This document shows, piece after piece, positions 1-64,000 of a stretch of 64,000 bases of DNA (position 1 is its first letter; each line of letters begins with the position of its first letter). Under the pieces are notes generated by a model, which had not been told where the DNA came from, did no database searches, and saw only the letters and a program-made list of their open reading frames with translations. A program made the translations under genes and the position numbers. The stretch is from positions 50,769 through 114,768 of IMG/VR virus record IMGVR_UViG_651703056_000001; one strand, given 5' to 3'. This DNA is from a virus (taxonomy: Duplodnaviria > Caudoviricetes).

Positions 1-1
1 T

Positions 2-1567
2 ATTAAGGGAGTTAAATACCATATTAAATTCACTAATGGTGGTGAAGTCACAGAGGATTTAACAGAAGAAAAGACAAGTGATATTGATGGAACAACTGTG
101 ACATTTTCACTTGACCCAACAGTTTATACAAAAACAATCTTTAAAGATGAAGATGTCCGTGAGATTGCACACCGTTATGCTGTTAGTTCAAACAAGATTA
201 CAGTCGATTATATTCATGGAGAAACTGAATTAACATATCATTATACAGATTTGAAAGAATATTATTCAGAACTTACAAGTGCTGTCAACACAAGTGGGAT
301 TGTCTTTGGTGATTTGGTTGAGTATCAAGATACAATTACGAGTAATCAACATGATGTTTTCACATCTCATGAAGAATTAACTTCTCTTTCGATTGCATTA
401 TCAACCTCAACAACACCGACACAAGAATCTTACTTAAACTTAAACTATTTGCCTAACGGTGGGAAGATTAACGAAGGAATCATTAATGGTATTAAACTTT
501 ACGTTAATAAATACTGTCGTGCAAATAATCTTTTTCCTAAGAAAGTCAACTCTTTCTCAGACTCAGACATCACAGAATCATTTAGTTTCGTAGCTGTTAT
601 GTTTTCAAACAATGTTGAGTTTGCAAATCAAACTAAATTCTCTACAAATAAAGAACTATATAAAGAAGTTGCTAAACGCAGGGTTACACAAATCTTAGAA
701 GTCACAGAGATTGAAGACCCTAAAAACTTTAAAGACATTATTAATCACTTATTGCTTGTTCAAAAAGAGAATACAGTCAACGCTAAACACAAAGAGAAAC
801 TTAAAAAGAAATTGACTGAAAAAGTAGATACAATGTCAAATCGTATTGACAAGCTAGTTGACTCTCGTGTTCACGGAGAAGAAGCGGAGCTTTATCTAGC
901 AGAGGGAGATTCAGCTCATGGTTCAGTAGTTTCAGCTCGTGATAGTAAGTTCCAAGCAAGTATGCCTATGGGCGGTAAGTTCCTTAACGTTGAAAAGGCA
1001 ATGAACATTGAGGATATTGTTAATAATGAAACAATTATGAATGTTATTAAAGCACTTGGTTGTGGAATTGATTTAGGTAAGAAACAAAAAGACTTGCCTA
1101 AATTCGACATTACTAAGCTACGCTATGGAAAAATTATTTGTGCATCAGATGAAGACCCAGATGGTGCACAAATTCAATGCTTAATTATCACTCTGTTTTA
1201 TAAGTTAATGCCAGAAATTATTCATACTGGTCGCCTATACTTGGCTCAAACACCTTTGTTTGAAATTAAGCTTAAGGATGACTCAGTTCTGTATGCTTAT
1301 ACAGATGAGGGACGTGATGAAATTCTTAAAGAACAAGGGAGTAAAGTGGTTCAATACACACGAGCAAAAGGCCTTGGGGAGCTGGATGCACACATTATGG
1401 CTGAGACAGCAATGAATCCTGAAACTCGTCACTTGACACGTGTCACAATTGAAGAAGCTAAACATGCAGAACAGGCTATCGTTGACTGGATGGGTACAAA
1501 CGTAGACAATCGTAAACTATTCATTTCACGAAACCTTAATAAATTTACTAAAGAAGGGTTAGAATAA
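2..1567 (+). CDS. gyrB: Type IIA topoisomerase subunit B (GyrB/ParE-like), 5'-truncated by window edge
   Basis: Frame is open from base 2. Toprim motifs LAEGDSA, PMGGKFLNV, SDEDPDG and RAKGLGE are present, and it sits directly upstream of the A subunit. Confidence 0.92.
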   Translation: MKGVKYHIKFTNGGEVTEDLTEEKTSDIDGTTVTFSLDPTVYTKTIFKDEDVREIAHRYAVSSNKITVDYIHGETELTYHYTDLKEYYSELTSAVNTSGIVFGDLVEYQDTITSNQHDVFTSHEELTSLSIALSTSTTPTQESYLNLNYLPNGGKINEGIINGIKLYVNKYCRANNLFPKKVNSFSDSDITESFSFVAVMFSNNVEFANQTKFSTNKELYKEVAKRRVTQILEVTEIEDPKNFKDIINHLLLVQKENTVNAKHKEKLKKKLTEKVDTMSNRIDKLVDSRVHGEEAELYLAEGDSAHGSVVSARDSKFQASMPMGGKFLNVEKAMNIEDIVNNETIMNVIKALGCGIDLGKKQKDLPKFDITKLRYGKIICASDEDPDGAQIQCLIITLFYKLMPEIIHTGRLYLAQTPLFEIKLKDDSVLYAYTDEGRDEILKEQGSKVVQYTRAKGLGELDAHIMAETAMNPETRHLTRVTIEEAKHAEQAIVDWMGTNVDNRKLFISRNLNKFTKEGLE

Positions 1568-1568
1568 A

Positions 1569-3683
1569 ATGGAAATTGTAGAAAAGGAATTACAACATAT
1601 TGTGACGGACAATATGGGTCAATATTCAACATATGTACTACTTTCACGTGCTATTCCTGATTTTCGAGACGGATTAAAACCATCTTATCGAAGAATTTTA
1701 TGGGCTATGCAAGAAATGAAAGCTACAAGATTTACAAAATCATTTAACGTAGCTGGTGCAGTCATGCTTTATCACCCTCACGGTTCAACATATCCAACTA
1801 TGGTTGGTATGGCTCAGAAAGATAGCCAACTAAATCCTATGGTTATAGGAAAGGGGAACTTCGGACAACATGCAAGCGAATTAGCCTTTGGTGCTGAACG
1901 TTATACAGAAGTTAAACTTTCTGCTATTGGTCTCGACATGATGGCTGATGTTAAAAAGGGCGGTGTTGACTTCATTGATAACTATGATGGTACACGTAGG
2001 ATTCCAGAAGTGTTTCCAGTTAAATATCCAACTATATTAGCTTATGCTCAATCAGGAATTGGTGTAGGATTTAGTTCAAGTATTCCTTCATTTAACACAA
2101 CCGAATTGTGTGAAGCTATTATTAAACGAATTGAAGATAATGAACAGACATTGCTTATTCCCGACTTTGGTACTGGTGCTTATATTATCAATGACCCTGA
2201 TGTTATCAAGTCAATCAATGAAAATGGTAGTGGTTCAATCAATCAACGTGCTAAAGTTGAGTTTGATAAAGATAGTCGTGAGATTATTGTTAAAGAAATT
2301 CCTTATGGAACAACAAAAGAGAAAATCATCGAACGTATTATTAAATTAAATAAAGAAGATAAGCTCAAAGAAGTTGCTAAAGTAGAAGATACAAGTGGAT
2401 TGAAAGGTCTTGAAATTGTTATCACAGCTAAACGTGGTGTTGACCTTGAACAACTACTTGAAAAACTTTATCAAATGACACCGATGCAAGCAAGCTATTC
2501 TACCAACTTAATGGTTATTAATCGTGAAGGATTACCAGAAAAAATGGGTGTATGGACACTTATTGCTAAGTGGTTAGATTGGCGCACAGATACATACCAA
2601 CGTATGATTACAAAAGATATTCAAACTAAACAAGTACAGCTTGAAATTTTGTACGGATTGGAAAATATCAAAGATGATTTGGAACATGTAATCAAAATTA
2701 TTCGTAATTCTACAGATGATAATGTCATTCAAAATCTATCTAGCGAGTTTAATTTGAGTAAACTTCAAGCAGAACGTGTTTCAGGGTTGAAGCTTAAAAA
2801 TCTTACAACTACTTTCATTAAAAAACAATTGAGTAGTATTAAGAGTCTCGAAAAAGAAATTGAACAACTTGAATGGACAGTTGAAAAACCTCAGCGTATC
2901 CATAAATTGATTGTTCAAGATATGAAAGATGTTATTGCTCAATTTGGAACACCTCGTAAATCACAACTCATTGACAAATCTATAGTAGCTAAGAAAGCAA
3001 AACTTTCTCCTGTAAATACTGTAGAAGAATATAATGTAAAAGTTATTGTAACTAAAGATGGTTATGTTAAAAAGATTCCTTTGACTTCTCTTCGTGGTAA
3101 TGCAGAGATTCAATTTAAAGAAGGAGATACCCCCACATCAGAAATTGATACTGATAATGGAGAAGAACTTCTTATCTTCACAAATAAACAGAATGTTTAT
3201 AAGAAACAACTTAATGATTTGAGTGATACTAAACCAAAAGATTTAGGTAATTACATTCCATCTCTAATTGATTTAGAAAAGGGCGAAGAAATTAAGGGTA
3301 TTATAACGCTTTCTAAGGACACCAAATACGTTCTTTTGGGATTTGAAGACGGAAAGGTCGCTAAAGTCAACGTAGAGGCTTATAGAACGTCCACAAAGCG
3401 TTCTAAACTTAAGAATGGTGTAGTTGGTAAAATGATAGTTTTACTGACGACATTAACTGACGATGTAGATATTATGTCTATCTCTGAAAGTAATAAAGCT
3501 ATCGTTACTAACACATCTATGATTTCTGCTAAAAATTCTAAAGCAACACAAGGTATTACTAACCAAAAATTAAAAGAAGGAGAATCAATTAAGAAATTAC
3601 TTGTTCTTCAAGAAGATGAAGAGGATAATCGAGAATATTATCGTGTACAATCAGCGGGTGCTGGTAAGAAATTTAAAGGATAA
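1569..3683 (+). CDS. gyrA: Type IIA topoisomerase subunit A (GyrA/ParC-like)
   Basis: Motifs RAIPDFRDGLKP, YHPHG, GNFG and AERYTE (catalytic Tyr); C-terminal beta-pinwheel-like repeats without an obvious GyrA-box. Confidence 0.92.
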   Translation: MEIVEKELQHIVTDNMGQYSTYVLLSRAIPDFRDGLKPSYRRILWAMQEMKATRFTKSFNVAGAVMLYHPHGSTYPTMVGMAQKDSQLNPMVIGKGNFGQHASELAFGAERYTEVKLSAIGLDMMADVKKGGVDFIDNYDGTRRIPEVFPVKYPTILAYAQSGIGVGFSSSIPSFNTTELCEAIIKRIEDNEQTLLIPDFGTGAYIINDPDVIKSINENGSGSINQRAKVEFDKDSREIIVKEIPYGTTKEKIIERIIKLNKEDKLKEVAKVEDTSGLKGLEIVITAKRGVDLEQLLEKLYQMTPMQASYSTNLMVINREGLPEKMGVWTLIAKWLDWRTDTYQRMITKDIQTKQVQLEILYGLENIKDDLEHVIKIIRNSTDDNVIQNLSSEFNLSKLQAERVSGLKLKNLTTTFIKKQLSSIKSLEKEIEQLEWTVEKPQRIHKLIVQDMKDVIAQFGTPRKSQLIDKSIVAKKAKLSPVNTVEEYNVKVIVTKDGYVKKIPLTSLRGNAEIQFKEGDTPTSEIDTDNGEELLIFTNKQNVYKKQLNDLSDTKPKDLGNYIPSLIDLEKGEEIKGIITLSKDTKYVLLGFEDGKVAKVNVEAYRTSTKRSKLKNGVVGKMIVLLTTLTDDVDIMSISESNKAIVTNTSMISAKNSKATQGITNQKLKEGESIKKLLVLQEDEEDNREYYRVQSAGAGKKFKG

Positions 3684-3701
3684 AAAACAAGGAGAGTTTA
3701 C

Positions 3702-4544
3702 ATGGATTTTATAAAATCGCCACTGAATTATACAGGTGGAAAATTTAAACTGTTGCCAAAAATAATGCCACTGTTTTACGAAGCAGAGACATTTATTGAT
3801 TTGTTTGGTGGCGGTGGTAATGTTGGAATTAATTCTAAGAGTGAAAAAATTATTATTAACGATAGAGAAAAAGTTGTAATTGATTTTTTCAAAAAAACAC
3901 AAAAACTCTCGATAGAAGATGTTCTTGAATCAATTAAAGGCTATATTGAAACTTATGATTTAAGTAAAGTGAATCAAGAAGGTTTTTTAAAGATTAGAAA
4001 AGATTACAATGCTTCAAAAGAAAAAGACCCATTAATGTTCTATACAATGCTAATGTATTCTTTTAATTATCAAATTAGATTTAATTCTAAAGGTGAATAC
4101 AATATGCCATTTGGAAAAGACCGCAGTAGTTTCAATAAAAATACTGAAAAGAATATCCGAAATTTCCACAATGCGATTATCTCTAAAAAAATTATTTTTA
4201 CAAATAATGATTTCAGAGATATAAAAGTGGAAAAAATTAATAGTGATACAATGGTCTATTGTGACCCACCATATTTAATTACTACTGCTTCATACAATGA
4301 AAATGGTGGCTGGACAGAAAAAGAAGAGATAGATTTATTGAATTTACTAGATGAATTAAATGATAAAAATATTAAATTCGCTTTATCAAATGTCCTTGAA
4401 CATAAAAATAAAAAAAATACCATACTAATAGAATGGTCTAAAAAATATAATATACATTTCTTAGATATGAATTATAACAATAGTAATTACCAAAGTACGG
4501 CTAATCAGGCTAAAACAGTAGAAGTACTTATAACAAACTATTAA
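3702..4544 (+). CDS. dam: D12-class N6-adenine DNA methyltransferase (Dam/T4Dam-like)
   Basis: Motifs SPLNYTGGK, DLFGGGG (motif I), RFNSKGEYNMPFG, YCDPPY (motif IV) and FALSN. Confidence 0.88.
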   Translation: MDFIKSPLNYTGGKFKLLPKIMPLFYEAETFIDLFGGGGNVGINSKSEKIIINDREKVVIDFFKKTQKLSIEDVLESIKGYIETYDLSKVNQEGFLKIRKDYNASKEKDPLMFYTMLMYSFNYQIRFNSKGEYNMPFGKDRSSFNKNTEKNIRNFHNAIISKKIIFTNNDFRDIKVEKINSDTMVYCDPPYLITTASYNENGGWTEKEEIDLLNLLDELNDKNIKFALSNVLEHKNKKNTILIEWSKKYNIHFLDMNYNNSNYQSTANQAKTVEVLITNY

Positions 4545-4569
4545 AAATAAGAAATTTAAAGGATAAAAA

Positions 4570-4866
4570 ATGGAAAAAACAATATTTAGTGTTATCAGAG
4601 GAGTTCTGATGACAGTAATCACAATAGGTTTACTCTTGGGTTATATTTGGTTTACCTTTGATTTGAGTATGCTTGCATGGGGAACATTTCTTGCAGGAAT
4701 TATGTTTCAGGGGACTGTAGTTATGTTGATAGTTGGCTTATGGTTAGAAATATTAAGTTATATCTTCTTCTTTGTCTTAGGTATGGCATTAATATTCTGG
4801 ATATCAGTTTTATTTAATAAAATTGAAGAATATATTTTCGAAGAAGGGAAAACACAAAATGATTAA
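4570..4866 (+). CDS. Small membrane protein
   Basis: 98 aa with 2-3 hydrophobic segments; AAGGA RBS. Confidence 0.6.
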   Translation: MEKTIFSVIRGVLMTVITIGLLLGYIWFTFDLSMLAWGTFLAGIMFQGTVVMLIVGLWLEILSYIFFFVLGMALIFWISVLFNKIEEYIFEEGKTQND

Positions 4867-5212
4867 AGTTTACAAATGTCGAGCACAAATTAATACACCT
4901 TATCTGACATCAAATTCACGTTCAGGATTCTTTAAAAAAGGAGAAGACTTTCTCATGTATCGTAGCTCAAAAGGTACATGGGTTGTAAGTTCTCCTAAGA
5001 ACTCAACAATGCACACAAACGCTATTCCAATCAAACATGCTTTTGATACGAAGCGCTCATGGCTCTTAGACCTTAATATCACGAGTATTGTGAATATTTT
5101 TGAAGCACCAAACAAGACACATCTACGTCACTCATTCGCTCTATTCAAATACCCTAGCTTTGCAAATTTTGTAAATATAGAGAATTTTGAACTCAATCTT
5201 AAAGGAGAATAA
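4859..5212 (+). CDS. Hypothetical protein
   Basis: ATG at 4859 after GAAGGG overlaps the previous stop; part of an operon chain. Confidence 0.6.
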   Translation: MIKVYKCRAQINTPYLTSNSRSGFFKKGEDFLMYRSSKGTWVVSSPKNSTMHTNAIPIKHAFDTKRSWLLDLNITSIVNIFEAPNKTHLRHSFALFKYPSFANFVNIENFELNLKGE

Positions 5213-5214
5213 TA

Positions 5215-5733
5215 ATGAACAAAATTAAAATTTACTTTGCCAGCCCATTATTTTCAGATATGGAACGTTGGTTCAATACCGATATTGTTGACAGCTTACG
5301 CTACACTCTTCCTGAAAATGTAGAGATTTATCTACCACAGGAAAATGAAGCAATTAATGATAAGTCAGGATATGCAAACTCTGTAATGATTGCAGAAGCT
5401 GATACAAATGAACTATTAAGTTCTGACTTTATTGTAGCTGTCTTAGACGGTGCAACAATTGATGTTGGTGTAGCTAGTGAAATTGGAGTTGCCTATGCTA
5501 AAGGCATTCCAGTTATTGGTCTGTATTCAGATTCACGTCAAGGTGCTTTTGGAAACACAAACAAAATCAATGCTCTTGAAGAAGTGGGAGAATCCCAATT
5601 CTCTTATATCAATCTCTATACTGTAGGATTAGTTAAATCCAACGGTGCTCTATTTAAAGATGTTAGCGACTGGTTCAACTACATTGTTGACGAAGCTAAA
5701 AAATTATCAGAAGAAAAGGAAACAAATGACTAA
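5215..5733 (+). CDS. Nucleoside 2-deoxyribosyltransferase family protein
   Basis: Motifs IYFASPLFS, YLPQE, D..SSDFIVAVLDG and DVGVASEIGVAYAKGIPV (catalytic Glu motif). Confidence 0.85.
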   Translation: MNKIKIYFASPLFSDMERWFNTDIVDSLRYTLPENVEIYLPQENEAINDKSGYANSVMIAEADTNELLSSDFIVAVLDGATIDVGVASEIGVAYAKGIPVIGLYSDSRQGAFGNTNKINALEEVGESQFSYINLYTVGLVKSNGALFKDVSDWFNYIVDEAKKLSEEKETND

Positions 5734-6385
5734 ACTAATTAACAAACCAGCGTTCCAATACGCATACATCACTATTATCGTGCTTGCTCAATTAGTAGTA
5801 CTCTGTACAGTTCAAACACCTATTATTCAATGGGTCTCAGGTATTTCAGGTGCATTATATGTATCAACTTTAACGTTCAGTAAGAAATATACTTTCTTAG
5901 TTGCTCTTGTATTTAACACGACAATGTTATTTATCGGTATTCAACATGGTATCTTATCTGAAAGTATTCAACAACCATTATTTATGGCAATGGGTATCAT
6001 TGGATTCATTCACATGAACTTCAAAGGACGATACAAATTTATCAATAATACTCTTCAACGAATTAAAAATATTGAAGTTTGGAAAATTCTCTTACTTAGT
6101 GTGGTTGTTATGATAGTTTGGACTTTCATCTCTAAAGGTCTTGGTTCTCCCATTTGGTGGAAAGACGGAATCCTTGGTGGTGTAGCCATCTCAGCACAGT
6201 TATTCTCTATTGCAGGAAGCAAATATAGTTGGTTCTACTGGATGACACTAAATGCTCTTACAACTTGGACATGGTTTACCTTAGCGACACCTAATGTTAC
6301 TATGGGTGTTCTATATCTAATCTTCCTTGTAAACTCAATCTTTGGTTACGTTTTCTGGAATGTATCTAATAAAGAAATCCTTTAA
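5726..6385 (+). CDS. pnuC: PnuC-family nucleoside/nicotinamide-riboside transporter
   Basis: About 7 TM helices; C-terminal D...SAQ..., WFYWMTLN and YLIFLVNSIFGYVFW pattern typical of PnuC; start coupled to the NDT stop. Confidence 0.7.
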   Translation: MTKLINKPAFQYAYITIIVLAQLVVLCTVQTPIIQWVSGISGALYVSTLTFSKKYTFLVALVFNTTMLFIGIQHGILSESIQQPLFMAMGIIGFIHMNFKGRYKFINNTLQRIKNIEVWKILLLSVVVMIVWTFISKGLGSPIWWKDGILGGVAISAQLFSIAGSKYSWFYWMTLNALTTWTWFTLATPNVTMGVLYLIFLVNSIFGYVFWNVSNKEIL

Positions 6386-6399
6386 ATGAAGAAAAATAC

Positions 6400-6423
6400 A
6401 GCCACAGTTAATTCTGTGGTTTT
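6400..6423 (+). terminator. Intrinsic terminator
   Basis: agccacag-ttaatt-ctgtggtt hairpin followed by T run. Confidence 0.6.
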
Positions 6424-6430
6424 ATGTTAC

Positions 6431-6459
6431 TTGACAAACCATGAAAAATATGGTATAAT
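6431..6459 (+). promoter_or_regulatory. sigma70-type promoter of nrdD
   Basis: TTGACA-17 bp-TATAAT with extended -10 TG. Confidence 0.85.
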
Positions 6460-6488
6460 ATAACTTGTATAGAAATGGGAGGAAATAG

Positions 6489-7739
6489 ATGGACAATTTA
6501 TTTGTTGTTAAGAAAAGAACAGATGAGAAACAAGAAAGGGTGACAGAGGAGTGGAACTTCGATAAGGTAATTTCTGCTTGTCAAAAGTCAGCCCAACACA
6601 TAGACAAACCTCTAACTAAAGAACAAATCGCTAAGATTAAATCCTTGGTGGAACTTGCTATTGCTAAACGTAGAGACGATATTTTAGCTGATACAAGTAT
6701 ACAGCATGAAGATAAACTTCATTACATTAATGTGCGTGAAATTCACGATATTGTTTTGTTAGCTCTTAAACAAGTTGATACTGATATCTATGATTCATAT
6801 CATGAATATCGAAATTATAAAATATCGCAAGATAAGCATTATCGTGAACTATACAAGGATTTAGATAGTCTTAAGAATGGAATTTATACTGAGAATGCAA
6901 ACAAAGATAGCTCTATTAATTCAACTAAACGTTCTCTTCTTGCTGAAATGACCCAGAAGAAAATTGTGACTGACTTTATTCTTCAAAAGAACTGGGCTAA
7001 GGCTCATGAAGAAGGATGGATTTATATTCATGACTTAGGAGATTTATACTGGCGAAGTTTCAATTGTGATAACGTTGATTTAGCAAATATCATTAAGACT
7101 AAAAAGCAAAAAGACGGAGAGTATGCTTTTACTTTAAATGGTATTAAATATCCTGAACCTAAATCAATTAGTTCAGCATTCAATTTAGTGGCAGATTTGA
7201 TTTTACAGATGTCTAGCCAACAGCACGGAGGACTGAGTGTCCAGAACTTTGACTATTTCCTAGCACCTTATGCAGAATTAACTTACGATAAAGCATTCAA
7301 AAGATATATGGAAAAGGGAATTGCATATGACACATCACGTGAAATGGCAGAAGAAGATACTCTTTATGCAATCAAACAAGGTGTTCAAGGGTTTGAACTT
7401 GAAATAAGTACTATCTCTAATGCATTGGGACAAATTCCATTTACATCAATTGGTTTTGGATTAGATACATCGAAATGGGGTCGTGAAATTACTCGTGCCT
7501 TCTTGCTTGAGCGTTCTGAACCAGATTGTGTACTTGTCTTTCCTAAATTAATTTTTGCTAGTGCTAAAGAAGTTAACTTGAATCCTGATTCACCTAACTA
7601 TGATTTATTCCAATTGGCTATTAAATGCAGTTCAACTAAACTATATCCTGACTATGTTTCAATGGATAATGGTATTCTTGCTCCTGCGTACAGTCGTCAC
7701 AAAGATGACCTAGACCAAATTTTATCAGTACCAATGGGT
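6489..7739 (+). CDS. nrdD: Anaerobic class III ribonucleotide reductase, exon 1
   Basis: N-terminal ATP cone (VVKKR...FDKVI), ENANKD, IYIHDL, QHGG, FPKL and YPD motifs; ends ...VPMG at the intron 5' splice site. Confidence 0.93.
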
Positions 7740-8059
7740 TAGTGAAAATGTAGCCCATTTAAAACCTTGTGAACCTCTCTTAGAGGGTGTGGATTAATAT
7801 AATCTGCTAACAGTTAGGTCTTATTGATGTTTGTAGCAATCTTTAAGATGAGACTGTGCCAAGCCAAACTATGTTTGGAAGGTGCAACGACTATCCGTGA
7901 TGAGTGTAGCGGAGCTTAGAAATAAGATATGTTTTAAAAACATATAGACCATGAGATAAGAACATGGTCGGAGCGCAAGGCAACTTTATGTTGATGATAT
8001 AGTCTGTCCCATTGGTGACAATGGATTTTAGAGAAAATCATAACTCTAAACAAAGTATG
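7740..8059 (+). mobile_element. ORF-less group I self-splicing intron (IA-like) in nrdD
   Basis: Removal restores in-frame PMG|CRS. Exon end AAUGGGU pairs with the IGS GCCCAUU (U.G at splice site). P3 ccttgtg/cgcaagg and P7 gactat/atagtc are present; terminal G at 8059. Confidence 0.92.
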
Positions 8060-10306
8060 TGCAGAAGCTACAATAATGTTGAATTTATTAATCCTTTAGA
8101 AGATTCAGAAGACTTCCAAAAAGAAGTTTATAAAGGACGTGGAAATGTTGGTGTAGTAACAATTAATTTCCCTAAAATTGCTATAGAATCAGGTGGTAAC
8201 TGGAATAAATTCTATGAATTACTACATAAATATACCAATATGACGATGGATATCTTAGATTGGAGATATTATTATGCTGGAGAGGCTAGAGCAGAAAGCA
8301 ATCCTCTCATGTGGATGGAAGGTGGTGCATGGAGACGACTCAATCATGATGAAAAAATCTCTAAAACAATCTTTAATTTCACTGCCTCTGTTGGTATTAT
8401 TGGGTTCAATGAAGCTTTGAACTACATGTATTTGAATAATGGGTATGAAGTTGATAACTTACCAAATTATAAGAGTGGTGAACAACGTCAACAAGACCAA
8501 ATAAAATTCATGGAAGTACTTAATTCAATTAAAGAATTTAGAAATATCCATGATGCTGTTCGTATTGATGAAGAGGGTATTCAAACTCGTGTTTGGGATG
8601 ATGAAGGAAACTTTATTAATCCAGACCCCGATAAGAAATACCTTGAAGTTTATGAAAAGTTAGACACTACACGCAAAACAACTATTATCCCTCGTATGTA
8701 TTCTATCTATGGAACACCTGCTGAATCTCTTGTGTATAAAATGATGAAGCAATTACAAGAACAGTATGGATTCATCAATGGTATTACATCTCAAGAAGAT
8801 GGAAAAGGACGTAATTACATTACTAATTCATTCCACCAGCCAGTGTGGGTAGAATCAAATGTATTTGATAAGATTGATTTTGAAGCACCTTTCCATTTGG
8901 ACAAAATGGCAAGTGGTGGACATATCAGTCAAAATGAATTTGCATATGGTACACCTGTGACAGTTCTTGAACAAACTGTTAAATATGCTATGGAACGAGG
9001 CATGTATTATGGGATTAATATCGCATCTAGTCATTGTTTTGATTGTGGATGGAATGGAGAGACAGCAGACACTTGTGCTGAGTGTGGTTCAGAGAATGTA
9101 GTAACAATTCAACGTGTTTGTTTCACAGGAGAAAACCTTGTATTTACCGACAAGGGGTACGTAAAAATCAAAGATATCAAAGTGGGTGACAAGGTTTGGA
9201 CAATGAATAAGAGATTTAAACCTGTCGTTCAAGTTGGTAAAAAAGAAGTAGAAAAAACAATTAATCTTAAAATTTCAGGAACAGAAGATGTTGTATCAAC
9301 CTTAGACCATCCTTTCTTTGCTAAAAAAGATAAAAATTCAGAAACAGAATTAATCGAAGCACAAAACCTAACAAAAGACTCTTATATTGCAGTACCAATT
9401 AATCAAGAATCTATTGTTCCAAAAGTGGAAGGGTTGCCTGTTGAAGATAAAGATTTCTGGTGGTTAGTTGGTCGTTATTTAGGTGACGGTTGGGTCAAAC
9501 AACATAGTGAAAACTCTATTAGAAGTTATATTTGTGTTGGGAAAGACGATTCTAATGGTATTGAAAAAATTCAATATGTAATAGATAAGTTTAACCTTGG
9601 CTATACAGATAAAAGAGAGACTCGAACTACATATATTTGGTCGACGTTTGATAAAACATTTAATAATTTTATGAAACAAATGGGACATAGAGCTGAAAAT
9701 AAACAGATTCCTGTGGAATGGCTTAATCTACCTATTGATTTGGCGAGAGAACTTCTTTATGGATATCTTTCTGCTGATGGGTGCGTTCATAATAATAAGC
9801 AAATTTGTAACTCTGTTTCTCGTAAATTGTTATATGGAATTGGACAACTTGTATTAAAAGTTGAAAATAAAGGATATACTATTTACAAAAATAGAGATGC
9901 TGGAATTATGGAGATAGAAGGTAGAACAGTAAACACCAAAGCGAGATATGACCTAAAATTCTCTTTAAACAAACCAACTATGAGTTTTGTTCAAAATGGT
10001 TATGCTTTCTTTAGAGTTAGAGGTTCTGAAATTGTAGAAAAAAATGATACAGTTTACTCTTTGACAGTTTTAGATGATGCAAGTTATACTATTCAAAATC
10101 TACTTGTTAAGAATTGCGGTTACCTTTCTATTACATCACGCAACGGACATAGTGTCGTAAATGCTGGTAAAACCGAAGAATTACTTGAACGTGTTAATCA
10201 TGTTGGAAATGCTAAAAAAGAATACACTAAAAACTTTGAGAAAAAACACGACATACAAAGAGATGTTGTATCTAAAGAGTTCTCAATGTTTGAAACAGGA
10301 GAATAA
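8060..10306 (+). CDS. nrdD: Anaerobic class III ribonucleotide reductase, exon 2 (contains intein)
   Basis: Motifs CRS, GRGNVGVVTINFP, YGTPAESL, YITNSFH, ASGGHI, Zn site CFDC..CAEC and RV[intein]CGYL glycyl-radical loop. Confidence 0.93.
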   Translation, partial: CRSYNNVEFINPLEDSEDFQKEVYKGRGNVGVVTINFPKIAIESGGNWNKFYELLHKYTNMTMDILDWRYYYAGEARAESNPLMWMEGGAWRRLNHDEKISKTIFNFTASVGIIGFNEALNYMYLNNGYEVDNLPNYKSGEQRQQDQIKFMEVLNSIKEFRNIHDAVRIDEEGIQTRVWDDEGNFINPDPDKKYLEVYEKLDTTRKTTIIPRMYSIYGTPAESLVYKMMKQLQEQYGFINGITSQEDGKGRNYITNSFHQPVWVESNVFDKIDFEAPFHLDKMASGGHISQNEFAYGTPVTVLEQTVKYAMERGMYYGINIASSHCFDCGWNGETADTCAECGSENVVTIQRVCFTGENLVFTDKGYVKIKDIKVGDKVWTMNKRFKPVVQVGKKEVEKTINLKISGTEDVVSTLDHPFFAKKDKNSETELIEAQNLTKDSYIAVPINQESIVPKVEGLPVEDKDFWWLVGRYLGDGWVKQHSENSIRSYICVGKDDSNGIEKIQYVIDKFNLGYTDKRETRTTYIWSTFDKTFNNFMKQMGHRAENKQIPVEWLNLPIDLARELLYGYLSADGCVHNNKQICNSVSRKLLYGIGQLVLKVENKGYTIYKNRDAGIMEIEGRTVNTKARYDLKFSLNKPTMSFVQNGYAFFRVRGSEIVEKNDTVYSLTVLDDASYTIQNLLVKNCGYLSITSRNGHSVVNAGKTEELLERVNHVGNAKKEYTKNFEKKHDIQRDVVSKEFSMFETGE
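9119..10114 (+). mobile_element. Intein with LAGLIDADG homing endonuclease in NrdD (332 aa)
   Basis: Starts CFTGENLV, has block B STLDHPF and LAGLIDADG motifs LVGRYLGDG and LYGYLSADG, and ends LLVKN followed by Cys+1. Splicing gives RVCGYL. Confidence 0.92.
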
Positions 10307-10902
10307 TGGCTTATATACACCAAATAAATGCTATGGACTTTGAGAACAGCTTCCAAGAGGGCGGATTTAGACACGATAAACAATCTAAAATCCCTGTGGG
10401 GGCTGTTGTTTCAGTCTTTATAAACTACTGTTCATTCCATTGTTTGGGATGTTGGAATAGTGATACGTGGGATAGGAAGGATGACCTTTACATTCCAGAT
10501 GAAAAAGTTGCAGAACAAATCATCGAAGGATTAGACCAGTTTGACTTAAATCCATCGATAGGGTTGAGTTTCTTGGGTGGCGACCCTATTTTACCACAGA
10601 ATGCAGAATCAACAGCTAATATAATTAGACTTGTTTTAGAGAAGAGACCTAATGTTGTTATTGGTTTATGGACTGGATATAAATTTGAATATCTTTTAAA
10701 ACATGCTGATGAGAACCAAAAATACATTTTAAAGCATATAGATGTTATCATTGATGGCAGATTTATTGAAAAGAAAAAGATAGCAAACAAAAGATATGGT
10801 TCTTATAACCAACGAGTTATTAATGTTCCTGAGTCATTAAAAGAGGGTCAAACAGTAATTACAGAATTTTATAAACAAGATATGAAAGATTTTCCAGTAT
10901 AA
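10306..10902 (+). CDS. nrdG: Anaerobic RNR activating protein (radical SAM)
   Basis: CSFHCLGCWN CxxxCxxC, LGGDP, WTGY, DVIIDGRF and GSYNQRVI motifs; follows nrdD. Confidence 0.92.
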   Translation: MAYIHQINAMDFENSFQEGGFRHDKQSKIPVGAVVSVFINYCSFHCLGCWNSDTWDRKDDLYIPDEKVAEQIIEGLDQFDLNPSIGLSFLGGDPILPQNAESTANIIRLVLEKRPNVVIGLWTGYKFEYLLKHADENQKYILKHIDVIIDGRFIEKKKIANKRYGSYNQRVINVPESLKEGQTVITEFYKQDMKDFPV

Positions 10903-10906
10903 ATTT

Positions 10907-10947
10907 AAAAGCTATTCCTTGACGGGGGTAGCTTTTTGTGGTATAAT
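10907..10947 (+). promoter_or_regulatory. Terminator hairpin overlapping a sigma70 promoter (-35 TTGACG forms the loop)
   Basis: aaaagctattcc-TTGACG-ggggtagcttttt; TTGACG-17-TATAAT with TG. Confidence 0.75.
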
Positions 10948-10977
10948 AGTATTAACATAAAATGAAAAGAGTGAATA

Positions 10978-11706
10978 ATGCGTGGAAAAAGATTAACAAC
11001 AGAGGAAGTAAAGGAAAGAATTGAATACTTAACAGGCAATGAGTACTTGTTACTTGGAAATTATGTTAATGCACATACTAAAATATTAATTAAACACAAT
11101 CTCTGTAGAAATACCTATGAGGTAAAATGGGGTAGTTTTCAACAAGGAACAAGATGTCCAAGATGTTTTGGCAGTGAGAAATTAAACAATAAAGAAATTG
11201 ATAAGAGAATATTTGAATTAACAAAAAATGAATATATTAGGATTGGGGATTATAAAGGTACACATACTAAAATACAAGTCAAACATAGTCTCTGCGGAAC
11301 AAAATATGAGGTAACATGGAGTAGTTTTCAAAGTGGTAGAAGGTGTCCAAGATGCAACGAATCTAAAGGAGAAAAAGAAATCTCAGATATCTTAAACTCT
11401 TTAGGTATTAAATACATTTCTCAAAAAAGATTTAAAAAATGTAAATATAAAAAGACTTTACCTTTTGACTTTTATGTTCATGACAAAAAATCTAAGCTCC
11501 TTATTGAGTTTGATGGAGAACAACATTTTAAATCTGTAGAATATTTTGGCGGAGAGAAAGCTTTTCGAGATACTCAACTCAGAGACCAAATCAAAAACGA
11601 TTTTGCACTGTCAAATAACATTCCTTTATTAAGAATCCCTTACACAGAACAAGACAATATCGAACAAATCATAACAAATAAACTAAAAGAATTAAATTTT
11701 ATTTAA
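10978..11706 (+). CDS. Free-standing putative homing endonuclease (two His/Cys Zn-ribbon repeats + Vsr/DUF559-like nuclease)
   Basis: Two repeats of H..C...YEV.W.SFQ.G.RCPRC; C-terminal SKGE, PFDFY, LIEFDGEQH, D.IKN and LLRIPY; has its own promoter. Confidence 0.78.
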   Translation: MRGKRLTTEEVKERIEYLTGNEYLLLGNYVNAHTKILIKHNLCRNTYEVKWGSFQQGTRCPRCFGSEKLNNKEIDKRIFELTKNEYIRIGDYKGTHTKIQVKHSLCGTKYEVTWSSFQSGRRCPRCNESKGEKEISDILNSLGIKYISQKRFKKCKYKKTLPFDFYVHDKKSKLLIEFDGEQHFKSVEYFGGEKAFRDTQLRDQIKNDFALSNNIPLLRIPYTEQDNIEQIITNKLKELNFI

Positions 11707-11709
11707 CTC

Positions 11710-11738
11710 TTGACAAATTAAAATAAATATGTTATAAT
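11710..11738 (+). promoter_or_regulatory. sigma70-type promoter
   Basis: TTGACA-17-TATAAT with extended TG. Confidence 0.8.
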
Positions 11739-11759
11739 ATTATATAGAAGGAGAATAAT

Positions 11760-11957
11760 ATGAATTTATTAGAACACTATATTGAGGAAATTGTTTTTGA
11801 AAAGCCTTATAAAGCTGACTGGACAAAACAACATAAAGAGAAATTCATAGAAGTCGAAATGATTGTAAATGTTCATGGTGGGCTATCTAGCGCACATAAA
11901 ATTTTTACAGTTGACAAATGGAAAAAAGTTAAAGAAAAAGGCTTCTATATTGCGTAA
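11760..11957 (+). CDS. Hypothetical protein
   Basis: 65 aa, AAGGAG RBS, own promoter. Confidence 0.65.
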   Translation: MNLLEHYIEEIVFEKPYKADWTKQHKEKFIEVEMIVNVHGGLSSAHKIFTVDKWKKVKEKGFYIA

Positions 11958-11977
11958 TTATAAAGGAGGTGTGTAAA

Positions 11978-12229
11978 ATGACACTAGGTTCAGTAACTTT
12001 CACAATGAAAGGTTTGGTAAAATCAGAATCGGATAATTTTGTTTTAGTTCAGCACGACAATCTATATCAAGTATTCGAGAAAGATAGTGATAATCCATTT
12101 ATCGTTTACGATGATAAAACAAAGCAATTAGACTACCTAAACAAAAATGTTTATTCTGCTGATAATCAAAATAAAGCTCGTGCTATATACGAGAAATTAC
12201 AGATTATCAAAAATAACAGAACGTTTTAG
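11978..12229 (+). CDS. Hypothetical protein
   Basis: AAGGAGGT RBS upstream of ATG 11978. Confidence 0.6.
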   Translation: MTLGSVTFTMKGLVKSESDNFVLVQHDNLYQVFEKDSDNPFIVYDDKTKQLDYLNKNVYSADNQNKARAIYEKLQIIKNNRTF

Positions 12230-12267
12230 TTGACAAAATAAGACTATTATGGTATAATAGTCTTATT
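12230..12267 (+). promoter_or_regulatory. sigma70 promoter of nrdH-nrdI-nrdE' overlapped by a perfect 14-bp inverted repeat
   Basis: TTGACA(12230)-17-TATAAT(12253); aataagactattat-ggt-ataatagtcttatt at 12237-12267. Confidence 0.8.
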
Positions 12268-12292
12268 GCTTTATATAGAAGGAGATATAAAA

Positions 12293-12532
12293 ATGGTTAA
12301 AGTATACAGTAAATACAATTGTAAAAATTGTAAACAAGTTAAACGCTTACTCAAATTCTCAGGAATTGATTATATTGAGATTAATGTTGAAGATGATGAA
12401 GAAGCCTTTAAATATATTAAAGAAGGACTGGGGTTCTCTAATCTTCCAGTTATCGTAGCTCAAGATGTAGAACCATTTGAGTTCAACTCTACCAAAGTAA
12501 ATGAATTTGTTAAAGGCTATACACATGGATAA
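12293..12532 (+). CDS. nrdH: Glutaredoxin-like NrdH
   Basis: VYSKYNCKNC CxxC and G..NLPVI motifs; first gene of the class Ib RNR cluster. Confidence 0.88.
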   Translation: MVKVYSKYNCKNCKQVKRLLKFSGIDYIEINVEDDEEAFKYIKEGLGFSNLPVIVAQDVEPFEFNSTKVNEFVKGYTHG

Positions 12533-12896
12533 TATTTTAATTGCTTATAAATCATTAGGTGGAAATTGTGATAGAGTAATTAAAAAACTGGGTATCGAAG
12601 GATTCAAGATTGATGGAGATAACATCTACGACTTTAATGAGGATAGTAAATTTTATCTCTTGATTCCCACTTATGAGGAAGAGTGGATTGGAGATGCGTG
12701 GGATTTTATGGACGATTATCATGAGAACTGCCTAGGCATTATAGGGTCAGGAAATTTTAACTTTGGAGATGACATGTTCATATTTACAGCGAATGACATG
12801 AGTAAGAAATATGATATTCCTGTAATCTATTCCATTGAGAATTTTGGAAACAAGAAAGACATCAATAACATTAAAGAGTTATTGCAAATAAATTAA
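12525..12896 (+). CDS. nrdI: Flavodoxin-like NrdI
   Basis: YKSLGGN, LLIPTY, GIIGSGN.NFG and E.FG motifs; lies between nrdH and nrdE'. Confidence 0.85.
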   Translation: MDNILIAYKSLGGNCDRVIKKLGIEGFKIDGDNIYDFNEDSKFYLLIPTYEEEWIGDAWDFMDDYHENCLGIIGSGNFNFGDDMFIFTANDMSKKYDIPVIYSIENFGNKKDINNIKELLQIN

Positions 12897-12909
12897 TAGG
12901 AGGTTTCAC

Positions 12910-14409
12910 TTGACAGTCACAAAGATTGAAACAAAAGAATCAGTAACACCAGAGTATTTTATGCTCAACAACCAACTAAATATCATTAAAGATGGTAAAA
13001 TTCAGTTGAACGCAGACAGAGAAGCTGTCCATAGCTATTTCATTGATTACGTAAATCCACATACAGTCTATTTTGGAGACTTGCGTGAGAAGCTCGACTA
13101 TTTAGTGAAACATAAGTATATCAAAGGCGAAGTGCTTGATAAATATACTTTCAAATTTATTAAAAAATTATTTAAAACTCTATATGATAAAAAGTTTAGA
13201 TTCACAACTTTCATGGGTGCGTATAAGTTTTATACACAGTATGCTATGCACACAACAGATGGAAAATCAATTCTTGAACGATATGAAGACCGTATTGCTT
13301 TTAATGCCTTAGTTATGGCTGATGGCGATGAGCAATTGGCTCTCAACATTGCAAATGAAATGATTTCACAAACCTATCAACCTGCAACACCAACATTTTC
13401 TAATGCTGGTAAATTGCGTGGGGGTAATGCTGTATCATGTTTCCTCTTGAATATTGAAGATAATATGACTTCTATCGGACGCTCAGTAAACTCAGTTCTT
13501 CAATTATCTAAAATGGGTGGTGGAGTTGCAGGTACAACTGTGGCTTTATATCTTGCTCGTGCAGGATTTGAACCTGTCCTATTGACAGATGGTGAAATTG
13601 GTGGAAATCTTAATTCTATTGATACTATTCAAAATTACGTTGGAATTTATAACGCAAAAGGTAGTGATATTACAGAAGCAATTCGCTGTCAACTTTATCA
13701 AGCTGGATGTGATATGGGTAGCAATATTAAAGAAGATACTAAAGTCACTAATGTTTCTAAAGATAAGAATGGTATTTATCTGATTACGTATGAAGACCTT
13801 TTAGGTGATGAGAGTACTATTCTGTCTAAAAACCTTGTCATTGCAACAGGTCAGCATAACCTTAAACTTCCAATTGATGTGGAACAGCACAACTGTGTTT
13901 TATGTGATGGTTTTATGTTTAAAGGTGAACCAGTAGTTGTAATTGGTGGTGGAAATTCTGCTTTAACAGAAGCAATCGAACTAGCTAAAACATCAAGTAA
14001 AGTTTATCTCGTTACACGTAGACCTGAGTTCCGTGCAGAACAACACTTACAAAATGAAATCAAAGAACATGATAACATTGTTCATTCAGTAGGCAATCTT
14101 AAATCGGTAGTTGGTGATTCATATATTTTTGATACCCACACACTTATTGCAAAAGGGCTTTTTGTTTACATTGGCTCAAAACCTAATACACAGTTTATGG
14201 AAGACGAATTAATTCTAACAGATAGCGGACATATTGATACAATGGGTTATAATGCTTTGGTTGGTGTTAAAGGTAGTCGCCACATGGATATTGACCGTAA
14301 TTTATATGTTGTTGGAGATGTGAATGGTTCAGTTGAAGCAAAACAATTTGGTATTGCAATTGGTCAAGCCACAGAGGTTGCAGTTCAGCTTATTAAAAAA
14401 TTGTCATAA
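12910..14409 (+). CDS. Chimeric ORF: NrdE N-terminal ~205 aa fused in frame to a thioredoxin reductase (TrxB)
   Basis: NrdE motifs FMGAYKFY, LERYEDR, QPATPTFSNAG, SCFL and LSKMGGGVA, then TrxB motifs GGGVAG..ALYLAR, IATG, CVLCDG, GGGNSA.EA and GD. TTG start after AGGAGG. Confidence 0.85.
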   Translation: MTVTKIETKESVTPEYFMLNNQLNIIKDGKIQLNADREAVHSYFIDYVNPHTVYFGDLREKLDYLVKHKYIKGEVLDKYTFKFIKKLFKTLYDKKFRFTTFMGAYKFYTQYAMHTTDGKSILERYEDRIAFNALVMADGDEQLALNIANEMISQTYQPATPTFSNAGKLRGGNAVSCFLLNIEDNMTSIGRSVNSVLQLSKMGGGVAGTTVALYLARAGFEPVLLTDGEIGGNLNSIDTIQNYVGIYNAKGSDITEAIRCQLYQAGCDMGSNIKEDTKVTNVSKDKNGIYLITYEDLLGDESTILSKNLVIATGQHNLKLPIDVEQHNCVLCDGFMFKGEPVVVIGGGNSALTEAIELAKTSSKVYLVTRRPEFRAEQHLQNEIKEHDNIVHSVGNLKSVVGDSYIFDTHTLIAKGLFVYIGSKPNTQFMEDELILTDSGHIDTMGYNALVGVKGSRHMDIDRNLYVVGDVNGSVEAKQFGIAIGQATEVAVQLIKKLS

Positions 14410-14423
14410 TAATGACTTTATTC

Positions 14424-14452
14424 TTGACATATACTATTAATTATGATATAAT
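14424..14452 (+). promoter_or_regulatory. sigma70-type promoter
   Basis: TTGACA-17-TATAAT with TG. Confidence 0.8.
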
Positions 14453-14487
14453 ATTATGAGCAATATGTTTAGAAAGGAGAACATGAA

Positions 14488-15168
14488 ATGAGTACGAAAA
14501 GTGAACTAATATTTGATAATTTAGAAAATATGGACAATATCCTTGTTTTTGTTGGTGCAAGTGGCAGTGGTAAATCAACTCTTGTAGAACATATCAGAAA
14601 AAATTTAGGCATTCCCCAACTTGTCACTACTACAACACGACACAAGAGAAAAAATGAAAAAGAAGGAGAAGATTATCACTTTATTGAGTCAGAAGAGTTT
14701 AACCGCCTAGCTAATAATCAGTCTTTTTTGGAAACCACAAGTTATTCTGGTAACTCATATGGCTTAACAAAAGAAGAAATTGATAAAAATTCTAATAATG
14801 TATCAACTGTTATCACAGATATTAATGGTGCTCGTACATTGGCAAATCTGTATCCAGACCGTGTTATGGTCTTTTGGATGAAAAGTACACCACTTAATCT
14901 TGTTAAGAGATTGAGAAAGCGTGGCGAAAGCTGGCTCATAATTATAACGAGACTATTTAATGCTTATCGTTGCCATGAATTTTCCGTTCCATCATCAGAG
15001 TTTGCTGATGTAACATTTACGGTTATTCATTCGGAAGATGATATGGTTAATAATTTCGGAATAGTTTATTATAAGCTATTGACAGATGAGTTCAAAAAGA
15101 ACACAGATTATCTACAACAACTAGAAAAAGAAAAGGAATTGAATAATGGCAGAAAGACGTTACTATAA
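14488..15168 (+). CDS. gmk: Guanylate kinase-like NMP kinase
   Basis: GASGSGKS P-loop, TTR.KR.NE.EGEDYHF, FLE..YSGNSYG, DINGA and RLRKRG. Confidence 0.85.
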   Translation: MSTKSELIFDNLENMDNILVFVGASGSGKSTLVEHIRKNLGIPQLVTTTTRHKRKNEKEGEDYHFIESEEFNRLANNQSFLETTSYSGNSYGLTKEEIDKNSNNVSTVITDINGARTLANLYPDRVMVFWMKSTPLNLVKRLRKRGESWLIIITRLFNAYRCHEFSVPSSEFADVTFTVIHSEDDMVNNFGIVYYKLLTDEFKKNTDYLQQLEKEKELNNGRKTLL

Positions 15169-15889
15169 AGCAGGAGAACAGGTATGGTCAAATCAAGATG
15201 GTGTAGTAGCTATCGTTAAAAGTGTTGATACTGTAAATAAGGAAATGACAGTTTATCTTCTTGATGAAAAAGGTAAGACAACTACAGTAACACGTAACCT
15301 TTGGGAATTTGATAAACTTCGTGGATTCAATAAATATGAAGCTGGGACAATTGGTTTTGCTAAATTCCGTCCGACAGCTAAAATCCCTACTAAAAATCAT
15401 TTTGAAGATGCAGGATTTGATGTTTATTTAGATATTCCTAAAGAACACAAATGGAAAGATTTAGCAGGTCAAGAACATGATTCATGGAATAATGGAGTCC
15501 TCTCACTTCATATCTTTAAAGGTAAACCAACTCTATTACCAACTGGTATTGGAGTGAAAGTTTCAGAAGACTATTATACTGATTGGGCTAATGAACGTGG
15601 TTCAACTGGTTTGCAAGGTATGGCTACACTTTCAGGTGTTGTTGACGCAGGGTATCGTGGTGAAGTATTCCTTGATATTGCTCCGACTTATAAAGATATT
15701 ATTATCACAAATGCCTATCAAGATGTCAAGGAAACTGATAATGAAATCTTCTTCCCAATCACAAAAGCTGTTGCTCAAATGATTGTACGTGATAATTTAC
15801 ATTTACGTGAATATGAGTTGTCTATTGATGATTTTAAAGATGATGTAACTAATCGAGGAGATTCTAAATTAGGTGCTTCTGGGAAATAA
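15146..15889 (+). CDS. dut: Trimeric dUTPase with N-terminal extension
   Basis: Motifs AGFDV, ERGS, GVVDAGYRGE, VAQMI and RGDSKLGASG. Confidence 0.9.
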   Translation: MAERRYYKAGEQVWSNQDGVVAIVKSVDTVNKEMTVYLLDEKGKTTTVTRNLWEFDKLRGFNKYEAGTIGFAKFRPTAKIPTKNHFEDAGFDVYLDIPKEHKWKDLAGQEHDSWNNGVLSLHIFKGKPTLLPTGIGVKVSEDYYTDWANERGSTGLQGMATLSGVVDAGYRGEVFLDIAPTYKDIIITNAYQDVKETDNEIFFPITKAVAQMIVRDNLHLREYELSIDDFKDDVTNRGDSKLGASGK

Positions 15890-15898
15890 TAACATATT

Positions 15899-15919
15899 AA
15901 CTAGCTTCGGCTAGTTTTT
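15899..15919 (+). terminator. Intrinsic terminator with UUCG tetraloop
   Basis: aactagc-ttcg-gctagtt followed by T-rich tail. Confidence 0.8.
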
Positions 15920-15928
15920 GTTTTTCTC

Positions 15929-15957
15929 TTGACAGGTAGGAAAAAATATGATATAAT
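15929..15957 (+). promoter_or_regulatory. sigma70-type promoter
   Basis: TTGACA-17-TATAAT with TG. Confidence 0.8.
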
Positions 15958-15985
15958 ATTATTATAACAAAAAAAGGAGAAAATA

Positions 15986-16747
15986 ATGAATTTAGAGCAA
16001 TACTTAAAATTAACTGGCTTTGATAAGCCTGAGCCAAAAGGTATCAATATTGCAATTCTTGATAGTGGTTTTAATACACAAAATAAAAATGTGAAATATA
16101 GATTTAATGCCTTTGACAAATCAGATGACGTAAAAGATGAACGTGGGCATGGTACTGCTATTTTTGATATTATCAGTACAATTTCACCAAACTCAAACTT
16201 CTATTTATTCAAGGCTTTAGATAAAGATGGGAAAGGAACAATGTTATCAATTTATGAGTCATTGATTCGTGTACGTGATATTGAAGAGATTGATATTGTC
16301 TGTATGAGTTTTAGTAGTTTTCAGCAACTTAGCATTACGACAGATAAAGCAATTAAAGAGTGTCTTGAGAATAAAAAGATTCTTGTATCAGCACTAGGTA
16401 ATGATGAACGACAACAAGACACTTATCCAAGTGCTGTAGAAGGTGTATATAAAGTAGGTGCACTTTCTGAAAGTCTAATCTCACGTTACCACCTATCAAA
16501 CTATTCTCCAACAACCCACTTTGTGGCATTAGGTGAAAATATTCTTGCTAATAATGAACTACGTGAAGGTACAAGCTTTGCAACCGCTATTGTTGTTGGA
16601 CAGATTGCGGAGATTATGGCTCATTATCAAATCAAAAAAGAAGAAGTTAATTATGAATTATTTGAAGATTCATTCCTATCTAGTTCATCACGGACTATGG
16701 ACATGGCTAGGGGTCATCTTCTTAAAGGAGGTAACGATGACTTTTAG
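15986..16747 (+). CDS. Subtilisin-like S8 serine protease (no signal peptide or propeptide)
   Basis: Catalytic triad motifs IAILDSG, GHGT and GTSFAT; oxyanion ALGND; YPSA. Confidence 0.88.
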   Translation: MNLEQYLKLTGFDKPEPKGINIAILDSGFNTQNKNVKYRFNAFDKSDDVKDERGHGTAIFDIISTISPNSNFYLFKALDKDGKGTMLSIYESLIRVRDIEEIDIVCMSFSSFQQLSITTDKAIKECLENKKILVSALGNDERQQDTYPSAVEGVYKVGALSESLISRYHLSNYSPTTHFVALGENILANNELREGTSFATAIVVGQIAEIMAHYQIKKEEVNYELFEDSFLSSSSRTMDMARGHLLKGGNDDF

Positions 16748-17258
16748 TGATGAGTTTGAATTTAACTACCTGAAAACAATGTATGCAAGTGGATATAGTC
16801 TTGAAAACATTGACAAGTACCTATCAGATTCAGAATATACTGCACAGGATTTCATCAACGAACTAGTTTTACGTGAGGTTACAGTCAGCGAAACTAAAAA
16901 GACTGGTAAACGATTATCAGAAGACTTGAAGAAGTTAATTGCACAGCGTGATGGAAATGGAATCTCTCGTACAGAAATATTTAAAGAACTTAATCTTAAT
17001 TTTTTAACTGTTCGTAGAGCCTGTGAAAAATATGGCTCTGCAAACAAATATAATGGACGAGTGTCATATCGTGACATTTATGAGGTTGTTCCTTTTGCTA
17101 TCAAGCATGTAACAGATGGCATCACTTGTCCTATCTGTAGAGGACGTGCTAATAGCACAGAGGGTTCTCCCAATGTTTTCTTCTGTGTTAAATGCTTAGA
17201 GGAATATACTATTCGTCATAGAAAATTATATCGCACACGTTGGGAAAATATAGACTAA
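16737..17258 (+). CDS. Putative DNA-binding protein (HTH-like + C-terminal Zn ribbon)
   Basis: ISRTEIFKELNLNFLTVRR HTH-like segment; CPIC...CVKC; AAGGAGGT RBS; overlaps the protease stop. Confidence 0.6.
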   Translation: MTFSDEFEFNYLKTMYASGYSLENIDKYLSDSEYTAQDFINELVLREVTVSETKKTGKRLSEDLKKLIAQRDGNGISRTEIFKELNLNFLTVRRACEKYGSANKYNGRVSYRDIYEVVPFAIKHVTDGITCPICRGRANSTEGSPNVFFCVKCLEEYTIRHRKLYRTRWENID

Positions 17259-17298
17259 AAAAATCAAAAGAATAAAAAAGAACACAAGGAGAAATAAA

Positions 17299-17931
17299 AT
17301 GACATACCAATTGAAAGTAATTTACCCTAAACAAGAATCTATTGAATCAAATAAATTCACTGAACGTAGCCATAACGAGTTGATTGATGATGTATCTGCT
17401 GAGGACGCAATTAAGACTTATAAAGATTTGCTATTACAAGGATACTCTATCGCAACATCATTTACTCCACCAGAAATTGTGGAAGATGAAAATTTTGATG
17501 CATTTGTTGTAGCTAAAAATCTTGAATTGGCAGGATTACAATATACAGCAACCATCAAGCTCAAAAGTAAAACAGATTACGATGGTGCTAAAGAGATTAC
17601 TAGGGTTATTGAACAACAAGGGTTTGATTATTCAGTGACAGCTAAATTAAATATTAACGAAAATTCACCTGTAGACTTTGAAAAGGAAAGTACTTGGTTT
17701 GATTCTGAATACGCTTCATACTCTGTATTACCTAAAGCTAAAAGCTACGACATTATGGATTTAAAATCTCTATATGAAACACTATCAGATATGAATCTAA
17801 AAGTGTCAATCGGTCTTAAGATGCGTACTAAAAAAGACAACGATGAGGTTTTTGAACAGCAACTGGATTCTTATCCAGATGACACACTTATTATTTTAAA
17901 ACTAAAGGATGGAGATATATATGGTGAATAA
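17299..17931 (+). CDS. Hypothetical acidic protein
   Basis: 210-aa ORF with AAGGAG RBS. Confidence 0.65.
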   Translation: MTYQLKVIYPKQESIESNKFTERSHNELIDDVSAEDAIKTYKDLLLQGYSIATSFTPPEIVEDENFDAFVVAKNLELAGLQYTATIKLKSKTDYDGAKEITRVIEQQGFDYSVTAKLNINENSPVDFEKESTWFDSEYASYSVLPKAKSYDIMDLKSLYETLSDMNLKVSIGLKMRTKKDNDEVFEQQLDSYPDDTLIILKLKDGDIYGE

Positions 17932-18256
17932 AGTATATGCTGATGCCATATTATTAAAGTATGAACAAGGTGAATATGAAGACTATAAACTAGTAGTTTT
18001 TAATGTTTTAGATAAAAATTCAACACTACTAGAGATTACTGATGTTGCAAAGTTATTCTTAAAAGAGTATGTTCATAATGAAGATTACCTATCTTATACT
18101 GGAATGACGATATTTGCTGAACATTGGAAAAACGGAAAAATGGTAAAGAATATTAAAATAGGTAACGTTCACGATGATGACGATAGAGATGGTTTACCAG
18201 TTTGGAAATGCGATTGGGAAATTGATGAAACTGAATACTTTTATCCATATGGTTAA
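17921..18256 (+). CDS. Hypothetical protein
   Basis: GGAG RBS before ATG 17921; followed by a terminator. Confidence 0.6.
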   Translation: MVNKVYADAILLKYEQGEYEDYKLVVFNVLDKNSTLLEITDVAKLFLKEYVHNEDYLSYTGMTIFAEHWKNGKMVKNIKIGNVHDDDDRDGLPVWKCDWEIDETEYFYPYG

Positions 18257-18262
18257 TAAATT

Positions 18263-18311
18263 AAAATAGTTAGGGCTTAGTCTTGACTATTTTTTTGTTT
18301 TATGATATAAT
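18263..18311 (+). promoter_or_regulatory. Terminator hairpin overlapping the sigma70 promoter of dnaE
   Basis: aaaatagttaggg-cttag-tcttgactatttt; TTGACT(18283)-17-TATAAT(18306). Confidence 0.75.
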
Positions 18312-18352
18312 AGATATATAACAAAATATTTAAAAAATATAGGAGGAATTGA

Positions 18353-21300
18353 ATGACAGACTTAAATGCACTAACATATCAAAACATTCACTCACACAGT
18401 TTTTATTCAAATATTTCAACACATGACTCAGTTATCTCTCGTACAGATGTTGCAAAACGTGCTGTCGAGCTAGGACATACAACTTTATCATGTATTGAAC
18501 ATGGTTATATGGGGAATGTATTTGAAACTTATAGAATTGCCAAAGAATTTAATCTTAAACTAATCTTTGGAACAGAGTTCTATTATGTTAAAGACCGCTT
18601 CGAGAAAGACCGTACCAACTCTCACTTACTTGTTGTAGCTAAGAATGAGAATGGAAAAGAAGCTATCACAGGGCTTATTTCAGAATCATATCAAACTGGA
18701 TTCTATGGACGTAACCGTATTGACGAAGAATTATTATTCTCTCTTCCAAAAGACGATGTTATTGTAACAACTGCTTGTATTGCAAGCCCTATCAATCTCT
18801 ATGAAGGATATGCTGAGTATTTTATTCCAAAAGCTAAAGCTTACTTTGGTGATAACTTCTTTTTGGAAGTTCAACCACATTGGAATAAAAAACAGGCTGA
18901 CTTTAACGAGAAACTTATTGGATATCGTAAAAAATATAATGTTCCATTTATTCTTGGTGTAGATACTCATTACATCAAAGAAGAAGACTACAAAATGCGT
19001 GACATTTATCTTAAATCTCGTAAGATTGTTTATGATAAAGAAGAAGGATTCTTCATGGACTATCCTGAAACAAAAACAATCATTGAGAGATTTAAAAAAC
19101 AAAATGTTTTAAGTGATGAACAAATCATAGAAGCTTTTGATAACAGTCATGTTGTTGATAAGTTCGATGCTATTGTAATCAACGATGATATTAAGATGCC
19201 ATCTGTTTATCCAGATAAGACTGAGAAAGAAAAAGTTAAAATTTTAAAGAAACATATTAATAAGGCTTGGACTGAAGACCGCAAACATATTTCAAAAGAA
19301 CGCTGGGGTGAATATCTCGATGCTATCAAGTATGAAATGTCTATTGTTGAAAACACTCATATGACTGATTATTTCTTAATGAATGAAAAGATTATTCGTT
19401 TAGGTAAACAAAAATATGGTGGGGTCTTGACGAAGACAGGAAGAGGGTGTTTTGAAGAAACGGCTCTTGTTCAAACAAAAGATAGTCTTAAAAAGATATC
19501 AGAAGTAGAAGTTGGAGACAAGGTTATCAATCGCTTTGGAGAATGGGATAACGTAATTAATAAATTCACTTACGATATTGAAGAAGAAATGATTCAAATT
19601 GACCACTTAAATAGTGCTGGAAAATACAATCCTATCATTGCAACCTTTGACCACAAAATCCTTATCAAAGATGGTAATGGAACTAAATTTGTTCAAGCTA
19701 AAGATTTGACTAAAAATGACTATGTTGTGTTACCAAAACTTAAACATATTGTTGAAGAAACTTATCGTAAAGATTTTATTGACCTCAACGACTTTAACGA
19801 CTTTGGATTCGAATATGATGATAAGTTTATTTATGAGACATATGAAGGGGCAAATAATCGTAGATACAATAAAACCATTAACCGCTTCATTCCTAATGAC
19901 AAAGTACATAATATTTTTGTCGGATTAATGTATGGTGATGGCAATGTACACCGAAATGATGTAAGTCTATATGTCAATACCAAAACGCATAAAATTTATA
20001 AGAATAAAAATATTTTTAAACTTATCTCTGATAGGGTTGGAGTTTCAATGAAAGTCTACTCAGCTAAGAATAAGAACTTAGAACATCTAATTTCTACCTC
20101 TAAAATCTTTGCTTCATTCATTAAAAAAGAATACTTTACATCCAATAAAGATAGTTTTAAGAAATTTAATAAATCTCTCTTTAATCAGTCTAATGAAAAC
20201 TTGTCAGGGTTAAAAGAAGGTCTCATCCTTTCAGATGGCTCTGTTTCAGATGGTAGAATTTCATTTGATAACACCTCTAAAGACTTGATGTATTCCTATA
20301 AAAAATTAAATGATATTCTTCACGAGACTCCTGTATCTATGAGTGTTCGTCTTAAACATACAGACTCACGGGGTTATACTTCAAAAGAATCTTACAAAAT
20401 GAGAAAAAGAGATGATAATGTTTGCAAAACTGCTTCGAGAGTCTTAGAAGATGAAGAACATTTCTATCTGCCTATCACTAAACTAACTATCATTCCAAAA
20501 CGTAAGACAAAAGTTTATGATTTACAAGTAGAAAATGACCCTAGTTTTGTTATCTATAATATGGTTGTGCACAATTCAGCCCCTTCTTTCTACTTAAATA
20601 AACTACTTGATTTTACAGCAGTAGACCGTGTCAATTCGCCATTAAAATTATATCCTACTCGATTTATGTCTGAATCACGTATACTAGAGGCAAAAAGTTT
20701 ACCAGATGTGGATTTTAATACGGCTAATCCAGAACCTTTTATGAAAGCTCAAAAAGAGATTTTAGGTGAAGACAATGCTTATCAAATGATTGCTTATGGA
20801 ACAATGCAAGAAAAAGATGCTTTCAAAACATATTGTCGTGGGTTAGATATTCCGAAAAATGAATACTGGACAATTGCAGAAGACCTTGAACGTTGGGTTA
20901 AAACTGATAAGTGGAGAGATATTATTAAAGCTAGTCAGCAATTCATTGGAGTCGTAACTTCTTTCTCACCTCATCCATGTTCATCATTGTTGCTTTCAGA
21001 CCCTATCTCTCGCAAGATTGGTGTTATTAAAACAAAAGAAGGTGTCGACGTTGCTCTAATTGGTTCTTATGATTCTGATGTATATAAATATCTTAAAAAT
21101 GATTTATTAGTTGTTACGGTTTGGGATATTATTGCTAAAGTATGTAAAGAATTAAATATTGAAATTCCTGATGTACGTACTCTTACAAAACTAGTAGAGA
21201 ATAATGATAAAGTATGGGATTTGTATAAAGATGGAATGGTTGCAACTCTCAATCAAGCTGGAACACCATCTGGTAAACCTCAAGTGATGCAATATAAACC

Positions 21301-22642
21301 TCAAAGTGTTCGTGAATTAAGTATGTGGGTTGCAGGTATTCGCCCTTCATTTGCAAGTATGAAATCCTACTTCTTAAATAGACAACCTTTTAGCTATAAT
21401 ATTCCAGCTTTTGATGAACTTCTTAAAGACAGTGATAACTTCGTGCTCTTCCAAGAGTCAATTATGGCAACCTTACAATTTGCTGGATACGAAGAAGATG
21501 TTACCTACGGACTTCTCAAAGCTATTGCCAAGAAGAAAAAAGGTATTATTGAACCTATCCACGACAAATTTATTGAGGGATTCGTAGCTAAAACTGGTTC
21601 AGAAGAACAGGCTTTAAAAGTTTGGACTATCATTGAGAATGCCGTGAATTACGGATTTAATTCTAGCCATGCCTACTCTGTTGCGTTAGACTCTTTATAT
21701 GGTGCATGGCTCAAAGCTACTTACCCTCTTGTTTATTTTGCTGTAGTACTTAATGTATATAAGAACTCTAAAGATAAACAAGCTGAGTTAATCAATGAAT
21801 TAGAATATTTTGATATTTCTTTAAAAGGACTACAATTTGGTAAATCTAAATCTGATTATTCTTATGAAACAGAAACGAACACAATCTATAAAGGAATCTC
21901 TACAGTTGCATATTTGAATCAACAAGTCGCAGATAACCTCTATAATCTAGCAAAAGAAAGACATTATGAAAAAGATGATGTTATTCAACTCTTTCTTGAT
22001 ATCTTAGATGGTGCTCTTGCTGACAATCGACAAATGAATATTTTGATTAAACTTGGGTTCTTTAAAGAGTTTGGTGAAGAATCAATACTTCTTGAACTCT
22101 ACAATACTATGACTGGATATCAAACTAAAAAGCCTAATCCTATCTTTACGGATAATAAGAAGCTTGATGTTAAATATTCACGTACACACAAAGAAAAAAC
22201 TAAGCTTGTACGTATTGAGAATATCAAAGAATATTATGGTTTAATCTTGAAGAACGTTCATTTACTTCCTACGACCAATCTATTCGATAGACTTACAAGT
22301 GAAGTTGAGTACATGGGATATGCTGAAACTCTTGACCAAAGTCTTGGAAAAGATGTTTATGTTGTTATGGATATTAATACTAAGTATACACCAGTTTATA
22401 CTCTATATAATATGTATGATGGACATATCTCTGTTGCTAAGATTGACAAAAAGAAAGCCTATCGTGATACAAAATCAACTAAAGATGGAGAATTAATCAT
22501 CAAATTAGGAGACCAGATTGAAGTTATGGAATTTGCTCAAAGACCTAAGATGGCTTTAGTTGATGGCAAGTGGGAATCAAACTATGACCAAATGCAAGAC
22601 TACATCGAACACGTTCGAATGATTGAACGTTATAAAGATTAA
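18353..22642 (+). CDS. dnaE: DNA polymerase III alpha subunit (family C) with intein
   Basis: PHP domain (HSHSFYS, EHG, DTH), GRG[intein]SA, PDVDF, HPCS, IRP, FQE and YGFNSSHA. Confidence 0.94.
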   Translation: MTDLNALTYQNIHSHSFYSNISTHDSVISRTDVAKRAVELGHTTLSCIEHGYMGNVFETYRIAKEFNLKLIFGTEFYYVKDRFEKDRTNSHLLVVAKNENGKEAITGLISESYQTGFYGRNRIDEELLFSLPKDDVIVTTACIASPINLYEGYAEYFIPKAKAYFGDNFFLEVQPHWNKKQADFNEKLIGYRKKYNVPFILGVDTHYIKEEDYKMRDIYLKSRKIVYDKEEGFFMDYPETKTIIERFKKQNVLSDEQIIEAFDNSHVVDKFDAIVINDDIKMPSVYPDKTEKEKVKILKKHINKAWTEDRKHISKERWGEYLDAIKYEMSIVENTHMTDYFLMNEKIIRLGKQKYGGVLTKTGRGCFEETALVQTKDSLKKISEVEVGDKVINRFGEWDNVINKFTYDIEEEMIQIDHLNSAGKYNPIIATFDHKILIKDGNGTKFVQAKDLTKNDYVVLPKLKHIVEETYRKDFIDLNDFNDFGFEYDDKFIYETYEGANNRRYNKTINRFIPNDKVHNIFVGLMYGDGNVHRNDVSLYVNTKTHKIYKNKNIFKLISDRVGVSMKVYSAKNKNLEHLISTSKIFASFIKKEYFTSNKDSFKKFNKSLFNQSNENLSGLKEGLILSDGSVSDGRISFDNTSKDLMYSYKKLNDILHETPVSMSVRLKHTDSRGYTSKESYKMRKRDDNVCKTASRVLEDEEHFYLPITKLTIIPKRKTKVYDLQVENDPSFVIYNMVVHNSAPSFYLNKLLDFTAVDRVNSPLKLYPTRFMSESRILEAKSLPDVDFNTANPEPFMKAQKEILGEDNAYQMIAYGTMQEKDAFKTYCRGLDIPKNEYWTIAEDLERWVKTDKWRDIIKASQQFIGVVTSFSPHPCSSLLLSDPISRKIGVIKTKEGVDVALIGSYDSDVYKYLKNDLLVVTVWDIIAKVCKELNIEIPDVRTLTKLVENNDKVWDLYKDGMVATLNQAGTPSGKPQVMQYKPQSVRELSMWVAGIRPSFASMKSYFLNRQPFSYNIPAFDELLKDSDNFVLFQESIMATLQFAGYEEDVTYGLLKAIAKKKKGIIEPIHDKFIEGFVAKTGSEEQALKVWTIIENAVNYGFNSSHAYSVALDSLYGAWLKATYPLVYFAVVLNVYKNSKDKQAELINELEYFDISLKGLQFGKSKSDYSYETETNTIYKGISTVAYLNQQVADNLYNLAKERHYEKDDVIQLFLDILDGALADNRQMNILIKLGFFKEFGEESILLELYNTMTGYQTKKPNPIFTDNKKLDVKYSRTHKEKTKLVRIENIKEYYGLILKNVHLLPTTNLFDRLTSEVEYMGYAETLDQSLGKDVYVVMDINTKYTPVYTLYNMYDGHISVAKIDKKKAYRDTKSTKDGELIIKLGDQIEVMEFAQRPKMALVDGKWESNYDQMQDYIEHVRMIERYKD
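19448..20575 (+). mobile_element. Intein in DnaE (376 aa) with LAGLIDADG-type endonuclease domain
   Basis: Starts CFEETALV, has block B ATFDHKI and motifs VGLMYGDG and EGLILSDG, and ends VYDLQV...VVHN followed by Ser+1. Splicing restores GRGSA. Confidence 0.92.
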
Positions 22643-22652
22643 ATAGATTTGT

Positions 22653-22694
22653 AATACACCTATAATTGACTTTATGGGTGTATTTTGGTATAAT
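22653..22694 (+). promoter_or_regulatory. Terminator hairpin with -35 TTGACT as its loop; sigma70 promoter
   Basis: aatacacctataa-TTGACT-ttatgggtgtatt; TTGACT-17-TATAAT with TG. Confidence 0.75.
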
Positions 22695-22722
22695 TAATAT
22701 ATAGAAAACGTAAGGAGAAAAA

Positions 22723-22995
22723 ATGAAATTTGATATCAAAACAGCGGTAATTACAGGCGGGGCATTATTAACACTTGGAATGTTGCAAGGTTCAAGTATT
22801 GAGAATCCTAACAAAAACTTCACAAACGTTAACCGAGTGAAATTATTCCAGAATTATTACGGTTATGGTGAAATAGACAAGGGGTATACAGATTACACAA
22901 AAATGAATGACTTTATTAAGAAACATCCCCAAGGCTTCTTAACAGAATCAGCCAATAGATATAGAGTTAATTACACATATACCTATCACGAATAA
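22723..22995 (+). CDS. Small protein with N-terminal hydrophobic/signal segment
   Basis: AAGGAG RBS; hydrophobic N-terminus. Confidence 0.6.
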   Translation: MKFDIKTAVITGGALLTLGMLQGSSIENPNKNFTNVNRVKLFQNYYGYGEIDKGYTDYTKMNDFIKKHPQGFLTESANRYRVNYTYTYHE

Positions 22996-23007
22996 GGATA
23001 AAATAAC

Positions 23008-23340
23008 ATGAAAATTAATTTAAACAATGAAGACCTTATGCAAATGATGCTTGAGCCACGTGAATTTGTAGATGTCAGCTTTATCTTTATTAACGTTGTG
23101 ATGGAGGGGTTGTCACCAGAAGACTGGTATCTCACAGAAATTCCTTCTGAACGTGTTTATCTTTTTGAGAATACAAGTAGTGATAAATTCTTTGACATTT
23201 ATTTCTTAGATGATAATATTGTCCGTCCACAGTACTTTAAATCACCCGAGAACTGGGATGGTAAAGCAGAAACATATATCAATCTTCATGATGCAGAAAC
23301 AATCAAAGAAGCTATTGAAAAATACGAAATAGGAGAATAA
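23008..23340 (+). CDS. Hypothetical acidic protein
   Basis: RBS and operon context. Confidence 0.6.
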   Translation: MKINLNNEDLMQMMLEPREFVDVSFIFINVVMEGLSPEDWYLTEIPSERVYLFENTSSDKFFDIYFLDDNIVRPQYFKSPENWDGKAETYINLHDAETIKEAIEKYEIGE

Positions 23341-23342
23341 CC

Positions 23343-23639
23343 ATGAATAAAGAAATAGAATCACAACTAAAAAGAATCAAACCTGTTATTGAAAAGGTGG
23401 ATTCTTACACTCAAGAACAAATGATTGAATTTGCAAAATTTGTTTCTGGGTACACAGCAGAATATGTTTCACAAGAAATAGAAGAAGCTTGTTGGGAAAT
23501 GGAAGGTCATATGCTAGGAATATTTTATAGTGCTGAAAATGCAATTAAAGAATTATTTGAGGATGATGATGAAAAAGAATTTTCAGATAGCCACCCAAAA
23601 CTTACTCTCGAAGATTTTTTAGGAAAGGATGGAATATAG
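23343..23639 (+). CDS. Hypothetical acidic protein
   Basis: AGGAG RBS; operon context. Confidence 0.6.
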   Translation: MNKEIESQLKRIKPVIEKVDSYTQEQMIEFAKFVSGYTAEYVSQEIEEACWEMEGHMLGIFYSAENAIKELFEDDDEKEFSDSHPKLTLEDFLGKDGI

Positions 23640-23851
23640 TGACAGTAGATATTTTTACGAGTTATGAAGTACATTGCGATAGCTGTAATGGTGGAACACA
23701 ACCACTTAGAAGATATGACCGAACGGAAGTAGGAATAATTTCTAATAAACAGATGGCTATTAAATATTGGCAAAATCAAGGATGGATTTTTGGAAATGGA
23801 AGTTTTTGTCCAGATTGCTATAAGAGAATGGAAGGAGAGCTAAGTAAATGA
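23639..23851 (+). CDS. Small Zn-finger protein
   Basis: CDSC...CPDC; GTG start overlapping the upstream stop. Confidence 0.6.
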   Translation: MTVDIFTSYEVHCDSCNGGTQPLRRYDRTEVGIISNKQMAIKYWQNQGWIFGNGSFCPDCYKRMEGELSK

Positions 23852-23860
23852 AGACTAAAA

Positions 23861-24118
23861 ATGGAACTACTTGCTAATTATGATTTTAAGTCAGATATGG
23901 ATTGTTTCCGTCAAGGAGAAATATTTTATTATCCTTGTGATTATAGCAAATGTGATAATTACCTTAGAATATTGAATGGTAAAGAAGATGAACTTGCTTT
24001 TCGTATCTACGGTACAGAGGAATCATCTGGTTTATTTTATGATAATAGTTATTGTTCACAAGAATGCTTGTGTAATACTGTAAAAGCTGGTAAATCTATT
24101 GGCATCATGATTAATTAA
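23861..24118 (+). CDS. Small Cys-rich hypothetical protein
   Basis: CDYSKC...YCSQEC. Confidence 0.5.
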   Translation: MELLANYDFKSDMDCFRQGEIFYYPCDYSKCDNYLRILNGKEDELAFRIYGTEESSGLFYDNSYCSQECLCNTVKAGKSIGIMIN

Positions 24119-24136
24119 ATAAAACACACTTATCTC

Positions 24137-24165
24137 TTGACAATCATCTGTCATTATGATATAAT
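24137..24165 (+). promoter_or_regulatory. sigma70-type promoter
   Basis: TTGACA-17-TATAAT with TG. Confidence 0.8.
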
Positions 24166-24228
24166 ATATATATAGGTTAAAGCAATAGCCTAAATAACAA
24201 AACTTAATTCCAAAAGGAGAAAAACACT

Positions 24229-24474
24229 ATGGCTAAAACAAAATTCTACGCACTCTACAATGGTACTCGTAAAGAAAAACATTCAGGAACTGAACGTGTC
24301 TTCGATAAGAAGTCTGGGAAACGTGTTCAAAAACAAGTTGAACGTGAAGTCTCTGTTGGAACTTCTTACGTATTTGATTTGTTGTCTGAAACACGTATTG
24401 GTGCTCGTCAAGAAGCATTGGCAATTGCTCGTGAAGAAGGACTTAAATTTGCAGGTTTGCATTTGTATAAATAA
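24229..24474 (+). CDS. Small basic protein, monocistronic
   Basis: Own promoter, AAGGAG RBS and terminator; uses CGT/GGT/ACT-type codons typical of highly expressed genes. Confidence 0.7.
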   Translation: MAKTKFYALYNGTRKEKHSGTERVFDKKSGKRVQKQVEREVSVGTSYVFDLLSETRIGARQEALAIAREEGLKFAGLHLYK

Positions 24475-24475
24475 T

Positions 24476-24508
24476 AAAAAAGAGAGAAATTAATTCTCTC
24501 TTTTTTTT
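24476..24508. terminator. Bidirectional terminator at the convergence of the two gene arms
   Basis: aaaaaagagagaa-atta-attctctctttttt, flanked by A and T runs. Confidence 0.75.
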
Positions 24509-25170
24509 GCAATATTTTCAAGGTCTTTAAACATCTTATCAACGTCAAATTCTTTGGGAACTTTTGCCTCTTTAACGATTGTCTTTTTGGCAGTCGTTTT
24601 CTTTTTAGTTCCAGTTGCTTTCTTTTTAGTACCCTTTTTAGGCTTTTTAAGAGCTTCAATCTCTTTCTTGGTATAGGCTTTAGGCTTAGTCCATTCAAGT
24701 CCATTCTTGACGAGATAAGCGTATGCAACAGCCATTGCATCAGACTCATCATCAGAATTAAATGTGATATTTAAATGTTTGCTTAAAATATCTGCAACTT
24801 CTTCTTTACTTGCATTTCCTTTATATAGCGTTTCACGTATTGTTTTTGCTGGATAATAAATATTGTCAACCTCGGAAAATACTAGGTTGAATATCCCATG
24901 AACACGGAACACCACCTGAGTCGATTTATTGAATCGTGTGAATCCTCTTTCAATTACAGCGACACTGGGTGGATATTTTCTTGTAAGTTTGGTTAATTCT
25001 TCATAAATAAATCTTAATTTCTTTGGATTCCTCATTTCCTCTGGAAGATTCTTATAGTCTTTGATGTTGTCCGTTCTTATACCACCAACATGTACTATCT
25101 CTTTAGTGTCTTTGTCTATAATAACAATGCCAGAGTTCTTCAACGAAGGGTCTAGTCCATATATATACAT
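24490..25170 (-). CDS. ruvC: RuvC-like Holliday junction resolvase with Lys-rich C-terminal tail
   Basis: YGLDPSLKNSG, VIER, GNASKEEV and DDESDAMAVA. Confidence 0.85.
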   Translation of the reverse strand: MYIYGLDPSLKNSGIVIIDKDTKEIVHVGGIRTDNIKDYKNLPEEMRNPKKLRFIYEELTKLTRKYPPSVAVIERGFTRFNKSTQVVFRVHGIFNLVFSEVDNIYYPAKTIRETLYKGNASKEEVADILSKHLNITFNSDDESDAMAVAYAYLVKNGLEWTKPKAYTKKEIEALKKPKKGTKKKATGTKKKTTAKKTIVKEAKVPKEFDVDKMFKDLENIAKKREN

Positions 25171-25223
25171 AAATAACTCCTTAACTCAAAAAATGGTGAG
25201 TATTTCACCCACCACATTAAATC

Positions 25224-25631
25224 TTATTCTTTAATTTTATCTGAAACTTCTGATGCTACAACATTTTCTCTAATAGATGGAGCTTCTAATGTTACTGTCT
25301 CTGTCATACCTTGTTTGAAATTGGCAACAGATGCTTCAATCAACATATTTAATTCAGCGTCTGTGATTTTGATTCCTTTCTCAGATAGAATTTCAAGAGC
25401 TTTATTTTTAGCTTCGTTATATTTAGTTTTATTGTCAGCTTCATTAAACACTTGTTGAACATATTTTACAGCAAGGTCTACAATTGTTTTGTTTGCATCT
25501 AACTTAGCTTTGATTGCATATTTATCTGCAACTCGTTGTACTTGTATTCCTGCAATTTTTGCAAGATATCCAATAATAGCTACCAATAGAGCTAAGAGTA
25601 TAGGTGTGATTGCTTGTATTAATTCATTCAT
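25224..25631 (-). CDS. Holin (LL-H family-like)
   Basis: One N-terminal TM helix, AVKYVQQ, K..EA and IEASV pattern; located at the end of the tail module. Confidence 0.75.
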   Translation of the reverse strand: MNELIQAITPILLALLVAIIGYLAKIAGIQVQRVADKYAIKAKLDANKTIVDLAVKYVQQVFNEADNKTKYNEAKNKALEILSEKGIKITDAELNMLIEASVANFKQGMTETVTLEAPSIRENVVASEVSDKIKE

Positions 25632-25804
25632 TATTTATTTTCTCCTTTTGTTAAAATAATATTTCCGTCTTCATCACGGCTTTTATCGAGTTCTTTTATT
25701 CTAGCTTCTACTTGTTTTTTAAGAAATGCTGGAACACGAGCTGATGTAATCTTTCCCTCAAGAATATTGAGAGCATACAACGTGGTAATTGCTTCATAAG
25801 CCAT
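25631..25804 (-). CDS. Small 57-aa protein (CD1375-like), below the ORF-track cutoff
   Basis: MAYEAITTLYALNILEGKITSARVPAFLKKQVEARIKEL...; AGGAGG RBS; stop overlaps the holin ATG. Confidence 0.7.
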   Translation of the reverse strand: MAYEAITTLYALNILEGKITSARVPAFLKKQVEARIKELDKSRDEDGNIILTKGENK

Positions 25805-25809
25805 ATAGT

Positions 25810-26100
25810 CTATCCTCCTTTCACACTGATTAAGTCCATTAAATCAAACGTAGATTGTTCATTAACTTCAACACGATTTTGAAGTGTCTTAATGTCTTCC
25901 TTTTGTTTTTCAATAATACTATCTTTGTCTTCTTCCCAGAGACCTCGTTCATAACTATAACGTGGGAATAAAATATTTTCGCTAGGTGGTGTGCGGACAA
26001 GACCCTCCCCTAGAGGAAGTTTGTCATCCACTTGATATGTCTTGTAGAATTTTCCATCTACTTTTTCATTTAACGGTTGATAAATTGTAATTGTTGCCAT
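25810..26100 (-). CDS. Tail-fibre/RBP accessory protein
   Basis: Follows the RBP-like gene; T.PS....P.Y....WEED pattern plus coiled coil. Confidence 0.55.
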   Translation of the reverse strand: MATITIYQPLNEKVDGKFYKTYQVDDKLPLGEGLVRTPPSENILFPRYSYERGLWEEDKDSIIEKQKEDIKTLQNRVEVNEQSTFDLMDLISVKGG

Positions 26101-26118
26101 TTTTCCTCTTTTCTATTT

Positions 26119-27954
26119 TTAAGCTATTCTTCTAAAACGATATACAGAAACTGATGGTTGCCAGTTGTTGTGATTTGTATTATCTCCACTATTTTGAACA
26201 CTAGCACCATCGCTATCCTGCTTGGTAAATAAACCATTATGTGAAGGATTGCCAGCCATAGCAGATGTTCCGTTAATCGCTACCTGAGGATATACTATGC
26301 TACCAGTACCCCATGCATAAGTATATGACTGATGCCCGTTGAAATGCTTAAAGTAGTGGCTATGTGATGTTAGGGGGTTAACTGAACCCACCGACCTATT
26401 TCCGCTGTTGATTGAATCATCTCCTTCATCAACACCAACTGTTACCCGACCATTGCCGAATCGTTCCCAACGACCTCCCATGATATTAGCAGGATTTTCA
26501 CTACTAGTACTTTCAAATATACATCCTACTGGGTAGAATATGTCAATTAGTAATTTACCATTTATTGACATATCACCAGAAACTTGGAAATTTTCTTTGC
26601 CCTCTTCAAATACCTTACCGACTGATGCACCAGTTGTACCCCAAGACATAGGCACTTGTGCCACAGGAATAACTGTAGTAGATACAGTTGACATAAATTC
26701 ATCGTACATTGTAATTCTAATATTATATACTTTATCTATGTCTATAGCATCTTTAACTATTTTTCCTGACCAGCTTTCCCGAGTGGCACTACTATTTTGC
26801 TCTAATAAAATCCAACTTTTATTCATCTGTTGATATTCTATTTTATACCCCATAGCATTATCGACACCAATTGCTTTTGAAGTTCCTGACCATGTGATAT
26901 CTATAATCTCTTGAGCATCTTTCCTTCTTAGAGCCGATATTGTAGTGGTGGGATTGCTATATGGTGCTAGATTAATAGGTTGAGAGGAAGTGGCTTTATA
27001 TCCACGACTATCTGTTACAGTCACTATGATGTCTAATTTTCCAGATTCTGCAACAAACCCTGAAACTATAGGGTTTCCTGTATATGTTGCATTACCAACT
27101 TTTGTTTCAATTTTAGAAATCGTACTATACATTTTAGAACTTGCATTTGTATCAACTTTTAATTTTGATTTTGATTGGACATAAACAGCTCCCACTGCCG
27201 TGGTTACTTCTGGACTTCCTTCTGATATTGTAAATCCATTAATAACTGGTTGGAATCTACTATCATCAACTGTATTTATTGTTAACTTTGCACTAGAAGA
27301 ACCTATTTTTGTTTCACCACTATATGTATCACAAACTATTGTTCCCCATCCAGAAGTTTCGTTTGGAATGTACCTCGATAAATCCATACTTGGTGTTATA
27401 TCTGTATCAACATAGTTAATTTTGTCTGCAAAAGTGTTCTCGTTTCCGTACCACTTGAATGTAAGAGTATGATTAAAACTACTACTAGCTCTATCAATAT
27501 GTATATTTGCTCTATCACCAAAGTTGATTGTTGATGGATAAACAGAAACAGAACTTGTTCTTGGTATGGTGTTTAATGTTCCACCTCCAGAAACAGTCCG
27601 ATTACCATAAAAAACTCCATTGAATGTTACATTTATATTGTATGTAGCAGAGAAGCTAAACGATTTTGTTCCATCTGCATTATGAGGTATAGTCCAATTA
27701 CCTGCAAAAAGCAATTTCTTTTGATTTGCACCTAAGTCAGAAGAATTTGTCCATGTTCTTCTTTCTCCGTTTATCGTCATAGAGCCTGCATTTTGAACTG
27801 GGGCATACATTGCTCCATAAACGTCCATTGACTGTAAAAATAATTTACCTGTAATAACAGAGTTATTACTAGGTATGCTTTGAGATGCTATGTTCCACTC
27901 AAAGACTAACCTGTGTCTCGCAAATGAGACATAGGTAGAGCCACTTGAAGCCAT
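26119..27954 (-). CDS. Minor tail/baseplate protein (DUF859-like N-terminus, gp53-like C-terminus), candidate receptor-binding protein
   Basis: W.I.SQSI..N.S, HNADGTKS and TIPRTS; C-terminal YPVGCIF...NP...GGRWERFG.GRV.VGVD and HNNWQP...YRFRRIA. Confidence 0.75.
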   Translation of the reverse strand: MASSGSTYVSFARHRLVFEWNIASQSIPSNNSVITGKLFLQSMDVYGAMYAPVQNAGSMTINGERRTWTNSSDLGANQKKLLFAGNWTIPHNADGTKSFSFSATYNINVTFNGVFYGNRTVSGGGTLNTIPRTSSVSVYPSTINFGDRANIHIDRASSSFNHTLTFKWYGNENTFADKINYVDTDITPSMDLSRYIPNETSGWGTIVCDTYSGETKIGSSSAKLTINTVDDSRFQPVINGFTISEGSPEVTTAVGAVYVQSKSKLKVDTNASSKMYSTISKIETKVGNATYTGNPIVSGFVAESGKLDIIVTVTDSRGYKATSSQPINLAPYSNPTTTISALRRKDAQEIIDITWSGTSKAIGVDNAMGYKIEYQQMNKSWILLEQNSSATRESWSGKIVKDAIDIDKVYNIRITMYDEFMSTVSTTVIPVAQVPMSWGTTGASVGKVFEEGKENFQVSGDMSINGKLLIDIFYPVGCIFESTSSENPANIMGGRWERFGNGRVTVGVDEGDDSINSGNRSVGSVNPLTSHSHYFKHFNGHQSYTYAWGTGSIVYPQVAINGTSAMAGNPSHNGLFTKQDSDGASVQNSGDNTNHNNWQPSVSVYRFRRIA

Positions 27955-30900
27955 TAAGTAATTCCTCCTACATATCTTATAATTGTTACTGGTGATTCAT
28001 CTGAGAATTTAGTAATCAAATGATTACCAATTGTTGCTGACTCAAGGAAGACCCCTTTTTGGATATTAAGAACTTCCCCCGTAATAAATGCTACGTCAAC
28101 GTTGTTATCCCAGAAGACGATTTTATCACTTGTTACTTGAATTGCCATTTTTGATTGTGCATTAGAAATGAACATTCCCTCTTCACTAAATGTAAATGAT
28201 TCATTAATGAAATTCCATTTGACTTTCATTCTATCATAGAACCCCTCAACAATAGTTGTTCTATCATTTACATTGTTTATATCTTCTTTGTTTTGAGTTG
28301 AAACATCTTGAAGATTGTTAATTGTAGTTTGATAATCGTGTTCTAACCAAGATGTATAATCTTCATTAGAGACTGCATTTTGAGCCTGAACTAAAGCATC
28401 ATTAGCTGTATTAGCAACAGATGCTAAATCATCGAGTCCTGCTTTATTTGATAGACCACTATCAGAACTAGCTTGAACATATCTTGGATTTAATTGCCAT
28501 CTATAATCTGATGGATTTTGAGAGTCTTTTTCTCCAACACCCACATACATAGGTATTGCATCCTGCCATTGAGCTTGTGACTCACTTTGGCTTGGTGTCA
28601 AAGGAGTAGCGATTGAACCTGGTTCTATCTTTAAGTCCCATATACTAAATGTACCTACTTTATTAGCAAACCCATTAATATATAGCTGTTGGTCTGACTC
28701 ACTTGGAATACTAGAACTGGTTCTTAGTTGAATAACAACTTTTTGGTCTCCGTTGCTAGATAAAATTGTAGGATTATTAAGTTGATTAACAAAATTATGT
28801 TGAGCTGGGGCATTGGCGAAGAGTACACCAGGTTTTATATCTGTTGATACGTTTGCCATGAAGCTTAGTACATAATCAGTATCAGGCTTAAATTTATCCT
28901 TTTGAAGACCTGAAAACATATAAACAGCCCAATCAGTAGAAGCTCTGGTGTAAGTAAAATTATATTTATAGCCACTATTAAAAGGTACATATTGTGCCGT
29001 GTATTCACCATTTCCGCCCAGTAGCCAACTTTTATCATTTGAATTACTTCCATCCAGCAGATTCAAGTTCGGATAAGTAGTACTGAATCTATCAGTTCCG
29101 TCAGCGTTCCAAGAGTATGCGGTATACGCATTTGAGTCCTGTCCTTTGAAGATTGCCCATTGATATTTACTGTAGTCTAAGCTTGATTCAACATTACTGT
29201 CTGTGTACTGACCGATGTAGCTTGGCCAGTCAGCGGTTGTGACTTCACTTGATGAGGGCATCCAAGGAGTGGCAGTTGAACCTAGTTCCCATTTATGACC
29301 AGCATTCCATAAGATTGAATCTGCACCTGAACCAGTTATTTCATATTTGGCATAAATAGTATCACCGGCTTTCAAAGTTACTTGAAATGAATCTCTTAAC
29401 CAATCAAATGTATCACCAATTCGTTTATTGGGTATTATAGATCCAGTAGCACCACCATTTATAGTAACAAATCGATATACACTTACTGCACTACCAGACC
29501 CTTTTACATAAGCTGAGAAAGTGTAAACACCGTCTTTAGGGGCAGTAAATGTTTTATAGATACCGTTCCATTGAGCGGTTCTTTTCTTAACAGTTAATCC
29601 TTTATATGTTCCGTCAGTTACCCAACTACTTGAATTTGTCCAAGTCCCGCTAAAATCTTTAGTACCGTCTAACAAATTCAAATTCGGATAAACAGTGCTG
29701 AATCTATCAGTTCCGTCTGCGCTATAAGACCATGCTGTGTGGAAATATGAGTTATTTCCATTTTCTCCTAAAATACGACTCCATGTATAATCAGAAGGAT
29801 TGATGCTGTCAGTAGCAGTGTAATCTGTGTAAGTTCCTATATACGCATATTTAACAGGATTGGTTAGATTTTCCACCTCAATCTCGATATCAAAATCCAC
29901 TTGTGAGCTATCTGCTACGCCACCAAAGTTTAATTGCATCCAAACATTGCTAGTTGTTGCGGTGTATTCTAACTGATATTCCGTTGATGCTATAATTTCG
30001 TTTGGTAACACAATTTTACTTGTTGATGTAACGCTCTCTGTATATGCGTTGTTTACTACAAACTGCAAGCCATAGTTATTATATAATCCAAAGGCTAGGC
30101 GGTTGGTATAGTGGACGGTAAATCTAAGTTTGTCACCAACTTTAGCTGGGAATGATTTAGATAATACTTCATATCCGCTAGTGCCTTTTCCAGTAACTTT
30201 AAAACTTCTGTCGGCATTACTAACAAAGTTGTAAGTAGAACTAGACATTGAAGTGTTTTTCGCCCAGCTAGTAAAATTTAAAATATCTAGTCCAACAGCT
30301 GATTTATAATCAGGATTAAAATCAAGAGTACCGTCTGCGCTGTTGGCATAAGCAGTGTGAGTATATGCTTTATTTCTATCAATAATAACTGGCAAGGTTT
30401 GTTCATCAATTAAATTAAGTGTGCTTCCTGCAAGATAAAATTGTAATTTTACATGTGTTATATCCTTATCGAATGGTTTATATGTTACTATAGATTCATC
30501 AGAAGATGAAGTGTATTTAAGAAAATAATTCTTCCCACCATCTTTTGATTCATAAATTTTATATCTACCTAGATATTCTGTTGTACTGCCACCTACTAAT
30601 TCTTGATTCCCTATTACAGTGATTGGTGTATTGACCCATTCGTCATAAGGTGTTTTTCGCAAAGAATCAGAAGTAAGCATCCAGCGATTTATGTTTCCTG
30701 ATGTATCTTTATATTTCTTTATTTTAAACTCTTTTTTCAGAGTTTCTTTTCCTTGGGTTGCAACTATAACTATTGTTTCCAAGTCTGTTTTTGCTGATAA
30801 GACTTTTACTGTATTTTTTGAAACTGTATAAACTACATTGTTGTTTCTCTCAACAGAGAAAGTCCAATTGCTTGTATCTAAAACACCGTCTCTATATACA

Positions 30901-33680
30901 TTCATTTCTGTCGAAGCATAATCATAATTTCCTGACGAGCCGTTAGGGTCTGTGAAAATTGTAATGAAGTCATTTGATAAAGTTGAAACTATAGTTCCCT
31001 TTAGAGGAGCTATATCATCTTCTGTAACGAGATTGGAGTCAGCTCCAATTGTAACTTTCTTATTAAGTTTTATTTCACCTGTATTAAGGTTGATGATAAT
31101 TCCATCATCTTTGCCTTTAATAACACCCGCATTCATTACTAAGTCAGCGTTGAACTCTGTTTTACTATTAATCTCTAATAGCTTACCATCAATCTTGACA
31201 CCTTCCTCAGAAAGATTTAATGCAGTAACAACATTATCATTTTTGACGTAATTCAAAGAAATTCCAGTTTCGAGAGTTTTTATTTCAGACCTAGTATAAT
31301 CAAATGATATAATTGATTCTAACGCTTGTTTCTTTTTATCATAGTTGATAAATTTCTCTTTAAATACTTCTGGGGCAATTGTTGTTGTTTTTGTTATATT
31401 AGCATCATCTAAGATAGAATAACCATCTGATTGTTGTGTTTGATTTAAATATTTATTCAAATCTTCATATGCTATAACATACTCATTATACTCATCAGGA
31501 TAAGGATTTTCTTTAGTAGGTTTTCCTCTTCCTTTCATGAAAGAAGAAATCATAGAGCTGTGTATATCTGTGATTTTAGTCCATTGATTCTTTAATTGTT
31601 TCTTTTCATACTCGTTGATTAAATTATCATTTGCAATCTCATCATAAGTAAGCAACAATTTATTCCATGATTCGATAACGTTCTTAGGGTTTCCCTCATG
31701 ACCACTCATGATTTTAATTGAATCCATGTTGACTGTCAGACCAGTATTGTCAATAACAAAGCTACCTGAATCGTTTGTAATAATCAGATTATTACCTGCT
31801 AAAATTTTACCGATAAGTGTTTCAGCAATAACTCCATTAGGTGTAATTGATGTATTCCATGTCTTACCATTGTCTTTAGAGAGGGCTACAACACCTGATT
31901 GAATAATAATTACTTCGTTTGGAAAATCTGGGTTACGAACCATCATACCATGATTATCAAGAGTGATTGATTCATTTGCACCAGCGACAATACGATTATC
32001 GACCGCTTTAATTTCTTTATCTCTCCAAGCTGTAACTTCATCTTTAACTTCTACAATGTTGTTCCATTTGTATTTGTTATTTTCTAAGATTGAAGACGAC
32101 GACTCCGCCTGATAAATAATTGTTGCTAATCTATCAAGAGCATCAATGTCATCCATATTGTCAGATATTTCAAGTTGGAAATCGCCAGAAACTAAATCAC
32201 CACTATAACCAATGATAATTGATGTATATTCTTCATCTAATTTGTTAGATTTAATCTTAACTTCTTCACCAATTTCTAATCTTCCATGATACTTCTTAGA
32301 CTCAATAGAATTAATGAATGATGCTAAATCTGTCTTAAATGAGCGTGTTGGTTTTTGATATTTCTCAAATTCATCTACAGTTGCTTTATATAATTCTTTT
32401 GCATCAATATATCTGTCATCTGAGAAATCTTTCTCATAAATAAATAATTTTAACTCTTCCACTAAATCTGCTCTAAAAGAATTTGTTGAGATAATTTCTT
32501 GATAACCAACTATTGTCTTATTCCAAACTTCAATAGTTTTATTTATAGAATCAATTTCTGAACCTTTGTCATCAACTTGTTTTTGTTTTGCAATGATTTC
32601 AGACTCTCTTTGAGCAGTCAAAGATTTATTGTTTGTTGACTTTGCAGTATCTAACAGAGCTTGTAGGGTAATCATTTCTCCGTCAAGGTCAGCTTTTTCA
32701 GACATTTTTTTTGTTAAATCAACATATCCTTGATTGATTAATTTTTGTAGATTATCAATTTTTGGATTATAGACTTTTTGTAATTCCATCAAATCTAACA
32801 AAGCATGAGCTAAATCATCAGACATGTAATCTGAATGGTGTAATACATTTTTATGTTCATCACGCTTAAATGGCTGTATGAAATATGAGAAATCTTCAAT
32901 ATATCGCATACCAGTTGGATTCGCTGATGAAATATCTAAATCTTCATTCCCTTTCGCATACATTCTTGTGACTATTTCTTCTGATGTTGATGAAATATCT
33001 ATAGAATTTGCATAGTTTTCACGTTTAAGAACAACACCACGAAACACTCTTAATTCATCAATTGTTAAAAGATTTAATGTTCTTGTTTCTCCATCGAAAT
33101 CTGTTATTGCTCCATAAGCTTCAATACCGCTTTGAATGGCTTCATATCTTGTTTGCTTATCTTGTTCTGAAAATGTTCTATATGTATTTTTTAATTTATT
33201 TGAAATGTGTCCCAGTTTCCAAGGTGACTGTTCGAGAACTTTACGGAAATATTCTTCTGCTCCAATACTTGTTCCATCTATCGTAACATTTGTTGTTCTG
33301 AGTTCACTCTCTAAACTATCACAAGATATCTTAGTTGTAATTCCGTCACTTGAATCATTTTTTTCAATGGTTATGATTCTAAACCAATTTACTCTACCTC
33401 CATACCACGTTAATTTAATAAGTTTCTCTTCTTTGATGCTATCTAGGTCAGGGTTTTTGATGTATTCAATTTCATCAGTTACACCTTTACTTTTAGACTC
33501 TACCAAATAAGGTATTTCAAATTCAAAATGTGGGAGTGAGTTTAGTTTAACATCTGATATATTAGCTGTGTTAATATTTGAGATGTTCTGTGTTATGACT
33601 TTACTAGGAAGAGCAAGTTGAACCTTAAACGGTCTCTTACTTCTAGTTAGGTCTAGGTCTAACCCTAAATCTTTTAACAT
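27954..33680 (-). CDS. Tal / host-specificity tail protein with three carbohydrate-binding-like cassettes
   Basis: N-terminal tail-spike/endopeptidase-like region (VTRMYAKG); repeated A(Y/W)..SADGT..F and PNLNLLDG modules; located downstream of Dit. Confidence 0.8.
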   Translation of the reverse strand: MLKDLGLDLDLTRSKRPFKVQLALPSKVITQNISNINTANISDVKLNSLPHFEFEIPYLVESKSKGVTDEIEYIKNPDLDSIKEEKLIKLTWYGGRVNWFRIITIEKNDSSDGITTKISCDSLESELRTTNVTIDGTSIGAEEYFRKVLEQSPWKLGHISNKLKNTYRTFSEQDKQTRYEAIQSGIEAYGAITDFDGETRTLNLLTIDELRVFRGVVLKRENYANSIDISSTSEEIVTRMYAKGNEDLDISSANPTGMRYIEDFSYFIQPFKRDEHKNVLHHSDYMSDDLAHALLDLMELQKVYNPKIDNLQKLINQGYVDLTKKMSEKADLDGEMITLQALLDTAKSTNNKSLTAQRESEIIAKQKQVDDKGSEIDSINKTIEVWNKTIVGYQEIISTNSFRADLVEELKLFIYEKDFSDDRYIDAKELYKATVDEFEKYQKPTRSFKTDLASFINSIESKKYHGRLEIGEEVKIKSNKLDEEYTSIIIGYSGDLVSGDFQLEISDNMDDIDALDRLATIIYQAESSSSILENNKYKWNNIVEVKDEVTAWRDKEIKAVDNRIVAGANESITLDNHGMMVRNPDFPNEVIIIQSGVVALSKDNGKTWNTSITPNGVIAETLIGKILAGNNLIITNDSGSFVIDNTGLTVNMDSIKIMSGHEGNPKNVIESWNKLLLTYDEIANDNLINEYEKKQLKNQWTKITDIHSSMISSFMKGRGKPTKENPYPDEYNEYVIAYEDLNKYLNQTQQSDGYSILDDANITKTTTIAPEVFKEKFINYDKKKQALESIISFDYTRSEIKTLETGISLNYVKNDNVVTALNLSEEGVKIDGKLLEINSKTEFNADLVMNAGVIKGKDDGIIINLNTGEIKLNKKVTIGADSNLVTEDDIAPLKGTIVSTLSNDFITIFTDPNGSSGNYDYASTEMNVYRDGVLDTSNWTFSVERNNNVVYTVSKNTVKVLSAKTDLETIVIVATQGKETLKKEFKIKKYKDTSGNINRWMLTSDSLRKTPYDEWVNTPITVIGNQELVGGSTTEYLGRYKIYESKDGGKNYFLKYTSSSDESIVTYKPFDKDITHVKLQFYLAGSTLNLIDEQTLPVIIDRNKAYTHTAYANSADGTLDFNPDYKSAVGLDILNFTSWAKNTSMSSSTYNFVSNADRSFKVTGKGTSGYEVLSKSFPAKVGDKLRFTVHYTNRLAFGLYNNYGLQFVVNNAYTESVTSTSKIVLPNEIIASTEYQLEYTATTSNVWMQLNFGGVADSSQVDFDIEIEVENLTNPVKYAYIGTYTDYTATDSINPSDYTWSRILGENGNNSYFHTAWSYSADGTDRFSTVYPNLNLLDGTKDFSGTWTNSSSWVTDGTYKGLTVKKRTAQWNGIYKTFTAPKDGVYTFSAYVKGSGSAVSVYRFVTINGGATGSIIPNKRIGDTFDWLRDSFQVTLKAGDTIYAKYEITGSGADSILWNAGHKWELGSTATPWMPSSSEVTTADWPSYIGQYTDSNVESSLDYSKYQWAIFKGQDSNAYTAYSWNADGTDRFSTTYPNLNLLDGSNSNDKSWLLGGNGEYTAQYVPFNSGYKYNFTYTRASTDWAVYMFSGLQKDKFKPDTDYVLSFMANVSTDIKPGVLFANAPAQHNFVNQLNNPTILSSNGDQKVVIQLRTSSSIPSESDQQLYINGFANKVGTFSIWDLKIEPGSIATPLTPSQSESQAQWQDAIPMYVGVGEKDSQNPSDYRWQLNPRYVQASSDSGLSNKAGLDDLASVANTANDALVQAQNAVSNEDYTSWLEHDYQTTINNLQDVSTQNKEDINNVNDRTTIVEGFYDRMKVKWNFINESFTFSEEGMFISNAQSKMAIQVTSDKIVFWDNNVDVAFITGEVLNIQKGVFLESATIGNHLITKFSDESPVTIIRYVGGIT
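29083..29717. repeat. 20-bp exact direct repeat (ctgaatctatcagttccgtc) at 29083-29102 and 29698-29717 delimiting an in-frame 615-bp cassette
   Basis: Direct sequence comparison; encodes DGTDRFS in both copies. Confidence 0.85.
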
Positions 33681-33713
33681 AGCATTTACTCCTCTATATA
33701 TTTCCTTTATACT

Positions 33714-33751
33714 CTATTATACCATAATTCTTGCATAGGCGCAAGTGCAAA
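33714..33751 (-). promoter_or_regulatory. Tail-module promoter, TTTGCACTTGCGC-type
   Basis: Minus strand TTGCGC-17-TATAAT with TATGGTATAATAG; the same motif occurs at 46665-46702. Confidence 0.7.
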
Positions 33752-33762
33752 GTTATATATAT

Positions 33763-33792
33763 AAAAAAAATAAGATGCCTAAGCATCTTATT
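33763..33792 (-). terminator. Intrinsic terminator after dit
   Basis: aataagatgc-ctaa-gcatcttatt with an A8 run (U tract on minus strand). Confidence 0.7.
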
Positions 33793-34552
33793 TAATATAG
33801 TATGGTTGATAGGTAATAATGACCTTGAGGTTTTGACTTGCTGGGACACTAACTGTATTTACCTTTTTCAAAAAACTTAATTTAGATAAATCTCCCACAT
33901 AATCTGAATAATGATATACATTATCTAAATTACTAGAAATTTCTTCCTCGTAAGGATTTATTGTAACAACTTCATTTGCTTTCAAATTCTTTATCTGTAG
34001 TGTATATCCATTTACTGTTATTGAATATGCTCCATCTTTCAATGGATATAAATCAATATTCATCTCTGGATTTATTTTACCATCCAACGTAACACTAATT
34101 GAATCTTTGTTTGCCATCTTTTCAAATGACAAGATATTTCCATACATATATGGAGAGTTAGTTATCATAGAAACAACTATATAACCTCTTCCAGTTCCTG
34201 TATGTACTATCCTAGATTCTCCATTTGGCATCGCATAGACAAATTTATTCAATCCTTCAAATTGTAATTTACTGTAGTACTCTTTACCATAGAGCCAATC
34301 AATTACTTTGTTGATTAATTCATCTGTGAAATCTTTCTCGAAAGCTAAATTCAATTCAAATGACAAATCTTCATAAGTCACACCATTGAATAGTGATTTT
34401 CGTACATCTTTCACCGTCTCTGAGTTAACAGTTCGACTTGCAACTAATGCTTCATCAAACATTCCATTATCCATAGAAACGTTTATAATTCCAAATTCGC
34501 TAGTATTCTTTCCGTTGTATGTAAAACTCATCTTATCTTTAATAGTACTCAT
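33788..34552 (-). CDS. Distal tail protein (Dit)
   Basis: Lies between TMP and Tal; FTYNGK.TSEFG, WL and SPYMYG typical of Sipho_tail/Dit. Confidence 0.8.
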   Translation of the reverse strand: MSTIKDKMSFTYNGKNTSEFGIINVSMDNGMFDEALVASRTVNSETVKDVRKSLFNGVTYEDLSFELNLAFEKDFTDELINKVIDWLYGKEYYSKLQFEGLNKFVYAMPNGESRIVHTGTGRGYIVVSMITNSPYMYGNILSFEKMANKDSISVTLDGKINPEMNIDLYPLKDGAYSITVNGYTLQIKNLKANEVVTINPYEEEISSNLDNVYHYSDYVGDLSKLSFLKKVNTVSVPASQNLKVIITYQPYYIK

Positions 34553-34603
34553 TTTACCAACTTTCTATAAAAATAATTGAAGGGTGGGTTACACCCTATC
34601 CAA

Positions 34604-37600
34604 TTATCTACGTGATTTCAATCTATCCATAACTTCGTCTGCAAATCTAACAGCACCTTCTTTGTCACCACGATAGTTTTCAAAGTTGAATTGCATATCG
34701 CCTACAACTAAGCTATTACCAGACTTAGAGGCTTGTATTGATTTTATAAAGTCATTGAGTTGATTTTTAGTTTTGTCTACAATTGATACTGTTTTTAAAA
34801 TATCGCTTGTTTGATTTTTATTTAAGACCATTTCTTTCTTGTGGAGCATGGCAACTTTGCCTTGATTGCCGAACCAATCACCAGTATAACCACCAGTATC
34901 AAAGGGAATCAACAACTTTCTACCAATTGGAACTCGGTAAGGGTCAATACCACCATTGGCTTTTTGAATCTTAGTCCATTGATAATAATTTCCATAATAC
35001 TTCTTAGCTAAATCCCAAAGTGTATCTCCATTAACAACTGTGTGTGTAGCTTTTACTCCTGTTTGTCTTGCAGGTCTTGATGCAGGTTTTGGTTCAGGTG
35101 GAAGATAAGGATTTACATCTCTATGTGCTATAAACGAACTTGTTGCACCAGTAGTATAGTTAGGGTTGTTGACGTTGTTTCCTTTTTGTTGACTTGCATT
35201 CAAGTCATTTAAGTTTTTATTTATACTATTGAGTTCTGTTAATTGGTCTTTTATACTTAACCATATATTTGATACATCAGTTAGATTATCTCCAACAATA
35301 GATTTGATATCATCAGGACTCAAGTTTTCTGTCCCCATGATTCCTTTTCCATTGCCACTCATTAATTCAGATAGTTCATCTTGCATATCATTCATCATTT
35401 GAGTTAAGACATTTGTATCACCTGCATTCCATTTGTCTACTGCATTTTTCCATGATGTATCATCACTGATTAACTTATCATAATAATCTTGAATTTGTTT
35501 AGACTTATCATTGATTTCACTGACATTATTATCATAATTTGTGTTTTCATTATCTTTATTTTTATTTACTTGGTCGAGTTGTTCTTGTTTTTGTTTATCA
35601 AGTTGTTCTTTCCAGAGTGTATCTTGTCTCTCTAATTGAGCATCTGTGATATCTTTATTCAAGTCCGTCAGTTGCTTTTGCAAGTCTGCTAAAGCCTTTT
35701 TACCCTCTAACGAATTATCTCTTGAAGCTAATGATATTTTTTGCATAAAATCTGCACGTTTAGCATTAAAGTCTTCTATCTTCTTAGCATATGTTTCTTC
35801 GGCTTTTTCCGAATCACGTTCTTTCACTTTTGCATCGTAGACTTCATTTATTTTTGAAATCTCATCATCGTATGATTTTATTTTTGCATCATGTGTTGTT
35901 TTTAGGTTTTCAAGCTCTTTTTCAGTAGATTGTTTGCTTAATGTTTGCATTTGTTTATAATAGTTTTTGAGTGAAGATACTTCGTCTTGTGCAACTTTTT
36001 CACGAGCATCGGCAACTGCTTTTTGTTCTTTTAAGGTATCAAGAACAGCACTATTATAATTCTTTTGAGCTTCCTCAAGCATCTTTTGCATTTCAATAGC
36101 TTGTTTAGATGAAGCACCATATTTTTTGCTTGCATTATTATATTCAGCTTGATATTTAGCAACTTGATTCTTGTACGTAAGTTCAAGTTTTTGTTGTTGC
36201 TCTATCATGTCATATTGAATCTTAAGCTGTTGACCTACATCATTTGGATTGGTGTATTGAAGTTTCTCGTTCTTGAAGTTTAATGCATCTTTAGCTTTTT
36301 GAATAGAACCAATTGTCTTATCCCAATTGTTTCCAATATCAGCAATATAGTCAAGATAAATATCAATGTCACTTTGTCTGATTTCGTTATTAAGATTTTC
36401 AATTTGTGTTTCAAGTTTCCACAAGTTACCTGAGTTTGTGTCATACTCCTGTTGCAACTCATTGTAACGTTTGCGTTGAGCTTCTGTATGTTTATTTGTA
36501 TGTCTTAATCCTTCAAGTTCTTTAGCAATTGCATTTTGACGTCTAATCATTGCTTGATACTGAGCTTGTTGTTGGTTTAATAAACTCTTGTTTAAGTTTT
36601 GAATACCAAGTAACTGATTACGATAAGCAACTGTATTCTCAATTAATCGTTTCAAAACAGATTCTGATTTGTCAATCTTAGTTTGAGTTTGGTCGATTGT
36701 TAAACCTGCTGTGTCTCTATGATAGAGAGCATCTAATGAGTTACCAGCACTTTCTCCGAACACAGGAATAAATTCTTGCATTGTCTGAATAGCTGGGGTG
36801 ATACTAGGAACATAAGTACCTGCTCCACCTTCTCCTGAGCTACCAGAACCAGATTCGCCTTCACTTCCTGCAAATCCTCCGCCTAGTGCACCCATTCCAT
36901 TAGTACCTCTTATTCCGAAGAGACTACCTAGACCAAGTTTTTGAGCTGTTTGTAACCACAAATCAATACCACGGTCTCTACGTTGTGGGATAAGTGGGAT
37001 GATTGCTTCTTCACCCTCTTCACCATGCCACGCAAGTTCAGGTGTATCAACGAATCCACCATTATAGTATCCGTGTCCACTATAAGCATTAACTAATGAA
37101 CCATACCTACCGAGTGCATATCTGATTGAAGCAAGAATGTTATCGAGAGGGGAGTAGATATTATTATATCCTGGCATTTTATTCGCTTGGAAAGTTGGGT
37201 CAATAACTTGCATAAGACCTTTAGATGGTGTTCCATTCACAGCATTAACATCCCAACCATTGATTGCCATTGGGTTACCACCAGACTCAGTTTGCATTTG
37301 ATATAGCAATGCTTGCAAGTTTTGTGGTGTGAATTGACCAGTCATCATCAAAGCTTGTGAAGCTACGCCAGTCCATTGTTGAACACCTGCACCAGCGACA
37401 CCTCCACCGCCTCCTCCAAACGCACCTGCTAAAGCAGAGAAGTCGCCTGAGACGTAAGCTTTAATTTTATCTAGTGTATCAAATACTCCGCCACCAAAGT
37501 CTTTAAATACTTCTTTACCAAGTTCTTTAAGGTTTCCACCTGTTAAACCATTACTCAAACCTGCAATTACATATCCACCTAATTCCTCGAACACACGAGA

Positions 37601-40600
37601 TGGTGAGTGAATACCTAATGCTGATTTGAATCTTGTTACCATGTCATCTGCAAGTCTTTGTAGAGGGCTTGAAGCTGAACTCATGTTGTCACTAATACCC
37701 TTACCAATCTGAGCAGGGATTGTACTTGCAATTCCATATAGTCCAGCAGTTCCAGCACGCAAAGCATGTTGCATAGCTGTTGACATATTATTAACTGCAC
37801 TGACGGAACTAGCACCCATCTCTCGTATTTCACGAACGACATTTTGTCTAGTCCATTCACCACGAGAAACAATATTTTGTGTTCCGCTATTCCAGCTACC
37901 AACCATTGAAGATGTAGTTTGACTTATTATAGATGGCAATGTTTGTCTTACGGTATTCCAAATTCCAGTCAAAGATTGCACTACCGCAATAGATGTATTT
38001 TGATAGTTAATAAGTGAACTTGCATCAAACACCATTTGTGCATTTGCTTGAGCTATCGCAGTCGCAACCATTCCTCCGAAACTAGAAAGTATTTCAGAAA
38101 CTTCGTTCATTTTGGTTTGAACTTGACTTTTTAAGTTATCAAGAGAGCTAGTGTCTACATTTCCAATTCTTAAACTAGAAGATAGAACTCCTTTAATATA
38201 CCCCATATCACCTGATAAAGCATTCTTCATTCTTGTTGATTGAGCAACAATTTCATCAACTCTTTTTGCAAAGTCTTCTGGCAAATCAAATGAACCTTTG
38301 ACTGAAAATGAGATAGAGCCAGCTTTTGATTTTATATTATCAATTGCTGTTGAAGCTTCGCCAGCTCTCTTAGCAATATCTGCTAATTGTCCAGCTAAAG
38401 TTTGAACTAAAGGAGATTTTCCTAAAACATTTGTATCTAAGAGATTACCTGTTGCACCAGTTTGATTTTCTATAGATTCAATCAATCTGCTCAAAGCTCC
38501 AGATTTATCTTGAAGGTCTTCAACCGAAGTTTTAGCTTGACTCAAATTATCTAAGTCCACTGGTAAAACCGCTGTTTTAAAAGTTATAGGGGTTTCAGCT
38601 TTTTTAGTGATACTATTGATTGTTTCTGTAACAGGGTTGAGTCCTAATGTATCACCTTGAGCTTTGACTGTTACAGTTGTCCCATCACTTTGTTTAAGTG
38701 TATCTGTTTTTTTCTGTGCCTCATCTACAGAACTACTATCTACATTAACTTTTCCTTCTGTTGTTTGTCCAGCAGAATCGTGTAATTTATCTGAGGAATC
38801 TTTAGCTCCGTCAATTTTACCTTTAGCTTCATCAGCTTTCTGCCCTGCTGTAGTAAATAAAGTATATTCCTGTCCATTTAGATTTACTTTGTAGGTAAAT
38901 CCATCTACTTCATTACCAGTTTGAACAAGTTTACCGCCTAATGCTTCAATCTCTTTGTTTGCTTCCACCATCCAAGTGTTTTGCTCACCTTTTTGATTTA
39001 AAGCAAATTGTAGCTTACCTTGCTTATCTATAACTGTTTCAATATGGTCTCCAATATACCCGTATTGAGTAGATATTCCAGAAATCCATTGTTGTAGTGC
39101 ACCTTGGTCATCTGGAGCTTGTTGTAATTTTTTAAAGTTGTCAGATAAGAATCCAGTTGCCATCTGTACTTTATCGAGAGAATTTCCTGTTGCATCAGCA
39201 GCACCTGATAACTCATACAAAATTCTGACATTATTGTTTGCGTCTTTGAATCCAATAGACATAGCACCCGTTGTTTTATCTTTTACAACTTGAAGTTTAT
39301 CTCCATATTTTTCCACCAAACCATTTAATTGGTCAAAATAAGATAATTTAGAACCATCGAGTAATTGAAAACTTTTAACAAACTTACCACTAGCATCAGT
39401 TGTTATAGAAAATTGACCCTGTAATTGATTGAGATTTTCTTGTAATCCATTGAATAAATTATTTTCAGTATTTGTATCAGTTGGATTTTTTGTCATCTCA
39501 TCAATAGCTTTTTTTAATTCTCCTGCATGTTTATCTACTTCTTCCTTATTTCCTTTTAAAGAGAAGATAAGTTGAGAGTTTACATCAGTCACTCCTTTTT
39601 TAGCATAAGACAACATTGTTTGAAGTATATTAAATGCTTCCTGAGACATATCGGGAAAGGCTTCCCTTAATTTATCTGCTGGCATATTTGCTAGAGCTGA
39701 AATCTCTGGAGCAGATTTACCATTCATCGCTTTATATGCTTCATATATTTCTGTTGTTTTATTTCGTATTTGGTCAGAAGCAATACCTGTTTTTGCAGAT
39801 AATTCATTTATTCTTGCTGTAACATCAGCTGAGCTGTTAAATACATCGATATTCAACCCTTTTAAAGATGATAAGTATTCTAGTTTACTACTGACATCTT
39901 CCGACTCTCCATCTTTCAACCCTAAGAGTTCTTTTTGTGCATCTATAGCCTGATATGTTGAATTAGTCATATTGTCAACATCATCAGAATATGACGTTAA
40001 AGCATCTGATGCTATTTGAGCTTGAATTTTTTGATTACCTAATTCAGTACCAAGTTCCATAGTATATCTCTTGGCATCATTTGTTGAGAATCCTAGATTT
40101 TCTAGTTTGGTAATAAAATCAGCTGTATTAAAATCTTTAGAATTAGAAGCCATCTCTGAAATAGCAGAGGATAACATTTTAATCTGTTCTGGTGCTTTTC
40201 CTGATTTTTTAGTCGCATCACTCATTGATGCACCTACTCTATCAAGAAGTGCTACTGCCTTTTCGCCACCACTTCCACCTATGCTAGAAACCTGTTTGTA
40301 AGCCTCGGTAACTGCTGTACCAAATTCTTTAACTTTACCTTTTAGATTTTCTTGAGACTTAGCGTAATCTTTTGATAATTCTTTACTATCAACAGAATAT
40401 TGGTTTATCTTAGCAAAGGAATCAATCATTCCTTTTCCTGCTTCCGATACTCCTTTCATAGCCCCTTTTGATGTTAACCAAGCTTGTGTGTTTTCAGATA
40501 TTTTTGTTGCATTATCTGCTAATTGTTTTGATATTTTACTTTTAGACTCGGTTATTTCCAAATCCATAGTTTTTATTTGATTTGGAATTTGTCCACTTCT

Positions 40601-43600
40601 ATCATCACCGCTATCTAATACTTTTTGAAGAGTCTTTATTTCTTTACTATAGTATTGTATGTTTTCGTATTCTTTTTTATACTTAGCTTCTCTCTTAGAC
40701 ATATCGTCAGAAAACTTCTTATCATTTTCTTTTAATCTTTCAGCGTTTAATTCTGATGTAGCCTTAGCTTCTTTTTTAATAGCTTCTGTTGTCTTTAAAT
40801 GTGCTTTACCATTGGCATCTGTATATGCTATTGCATTTGGCAAAATGTTGGCAAGTTCTTTTACAGTATTATTGTATTCTTCTTCTTGCTTAGAATCTAA
40901 CTTGCCAGATTCTTTAGCTTTATTTAATTTGTCATATTTAGCAATGATGTCATCAAAATTATTTCCATATTTATTAAATTGTTCAATGGATTTATCTACG
41001 TTTGAGTTGTATTTATTTATTAAGTCTTCTTGATGTTTTTTGGCTTTAATTATCTTTTCTGTAACAAACCCAACCGCAGCCATAAGAGCTGTTAAACCTA
41101 GCGTTACACCTGCTGTAGATGTTGCAAATGTCAACATTGCAGAACCAACACCCTTAAGAGTTGCTTTGGTTGCCATCAGTGATGTCGATAAGAATCCTTG
41201 TGCAGTACCAAGTCCTTTCGTTTCTGTATGAGCTTTTTTCATTTCAGTAACTGTTTTGCTGAATGAGCTATCGAAGCTTTCAAAGATTTTTGTAAAACCT
41301 AGTTTTTCCGACATTCCCATAGCTAATAATTGTACTTCATCACTAAGATACCTAAGAGAATTTTTTGAATCAATACTTTTCTTAGCTACATTGGAAAGAC
41401 TCTTGCTGAGTCCTCCAAAAGTAGAACCTAACAATGTGACAGTTCCAAGCATTGCTGGTAATGCACCAATATTACCAACTAATTTAACTGCGACATCTCC
41501 TAGTTTTGCTAGAGAGTCTATTCCTACCATCATTCCATCAGACAAGAATGCTTTCCCAATAGCTAATGCCAATTCAGTAAAGCGAGTTTTTAATGCATTT
41601 ATTTTCGCTTCGAAAGATTGCATGTAAACTCCTTGTTCTTTCATTGCTGAATTACTAGAATTTAAACCTGCATTTGTTGCATCTAACCCCATTTGCCAGT
41701 TGTTCATATATGCTAAGAAGCGTGACAGTTGATTACGACCTGCAATTGTTACACCAATGTTTTGTTGTTGTTCTTCTGTAAGACCACTCCATTTGCCAGC
41801 CAATTCACCAAGGATATCATTGACAGGTTTCATTTCTACTCCATTCTCACCAATTTTTCGAACAGAGACTCCTACTGAATCTAAAATGTCAATAGAGGGT
41901 TGCATTGTTGTTATGCGTGAATAGATTGTTTTTAAAGAGTTACCAATTATAGCACCAGATTCTTGAGTAACTGCACCGATTGCAGTTGTTGCACCTGCAA
42001 CTTCTTCCATAGAAACCCCAAATGTTTTAGCTGTTCCTCCTGCTTTTGATAGAGATTCGGCAAGTTGTTTGGTTGAGATTGAGTAGTTATTGTCTATTTC
42101 ATTTAATGCATCCACAATATGAAGAGAATCTCCCGCAGATATGTTGAAAGCATTCATCGTTCCGACTAAACTAGAAACCGATTCATCAAGATTCAAATCT
42201 GAAACATTAGACATAATTACAGCTGTCTTTGTTGCAGTTAATAATTGTTGTTCTGATAAATCACCAAAAGTTCGAGAATACTCACCCAATGCATCCAAAA
42301 TATCATGAACGTTATTCCCCAACTCTTTAGACTGCGTTATAGCACCAGTTAGAAGATTATCTGTATTGATTCCTGCACCAGCAACACGTTGGATTTCAAT
42401 CATTTGTTTATCGATTTCCATTATCTCACTACTAATACCCTTAAACCCATTAACAACAGCATATACCCCTTGCATAGATAAGATATAGCCAGGGATGCGC
42501 TTCATTGCAATTCCCATTTGTTCCATAAATCCTAATGATTTATTTTCATTATCTACAATGGCTTTACCAGTCTCTTTGACAGCCATTTGTGTAGCTGTTG
42601 TAGATTTATTTATCTGGAATGTGTATGCTTCAACTGTTTTACCAGTCCCAGCCATTTTAACTTTTACTTCATTTACAGCTTGTCCAAATTGATTTGTTTT
42701 TTCTGTTACCGAAATAGTGTTGACTTCGCCTTGTTTTAATTCTCCAAAATATCTCTTTAAAGCAGAAGTGTCAACTGTTCCACCATTTAAAGCCCCAAAA
42801 ATTCCACTTTGAATATTCTTTAGTTTAGGGTCACTAGCACTAGCACTTATCAATTCAAAGTTACGAATCATATCTTTTTGGTCACGTTTTGCTTCATCTA
42901 ATTCTAGTGATAAAGTCCGACCTAGTTGTTTTACTGCTTCAATAGAAGTTTGCGATGCTTTACCTAATTGGTCAATAGCACTGCTTGCTTCTCCATCACC
43001 ATATTTTCCGATATCTTTTAAGCTTTGAATTAATTTCTCTACAGCACGTTGCTGTTGAGCCATACTAATAACTGCACTTGAATTACTAGAAGCCATTTGA
43101 ATTTCTTTAAGAGAAAGTTGTGCTGTTTTTAACCTCATAATAGATTCTGTTAAATCTTTTACGCTATTAGATTGGTTCTTAGTTGCATTTATTTGAGCAA
43201 GAATATCGCTAGTTCGACTCATTGCTTGTTGTTGATTTGCACCACCAGACATATTGTTTCTGATGCGATTATATTGTGCTTCTGTTTCCTGCAATGATTT
43301 AATGAGTTTTTCACGAGTTCTGAATACTTGTTCGTCACTCTTATATTGTGCTTGCAATGCTTTTAATCTTGAAGATGTCGCATCTAACTGGTGTGAATCC
43401 ATATTGTTTAGATTTGCACCCAACTTCTTAATTTCTGCCGACGCTTTAGAAACATCTGGAATCATTGAAGATATTGTTTGGTTCAAGTTTCTTTGTAATG
43501 CTTCACGTTTTTGTTGTGCAACTACAAGTTCTTTTTCAGCTCTAATAGCTTTATTAAGTGTTTCAATTTCACCAGTGGAGATAAATTTTTGGTCTTTAAG

Positions 43601-44434
43601 TTTGTTGAACATCTCAACGGAATTAGAGTCTTTGAGGTTTGTTTTCAAGACTTTAACAGTTTCACTGAGAGATTCCATTTGTCTACGAGCTTTATTTGTT
43701 TGAGCTTCCATCTTATTGACTTCTGACTCTTTCATCAACTCAAACCCACCAGTATCTTTGAGTTTAAACATAGCTGTATACATTTCGCCAGTTTCTTTTT
43801 TAACTGTCGCTGACATTGTTTCTACATTTGTTGTATAATCACGAAATACTTTAGTTGAAAACTCTCCACCACCAAAAGCTTCTGTCATGTATCTTTTAAC
43901 GTCTGTAAGGTTGTTTTTGATATTGGCTGTAGTCTTATCACTCATGATATTGCCAGCTTCACTATCAGAAACCTCTTTTACTTTTTTAAGAGCTGTTGAA
44001 TAGTCTTTTTCAAAATCATTAATAATCTTTTTGATTTTACCAAGTTCACCTGCAATACGAAGAGCAGAGCCATTGACGTCAACATCAACATCTAACTTGA
44101 TAGGTCTAATGCTAGGAGACTTTTGAATCTTTGCTTGAATTTGTTGAATTTGATTACTTAGGTTTTTAATAGAACTATCAATAGTAACATCTAGTTTGAT
44201 AGCATTTTGAATTGAAGAAGAAGTATTAATTTTGTTTTGTAGTTCTTTAAGTTTAGCATTTATATCTTTGATATTATCTGTTAATTCTACACCAATTTTA
44301 ATAGAGAGGTCTTTATTTCCATTGATTAAAGACTGCAATCCTTTTTTGATTTCTTCTGCCGAACGTTGTTTGTCTATACCAACAGCAATATCTATTTTGT
44401 TGGATTTTAATATTGCTTGTAATTGATTTGCCAA
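34604..44434 (-). CDS. Tape measure protein (3276 aa) with lytic transglycosylase and LysM domains
   Basis: TP901-type TMP core (IGNSLKTIYSR), IHSPSRVF, SLT motif QTESGGNP...KGLMQV and C-terminal LysM HTVVNGDTLWDLA. TTG start after AGGAG. Confidence 0.92.
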   Translation of the reverse strand: MANQLQAILKSNKIDIAVGIDKQRSAEEIKKGLQSLINGNKDLSIKIGVELTDNIKDINAKLKELQNKINTSSSIQNAIKLDVTIDSSIKNLSNQIQQIQAKIQKSPSIRPIKLDVDVDVNGSALRIAGELGKIKKIINDFEKDYSTALKKVKEVSDSEAGNIMSDKTTANIKNNLTDVKRYMTEAFGGGEFSTKVFRDYTTNVETMSATVKKETGEMYTAMFKLKDTGGFELMKESEVNKMEAQTNKARRQMESLSETVKVLKTNLKDSNSVEMFNKLKDQKFISTGEIETLNKAIRAEKELVVAQQKREALQRNLNQTISSMIPDVSKASAEIKKLGANLNNMDSHQLDATSSRLKALQAQYKSDEQVFRTREKLIKSLQETEAQYNRIRNNMSGGANQQQAMSRTSDILAQINATKNQSNSVKDLTESIMRLKTAQLSLKEIQMASSNSSAVISMAQQQRAVEKLIQSLKDIGKYGDGEASSAIDQLGKASQTSIEAVKQLGRTLSLELDEAKRDQKDMIRNFELISASASDPKLKNIQSGIFGALNGGTVDTSALKRYFGELKQGEVNTISVTEKTNQFGQAVNEVKVKMAGTGKTVEAYTFQINKSTTATQMAVKETGKAIVDNENKSLGFMEQMGIAMKRIPGYILSMQGVYAVVNGFKGISSEIMEIDKQMIEIQRVAGAGINTDNLLTGAITQSKELGNNVHDILDALGEYSRTFGDLSEQQLLTATKTAVIMSNVSDLNLDESVSSLVGTMNAFNISAGDSLHIVDALNEIDNNYSISTKQLAESLSKAGGTAKTFGVSMEEVAGATTAIGAVTQESGAIIGNSLKTIYSRITTMQPSIDILDSVGVSVRKIGENGVEMKPVNDILGELAGKWSGLTEEQQQNIGVTIAGRNQLSRFLAYMNNWQMGLDATNAGLNSSNSAMKEQGVYMQSFEAKINALKTRFTELALAIGKAFLSDGMMVGIDSLAKLGDVAVKLVGNIGALPAMLGTVTLLGSTFGGLSKSLSNVAKKSIDSKNSLRYLSDEVQLLAMGMSEKLGFTKIFESFDSSFSKTVTEMKKAHTETKGLGTAQGFLSTSLMATKATLKGVGSAMLTFATSTAGVTLGLTALMAAVGFVTEKIIKAKKHQEDLINKYNSNVDKSIEQFNKYGNNFDDIIAKYDKLNKAKESGKLDSKQEEEYNNTVKELANILPNAIAYTDANGKAHLKTTEAIKKEAKATSELNAERLKENDKKFSDDMSKREAKYKKEYENIQYYSKEIKTLQKVLDSGDDRSGQIPNQIKTMDLEITESKSKISKQLADNATKISENTQAWLTSKGAMKGVSEAGKGMIDSFAKINQYSVDSKELSKDYAKSQENLKGKVKEFGTAVTEAYKQVSSIGGSGGEKAVALLDRVGASMSDATKKSGKAPEQIKMLSSAISEMASNSKDFNTADFITKLENLGFSTNDAKRYTMELGTELGNQKIQAQIASDALTSYSDDVDNMTNSTYQAIDAQKELLGLKDGESEDVSSKLEYLSSLKGLNIDVFNSSADVTARINELSAKTGIASDQIRNKTTEIYEAYKAMNGKSAPEISALANMPADKLREAFPDMSQEAFNILQTMLSYAKKGVTDVNSQLIFSLKGNKEEVDKHAGELKKAIDEMTKNPTDTNTENNLFNGLQENLNQLQGQFSITTDASGKFVKSFQLLDGSKLSYFDQLNGLVEKYGDKLQVVKDKTTGAMSIGFKDANNNVRILYELSGAADATGNSLDKVQMATGFLSDNFKKLQQAPDDQGALQQWISGISTQYGYIGDHIETVIDKQGKLQFALNQKGEQNTWMVEANKEIEALGGKLVQTGNEVDGFTYKVNLNGQEYTLFTTAGQKADEAKGKIDGAKDSSDKLHDSAGQTTEGKVNVDSSSVDEAQKKTDTLKQSDGTTVTVKAQGDTLGLNPVTETINSITKKAETPITFKTAVLPVDLDNLSQAKTSVEDLQDKSGALSRLIESIENQTGATGNLLDTNVLGKSPLVQTLAGQLADIAKRAGEASTAIDNIKSKAGSISFSVKGSFDLPEDFAKRVDEIVAQSTRMKNALSGDMGYIKGVLSSSLRIGNVDTSSLDNLKSQVQTKMNEVSEILSSFGGMVATAIAQANAQMVFDASSLINYQNTSIAVVQSLTGIWNTVRQTLPSIISQTTSSMVGSWNSGTQNIVSRGEWTRQNVVREIREMGASSVSAVNNMSTAMQHALRAGTAGLYGIASTIPAQIGKGISDNMSSASSPLQRLADDMVTRFKSALGIHSPSRVFEELGGYVIAGLSNGLTGGNLKELGKEVFKDFGGGVFDTLDKIKAYVSGDFSALAGAFGGGGGGVAGAGVQQWTGVASQALMMTGQFTPQNLQALLYQMQTESGGNPMAINGWDVNAVNGTPSKGLMQVIDPTFQANKMPGYNNIYSPLDNILASIRYALGRYGSLVNAYSGHGYYNGGFVDTPELAWHGEEGEEAIIPLIPQRRDRGIDLWLQTAQKLGLGSLFGIRGTNGMGALGGGFAGSEGESGSGSSGEGGAGTYVPSITPAIQTMQEFIPVFGESAGNSLDALYHRDTAGLTIDQTQTKIDKSESVLKRLIENTVAYRNQLLGIQNLNKSLLNQQQAQYQAMIRRQNAIAKELEGLRHTNKHTEAQRKRYNELQQEYDTNSGNLWKLETQIENLNNEIRQSDIDIYLDYIADIGNNWDKTIGSIQKAKDALNFKNEKLQYTNPNDVGQQLKIQYDMIEQQQKLELTYKNQVAKYQAEYNNASKKYGASSKQAIEMQKMLEEAQKNYNSAVLDTLKEQKAVADAREKVAQDEVSSLKNYYKQMQTLSKQSTEKELENLKTTHDAKIKSYDDEISKINEVYDAKVKERDSEKAEETYAKKIEDFNAKRADFMQKISLASRDNSLEGKKALADLQKQLTDLNKDITDAQLERQDTLWKEQLDKQKQEQLDQVNKNKDNENTNYDNNVSEINDKSKQIQDYYDKLISDDTSWKNAVDKWNAGDTNVLTQMMNDMQDELSELMSGNGKGIMGTENLSPDDIKSIVGDNLTDVSNIWLSIKDQLTELNSINKNLNDLNASQQKGNNVNNPNYTTGATSSFIAHRDVNPYLPPEPKPASRPARQTGVKATHTVVNGDTLWDLAKKYYGNYYQWTKIQKANGGIDPYRVPIGRKLLIPFDTGGYTGDWFGNQGKVAMLHKKEMVLNKNQTSDILKTVSIVDKTKNQLNDFIKSIQASKSGNSLVVGDMQFNFENYRGDKEGAVRFADEVMDRLKSRR

Positions 44435-44451
44435 GTTTCACTCTCCTTTTA

Positions 44452-45444
44452 TTAAAATAATGCGTCTATCTCATCTTCATCATCTCTTACGATATATATT
44501 TCTGTTGTGCTAGACGAATTATGTCCTAGTAATTGCTGAACAGCTTTGATGTCTTTTCCATCTTCAACAACACTATTAGTTGCCCTAGAGCTTCTAAGTA
44601 AGTGAGGATGAACTTTTTTACCGAGGAATTTACCCCATTGTGTACACCAAGCGTTAAACATGTCTGGTGAAATTTGTTTATATTCACCTGTTTCTTTAGA
44701 ACGAGAAACGAACATGTATTCACAATCATCTTCTCCACGTTCCTCAATCCATTTTTGAAGAGCAACCATAGCATCTTCACCGAATTGGAATTTTCTTATT
44801 TTTCCTGTCTTACCACGACCCTTAGCACGTATGCTGTGGGTCATATAATAGTTTTTCTCGACCCCTTTAGGATTGACATACTTACTGTATCCAACTACTT
44901 CTTTTTTAAGCTGACGTGACTCTTCTCGTCTACAGCCAGTTTGATAAGTGTAAGTAAGATAGGCTAGTTGTTGCCATCTTTTATTATCCATTAAATGTTG
45001 AGTTAATTTTTTAATCTCAGCACTTGTTAATGGAACTTTTTCTTTCTTCTTCTGATTACCAACATTGGGAACAGCCTTTGTAAATATGTTCCGTACATTA
45101 GGATACTCATCAGACCAGAATGCTTCGATGTGTAAATAGAATGCACTCACAACACTTCGTTTAAATTTAATAGCTGAATCACTAAGACCAATGTCTACTA
45201 ATTTATTTTGATATCGCATTGCATCACGAATTTTTAATTTTGTAACAGGTTTATTACCCAGTTCGTCATAAACAAACTTACAAAAGATATATAGACCAGA
45301 TTTATATTGTTTCAAAGTCTGGTCACTCTTTTGTGATTGTCGTAAAAAATCTTCTACTAATTCAACTGTGATAGGGTCTGCAAGTTTCTTAAATTCCTCA
45401 TCTGAGAAACCAAGAATCTTTGCATTTTTTTCGTAAAGTTTCAT
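44452..45444 (-). CDS. Tyrosine recombinase (XerC/D-integrase family)
   Basis: TGCRREE, GK, HPHLLRSSRAT and LLGH..SSTTEIY: all catalytic residues present. Confidence 0.9.
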   Translation of the reverse strand: MKLYEKNAKILGFSDEEFKKLADPITVELVEDFLRQSQKSDQTLKQYKSGLYIFCKFVYDELGNKPVTKLKIRDAMRYQNKLVDIGLSDSAIKFKRSVVSAFYLHIEAFWSDEYPNVRNIFTKAVPNVGNQKKKEKVPLTSAEIKKLTQHLMDNKRWQQLAYLTYTYQTGCRREESRQLKKEVVGYSKYVNPKGVEKNYYMTHSIRAKGRGKTGKIRKFQFGEDAMVALQKWIEERGEDDCEYMFVSRSKETGEYKQISPDMFNAWCTQWGKFLGKKVHPHLLRSSRATNSVVEDGKDIKAVQQLLGHNSSSTTEIYIVRDDEDEIDALF

Positions 45445-45923
45445 TGTTTACCACCCGTCCATTTTATTTCTAATTTTATATTATCAGGTAAAGCTCTGCT
45501 TATTTCAGACTCAACTCTCTCTATGATATGCAATGGTGGTGAATAAGCGAACCTATCAGGTTTAGCACCAAAAGAACCCCAACCATCATTCATTGCCATA
45601 AATACGTTCCGTTTAGCTCCACCTTTGTTGAAATCATATTGTTTCATATAACTGTCTTCAAATTGAACGCTGATTTCAAGAGTACCATCATGTTTTAAAG
45701 CAACCTTTTTATCAAGTTTGATACCTTGACGTGTTCTGCCTGTTCTGACATATTGCTTTGGAGTATATGAATGAAGGTATTCATCCCATTTACTAAGAAA
45801 TGATTTATGCAAGTCTTGACCTAATTTATTTAATTCTTTTTTGTAGTATTTTTTGGCTTCATCTTCAAGTTCTCTTTTTAAAGATTCTACAACCTGATTA
45901 GCCCAAACATCAATATTTTCCAT
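45441..45923 (-). CDS. Putative tail completion/neck protein (HK97 gp10-like)
   Basis: YVRTGR motif; virion module; GGAG RBS before ATG 45923. Confidence 0.55.
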   Translation of the reverse strand: MENIDVWANQVVESLKRELEDEAKKYYKKELNKLGQDLHKSFLSKWDEYLHSYTPKQYVRTGRTRQGIKLDKKVALKHDGTLEISVQFEDSYMKQYDFNKGGAKRNVFMAMNDGWGSFGAKPDRFAYSPPLHIIERVESEISRALPDNIKLEIKWTGGKQ

Positions 45924-46016
45924 TCTTACACTCCAAAACAAAAAAATGATTGAACTAAAAATCCAACCATTTTTTTATTAATCTTTCACTTAAATGTTAG
46001 TTATTTAGTGGTTATC

Positions 46017-46634
46017 TTATTTTTTATTGTCTTTTTCAATTTTTTCAATTTGCAAACGTAAGTCTTCTGTTTTTTTAGTAATTTCATCTGTTTCACGAGA
46101 AATTTTATCTGTAATTTCCTTAACCAAAGATTGAATAGATTCAGGAAGATTTTCAGAAATATCATTAAAAATTCCAACATCCATTAAGTCAATTAAGAAG
46201 TTTTGTTTGTCTTCAATTGTTTCACCGACTTCAAAATCAGAGAATACAGCAAGAAGGTCTGCAATTACGAATGAGCCTGCAATAATGTCAAACTCATTTT
46301 TGAATCCTTCATTTTGTTTGTATAGCTCCATAATGAGACCATCTTTATTTTCATCTTCTGAAAGAAAATATGAAAGAGTTTCTCGAATCTTAGTCTCAAT
46401 TTCTGCTTTTTTACTTTCAGTAGGTACAGTATCAATGTTGTAGTAGAACTCTTCACCATCAATCGTAACTCCAACTTTCATAATTCCACGAGACTTTTTA
46501 ATTTTCGCTTGAATCTGAGCGGGTGTTAAATGTTTAGCTGTTTCTTTTTTGGCTGTAGTTTTAGTAGTTTTAGCTTTGGTAGTTTTTTTAGGTTTTTCCT
46601 CTTGTGTGATGTCAACTATTTTTTTATCTGTCAA
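46017..46634 (-). CDS. Putative tail assembly chaperone
   Basis: Position between MTP and TMP; TTG start with AAGGAG RBS and own promoter. Confidence 0.5.
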   Translation of the reverse strand: MTDKKIVDITQEEKPKKTTKAKTTKTTAKKETAKHLTPAQIQAKIKKSRGIMKVGVTIDGEEFYYNIDTVPTESKKAEIETKIRETLSYFLSEDENKDGLIMELYKQNEGFKNEFDIIAGSFVIADLLAVFSDFEVGETIEDKQNFLIDLMDVGIFNDISENLPESIQSLVKEITDKISRETDEITKKTEDLRLQIEKIEKDNKK

Positions 46635-46664
46635 AGTGATTTCTCCTTTAATTCTTTCTTATTA

Positions 46665-46702
46665 CTATTATACCATAAAATGAGAAGAAGCGCAAATGCA
46701 AA
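46665..46702 (-). promoter_or_regulatory. Tail-module promoter, TTTGCATTTGCGC-type
   Basis: Minus strand TTGCGC-17-TATAAT with TATGGTATAATAG; matches 33714-33751. Confidence 0.7.
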
Positions 46703-47080
46703 CTATGCACTTCCCCCATCTCCTTTTAACTGGGATTCTAATTCCTTTATTCTTTTCTTTAAATATCTATTCTCTTTGGTTAATATTTCAATCTTATCAG
46801 CTAATTCCTTTTCCATCCTATCTTTTTCAGCAATGATTTGAGTCTTATCATACCTTATCGTCATGTTATCATTCTTTAGGATTTCATTCTCTTTTTCAAT
46901 CTTATCAACTCTCTCTACTAAATGGTTGTATCTTTCATCTGATAAATTGATTTGAGTTGTCATTTTATCTATCAAATCATGTTCAGTCGTCTTTCTTGAA
47001 TTGAACTGATTAAATAATAACCCTAAGAGTGCAACACCACCTGCGCCACCAGCCCACTGTAATATATCAATCAGTTTCAT
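46703..47080 (-). CDS. Membrane-anchored coiled-coil protein
   Basis: N-terminal TM (WAGGAGGVALLGLLF) followed by heptad-rich helix. Confidence 0.6.
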   Translation of the reverse strand: MKLIDILQWAGGAGGVALLGLLFNQFNSRKTTEHDLIDKMTTQINLSDERYNHLVERVDKIEKENEILKNDNMTIRYDKTQIIAEKDRMEKELADKIEILTKENRYLKKRIKELESQLKGDGGSA

Positions 47081-47486
47081 ATAGGAACACACTCGCTTTC
47101 ATCATATATATTAATTGAACAATTATAGGTATGATTAGTATATGTTTTAAATTTGGTGTTTGTGATAGTCCTAAAATTAATTGGTTAAGGTATATCCAGA
47201 CCCAAACAACAGTAAGCAAAAATACTACTTTTCTATATATCTGTGTTTTATTAATATACACAATAGCGAGAACTCCTAAAGATATAAAAAGAAGAGAAAA
47301 AAGAATGTCAAAGCTTCTATTCTCGGAAAGGGTAACAACAACTATCTTGGTCTTACCAAAGTCTTTCAGGAGACTAATTATTCCAACCACTATGGTAGCT
47401 AATGAAACTGTCCAATTAAACATCATTAAACTTTTAATCTTTGAATCTCTATATGCTTTAATAATTTTGAGAAAATCGTCATTCAT
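47067..47486 (-). CDS. Four-TM membrane protein (possible holin-like)
   Basis: Four hydrophobic segments; AGGAGG RBS. Confidence 0.6.
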   Translation of the reverse strand: MNDDFLKIIKAYRDSKIKSLMMFNWTVSLATIVVGIISLLKDFGKTKIVVVTLSENRSFDILFSLLFISLGVLAIVYINKTQIYRKVVFLLTVVWVWIYLNQLILGLSQTPNLKHILIIPIIVQLIYMMKASVFLYETD

Positions 47487-47504
47487 GTCTTCCTCCTTTC
47501 AATA

Positions 47505-47548
47505 AAAAAAAAAAAAAAGGAACTGAGCTACTTAACAGCCCAGTCCTT
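47505..47548 (-). terminator. Intrinsic terminator after the major tail gene
   Basis: aaggaactgagct...agcccagtcctt stem with a long A run (U tract on minus strand). Confidence 0.7.
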
Positions 47549-47565
47549 ATGTAGCGTATTATCTA

Positions 47566-48270
47566 TTAGACAATAGTGATAGAGTACAAGTCAGTTGATT
47601 CACCATCACGAAGAATATCAAGGTTGAAGTCGAACGTAGAAACGTTTTCAGCATCCATTGTGAATGTGAAACCAGCTTGAAGTTGTGCTTTAGGAATCAT
47701 GAATTGTGCAACACGGTCTTTACCAGTAGCATTATCACGTACAATTGTATCACCAATTACACGGTAAGCACCAGGGAATTTATCAGATACGAATTTAACT
47801 GTTTTAGCAGAACTAGGTGCTTTATATTCATAATATGCTGAAACGGTTGTTTGACCATCCAACCCTGTAACACTAGTACCTGAAACTCTAGCAGCAGACA
47901 CTTCTTTACCATCTTTATCAACGATTGTTACTTTTGTGCTTTCAGATGGAGTCTCAGATAGAGTTGCTGTATTAGTCTTAACAGCAAGTTTTTCACGTTT
48001 GTACAAAGTTGTACCAGCTACAACTTCTGTACCAGCAAGAACAGCCATTGATTCTAGTGAAAGCAAAGCATCTTGCATTTGAAGTGTTGCTGTACGAGAG
48101 TAGTTCCAAGTCATAAGTTTTGCATTACCACGACCACCAGTAGCATCAGTTGTTTCTGAAGCGTTTTCGATACTTGAAGTTTTTAAAGTATCGAAGAACA
48201 ATACTGGTTTACCAGTTGCGATATCGAAAAAGATTACGTCTGCGACTTCTTTAATACCAAATTTACTCAT
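47566..48270 (-). CDS. Major tail protein
   Basis: SPbeta-like MTP pattern (FGIKEVADV.F, LKTSS.E, GG.GN..L..W); strong RBS; followed by terminator. Confidence 0.8.
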   Translation of the reverse strand: MSKFGIKEVADVIFFDIATGKPVLFFDTLKTSSIENASETTDATGGRGNAKLMTWNYSRTATLQMQDALLSLESMAVLAGTEVVAGTTLYKREKLAVKTNTATLSETPSESTKVTIVDKDGKEVSAARVSGTSVTGLDGQTTVSAYYEYKAPSSAKTVKFVSDKFPGAYRVIGDTIVRDNATGKDRVAQFMIPKAQLQAGFTFTMDAENVSTFDFNLDILRDGESTDLYSITIV

Positions 48271-48290
48271 TATTTAGTTCCTCCTAGGAT

Positions 48291-49052
48291 TTATTGGGGT
48301 GCTCCCCAATCTGAAATTTCATTACCGCCATAGATTGATGCTTTGACAGACATTTTATATCCCTCAATTGCATATAGGCGAGAATGTTCATCGTATAATT
48401 GATAGAGAGTATATTCTAAAACATTAAGTTTATTTGTTGAAGGACTCATTGCAGTTACAGCGCTAATAATATCCGCAATGTCACGGCTACTATCGGCTTT
48501 TTCTTTTGCTTTGATTTGTTCAACTTTTTCTCTGTTTCTTCTAAGTTTCTCTAACATTTTTTTAGCTTTCTCATCATAAGGATTTTCTTCATTATTAGTT
48601 TTGCTATCTGCAAACCCATTAATGATTTTGACCTTATTTATGATTGTAGAGAAAGTCTCTTTGTCTATAAGTTTAACGTCTTCATCGGACGAGAGATTTT
48701 TATATAATAATCTATCGTACTCTACCTCAATAGACCCCTCTGGCAAGCCAAGAACAAACTCTAGTGAGCTTGTAAAAATTTTTTTATACTCATCATCAGT
48801 ACAGACCATCAGTTGCATATCCAGAGCTGTTAGCTGATTACGCTGTTGATATAACTCCATATAATTAGGTGAGTCAATAAACATTTTCATAAAATCATCA
48901 ACATCTCTCAGGATATTGCTGACACGAAACAAGTACTCACTAAATCCAATATTGGAAATTTCTTTGAGCTTAAATTGTTTCAGGGATAAAAAATCGTTAA
49001 CTCGAATACTGTTTCCTAGTATTAAATTTAGTTTATCATCTACTTGAATCAA
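48291..49052 (-). CDS. Virion morphogenesis protein
   Basis: Head-tail gene cluster; likely TTG start at 49052. Confidence 0.55.
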   Translation of the reverse strand: MIQVDDKLNLILGNSIRVNDFLSLKQFKLKEISNIGFSEYLFRVSNILRDVDDFMKMFIDSPNYMELYQQRNQLTALDMQLMVCTDDEYKKIFTSSLEFVLGLPEGSIEVEYDRLLYKNLSSDEDVKLIDKETFSTIINKVKIINGFADSKTNNEENPYDEKAKKMLEKLRRNREKVEQIKAKEKADSSRDIADIISAVTAMSPSTNKLNVLEYTLYQLYDEHSRLYAIEGYKMSVKASIYGGNEISDWGAPQ

Positions 49053-49641
49053 CTTTATCACCACCCTTTTCAATAGCAATAGTATCCAAGTAGACTCTTA
49101 TACATTCGAATTTGCTATTTACTGTAAGATGTGTAAAACCAATTGGTACAGGTAGTTTATCTACTCTTTCTTTTGTCAAGATTTGATTAATTCTGTTCAT
49201 TAAACCATAGGGTCTAATTATTTTAACTTTTGATTCAGAATCAGAAGTTAACCACATATCGTGAGAACAAATTATATCTAAGTTTAACTGACTCTTAGAA
49301 TAAACCCCTTCTTTACTTAACGTGCCATCTGAAAAATATATGCGAACAAAAATTCCTTCGGATATTGCAGGTTCTGGGTCAAATGGGTAAGCTTTGATTT
49401 TTTGATTATCATCTTTTTCTTTGATAATAAGTCCATTATCAAAAACTTTTTTTGCTTCTATATCGAGCGGTCTCCCCAAAGATTTAGCATCTTTAAAATA
49501 TAATAACTTAAAGATATCTTCGTCTTCCTTGAGAGCATCCATAATACGAACAATAGCTGTACTCATTTTATCAATTGTATACGCTTGGATTTCAGCTTGT
49601 TCATCCAACATCATTTGATAATTTTTAGTAGGCATTCCCAT
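49036..49641 (-). CDS. Putative tail terminator/completion protein
   Basis: Synteny in the head-tail module. Confidence 0.5.
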   Translation of the reverse strand: MGMPTKNYQMMLDEQAEIQAYTIDKMSTAIVRIMDALKEDEDIFKLLYFKDAKSLGRPLDIEAKKVFDNGLIIKEKDDNQKIKAYPFDPEPAISEGIFVRIYFSDGTLSKEGVYSKSQLNLDIICSHDMWLTSDSESKVKIIRPYGLMNRINQILTKERVDKLPVPIGFTHLTVNSKFECIRVYLDTIAIEKGGDKVDSSR

Positions 49642-50393
49642 TACCAGCCACCCCTTTCATCTTCCTCGTCACTCTTTACATTCCATATATCTTGATACGC
49701 TATTCCAGTTTCAAAGTTATCTTTCGCATCATTTCTTATATCTTCTTTGAGTGTAAGTTGTAAAACACCATAGTAATCACTATCGACATAACTGATATCG
49801 TCAACGTGCTCAAGTTTATATGGTTTGCTACCACAAATAAATCTTTGACCTAATCTCAAAGTAGTTGTCAACTCATTTAGTTCTACTGCAATGAGTATTT
49901 TTCCAACTGGTGTTTTGACGTCAAAGACATTATAGGCTAGTCCAGCATCATTTGCTTTAGAGCCTGAACCTAAATATGAAGTAGATGTTATTGAGGGAAT
50001 ATCAATTATCTTCCCAGAAGTATCTTTCCATCTTAGGGTGTCATTTATCTTACCTACTCTTAGTTTAATATCGTCAACAGTCGAACCAAAGGTATCATAA
50101 GCAAGCCATTTATCTCCATCGAACTCTAGGATATTTCCGACTTTATGTAATACATTTGGTTTAAAAAGGATATTTCTCAACGTTCCCTGTCTGTCAATTT
50201 CGATTACACGAATATCTTCTTCAACAAAGCTTTCTTTATCTGTACCCATGTTGGTAAAGATTTTAGACCTTCTGTAACTTGTTGAAGTTTTGAACTTTTT
50301 ATTTTTAAAGTAATGAGTATTCTTACGAAGGGAATCTCCCACGTCAGTACCATTAGCTTCCAGCCTCTTTTTATATACTTCAAAATAGTCCAT
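49641..50393 (-). CDS. Putative head closure/connector protein
   Basis: Synteny in the head-tail module; beta-rich. Confidence 0.5.
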   Translation of the reverse strand: MDYFEVYKKRLEANGTDVGDSLRKNTHYFKNKKFKTSTSYRRSKIFTNMGTDKESFVEEDIRVIEIDRQGTLRNILFKPNVLHKVGNILEFDGDKWLAYDTFGSTVDDIKLRVGKINDTLRWKDTSGKIIDIPSITSTSYLGSGSKANDAGLAYNVFDVKTPVGKILIAVELNELTTTLRLGQRFICGSKPYKLEHVDDISYVDSDYYGVLQLTLKEDIRNDAKDNFETGIAYQDIWNVKSDEEDERGGW

Positions 50394-50394
50394 A

Positions 50395-50703
50395 TTAGTC
50401 CACCATTTTCGAAGCTAAAGATTTTGAAATCTCTATCGCTTTAAAAACCTCTCTTTTTACTGTATCTTGATTCGCAGTTTTTTTGGTCTCGTTTTGAAGA
50501 CTAGAGATAACTGCAATAAGTGTTACAAACTCTGACAGCTTATAATTAATGTAAGATTCAAGACCATCTAATTCGATTACGAGAGATGAGATATAAGAAT
50601 CTAAGTTAGCGTTATTTTCTTCATACAATGGTAGTATTTTAAAAATACTATTCACATTTTTTACTTCAAAATATTCTACTAATCTTTTGTTATCTTTTAT
50701 CAT
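50395..50703 (-). CDS. Hypothetical virion-module protein
   Basis: ATG 50703 overlapping the upstream gene. Confidence 0.55.
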   Translation of the reverse strand: MIKDNKRLVEYFEVKNVNSIFKILPLYEENNANLDSYISSLVIELDGLESYINYKLSEFVTLIAVISSLQNETKKTANQDTVKREVFKAIEISKSLASKMVD

Positions 50704-51130
50704 ATACTGCACCTACAAACGTATATTTTGTAACTTTTACCGCTGTCTCTCTTTTAATCTCTTTATAAAAATCTTTTAATTGGTTAATTTGATTTGCTTG
50801 CGAAAGTATCTTAAAATCAGAATCACTAAGAGCTTGTTCAAGAGTCTCATTACGAATCATGATTTGTTTGAAGTATTCTACAATCATAAGCATTGCTAGA
50901 ATTTCAATTTCTAAATTAGTAAGGTCTGCATTGATATTAACTACCTTTGGTAAAGTTTTCTCTCCATCAGCATCTGTAGATAAGTCCTTCGGACATTGTA
51001 CAAATTCAGAACTTGCTGTTCTGTAATATCCGAATAAAACTGATTCTACATAGTCTTTATCATCGAGGAACTTATAGTCTGAAATTTTCTGCAAGAAACT
51101 ACTATAAACTCTTGTGATGTTAGTTGACAT
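50690..51130 (-). CDS. Putative head-tail adaptor
   Basis: Helical ~146 aa downstream of the capsid genes; EIEILA and SQAN pattern. Confidence 0.55.
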   Translation of the reverse strand: MSTNITRVYSSFLQKISDYKFLDDKDYVESVLFGYYRTASSEFVQCPKDLSTDADGEKTLPKVVNINADLTNLEIEILAMLMIVEYFKQIMIRNETLEQALSDSDFKILSQANQINQLKDFYKEIKRETAVKVTKYTFVGAVYDKR

Positions 51131-51150
51131 ATTCTACTTCCTTTCGATTG

Positions 51151-51813
51151 TTATTTGATTGGCAAATTGTCCTCGAATGAAATATCATACTCATCTTCAA
51201 AAGTTTTAATAATGAAAGAACTATCTAACTCACCAGTATTGTAACGTCTTTTAGCCTCATCAAAAAGTGTAGTACGCATTTCGTTTGGAAGTGATTGAAT
51301 TACTTCACGAATATCGTCTGTACGCATTTCTAAGATTTGTTTTACACGTGCTGGTGTTAAGAAGTGTGTGTAAGCAGACTCAAGATTGAACTCTTTAATA
51401 AGGTCTTTATTAAGAATAATAATCCATCCATCAGTAAGAGCTTCACGAGCTAAATTATTCATAGACTTCAATTCTTTATAAGGCATTTTGTTCTTTTGAC
51501 CAAAACCACGAAACTCAAAAACACCATTTCCTGCTTGTGAGGTGTGTAGCAAACGTCCGTTAATACCAGCCATGACCATAATCAAATCATCATCCTTAAA
51601 TTTACTTTTTTCTTCTACTATAGCTTCTAAATCAAACTCATCTAATGATGTATCTCCAGATTCTTCGACAGCATTCGCTTTAGCCTTTTCTTTTTTTAAT
51701 ACAGATTCTAGTTGCTTAAAATTTAAAGGTTTTCCATCTGCATTAGTAAAGTCTGTTTTACTGTAAGAATAATCTCTAACCAATTCTTCTTTGATTTCTT
51801 TAATTGTTGCCAT
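51151..51813 (-). CDS. Hypothetical protein downstream of the capsid gene
   Basis: AAGGAG RBS; conserved position in SPbeta-like head modules. Confidence 0.6.
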   Translation of the reverse strand: MATIKEIKEELVRDYSYSKTDFTNADGKPLNFKQLESVLKKEKAKANAVEESGDTSLDEFDLEAIVEEKSKFKDDDLIMVMAGINGRLLHTSQAGNGVFEFRGFGQKNKMPYKELKSMNNLAREALTDGWIIILNKDLIKEFNLESAYTHFLTPARVKQILEMRTDDIREVIQSLPNEMRTTLFDEAKRRYNTGELDSSFIIKTFEDEYDISFEDNLPIK

Positions 51814-51875
51814 TGTTTGTAATCTCCTTATTCTCTCTTAAAACATATTAAAAGGGGAATAATCCCCCTCCAATA

Positions 51876-52895
51876 TTATTTAGCTTTAAATTTGATGTAA
51901 CCAAATTGACTTGATGGTACTGTAGCAATACCAAGTTTTTGAGTCAAAAGGTATTCTTTTTGAAGGTCATCACGATTTACTGATTCGCTTTCTTCAACGT
52001 ATGCTTCACCCTCATTAACTACTTTAACAAATTTATCATTAGTTTGTGGCAAGAGCAAGATAGCATCGTCTTCGAAGATGAAAGTATTAGTTCCTTCTTG
52101 GTGCAAAGCTGGAAGTTCTTTAGCTTCAATACCAGCAATACGACCATAAAAAGCTTGTTGGTTACGTTGGTTATTTGAAGCGTCAGATGGGAATTTGATA
52201 TCAAGATTGCTCAAAGCAAGAGCAGTACCATAGATAACAACTTGAGCACCAGTGCGTGCTTCCAAGTGTTTTGCAACTTCTAAAATTTGTTTCTCAGTTG
52301 GAAGTCCACCAGACAAAGTAAGACGGTAAGGTTCACCCGCACCAGGTGCACGGAAGTTTTTAAGAATTGCATCATAAATATCTTCCTGAATAGATTTAAC
52401 CATTGACTCACCAACTTTACGAGCCATTTCTACGAAGTCTACACGACCAGCCATGAAACGGTCAAATTCTTCATAGATTTTAACTCCACGACGTACAGTT
52501 GGAACAGAGAATCGTTCACCTTCACGGTGACGTTGACGTCTAAGATTACCGTTACCATCTGAAATTACAGACACACGGAAGTTAGAGTTATCTGGGATAT
52601 AAAATTCATTTTTATCCCCAAGTGCAAGGTTGCGGTAGTCAATCAAACCGTCAAGAATATTTGTAAAACCTTCGTTGACTGTGATTTCAATAACTTCTTC
52701 AATAATTTCAAAGACTTCATTTTTGTGCTTACGGAAAGTCTTAGGAGAGATTGGTTGCCCAACTTCTACTTCAAGTAATTCGTAAAATCCTTTACGAAGA
52801 GCTTCCGATGGTGTTACATCTTTAGCTGAGAAATCTTTTGGCAAAGTGCCATTTACATACATTTTAGCTAATTCTACAAGAGCTTTTGTTTCCAT
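51876..52895 (-). CDS. Major capsid protein
   Basis: 339 aa after scaffold and decoration genes; AGGAGG RBS; high-expression codon usage; downstream hairpin. Confidence 0.8.
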   Translation of the reverse strand: METKALVELAKMYVNGTLPKDFSAKDVTPSEALRKGFYELLEVEVGQPISPKTFRKHKNEVFEIIEEVIEITVNEGFTNILDGLIDYRNLALGDKNEFYIPDNSNFRVSVISDGNGNLRRQRHREGERFSVPTVRRGVKIYEEFDRFMAGRVDFVEMARKVGESMVKSIQEDIYDAILKNFRAPGAGEPYRLTLSGGLPTEKQILEVAKHLEARTGAQVVIYGTALALSNLDIKFPSDASNNQRNQQAFYGRIAGIEAKELPALHQEGTNTFIFEDDAILLLPQTNDKFVKVVNEGEAYVEESESVNRDDLQKEYLLTQKLGIATVPSSQFGYIKFKAK

Positions 52896-52933
52896 TAAAA
52901 TTTTCCTCCTAGGTATCTTGGTTTCCTATATTC

Positions 52934-53455
52934 TTACTGAACTTGAAGAGTCCAAGCTTTTTCAACTTGGTCGAGTGTATTTCCAGCGTCTTCAATAACT
53001 TTAAGTGTAAGTTGTCCTGCTTTTGGTGAATCTTCTTTAGCCAATCTACCATTTTTAACTGTAAGTGTATTACCTACGGCTAAATCTCCATGAGAACCAA
53101 CTGTGATTGCTTGGTCAGTTACTGTGATAATATCTCCACGTTGAAGACGGTATCCACGAACGACTTTACCTTCTTCGTTTTTGAAATTACGCAAAGGGCT
53201 ACGTTCATCATATTGAAGTTCTGGTGCATGTAACATAACTGTATCTTTAGTACCATCTGTTGAAATTACACCTTTTTTCACTTCACCTTTACGACCAGTC
53301 CATTTTCCAGCAGAGTCTGGAAGAAGCACATCAACATCAACAAACAATCCATTTGCATAGTCTTTTACAAGGTTTGCACCTGAGTCATATGCAACGATAG
53401 ATTCCAAGTTACCATTTGCACCACTTAATACTTTATCTAAATTAACGATTGCCAT
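52934..53455 (-). CDS. Head decoration/minor capsid protein
   Basis: Between scaffold and MCP; AGGAGG RBS. Confidence 0.6.
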   Translation of the reverse strand: MAIVNLDKVLSGANGNLESIVAYDSGANLVKDYANGLFVDVDVLLPDSAGKWTGRKGEVKKGVISTDGTKDTVMLHAPELQYDERSPLRNFKNEEGKVVRGYRLQRGDIITVTDQAITVGSHGDLAVGNTLTVKNGRLAKEDSPKAGQLTLKVIEDAGNTLDQVEKAWTLQVQ

Positions 53456-53483
53456 TAATTATTCCTCCTATTAATGTCTTTTT

Positions 53484-54737
53484 TTAGTTAAACAAATCTT
53501 CAAATGAATATTGTTTTTTATTTGCTTCTTCTGGTTTGATTGTAATTTTAGCAAATTCTTTTGATGTATTTTTTTCTACTGGTTTAGCCATACGACCAAG
53601 CATTTCAAAAAGTTTTACTTCAAGAGCATCTGTATTTTCAAACGCAGAATAATCAAGTTCTTTTACAGCAGATTCATCTAAGCCATAAGTTTCAATGAAT
53701 GATTCAACTTTGTCGTTGCATTCACGAACATGGTTATCTAATTCAAATTTACCATTTTTAGTTTTCAAATCTTTGATTTCTTCTTTGAGTTTTTCATTTT
53801 CTGATTTCAACTCTTCGATTTGTTTTTCTAACTTTGCAATAGTTGCATTGTCAGATGTCTCAGGTTTTTTTGCTTTTTTAGGTTCATCTTCTTTAGCTTT
53901 AGCTTTTTTATCTGCATCAGCTTCGGCTTTAGCAAATTCTGCTAATTCTTTTTCAACCTCTTCAACAGGAATTTCTGCGTAATTTTTAACTTTAGCTGAA
54001 AGTTCTTCTTCTGTCAAAGAAAATTTTGCGAGTAAGTCTTCTAATTTCAACTTTGGTTCTCCCTTCTCGATAGTTTCGATTTCGTTTAAAGCAAATTTTA
54101 AATCTTTAAACATGTTCTGCATACTTTCAGTTAGTGAATCATCTTTTGAGTATGTTTGAACTTTGGCATCGTCAAATGCTGGTCTTACATATCCAGCTCC
54201 GTTCTTAGCGATGCCAAGCACACATAGTGCCGTGAAATAAAAATCAGTAATGTAATCAATACCATCAAGAGTATAATATTCATTAACTGTGATTTCCATT
54301 GACTGACCAAAATCATCTGTAGATAAAGCAGAAACAAGTTTCTCATCTCTATTCCAAATTAAAGCGTTATCAATAACAAGATATTCTCTTCGGATTCCGT
54401 CTTTATCTACAATATTTTCCCAAGAAAAAACTGCACTTTCAGGCACAACACCGATTGGAACTGTTTTTGTTTTAACAACAATCTTATCATCTTCTACAAC
54501 AAGACTACGTTCATGTCCACCAAAATTTTCATCTTCTTCGCTAAAATAACCAACGATTGGAATATTTTTTAATGAAGGAACAGCCTTTTCAACATCCCAC
54601 TTACTAAAAGAAGAACGGTTTGGGTTTTCTCCATGATACATAACCGTTACTCTAGCTTTTGAAAATAGTGGACTTAAACTCTCCGTGATTTCAAAGTTAA
54701 TCATTTTAGAGTTTAGGATTTTAGTATTATCTACCAT
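53484..54737 (-). CDS. Prohead protease-scaffold protein
   Basis: N-terminal HGENPNRS, IPIVG, QSMEI and ALCVLG..PAF protease-like domain; C-terminal charged coiled coil. Confidence 0.75.
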   Translation of the reverse strand: MVDNTKILNSKMINFEITESLSPLFSKARVTVMYHGENPNRSSFSKWDVEKAVPSLKNIPIVGYFSEEDENFGGHERSLVVEDDKIVVKTKTVPIGVVPESAVFSWENIVDKDGIRREYLVIDNALIWNRDEKLVSALSTDDFGQSMEITVNEYYTLDGIDYITDFYFTALCVLGIAKNGAGYVRPAFDDAKVQTYSKDDSLTESMQNMFKDLKFALNEIETIEKGEPKLKLEDLLAKFSLTEEELSAKVKNYAEIPVEEVEKELAEFAKAEADADKKAKAKEDEPKKAKKPETSDNATIAKLEKQIEELKSENEKLKEEIKDLKTKNGKFELDNHVRECNDKVESFIETYGLDESAVKELDYSAFENTDALEVKLFEMLGRMAKPVEKNTSKEFAKITIKPEEANKKQYSFEDLFN

Positions 54738-54748
54738 TTCTTATCTCC

Positions 54749-56290
54749 TTACTGCGTATTTGCTGGCTTATCTTTAGCTCTCTGCGTCTCATCGCTGTCT
54801 TTATTGCCAGTAGTTTCGTTGGTAGGTCTTCCGTTTTCTTTTCCTTTTTCCTTTATTGCATTTTCGGCAATATCAGAACCGCTTGTATTAAACGAAGAAC
54901 TTAATGGAGTCATAATTTCTGGTAGGTCAAGCATTTCATTTTCAACCTTAAGTAATCCAGTAAATGCTACTGGGTCAATTCCCATAAGAGATGCAAGATA
55001 AACCTTGACTGGGAATCCATACTGAGCATCTGTGATATATCTATCGTGTGCTTCTTTTTTACTAAAATGTGTTACTTCCAACATTGTTGCTTTGAAGTAT
55101 TTAGACATACCATTCAATAACAGATATCTATTCAACCAACGTTCAAGTTGATTGATAACTCCAAAAATAAACTGTTCATCAGTTGCAATACTCATTGCAA
55201 TACCTTGTGAAGTTTTATTGTCGGAAGAGAATAAAATTTGACTCACTCCTGCATTATCCCAAAAGTTTTTAGTTGCTTTTTCAACACTATCGTCTGTTGA
55301 ACTATCTTTATCAAATGACACAGTATCAATTTCCATTGGAGATGTTACAACACCAACATTGTCAGGAACTGTCATTGATAATGCTTCGTGGAAATAATTC
55401 ATCATCGGCATATCTAATGTGAAGTCATTATTATCATTACTAGAACGTGTTTCAAGTTTTTGAATCAATAACTTATAGTTTTGGAGTTCTGCTTTGTCAT
55501 TTCGCAAATCTTTAAATGAATGAATATCATAAATACTATCAAATGTTCCTGCGAATGGTGGCACAGGAGTTAAACTAGACTCATTTATTTTAATACAGAT
55601 ACTATTTTTATCTTGAATTTCATACCAGTTGGAAGCACTTTTATTATTTCCCTTTTTCATGGTAGTGTATTTATTAACAGCTTCCTGAATTTCTTTGGGG
55701 TAATAATCCACTATATCTGCACTGACTAATGCATCTAAGTCAATTACATAGTTATAAACACCACCACTAACTGAGCTAATTTTGCATATATCATTAGGAA
55801 ACTGTTGAATCATTACCGATTCTTTATCATCAATAACATATCCATAAAAGATATCTACTGTCATTGCTAATTTAACGATTTTGCTAAAGTTATATTTAGG
55901 ATTTAGACGAGATAGAAATTCTGTAACTGTTGCTAGTTCCTTTTTTAATTTATTTTCATTCGCTGTTGAAATATCTTTAAACGGAACTACTGAATAAGCA
56001 TACAAAGGCATGTTTGCATAGAAGTTTAATAATCTTTGATATTGTTGACTTTGAACTGCTAAGTCTTCACTCACTTTTCGTAATGTCTTTTGATTTCCTT
56101 CGTTTCGATATTCTTTGACTATCTTACGAACTTTACTTTGACTTGAAGTTAGTGAGCCTACTGGCGCTCCAAAGACAGGTGTTCTATTATCATCACGCAA
56201 TATTGAAATTCTGTTGTTTCTCTTATTGCTATAAGAACTAATAGATTCCACATCAATCATACTAAGTCTTTTCTTCTTATTTTTAACCAA
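54749..56290 (-). CDS. Portal protein
   Basis: 513 aa immediately after TerL; AGVSQILF and QLERWLN motifs. Confidence 0.8.
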   Translation of the reverse strand: MVKNKKKRLSMIDVESISSYSNKRNNRISILRDDNRTPVFGAPVGSLTSSQSKVRKIVKEYRNEGNQKTLRKVSEDLAVQSQQYQRLLNFYANMPLYAYSVVPFKDISTANENKLKKELATVTEFLSRLNPKYNFSKIVKLAMTVDIFYGYVIDDKESVMIQQFPNDICKISSVSGGVYNYVIDLDALVSADIVDYYPKEIQEAVNKYTTMKKGNNKSASNWYEIQDKNSICIKINESSLTPVPPFAGTFDSIYDIHSFKDLRNDKAELQNYKLLIQKLETRSSNDNNDFTLDMPMMNYFHEALSMTVPDNVGVVTSPMEIDTVSFDKDSSTDDSVEKATKNFWDNAGVSQILFSSDNKTSQGIAMSIATDEQFIFGVINQLERWLNRYLLLNGMSKYFKATMLEVTHFSKKEAHDRYITDAQYGFPVKVYLASLMGIDPVAFTGLLKVENEMLDLPEIMTPLSSSFNTSGSDIAENAIKEKGKENGRPTNETTGNKDSDETQRAKDKPANTQ

Positions 56291-56313
56291 ACCTATCTCC
56301 TTTCTATCTTATT

Positions 56314-58011
56314 TTATTTAAATCTTTTATAAACAGGTGCTTTGATTTTCATGAAGCCATATGCATCATCATCTGGTTTCTTTCTTTTTCTTTTGCTTTC
56401 TGATTCTTCTAAATAAATCCAATATAAGCCATAAGCAAAAGCAGAGTACCTATCTTTTTGTATTTTTTGAGATACTTGTTTAACAGTACCTGTATTACCA
56501 TTGTTTACATACTCTAAGTTCATGATTTCATCAACTAATCGGTCTGTCTGAATGAATGGCAATAATTTCTCAGCTTCTTTTCTTGGGTCTTTTTCTTTGA
56601 TGCTTGCTTGAATCTTAGACTCAGAAGTTAATATTTTTACGTCATTGTTTGCAAATGTAGCCATAAAGTGATTAATGATGTTTGAGTTTTTAGTACCTTT
56701 CTTTTGAGCAGATACTGCGAAAATCATAGGAATACTATTTGGTTTCTTATACTCAGCGTAGCCTTCATCATTTACAACACTATAAGGAGGGTTATCGTCA
56801 ATTTCACTTGTCAGATAATCGACCAATCCCCAACCCATACCATTGATATCGACACAAAGAATTGTCGCATTAAATTCGTTTACTTTTTGTTTCAAGAACT
56901 TAGCTTGATTCTCAAAGTGACTACCTTGCATTGTGAAGATATTAACTAAATGCTTAGTGTAAGTTCCATCTCCTCTATCCTCAATACGTATTACTGCTAA
57001 AGAACTATTGGCTGTGTTACCAGTTGTTGCTCTAGCTACGTCATAGGATAGAACGAATCTTACATTAGGATTCTTCTTATCTTCACTATTAATTTTCCAC
57101 ATTGGTTTTTCTAAAACACGAGCTTTGCTTATTTCTTCTGCTGAGACTAATGATTTTTCACTAGAACCAGTAAAGACCGACCTGAACTCACGTTCAAATG
57201 AAAGTGGGCTATATGTAGGGTCTTCAAGTTTTTCATTAACATCATCTATATCAAGCGTTCCAAAGTGTGTCCCCATCTCGTAACTTGTTCCAAGAACAAT
57301 TGTTGGTTTACCCTGTTCCATCTCTTCATATAATGCTTTAAACTTATCATAACAATAAGATTGCTTGTGAGAAGCTGTTGTAACATAGGCTTCTGTTTTA
57401 GAATATTCGTTTTCTTTATCAACACCATGACCTACAACGTTACGTGCTTGTGCAAGCATTGGACGGATAACCTCATTAATTGTTTTCGCATCCATACGTT
57501 CGTCAACGATTTCCTCCAAGGTGATTCCTTGTGCACGCAAACCACGTGAACTTTCACCTACCGTAAGAGTATCTAGTGTTGAACCGTTTTTAAATACCAA
57601 TTTAACATAGTCTTTTTCAAATTTACATTTATTGAAGATTAACTCATTTTTAAGTAATGGATAGTCTCTCCAAAATTCTTCAAACTTAGATTTAACTACT
57701 TTTGCAGATTGTTCTTTAGTTGGCATTGCTACCGCCAAGGCATTATTTGGATATAGAATACATTTAACATAATTTGAAAGAAGTTCAATATATGTTTTAG
57801 AAATACCACGACTTGCTACAATTCCAACCCTTTTATATCGAAAGAAAGTTCGCATATAAACTCTTTGGAATGGAAGTAAATCAAACATTGTGGATTCTGT
57901 TTTAATATAATCTATAAATCTGTCTGGATACATTCTGAAATATGAAATCATATCTCTAAAACCATCTTTGACATCTCCAAAATTATCATTAAATTCTTTA
58001 ACTGATAACAT
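56314..58011 (-). CDS. terL: Terminase large subunit
   Basis: LLPFQ Q-motif, ASRGISKT Walker A, RGLR, ITLEE Walker B, SYDVAR, VDINGMG and KDRYSA nuclease motifs. Confidence 0.9.
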   Translation of the reverse strand: MLSVKEFNDNFGDVKDGFRDMISYFRMYPDRFIDYIKTESTMFDLLPFQRVYMRTFFRYKRVGIVASRGISKTYIELLSNYVKCILYPNNALAVAMPTKEQSAKVVKSKFEEFWRDYPLLKNELIFNKCKFEKDYVKLVFKNGSTLDTLTVGESSRGLRAQGITLEEIVDERMDAKTINEVIRPMLAQARNVVGHGVDKENEYSKTEAYVTTASHKQSYCYDKFKALYEEMEQGKPTIVLGTSYEMGTHFGTLDIDDVNEKLEDPTYSPLSFEREFRSVFTGSSEKSLVSAEEISKARVLEKPMWKINSEDKKNPNVRFVLSYDVARATTGNTANSSLAVIRIEDRGDGTYTKHLVNIFTMQGSHFENQAKFLKQKVNEFNATILCVDINGMGWGLVDYLTSEIDDNPPYSVVNDEGYAEYKKPNSIPMIFAVSAQKKGTKNSNIINHFMATFANNDVKILTSESKIQASIKEKDPRKEAEKLLPFIQTDRLVDEIMNLEYVNNGNTGTVKQVSQKIQKDRYSAFAYGLYWIYLEESESKRKRKKPDDDAYGFMKIKAPVYKRFK

Positions 58012-58013
58012 TT

Positions 58014-59042
58014 TTAATTCTCCTCGTCATCAGCTATAATCTCAGGTTCTCCCTCTGATGTATCATGAACACTAAAATCCATATCTTCCGATTTGATTTC
58101 ATCTCTCCAAGCGTGGTCAACTTCAACATCTACTGGTTGGTCAGTAAATCTTTGTGCCCATTGTTTGTATCTCATCAACATAAGGTCAATGTCATCAGGA
58201 TTTGTTTCAACAAGATTTGGTGGAATAAAGCCTGAATCACGTTCAATTTGAGCAACGATTTGACCAAAACTTGTAACACCAGTTTTCTCTGAACTATCCT
58301 TTTCGTCAATAGGTTGAAATCCAGAAACTTTTAATTTATTCTGGAATGATTTATCTAGCTTATCATAATCACTAATATTATCATTACTCAAAGCCCTCTG
58401 CTTCTTGACAGACAAAACAGACAATTCATACAAGAGATTAATAGCACTTGTATTTTCAATAGTGAAATCATTTTTCATGTCAACAAAATATTTCTCTAGT
58501 TCAAGTATTTCGTCATCATCAAAACTTGAATCTTTTCTGAGCCACTTTTTACGTAACTCATCAGTCAACATAATTTTTGTACCATTGTTAGCTAAGATAA
58601 AAACTGTTCCGTCCTCTTGTGAATCAAAGAGTTTATCAAGGTCTTTAGATTCTTTTTCAGTAGCACGTTCTTCTTTATTGAAGGCTAAGTATTCATCTTC
58701 TAATTTAAATTTGTTGTCTTTCTTGACTTCTAAGGTCAACTCTGAGTCTGTGTATGAAAGTTTTTTATATCTTACCTGATTCATAATCTTAAGATACTCT
58801 AAGATTGTTTCTCCTTTGCGTTTAATCGCAGAAGCCCAAGGGGTCTTCATAAGAGGAACATCAACTTCATATAGCAACTTGGCAACATCAACACTAAGGT
58901 CATTGCCGACAACGTTTACAATACATTCGTTACAGAGGTGATAATATCCGTCAGGAAATCTAACATTACTTTTTGTTTGATAGAAATTCTTTAAAGGTTT
59001 TTCTATTTTACAGTTGAAACATTTTTTAGTATCAGCAATCAT
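58014..59042 (-). CDS. Zn-finger protein, putative terminase small subunit
   Basis: N-terminal CFNC...CNEC; directly upstream of terL as in SPbeta-like phages. Confidence 0.55.
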   Translation of the reverse strand: MIADTKKCFNCKIEKPLKNFYQTKSNVRFPDGYYHLCNECIVNVVGNDLSVDVAKLLYEVDVPLMKTPWASAIKRKGETILEYLKIMNQVRYKKLSYTDSELTLEVKKDNKFKLEDEYLAFNKEERATEKESKDLDKLFDSQEDGTVFILANNGTKIMLTDELRKKWLRKDSSFDDDEILELEKYFVDMKNDFTIENTSAINLLYELSVLSVKKQRALSNDNISDYDKLDKSFQNKLKVSGFQPIDEKDSSEKTGVTSFGQIVAQIERDSGFIPPNLVETNPDDIDLMLMRYKQWAQRFTDQPVDVEVDHAWRDEIKSEDMDFSVHDTSEGEPEIIADDEEN

Positions 59043-59064
59043 TAAAAATCCTTTCTAAAATATA

Positions 59065-59102
59065 ATTACCCTCTCATAGTATAAACCTTTTGAGAGGGTA
59101 AT
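59065..59102. terminator. Hairpin/terminator between phosphoesterase and terminase operon
   Basis: attaccctctca...tgagagggtaat 12-bp perfect stem. Confidence 0.65.
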
Positions 59103-59140
59103 CGTGACACTTTTTAATTTTTTTTTAACAAATTAGTCTG

Positions 59141-60388
59141 TTATTTTTCTCGAATGTGTTCTAAGTCAATATTAATTGGTTGTGCACCATGTTCATCAAC
59201 TAAGATTATCATTTGAGAACCATTAGTGTAAAAGCCTAGATTGCGAGAGTAATCATTACTAAAATTAAGGCTTCCACTTGTAAATACTTTACGACCATGA
59301 TTTTCTGTCTCTACTCGGAAGTTGTGAATATGTCCTGTAAGAACATACGAAATCTTTTTATCAAGTGCACTAGAGTATCGAGTGAGCTTCGTAGTTCCTT
59401 GTTTAGAGAGGTCTCCATGTTCCGCTAAGAAAGTATATCCTTTAACTGTAAATGTTCCATGAGTATGTTCATATCCAGATAGGTCATAGTTCAAGTTAGG
59501 GTTGTCAATACTATCAATCAGTGTTGTTAGCATATTTGTAGCCATTTTAGAGTATGAATCTCCATTAAGATTTTCACCCTTTTCACCTAACCGTGAGTGA
59601 TTACCCATGATATTGCCAACATAAGTTACTTTAAACTCTGCTGATAGTTTTGTCATATACTCAAAAATCCATTTAACGTATGTGGCGAACTGGTCTGAAT
59701 TGTGACCCCATGTTGTAGCTGTTGACGTTGGTTTATGCAATAGAGAATTTTCAATTTCATCTCCAAGGTCAAGGATTGTTACATGTTGAACATTAAACAG
59801 TTTGTAATACTTGATTGTTTCTTGAAGAAGATAATCAAGTCTCATTTTCTGAGTTTCTTTTCCCATATCGTCAGTTGAGTTCAAACCAATATGTAAATCT
59901 GACAAAACTGATACTGCTTCCATACCAGAGATTTTTGGTGTTGGAAGTGGTTTGATATTAGGAACATCAATTGAAATGTTAGAGATTGCTTCTACAATCT
60001 CTTCGTGAATAACAAGATTGTCTGTCACATCACGTTTCATTTTGTTCAAAAGTTGTCTTTCTCTTGCAAGCTGTCGTTTAGCCATGTAATTTTCGCCAAT
60101 TACACTCTTAAGAGATTCTAATTTTTTATCAGTAACAAAGTCGACATATTTTTGAGTGCTTGGCAATAATCCACGTTTCTTTTGTTCTGATTTTATGACT
60201 TGACGATATTCTTCTGAATTTTCAGAATTGTAGAAACCCTCACTCTCCATAAGTTTTTTATGTTCTTTCCAGCTACAACGCTGAGAAGGACTAGCATTTT
60301 GAAGTTCTATTTTAATTCGGATAGAAGCCTCAATATGTTCTTCTGAAAGTTCTACTATTTCGCCTTTTCTATTTTCGTATTTTCTCAT
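59141..60388 (-). CDS. Calcineurin-like metallophosphoesterase
   Basis: SDLHIG, LGDEIEN, GNHSR, EHGD and GHIH motifs. Confidence 0.85.
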   Translation of the reverse strand: MRKYENRKGEIVELSEEHIEASIRIKIELQNASPSQRCSWKEHKKLMESEGFYNSENSEEYRQVIKSEQKKRGLLPSTQKYVDFVTDKKLESLKSVIGENYMAKRQLARERQLLNKMKRDVTDNLVIHEEIVEAISNISIDVPNIKPLPTPKISGMEAVSVLSDLHIGLNSTDDMGKETQKMRLDYLLQETIKYYKLFNVQHVTILDLGDEIENSLLHKPTSTATTWGHNSDQFATYVKWIFEYMTKLSAEFKVTYVGNIMGNHSRLGEKGENLNGDSYSKMATNMLTTLIDSIDNPNLNYDLSGYEHTHGTFTVKGYTFLAEHGDLSKQGTTKLTRYSSALDKKISYVLTGHIHNFRVETENHGRKVFTSGSLNFSNDYSRNLGFYTNGSQMIILVDEHGAQPINIDLEHIREK

Positions 60389-60396
60389 TATTTCTA

Positions 60397-61722
60397 TTAA
60401 CCCTCGTCTAATAAATTTGCCATTTGAGCAACGGCTGAACGTTCTGTTTTGTCCAGAGTTACTTGTGCGTAAAGTTCTTGACCAGCAAGCTTTCGCAATG
60501 CGTTCACACCATTATTATATTTAAATTTATCGCTATCGGTTTGTTCGCTATCTCCATTAAACCAGATTTGAGAACCATCGGATACACGACTTAGTAACAA
60601 TTGAATATGTTCACGTGTGTTAGATTGTACTTCTGTCACATAAATAATTGCATTTTTAATATCACGACCACGAATGAAACCTAAATGTTGTACTTCAATT
60701 TTTCCTTGAAGCATCAATTCATCTAAAATAGCCTCATCTCCACCTAGATGGTCAACCATTGGCATTAAAAATGGTTTTAGTTTTTCTTCAAGACTATTCG
60801 GTAAGAATCCAATTGGGTTAGAATCTTTAACCTCAACATTGTTACGAACCCAAATTAGTTTGTCAATTGGACTTGCATCATCCATTACTAATGAAAGGGC
60901 TTGACCCAACATTAGGTAATCTTTACCAGCACCAAATGTCCCAAAGAGTGCCTTAACTTTAGTCTCAGGGTCTTTAAGCATGTCGACTGCACAACGCTGA
61001 CGGACGTTACGTGGCTTAATATTTTCTTGATACCCTTTAATCATAGGTGTTCCAATTCGCTGAAATCCGTCTTTAGAGTTATATTTAAATAGCCCAACGT
61101 CTTTATATCCAACATGTTCACCTTTACTATTATATGTCTCTTGTGCTTTGTCAAGAAAAACAATGTACTCATTCTCTTCAAATGGTGTATCTTTTGGTAC
61201 AGTATAATCTTTATTGGCTGTTGACTTATAAATCTCTGTTTCAATGTGGTCTAGTAGCAGTTCTCCACTACCACTATTTTCATCATTGATAAAGATATTT
61301 CTAACCCCCTCATAAATAGTTTTATCTTTCTCACCGAGACTAGGAATTATAACTGGAATACCCAACCCCGTTGCCTTAAGATACATTAGAACATCATTTG
61401 TGATGATTCCATACCCTTTTTCTTCTGCAAATGAGATAATTACATTGTCAGCATAGCTATCTGTATACTCTGTTGTATTTTTGACAGATGTGATATCAAA
61501 GATATCTCCATTATTCTCTTTTACATAATTCAATAAGATTCGTTTAACATTCCGAATACCATACTGTAATACTTGATTTGACTTTTTGAGTTCTAGGTCT
61601 TCAATTTCTTTGAGAACAATGCTTGGAATTACAACGTCATATTTATCAAGCAAGTTTGGGTCATTCAATACAGCATTAGTGTCAATAACGTATTTAATCT
61701 TTTTGTCCATATTCATCCTCAA
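60397..61722 (-). CDS. phoH: PIN-domain + PhoH-family ATPase (PhoH2/YlaK-like)
   Basis: PIN motifs VIDTN, EID, AD..I and ITND; PhoH motifs GTFGAGKD, IGFLP, IRGR and GD.EQ.D. Confidence 0.88.
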   Translation of the reverse strand: MRMNMDKKIKYVIDTNAVLNDPNLLDKYDVVIPSIVLKEIEDLELKKSNQVLQYGIRNVKRILLNYVKENNGDIFDITSVKNTTEYTDSYADNVIISFAEEKGYGIITNDVLMYLKATGLGIPVIIPSLGEKDKTIYEGVRNIFINDENSGSGELLLDHIETEIYKSTANKDYTVPKDTPFEENEYIVFLDKAQETYNSKGEHVGYKDVGLFKYNSKDGFQRIGTPMIKGYQENIKPRNVRQRCAVDMLKDPETKVKALFGTFGAGKDYLMLGQALSLVMDDASPIDKLIWVRNNVEVKDSNPIGFLPNSLEEKLKPFLMPMVDHLGGDEAILDELMLQGKIEVQHLGFIRGRDIKNAIIYVTEVQSNTREHIQLLLSRVSDGSQIWFNGDSEQTDSDKFKYNNGVNALRKLAGQELYAQVTLDKTERSAVAQMANLLDEG

Positions 61723-62062
61723 ATTTTTCTATTTCAGCAATAAGTTCTAAATCTTCTTTACGTTGCTTTACATTACGTTTGAATTTGTCAGCAGGCTTAT
61801 ATTGAATGCGATAATAGTCGTCAAACACCTTACTCTCTCTGGCTGTTACATCATAAAAACTAAACCCTTTAATTAATTTTGTCTTTAGTACCATGACATT
61901 CTTCCAGCGGAACTCTCCTGTCTCACGTAACTTGGTTGACATATGTCTTTCAAAAGCACTAATAACAGCCTTAACATCTTTCTGTGTTATTCCTAACTCT
62001 CGAAGTTCATCATCTTCCCAAATTTCCTGAGACAGCGTTCTGTAGTAATTTTTTTTACTCAT
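61694..62062 (-). CDS. HU/IHF-like DNA-binding protein
   Basis: ITQKDVKAVISAF...GEFRW..V...YKPADKFKR resembles the HU fold. Confidence 0.6.
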   Translation of the reverse strand: MSKKNYYRTLSQEIWEDDELRELGITQKDVKAVISAFERHMSTKLRETGEFRWKNVMVLKTKLIKGFSFYDVTARESKVFDDYYRIQYKPADKFKRNVKQRKEDLELIAEIEKFEDEYGQKD

Positions 62063-62322
62063 AACACGTCATCCTCTACAATCATAAGTTTTGTTATAGG
62101 TTTATTCTTTTCATTCAAAAATACAAGATTGAGATTATCTCTGTCTATAAAAACTTTTACAATACTCATTTCTGATTCATTTGTAAAATCTTCTGTATTC
62201 TTGTAAGAATTAAATACTCGATACTCTTCAACTAAAGGACTAATCTTAAAGTGAATACCTCTTGTTGTAAAAATATTGTCTGCATCAACAATGCACTCTT
62301 CTAAAAATTTTAAATTATTCAA
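62059..62322 (-). CDS. Hypothetical protein
   Basis: Coupled ORF in the operon. Confidence 0.55.
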   Translation of the reverse strand: MNNLKFLEECIVDADNIFTTRGIHFKISPLVEEYRVFNSYKNTEDFTNESEMSIVKVFIDRDNLNLVFLNEKNKPITKLMIVEDDVL

Positions 62323-62651
62323 TCTTCTAAACTATCCTCAATTCCATATTTTATTAATTCCTCCATAGATAAATCTGTAAAAGGAATATTTTTTTTGTCA
62401 TATCCATTCATTTTCATACTTTTCTTTCTGTGTATGATTGAATTATCTCCACGTTTATCTTCTTTATCTATGAACCAAATGATATAATTTGAGCATCCAT
62501 TTAAGAAGAATTTAACTTGAGAACTATCCATATTATCCATAATTATTTCATCGTTTTTTGAAATCAACTCATCTACCAGTGTGAGTCTTTGATTAAGACT
62601 ATCGAAATCTGGTAATTTAATTTCTTCACCGCTAGGTAATTTTAATTTCAT
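62319..62651 (-). CDS. Hypothetical protein
   Basis: AAGGA RBS; coupled ORF. Confidence 0.6.
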   Translation of the reverse strand: MKLKLPSGEEIKLPDFDSLNQRLTLVDELISKNDEIIMDNMDSSQVKFFLNGCSNYIIWFIDKEDKRGDNSIIHRKKSMKMNGYDKKNIPFTDLSMEELIKYGIEDSLED

Positions 62652-63036
62652 TGTTTTCCTTTTTATCCTTTACTGCAACAGAATTTATCTTGAGAGATAT
62701 TCTTGATAATGATTTAAAAATTCCAGAATTTCCTAATTTTAATTCTCTAGATATTTCTTTGATACTGCACCCCTCAAATAACATATTAATCAATTTGGAG
62801 TTCTTCTTGTTGAAGTTACAAACCTCAATATATTCATCTAATTTAGAATAGATATCATCAACATAATCAACAAGTTCTATGTTAAATTCCCTGTTTTCGA
62901 AAGATAGAAACTTTGAACGTTGTTGATATGTTACTGCTTCAATAATTGTCTGTTTGTTCAAGATAACATTACGAACAATATCATAATTAGTGAAATCAAT
63001 GTCGTGTTCTAAAAAATCATTAATTCCTGTATTTAT
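62632..63036 (-). CDS. Putative transcription regulator with C-terminal sigma region-4/LuxR-like HTH; start uncertain (possibly ATA)
   Basis: MLFEGCSIKEISRELKLGNSGIFKSLSRI HTH pattern; first gene behind the promoter at 63071-63099. Confidence 0.55.
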   Translation of the reverse strand: MNTGINDFLEHDIDFTNYDIVRNVILNKQTIIEAVTYQQRSKFLSFENREFNIELVDYVDDIYSKLDEYIEVCNFNKKNSKLINMLFEGCSIKEISRELKLGNSGIFKSLSRISLKINSVAVKDKKENNEIKIT

Positions 63037-63070
63037 TTCTATGCCCTCTTTTCTAATTAGTATACTATAT

Positions 63071-63099
63071 ATTATACCATTTTTAGCCAAAAAAGTCAA
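63071..63099 (-). promoter_or_regulatory. Leftward sigma70 promoter heading the minus-strand arm
   Basis: Minus strand TTGACT-17-TATAAT with TG. Confidence 0.8.
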
Positions 63100-63107
63100 G
63101 TATAATA

Positions 63108-63136
63108 TTGTATTTTTTATAGTTTTCTACTATAAT
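63108..63136 (+). promoter_or_regulatory. Rightward promoter candidate into the non-coding region
   Basis: TTGTAT-17-TATAAT, back to back with the leftward promoter. Confidence 0.5.
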
Positions 63137-63336
63137 ATAATCAAGTTTTCAAAGCTTGAAAAGCTGTGAGCTATCGCTCACTCTGTCGCTTTTCTGGCGC
63201 TTTCTACTCATGGAACAGTCCGAGCCTGTTCCATTTCGTAGGACGGTTATAGCTACTCTTTAAATTATTTTAAAAGGGACTTAGTTCTCCTGTTATATAT
63301 TCTAAAAAAAAAAAATAATAAATGTATAATTTGTAC

Positions 63337-63365
63337 TTGACATTGATAAAATATTATGGTATAAT
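63337..63365 (+). promoter_or_regulatory. Consensus sigma70 promoter with no downstream ORF
   Basis: TTGACA-17-TATAAT with TG and an upstream A-tract. Confidence 0.8.
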
Positions 63366-63407
63366 TATATATATATAAAAATAATATAAAAATAAACCAG
63401 GATAAGG

Positions 63408-63504
63408 GGATAACGGTGGTCTCCGTTGTAAAATAAAACTTGATGAGGATAACGGTGGTCTCCGTTGTAAAATAACAATAAAACAGGATAATGGTGGTCT
63501 CCAT
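63408..63504 (+). repeat. Three hairpin repeats with an exact 39-bp period
   Basis: ggataacggtggtctccgttgtaaaataa at 63408 and 63447; variant ggataatggtggtctccat at 63486. Confidence 0.9.
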
Positions 63505-64000
63505 AATCTTACTCGGCTCAGTGAGAGTGTGTAAGCTGTTAAGTACAAGCAGAAAAAGACAAAGTACTATCCTTTTTCTTGAACGAGCTAGGCTCGTGAA
63601 AGGAAAAGACGACGCCAGAAAAGCGCCCAAGTGAACGCAGTTCACAGCTTTTCAAGTCGCAAAGAAATAAAATTGAATATGTTGTATTCTTACCTGATGA
63701 TTACAACAGTATGTATATGAAATTCGGCTGAGTAAGTATCGAAAAGTAATGAGTTAGGAAGAATAACATCTATTTGTCTTTTTAAGTTGTAATGTAAGTT
63801 ACTGTAACCACGAAAGCAGAACGCCCCCTGCATTACGGAAAAAGTTATTCCACCGTTAATCGAAGGTGTCAGGCATGAAGTCGATTTGAGTATATAGGAT
63901 AGATACGAGAGAGGTCTATTATTCTTATATACAATAGGGGGGGGAAAAGACCGTTTTCCAACTTTCAAAATTACACCCCCGAAAGGTCCGTTTTTTCAAA

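Follow-up and report, generated by a model that had tools for sequence, protein, structure and literature searches.

A hairpin array of variable copy number within an unannotated non-coding locus of 949-group Lactococcus phages

The array of 39-nt hairpin repeats that starts at position 63408 is real, lies beyond what chance would give, and is part of a larger, unannotated non-coding locus in the genome of a Lactococcus phage of the 949 group. It appears to belong to an early or replication-control RNA of the virus itself, and not to copy a bacterial antitoxin. The explanation that we favour, and hold tentatively, is that the array forms a 5′ hairpin domain, variable in copy number, of a non-coding unit some 680 nt long, which would act as RNA, or via its own transcription, in the origin or early-control region of the phage. 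The window, by which we mean the whole stretch of 64,000 nt that was analysed, is the right 64 kb of the 114,768-bp IMG/VR record IMGVR_UViG_651703056_000001 (record positions 50,769 to 114,768). Coordinates are those of the window, except where genome positions are indicated.

The last 900 bases of the window matched 19 Lactococcus phage records of the 949 group (genus Audreyjarvisvirus) with 84–94% identity, and in these records the matched region was the very end of the record, where no feature is annotated. The more distant phage PMBT69 matched the last 320 bases only, at approximately 70% identity, and no sequence similarity to other phage groups was found for these 900 bases. A 116-kb metagenomic viral contig and a metagenome contig read straight through the junction, from which we conclude that window position 64000 continues into record position 1. 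Over the whole genome, genes are encoded on the plus strand from 1 to 75 kb and on the minus strand from 76 to 113.9 kb; orientation thus switches near 75 kb and, divergently, at the 113.9 kb/0 junction, and the non-coding stretch of about 1050 bp that holds the array is therefore the sole point of divergence. The cumulative GC skew of the genome also turns at this stretch, which is not independent evidence for an origin, as the skew follows gene orientation in the same genome.

The leftward genes next to this stretch encode a 155-aa protein with a weak helix-turn-helix or sigma-like match, an HU-like protein, a 441-aa fusion of a PIN domain to a PhoH-like ATPase (60397–61722, minus strand) and a phosphoesterase. 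The fusion protein, encoded among the first leftward genes, is of a predicted RNA-cleaving helicase type and could process RNA of the phage or of the host. On the right side, beyond the junction, lie in this order an intrinsic terminator, a second promoter, a tyrosine recombinase gene and a gene for a RecD2-like helicase. The recombinase, which is XerC/D-like (Phage_integrase plus SAM-like domain), is encoded by the first rightward gene (genome positions 148–1167, plus strand, outside the window); it adjoins the non-coding locus in a phage of the virulent type, and the same gene is found in PMBT69. A scan for tRNA and tmRNA genes detected none within the 64-kb window.

A repeat search revealed one repeat family with three 39-nt copies, at 63408, 63447 and 63486, spaced by 39 and 39 nt, which confirms the arrangement described in an earlier note on this DNA. 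Units 1 (63408–63446) and 2 (63447–63485) are identical across 29 nt (GGATAACGGTGGTCTCCGTTGTAAAATAA); read on the plus strand as RNA, each has GGAUA, a 7-bp stem (AUAACGG/CCGUUGU) with the loop UGGUCU, and an A-rich tail. Unit 3 (63485–63510, plus strand; GGATAATGGTGGTCTCCAT) is a terminal variant in which AGGAU-A-AUGG would pair with CCAU-A-AUCUU around the same loop, and the compensatory change noticed earlier, from aACGG/CCGTt to ATGG/CCAT, is indeed present as C>T plus G>A. The segments that had been described as 10-nt variable spacers are instead the tail of a true 39-nt tandem unit, the whole of which, including the tail, is repeated exactly in relatives such as AM5; a CRISPR-like reading of the array was rejected for this reason. 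Directly to the left of unit 1, the sequence GGATAAGG (63400–63407, plus strand) is what remains of a further unit, 8 nt that were spared by a deletion of 31 nt when the window is compared with phage P1048.

A 19-nt degenerate pattern, searched with up to 3 mismatches, matched only the three unit sites in the 64 kb; in shuffled sequences it had a mean of 0.01 matches, and none of 100 shuffles contained three. With a 15-nt core and up to 2 mismatches, the whole 114,768-bp genome yielded one extra match (on the reverse strand, with 2 mismatches), which equals the control level. Among viral sequences, a scan with the core found tandem matches in 949-like contigs only, at 5 of 18 loci.

Unit number was compared across the 949 group, as the earlier note had proposed, by direct reading of nine sequences, namely the window, seven phages and one viral contig. 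Two units are present in phiL47, WRP3 and the viral contig, three in the window, AM1, AM4 and LW81, four in P1048 and five in AM5. The hairpin part of the upstream units is identical across all nine sequences, and the last unit, with ATGG/CCAT, is invariant in all of them. Such differences suggest that units were gained and lost by recombination between tandem copies. Conservation and covariation in related phages, the absence of which, together with that of a transcript, the earlier note would have counted against its proposal, were both found, and they extend to PMBT69. This phage has kept the consensus promoter and carries a single unit at the matching place, the counterpart of unit 3, which consists of AGGAUA followed by the stem AUAGUAG/CUACAGU with the loop UAACCU. 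When the three unit types were compared, 19 of 21 stem cells were paired and three of the seven pairs were changed on both sides, a score reached by 21 of 500 shuffles, with 0–1 in slid controls. This covariation, drawn from three sequence types, lends moderate support to a conserved hairpin or dyad.

Folding of the units gave a more modest picture. The plus-strand RNA hairpins (−8.0 and −7.3 kcal/mol) are more stable than those of the minus strand (−4.8 and −5.0 kcal/mol), because the stems use U-G pairs. Taken singly, the hairpins exceeded shuffles only to a modest degree (z about −1.9; 11 of 200 shuffles did as well), the PMBT69 hairpin was no better than shuffles (z −0.11), and RNAalifold indicated a competing pairing of unit 3 with 63566–63579. 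Further, phage-specific hairpins lie 3′ of the array (63511–63564, plus strand), and the substitutions within the 949 group fall mostly in their loops or preserve their pairs.

Other known elements were also considered for the units. An intrinsic terminator in each unit was rejected, as the stem is followed by A-rich and not by U-rich sequence on the plus strand. Comparison by eye with consensus sequences showed that the units share only TTATCC with a DnaA box, which is not kept in PMBT69, and that resemblances to IHF and CsrA sites have no conservation between phages.

As the earlier note had stated, the array follows a perfect TTGACA-17-TATAAT promoter; this sigma-70-type promoter (63337–63365, plus strand) has 12 of 12 consensus positions and a TG extension. 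The predicted start lies near 63372, the array begins 43 nt past the −10 box, and the promoter is invariant in all 8 aligned phages as well as being present in PMBT69. From 63337 to the first rightward gene, the only terminator-like site on the plus strand is the one just past the junction, a predicted intrinsic terminator with the stem GCGTG...CACGC followed by a T run (genome positions 11–40 plus the T run, about 11–48 nt past the junction); in one relative its stem carries two changes, each of which gives a G-U pair. A second strong promoter (TTGAAC-17-TATAAT, genome positions 86–114, plus strand) lies between this terminator and the first rightward gene. Between them, the promoter and terminator signals delimit about 680 nt of non-coding sequence as one unit, which carries the array at the 5′ end and lies at the point of divergence, a context that was absent from the earlier note.

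On the opposite strand, a leftward promoter (TTGACT-17-TATAAT, 63071–63099, 11 of 12 positions, with TG) heads the 38-kb minus-strand gene block. Exact TTGAC[AT]-17-TATAAT promoters, nearly all with TG, number 30 on the plus strand (29 at 3.5–75 kb, plus the one at 63337), and the 38-kb minus-strand block has just one, at its head (63099). These counts suggest very different modes of transcription for the two blocks.

Promoter and array lie inside a 517-bp element (63146–63662), the ends of which are inverted copies of approximately 50 nt. Arm A (63146–63267) shares 88.6% identity with positions 4984–5106 of plasmid pW34D and contains a two-tier hairpin at 63158–63194; arm B (63565–63662), an inverted copy of the outer part of arm A, shares 89.8% identity with positions 5216–5313 of the plasmid and contains a two-tier hairpin at 63618–63653. 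The inner stem of arm B reads GTGAAC/GTTCAC in the window and the plasmid and GGGC/GCCC in the other phages, which indicates that the hairpin was kept while its sequence was replaced. Between arm A and the promoter lies an AT-rich spacer (63268–63336), in which a poly(A) run varies in length and LW81, WRP3 and phiL47 have deletions. To the left of arm A, the sequence TACTATAAT at 63129–63137 and its T-rich left flank are invariant in the aligned phages and are kept in PMBT69 amid diverged neighbours; it may be the −10 box of a plus-strand RNA over arm A, or part of an upstream element of the leftward promoter.

The plasmid pW34D is a 7.4-kb Lactococcus cremoris plasmid from a cheese factory, in which the arms occur in the same order as in the phage, with sharp homology edges, and flank 109 bp that contain neither promoter nor array (330-bp element). 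The whole 339 nt fold into one long hairpin (z −13.5), situated directly upstream of a 364-aa gene without a family match, and the miRNA-precursor-like Rfam matches obtained for pW34D in a permissive scan merely reflect this hairpin. Besides the arms, plasmid and phage share no sequence, and among 72,556 plasmids searched the element was found in pW34D only. PMBT69 is without the arms, though it has the promoter, the hairpin and the 3′ domain described below. The plasmid may owe the arms to the capture of a control or origin fragment from a phage, conceivably a natural decoy, or the arms may be a mobile palindromic element.

The 3′ part of the unit (63674–64000 and some 48 nt past the junction up to the terminator, plus strand; L018 1141–1506) is a conserved structured domain, here called region C. 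RNAalifold predicted 80 pairs, of which 19 are compensatory between the 949 group and PMBT69; slid controls had 0–2 such pairs and shuffles 2.7 on average. The invariant G-U pairs, of which there are several, point to RNA of the plus strand. Scans of viral and metagenome sequences for relatives of region C returned 949-group sequences only. Rfam gave no matches at the gathering threshold in the 64-kb window, nothing but two chance-level matches left of the promoter when 62900–64000 was searched with 4227 models at E up to 10, and no match in the locus of a junction-spanning relative at E up to 1. Together with the RNA-library contigs discussed below, this makes region C a candidate for a new structured RNA family. 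Within it, a G run of 5 to 8 is variable between phages and its partner C run changes between CCCCC and CCTCCC (63937–63944 and 63975–63979); the two runs are predicted to pair, and the G run may break assemblies.

Four RNA libraries from four studies aligned to 62000–64000. One transcriptomic run contained contigs at 63408–63475 and 63446–63587, with 100% identity and a depth of 2.5–3, on the array and just downstream of it. Three metatranscriptomes had one short contig each in region C, at 63720–63984, 63734–63917 and 63716–63930, and the starts of these contigs lie within 18 nt of one another, a weak hint of a discrete RNA end. The contigs of all libraries carry no strand, have a depth of 2.5–5 and may include carry-over of DNA. 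Transcription of the array is thus weakly supported by the libraries and, considering the contigs jointly with the promoter, we conclude that the array is probably transcribed, as had been proposed. Arm A and the 1.4 kb of genes to the left of the locus were free of contigs, and no inference is drawn from this absence. No contig bridges the array and region C either; the run with the array had no region C and the runs with region C had no array, so that the two may be separate or processed RNAs.

In the explanation that we favour, transcription would start at the promoter at 63337–63365, near 63372, the transcript would run through the array, the hairpins at 63511–63662 and the structured 3′ domain at 63674–64000, and it would end at the intrinsic terminator beyond the junction, just short of the second promoter and the first gene on the right. 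This unit would fill the sole site of divergence between the two gene blocks of the phage. The AGGAUA motif and the 7-bp hairpin with its 6-nt loop would constitute a repeated binding or 5′-stabilising module, the number of which would be changed by tandem recombination. A single long transcript and any binding of a protein by the units are inferred, and an origin role for the locus is suggested by its position and by the analogy with other phages that is drawn at the end.

A different interpretation, already raised in the earlier note, is that the units act as double-stranded DNA, as iterons or operators, and that each dyad (AACGG-N6-CCGTT) binds a dimeric protein of the phage or the host, in an origin complex or in regulation of the promoter. 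The dyad symmetry and the compensatory changes suit a palindromic DNA site no less than a hairpin, the array borders on a stretch at the point of divergence (63263–63407) that on reading the sequence consists mostly of A and T, and DNA-binding proteins are encoded nearby, namely the 155-aa protein with the weak helix-turn-helix or sigma-like match and the HU-like protein. However, a copy number that ranges from 1 in PMBT69 to 5 in AM5 would be atypical of an origin complex, the rest of the genome lacks the motif, the sites fall within a probably transcribed stretch, and the U-G pairs kept in the stems favour plus-strand RNA. In addition, the 39-bp period corresponds to about 3.7 helical turns, so that successive sites would face different sides of the helix, which counts against iterons. 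The phasing and the single unit of PMBT69 weaken the iteron proposal, which we consider unlikely, though the most probable of the alternatives to an RNA domain.

It could also be that any function resides in the invariant last unit alone, which would be the first helix of a long RNA, and that the upstream units are near-neutral tandem duplications produced by slippage or unequal recombination. Of all units, PMBT69 has a counterpart of the last alone, and this unit does not vary in the nine 949-group sequences, the upstream units are identical to one another and number 1 to 4, and the window has tolerated a deletion of 31 nt, which is not a whole unit. Nevertheless, at least one upstream unit of the ACGG/CCGT type is kept, unchanged in sequence, in all nine sequences; the phages differ by up to 16% in this region, which suggests that this unit type has been retained. 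Neutral duplication is, in our judgement, less probable again than DNA-binding sites.

The reading that the earlier note put forward most prominently is that RNA from the array serves in trans as a sponge or decoy, with hairpins that titrate a host defence or RNA-binding protein; a mimic of a type III antitoxin would be a special case. Type III systems, as outlined in the relevant part of a review, consist of a promoter, tandem repeats of 34–36 nt (2.8 to 5.5 copies), a terminator and a toxin gene, and the same part of that review describes pseudo-ToxI as resembling ToxI in sequence and as expanding in copy number in phage TE. The array resembles ToxI/antiQ and pseudo-ToxI, as outlined there, in having a promoter followed by tandem short units (39 nt, 2–5 copies) with A-rich linkers and in a copy number that can change between phages, and it is probably expressed from a host-type promoter. 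Unlike in type III systems, the array is not followed by a terminator and toxin gene; the next gene, about 900 nt downstream, is the tyrosine recombinase, and a profile search of the genome with PF13958 (ToxN/AbiQ family) found no match at E up to 1. The Rfam search for antitoxin RNAs that had been suggested gave no family match to the array at E up to 10, and no host array that could be mimicked was found. When 185,579 bacterial and archaeal species, each represented by one genome, were scanned with the core, at least 120 single matches turned up in unrelated taxa, about as many as chance would give, with no tandem among the matches listed; BLAST against the 72,556 plasmids, which is insensitive to units of 35 nt, matched arm B only and not the array. 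Moreover, AbiQ and AbiT are listed as effective against Audreyjarvisvirus in a 2026 review, and AbiQ would thus act against phages that bear the array, which is not what a pseudo-ToxI would lead one to expect.

Given that there is no ToxN/AbiQ-family gene, a recombinase as the next gene, no RNA-family match, no host tandem array among the matches listed and an AbiQ reported as effective, a type III antitoxin mimic is unlikely, and we regard a decoy of any kind as doubtful. In a broader version, which we consider equally doubtful, the array would be the multivalent, tunable 5′ domain of an undescribed, ornate RNA, some 680 nt long and common to 949-group phages and PMBT69, that titrates a host protein in trans and in which the gain and loss of units track selection by host strains. 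If this were true, the capture of the arms by a plasmid of a cheese starter would be a counter-move of the host.

The array might furthermore be the leader of a small gene. The earlier note saw no credible open reading frame; there is, however, a plus-strand frame of 47 aa that starts at 63491, at an ATG created by the change in unit 3 and is open in the window and in all 8 relatives of the 949 group, and the AGGA of the upstream units could be imagined as ribosome standby or regulatory sites for a peptide of 47 to 58 aa. AM1 differs from the window by 2 synonymous codons only (0 non-synonymous to 2 synonymous changes). On the other hand, the ratio of non-synonymous to synonymous changes is 7:2 in phiL47 and 3:3 in WRP3, the position of the stop shifts between 47 and 58 aa, the gap from AGGA to ATG is only 2 nt with the start inside the hairpin, the frame has no Pfam or PHROG match and no counterpart in PMBT69, and the pattern of substitutions fits RNA loops. 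Within the 949 group, changes in this frame appear near-neutral, and a small gene is very unlikely. Frames on the minus strand through the array are split by frameshifts among the relatives, and a mini-ORF of six codons (GTG...TAA), which units 1 and 2 both contain, was discarded, as PMBT69 has three stop codons at the same place. In the record of PMBT69, six short ‘hypothetical proteins’ of 32 to 70 aa are annotated over the homologous non-coding region (2357–3351); single-base indels relative to the 949 group and the covariation of the RNA suggest that these are not genes.

Least credible of all is a mobile or invertible cassette, with promoter and array as cargo, that the tyrosine recombinase might flip or move: although the inverted arms of about 50 nt bound the 517-bp element, the same arms enclose a 330-bp element with sharp edges in pW34D and the recombinase gene is the first on the right, all ten 949-group sequences seen have a single orientation, only 1 of the 72,556 plasmids has the element, PMBT69 keeps promoter, hairpin and 3′ domain without arms, and the RNA contigs, where alone such joints were sought, showed no recombination joint.

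Phages of the 949 group spoil dairy fermentations. In the open literature, with the founding 949 paper outside the scope of the search, we found nothing on the origin, early control or non-coding RNAs of this group, and open texts on phiL47 and the AM phages do not treat the origin, genome ends or non-coding regions, the word ‘repeat’ appearing only in their methods. The locus described here is a testable candidate for all three, that is, the origin, the early control and a non-coding RNA of the group, and the covarying 3′ domain is, in addition, a candidate for a new family of structured RNA for which there is evidence of expression.

Several known systems share features with a promoter-driven non-coding unit that carries a hairpin array at its 5′ end. 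The iterons of the lambda origin are dyad-symmetric, have a period of about 20–24 bp and nucleate the origin complex; as there, several short inverted repeats lie beside an AT-rich stretch and transcription from a promoter passes the site, but the period of the array is 39 bp, its copy number is not fixed and no initiator gene was identified. In Gram-positive bacteria and their phages, 5′ stabilisers such as those of SP82 early RNA and the cryIIIA STAB-SD combine a Shine-Dalgarno-like purine run with a 5′ hairpin. The units likewise have AGGA directly beside a hairpin near the 5′ end of the predicted transcript, with no start codon at the proper spacing; the likeness is one of sequence, and in contrast to these stabilisers the module is tandemly repeated here. 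GOLLD and ROOL are large phage-associated structured RNAs, and the unit resembles them as a putative structured non-coding RNA of several hundred nucleotides with strong covariation in phages of Lactobacillales, but none of the 4227 Rfam models matches it (62900–64000, E up to 10).

The closest analogue appears to be the promoter-driven non-coding transcript of the origin of lactococcal c2 phages. According to the section on the origin in PMC7150918, c2-type phages have their origin in the non-coding DNA that separates the divergent gene blocks, and the first two early promoters flank it. A non-coding transcript, PE1-T, arises from the first of these promoters and has been implicated in starting replication, and the origin region replicates a plasmid without phage proteins. 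The locus of the 949 group has the same layout as this c2-type (Ceduovirus) origin as described there, in a phage that likewise has a lactococcal host: it is non-coding, it separates two divergently transcribed blocks, and it is flanked by two host-type promoters of the same direction, the first of which fires into apparently non-coding sequence without a usable ribosome site, the one plus-strand frame that stays open in the 949 group having no counterpart in PMBT69. On account of this layout we read the array, by analogy, as the 5′ hairpin domain of a PE1-T-like transcript. The differences are that the two share no sequence similarity, that the present phage is approximately five times larger and has its own replication genes, and that tandem hairpin units are not mentioned in that section of the c2 description (PMC7150918). 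If the origin is c2-like, the region could serve to confer origin-decoy (Per-type) resistance to phages on starter strains, and pW34D with its arms may be a natural case of an origin decoy. We conclude that the locus is best filed as a variant of the promoter-driven non-coding unit of phage origin or control regions, with an unusual head of tandem hairpins.
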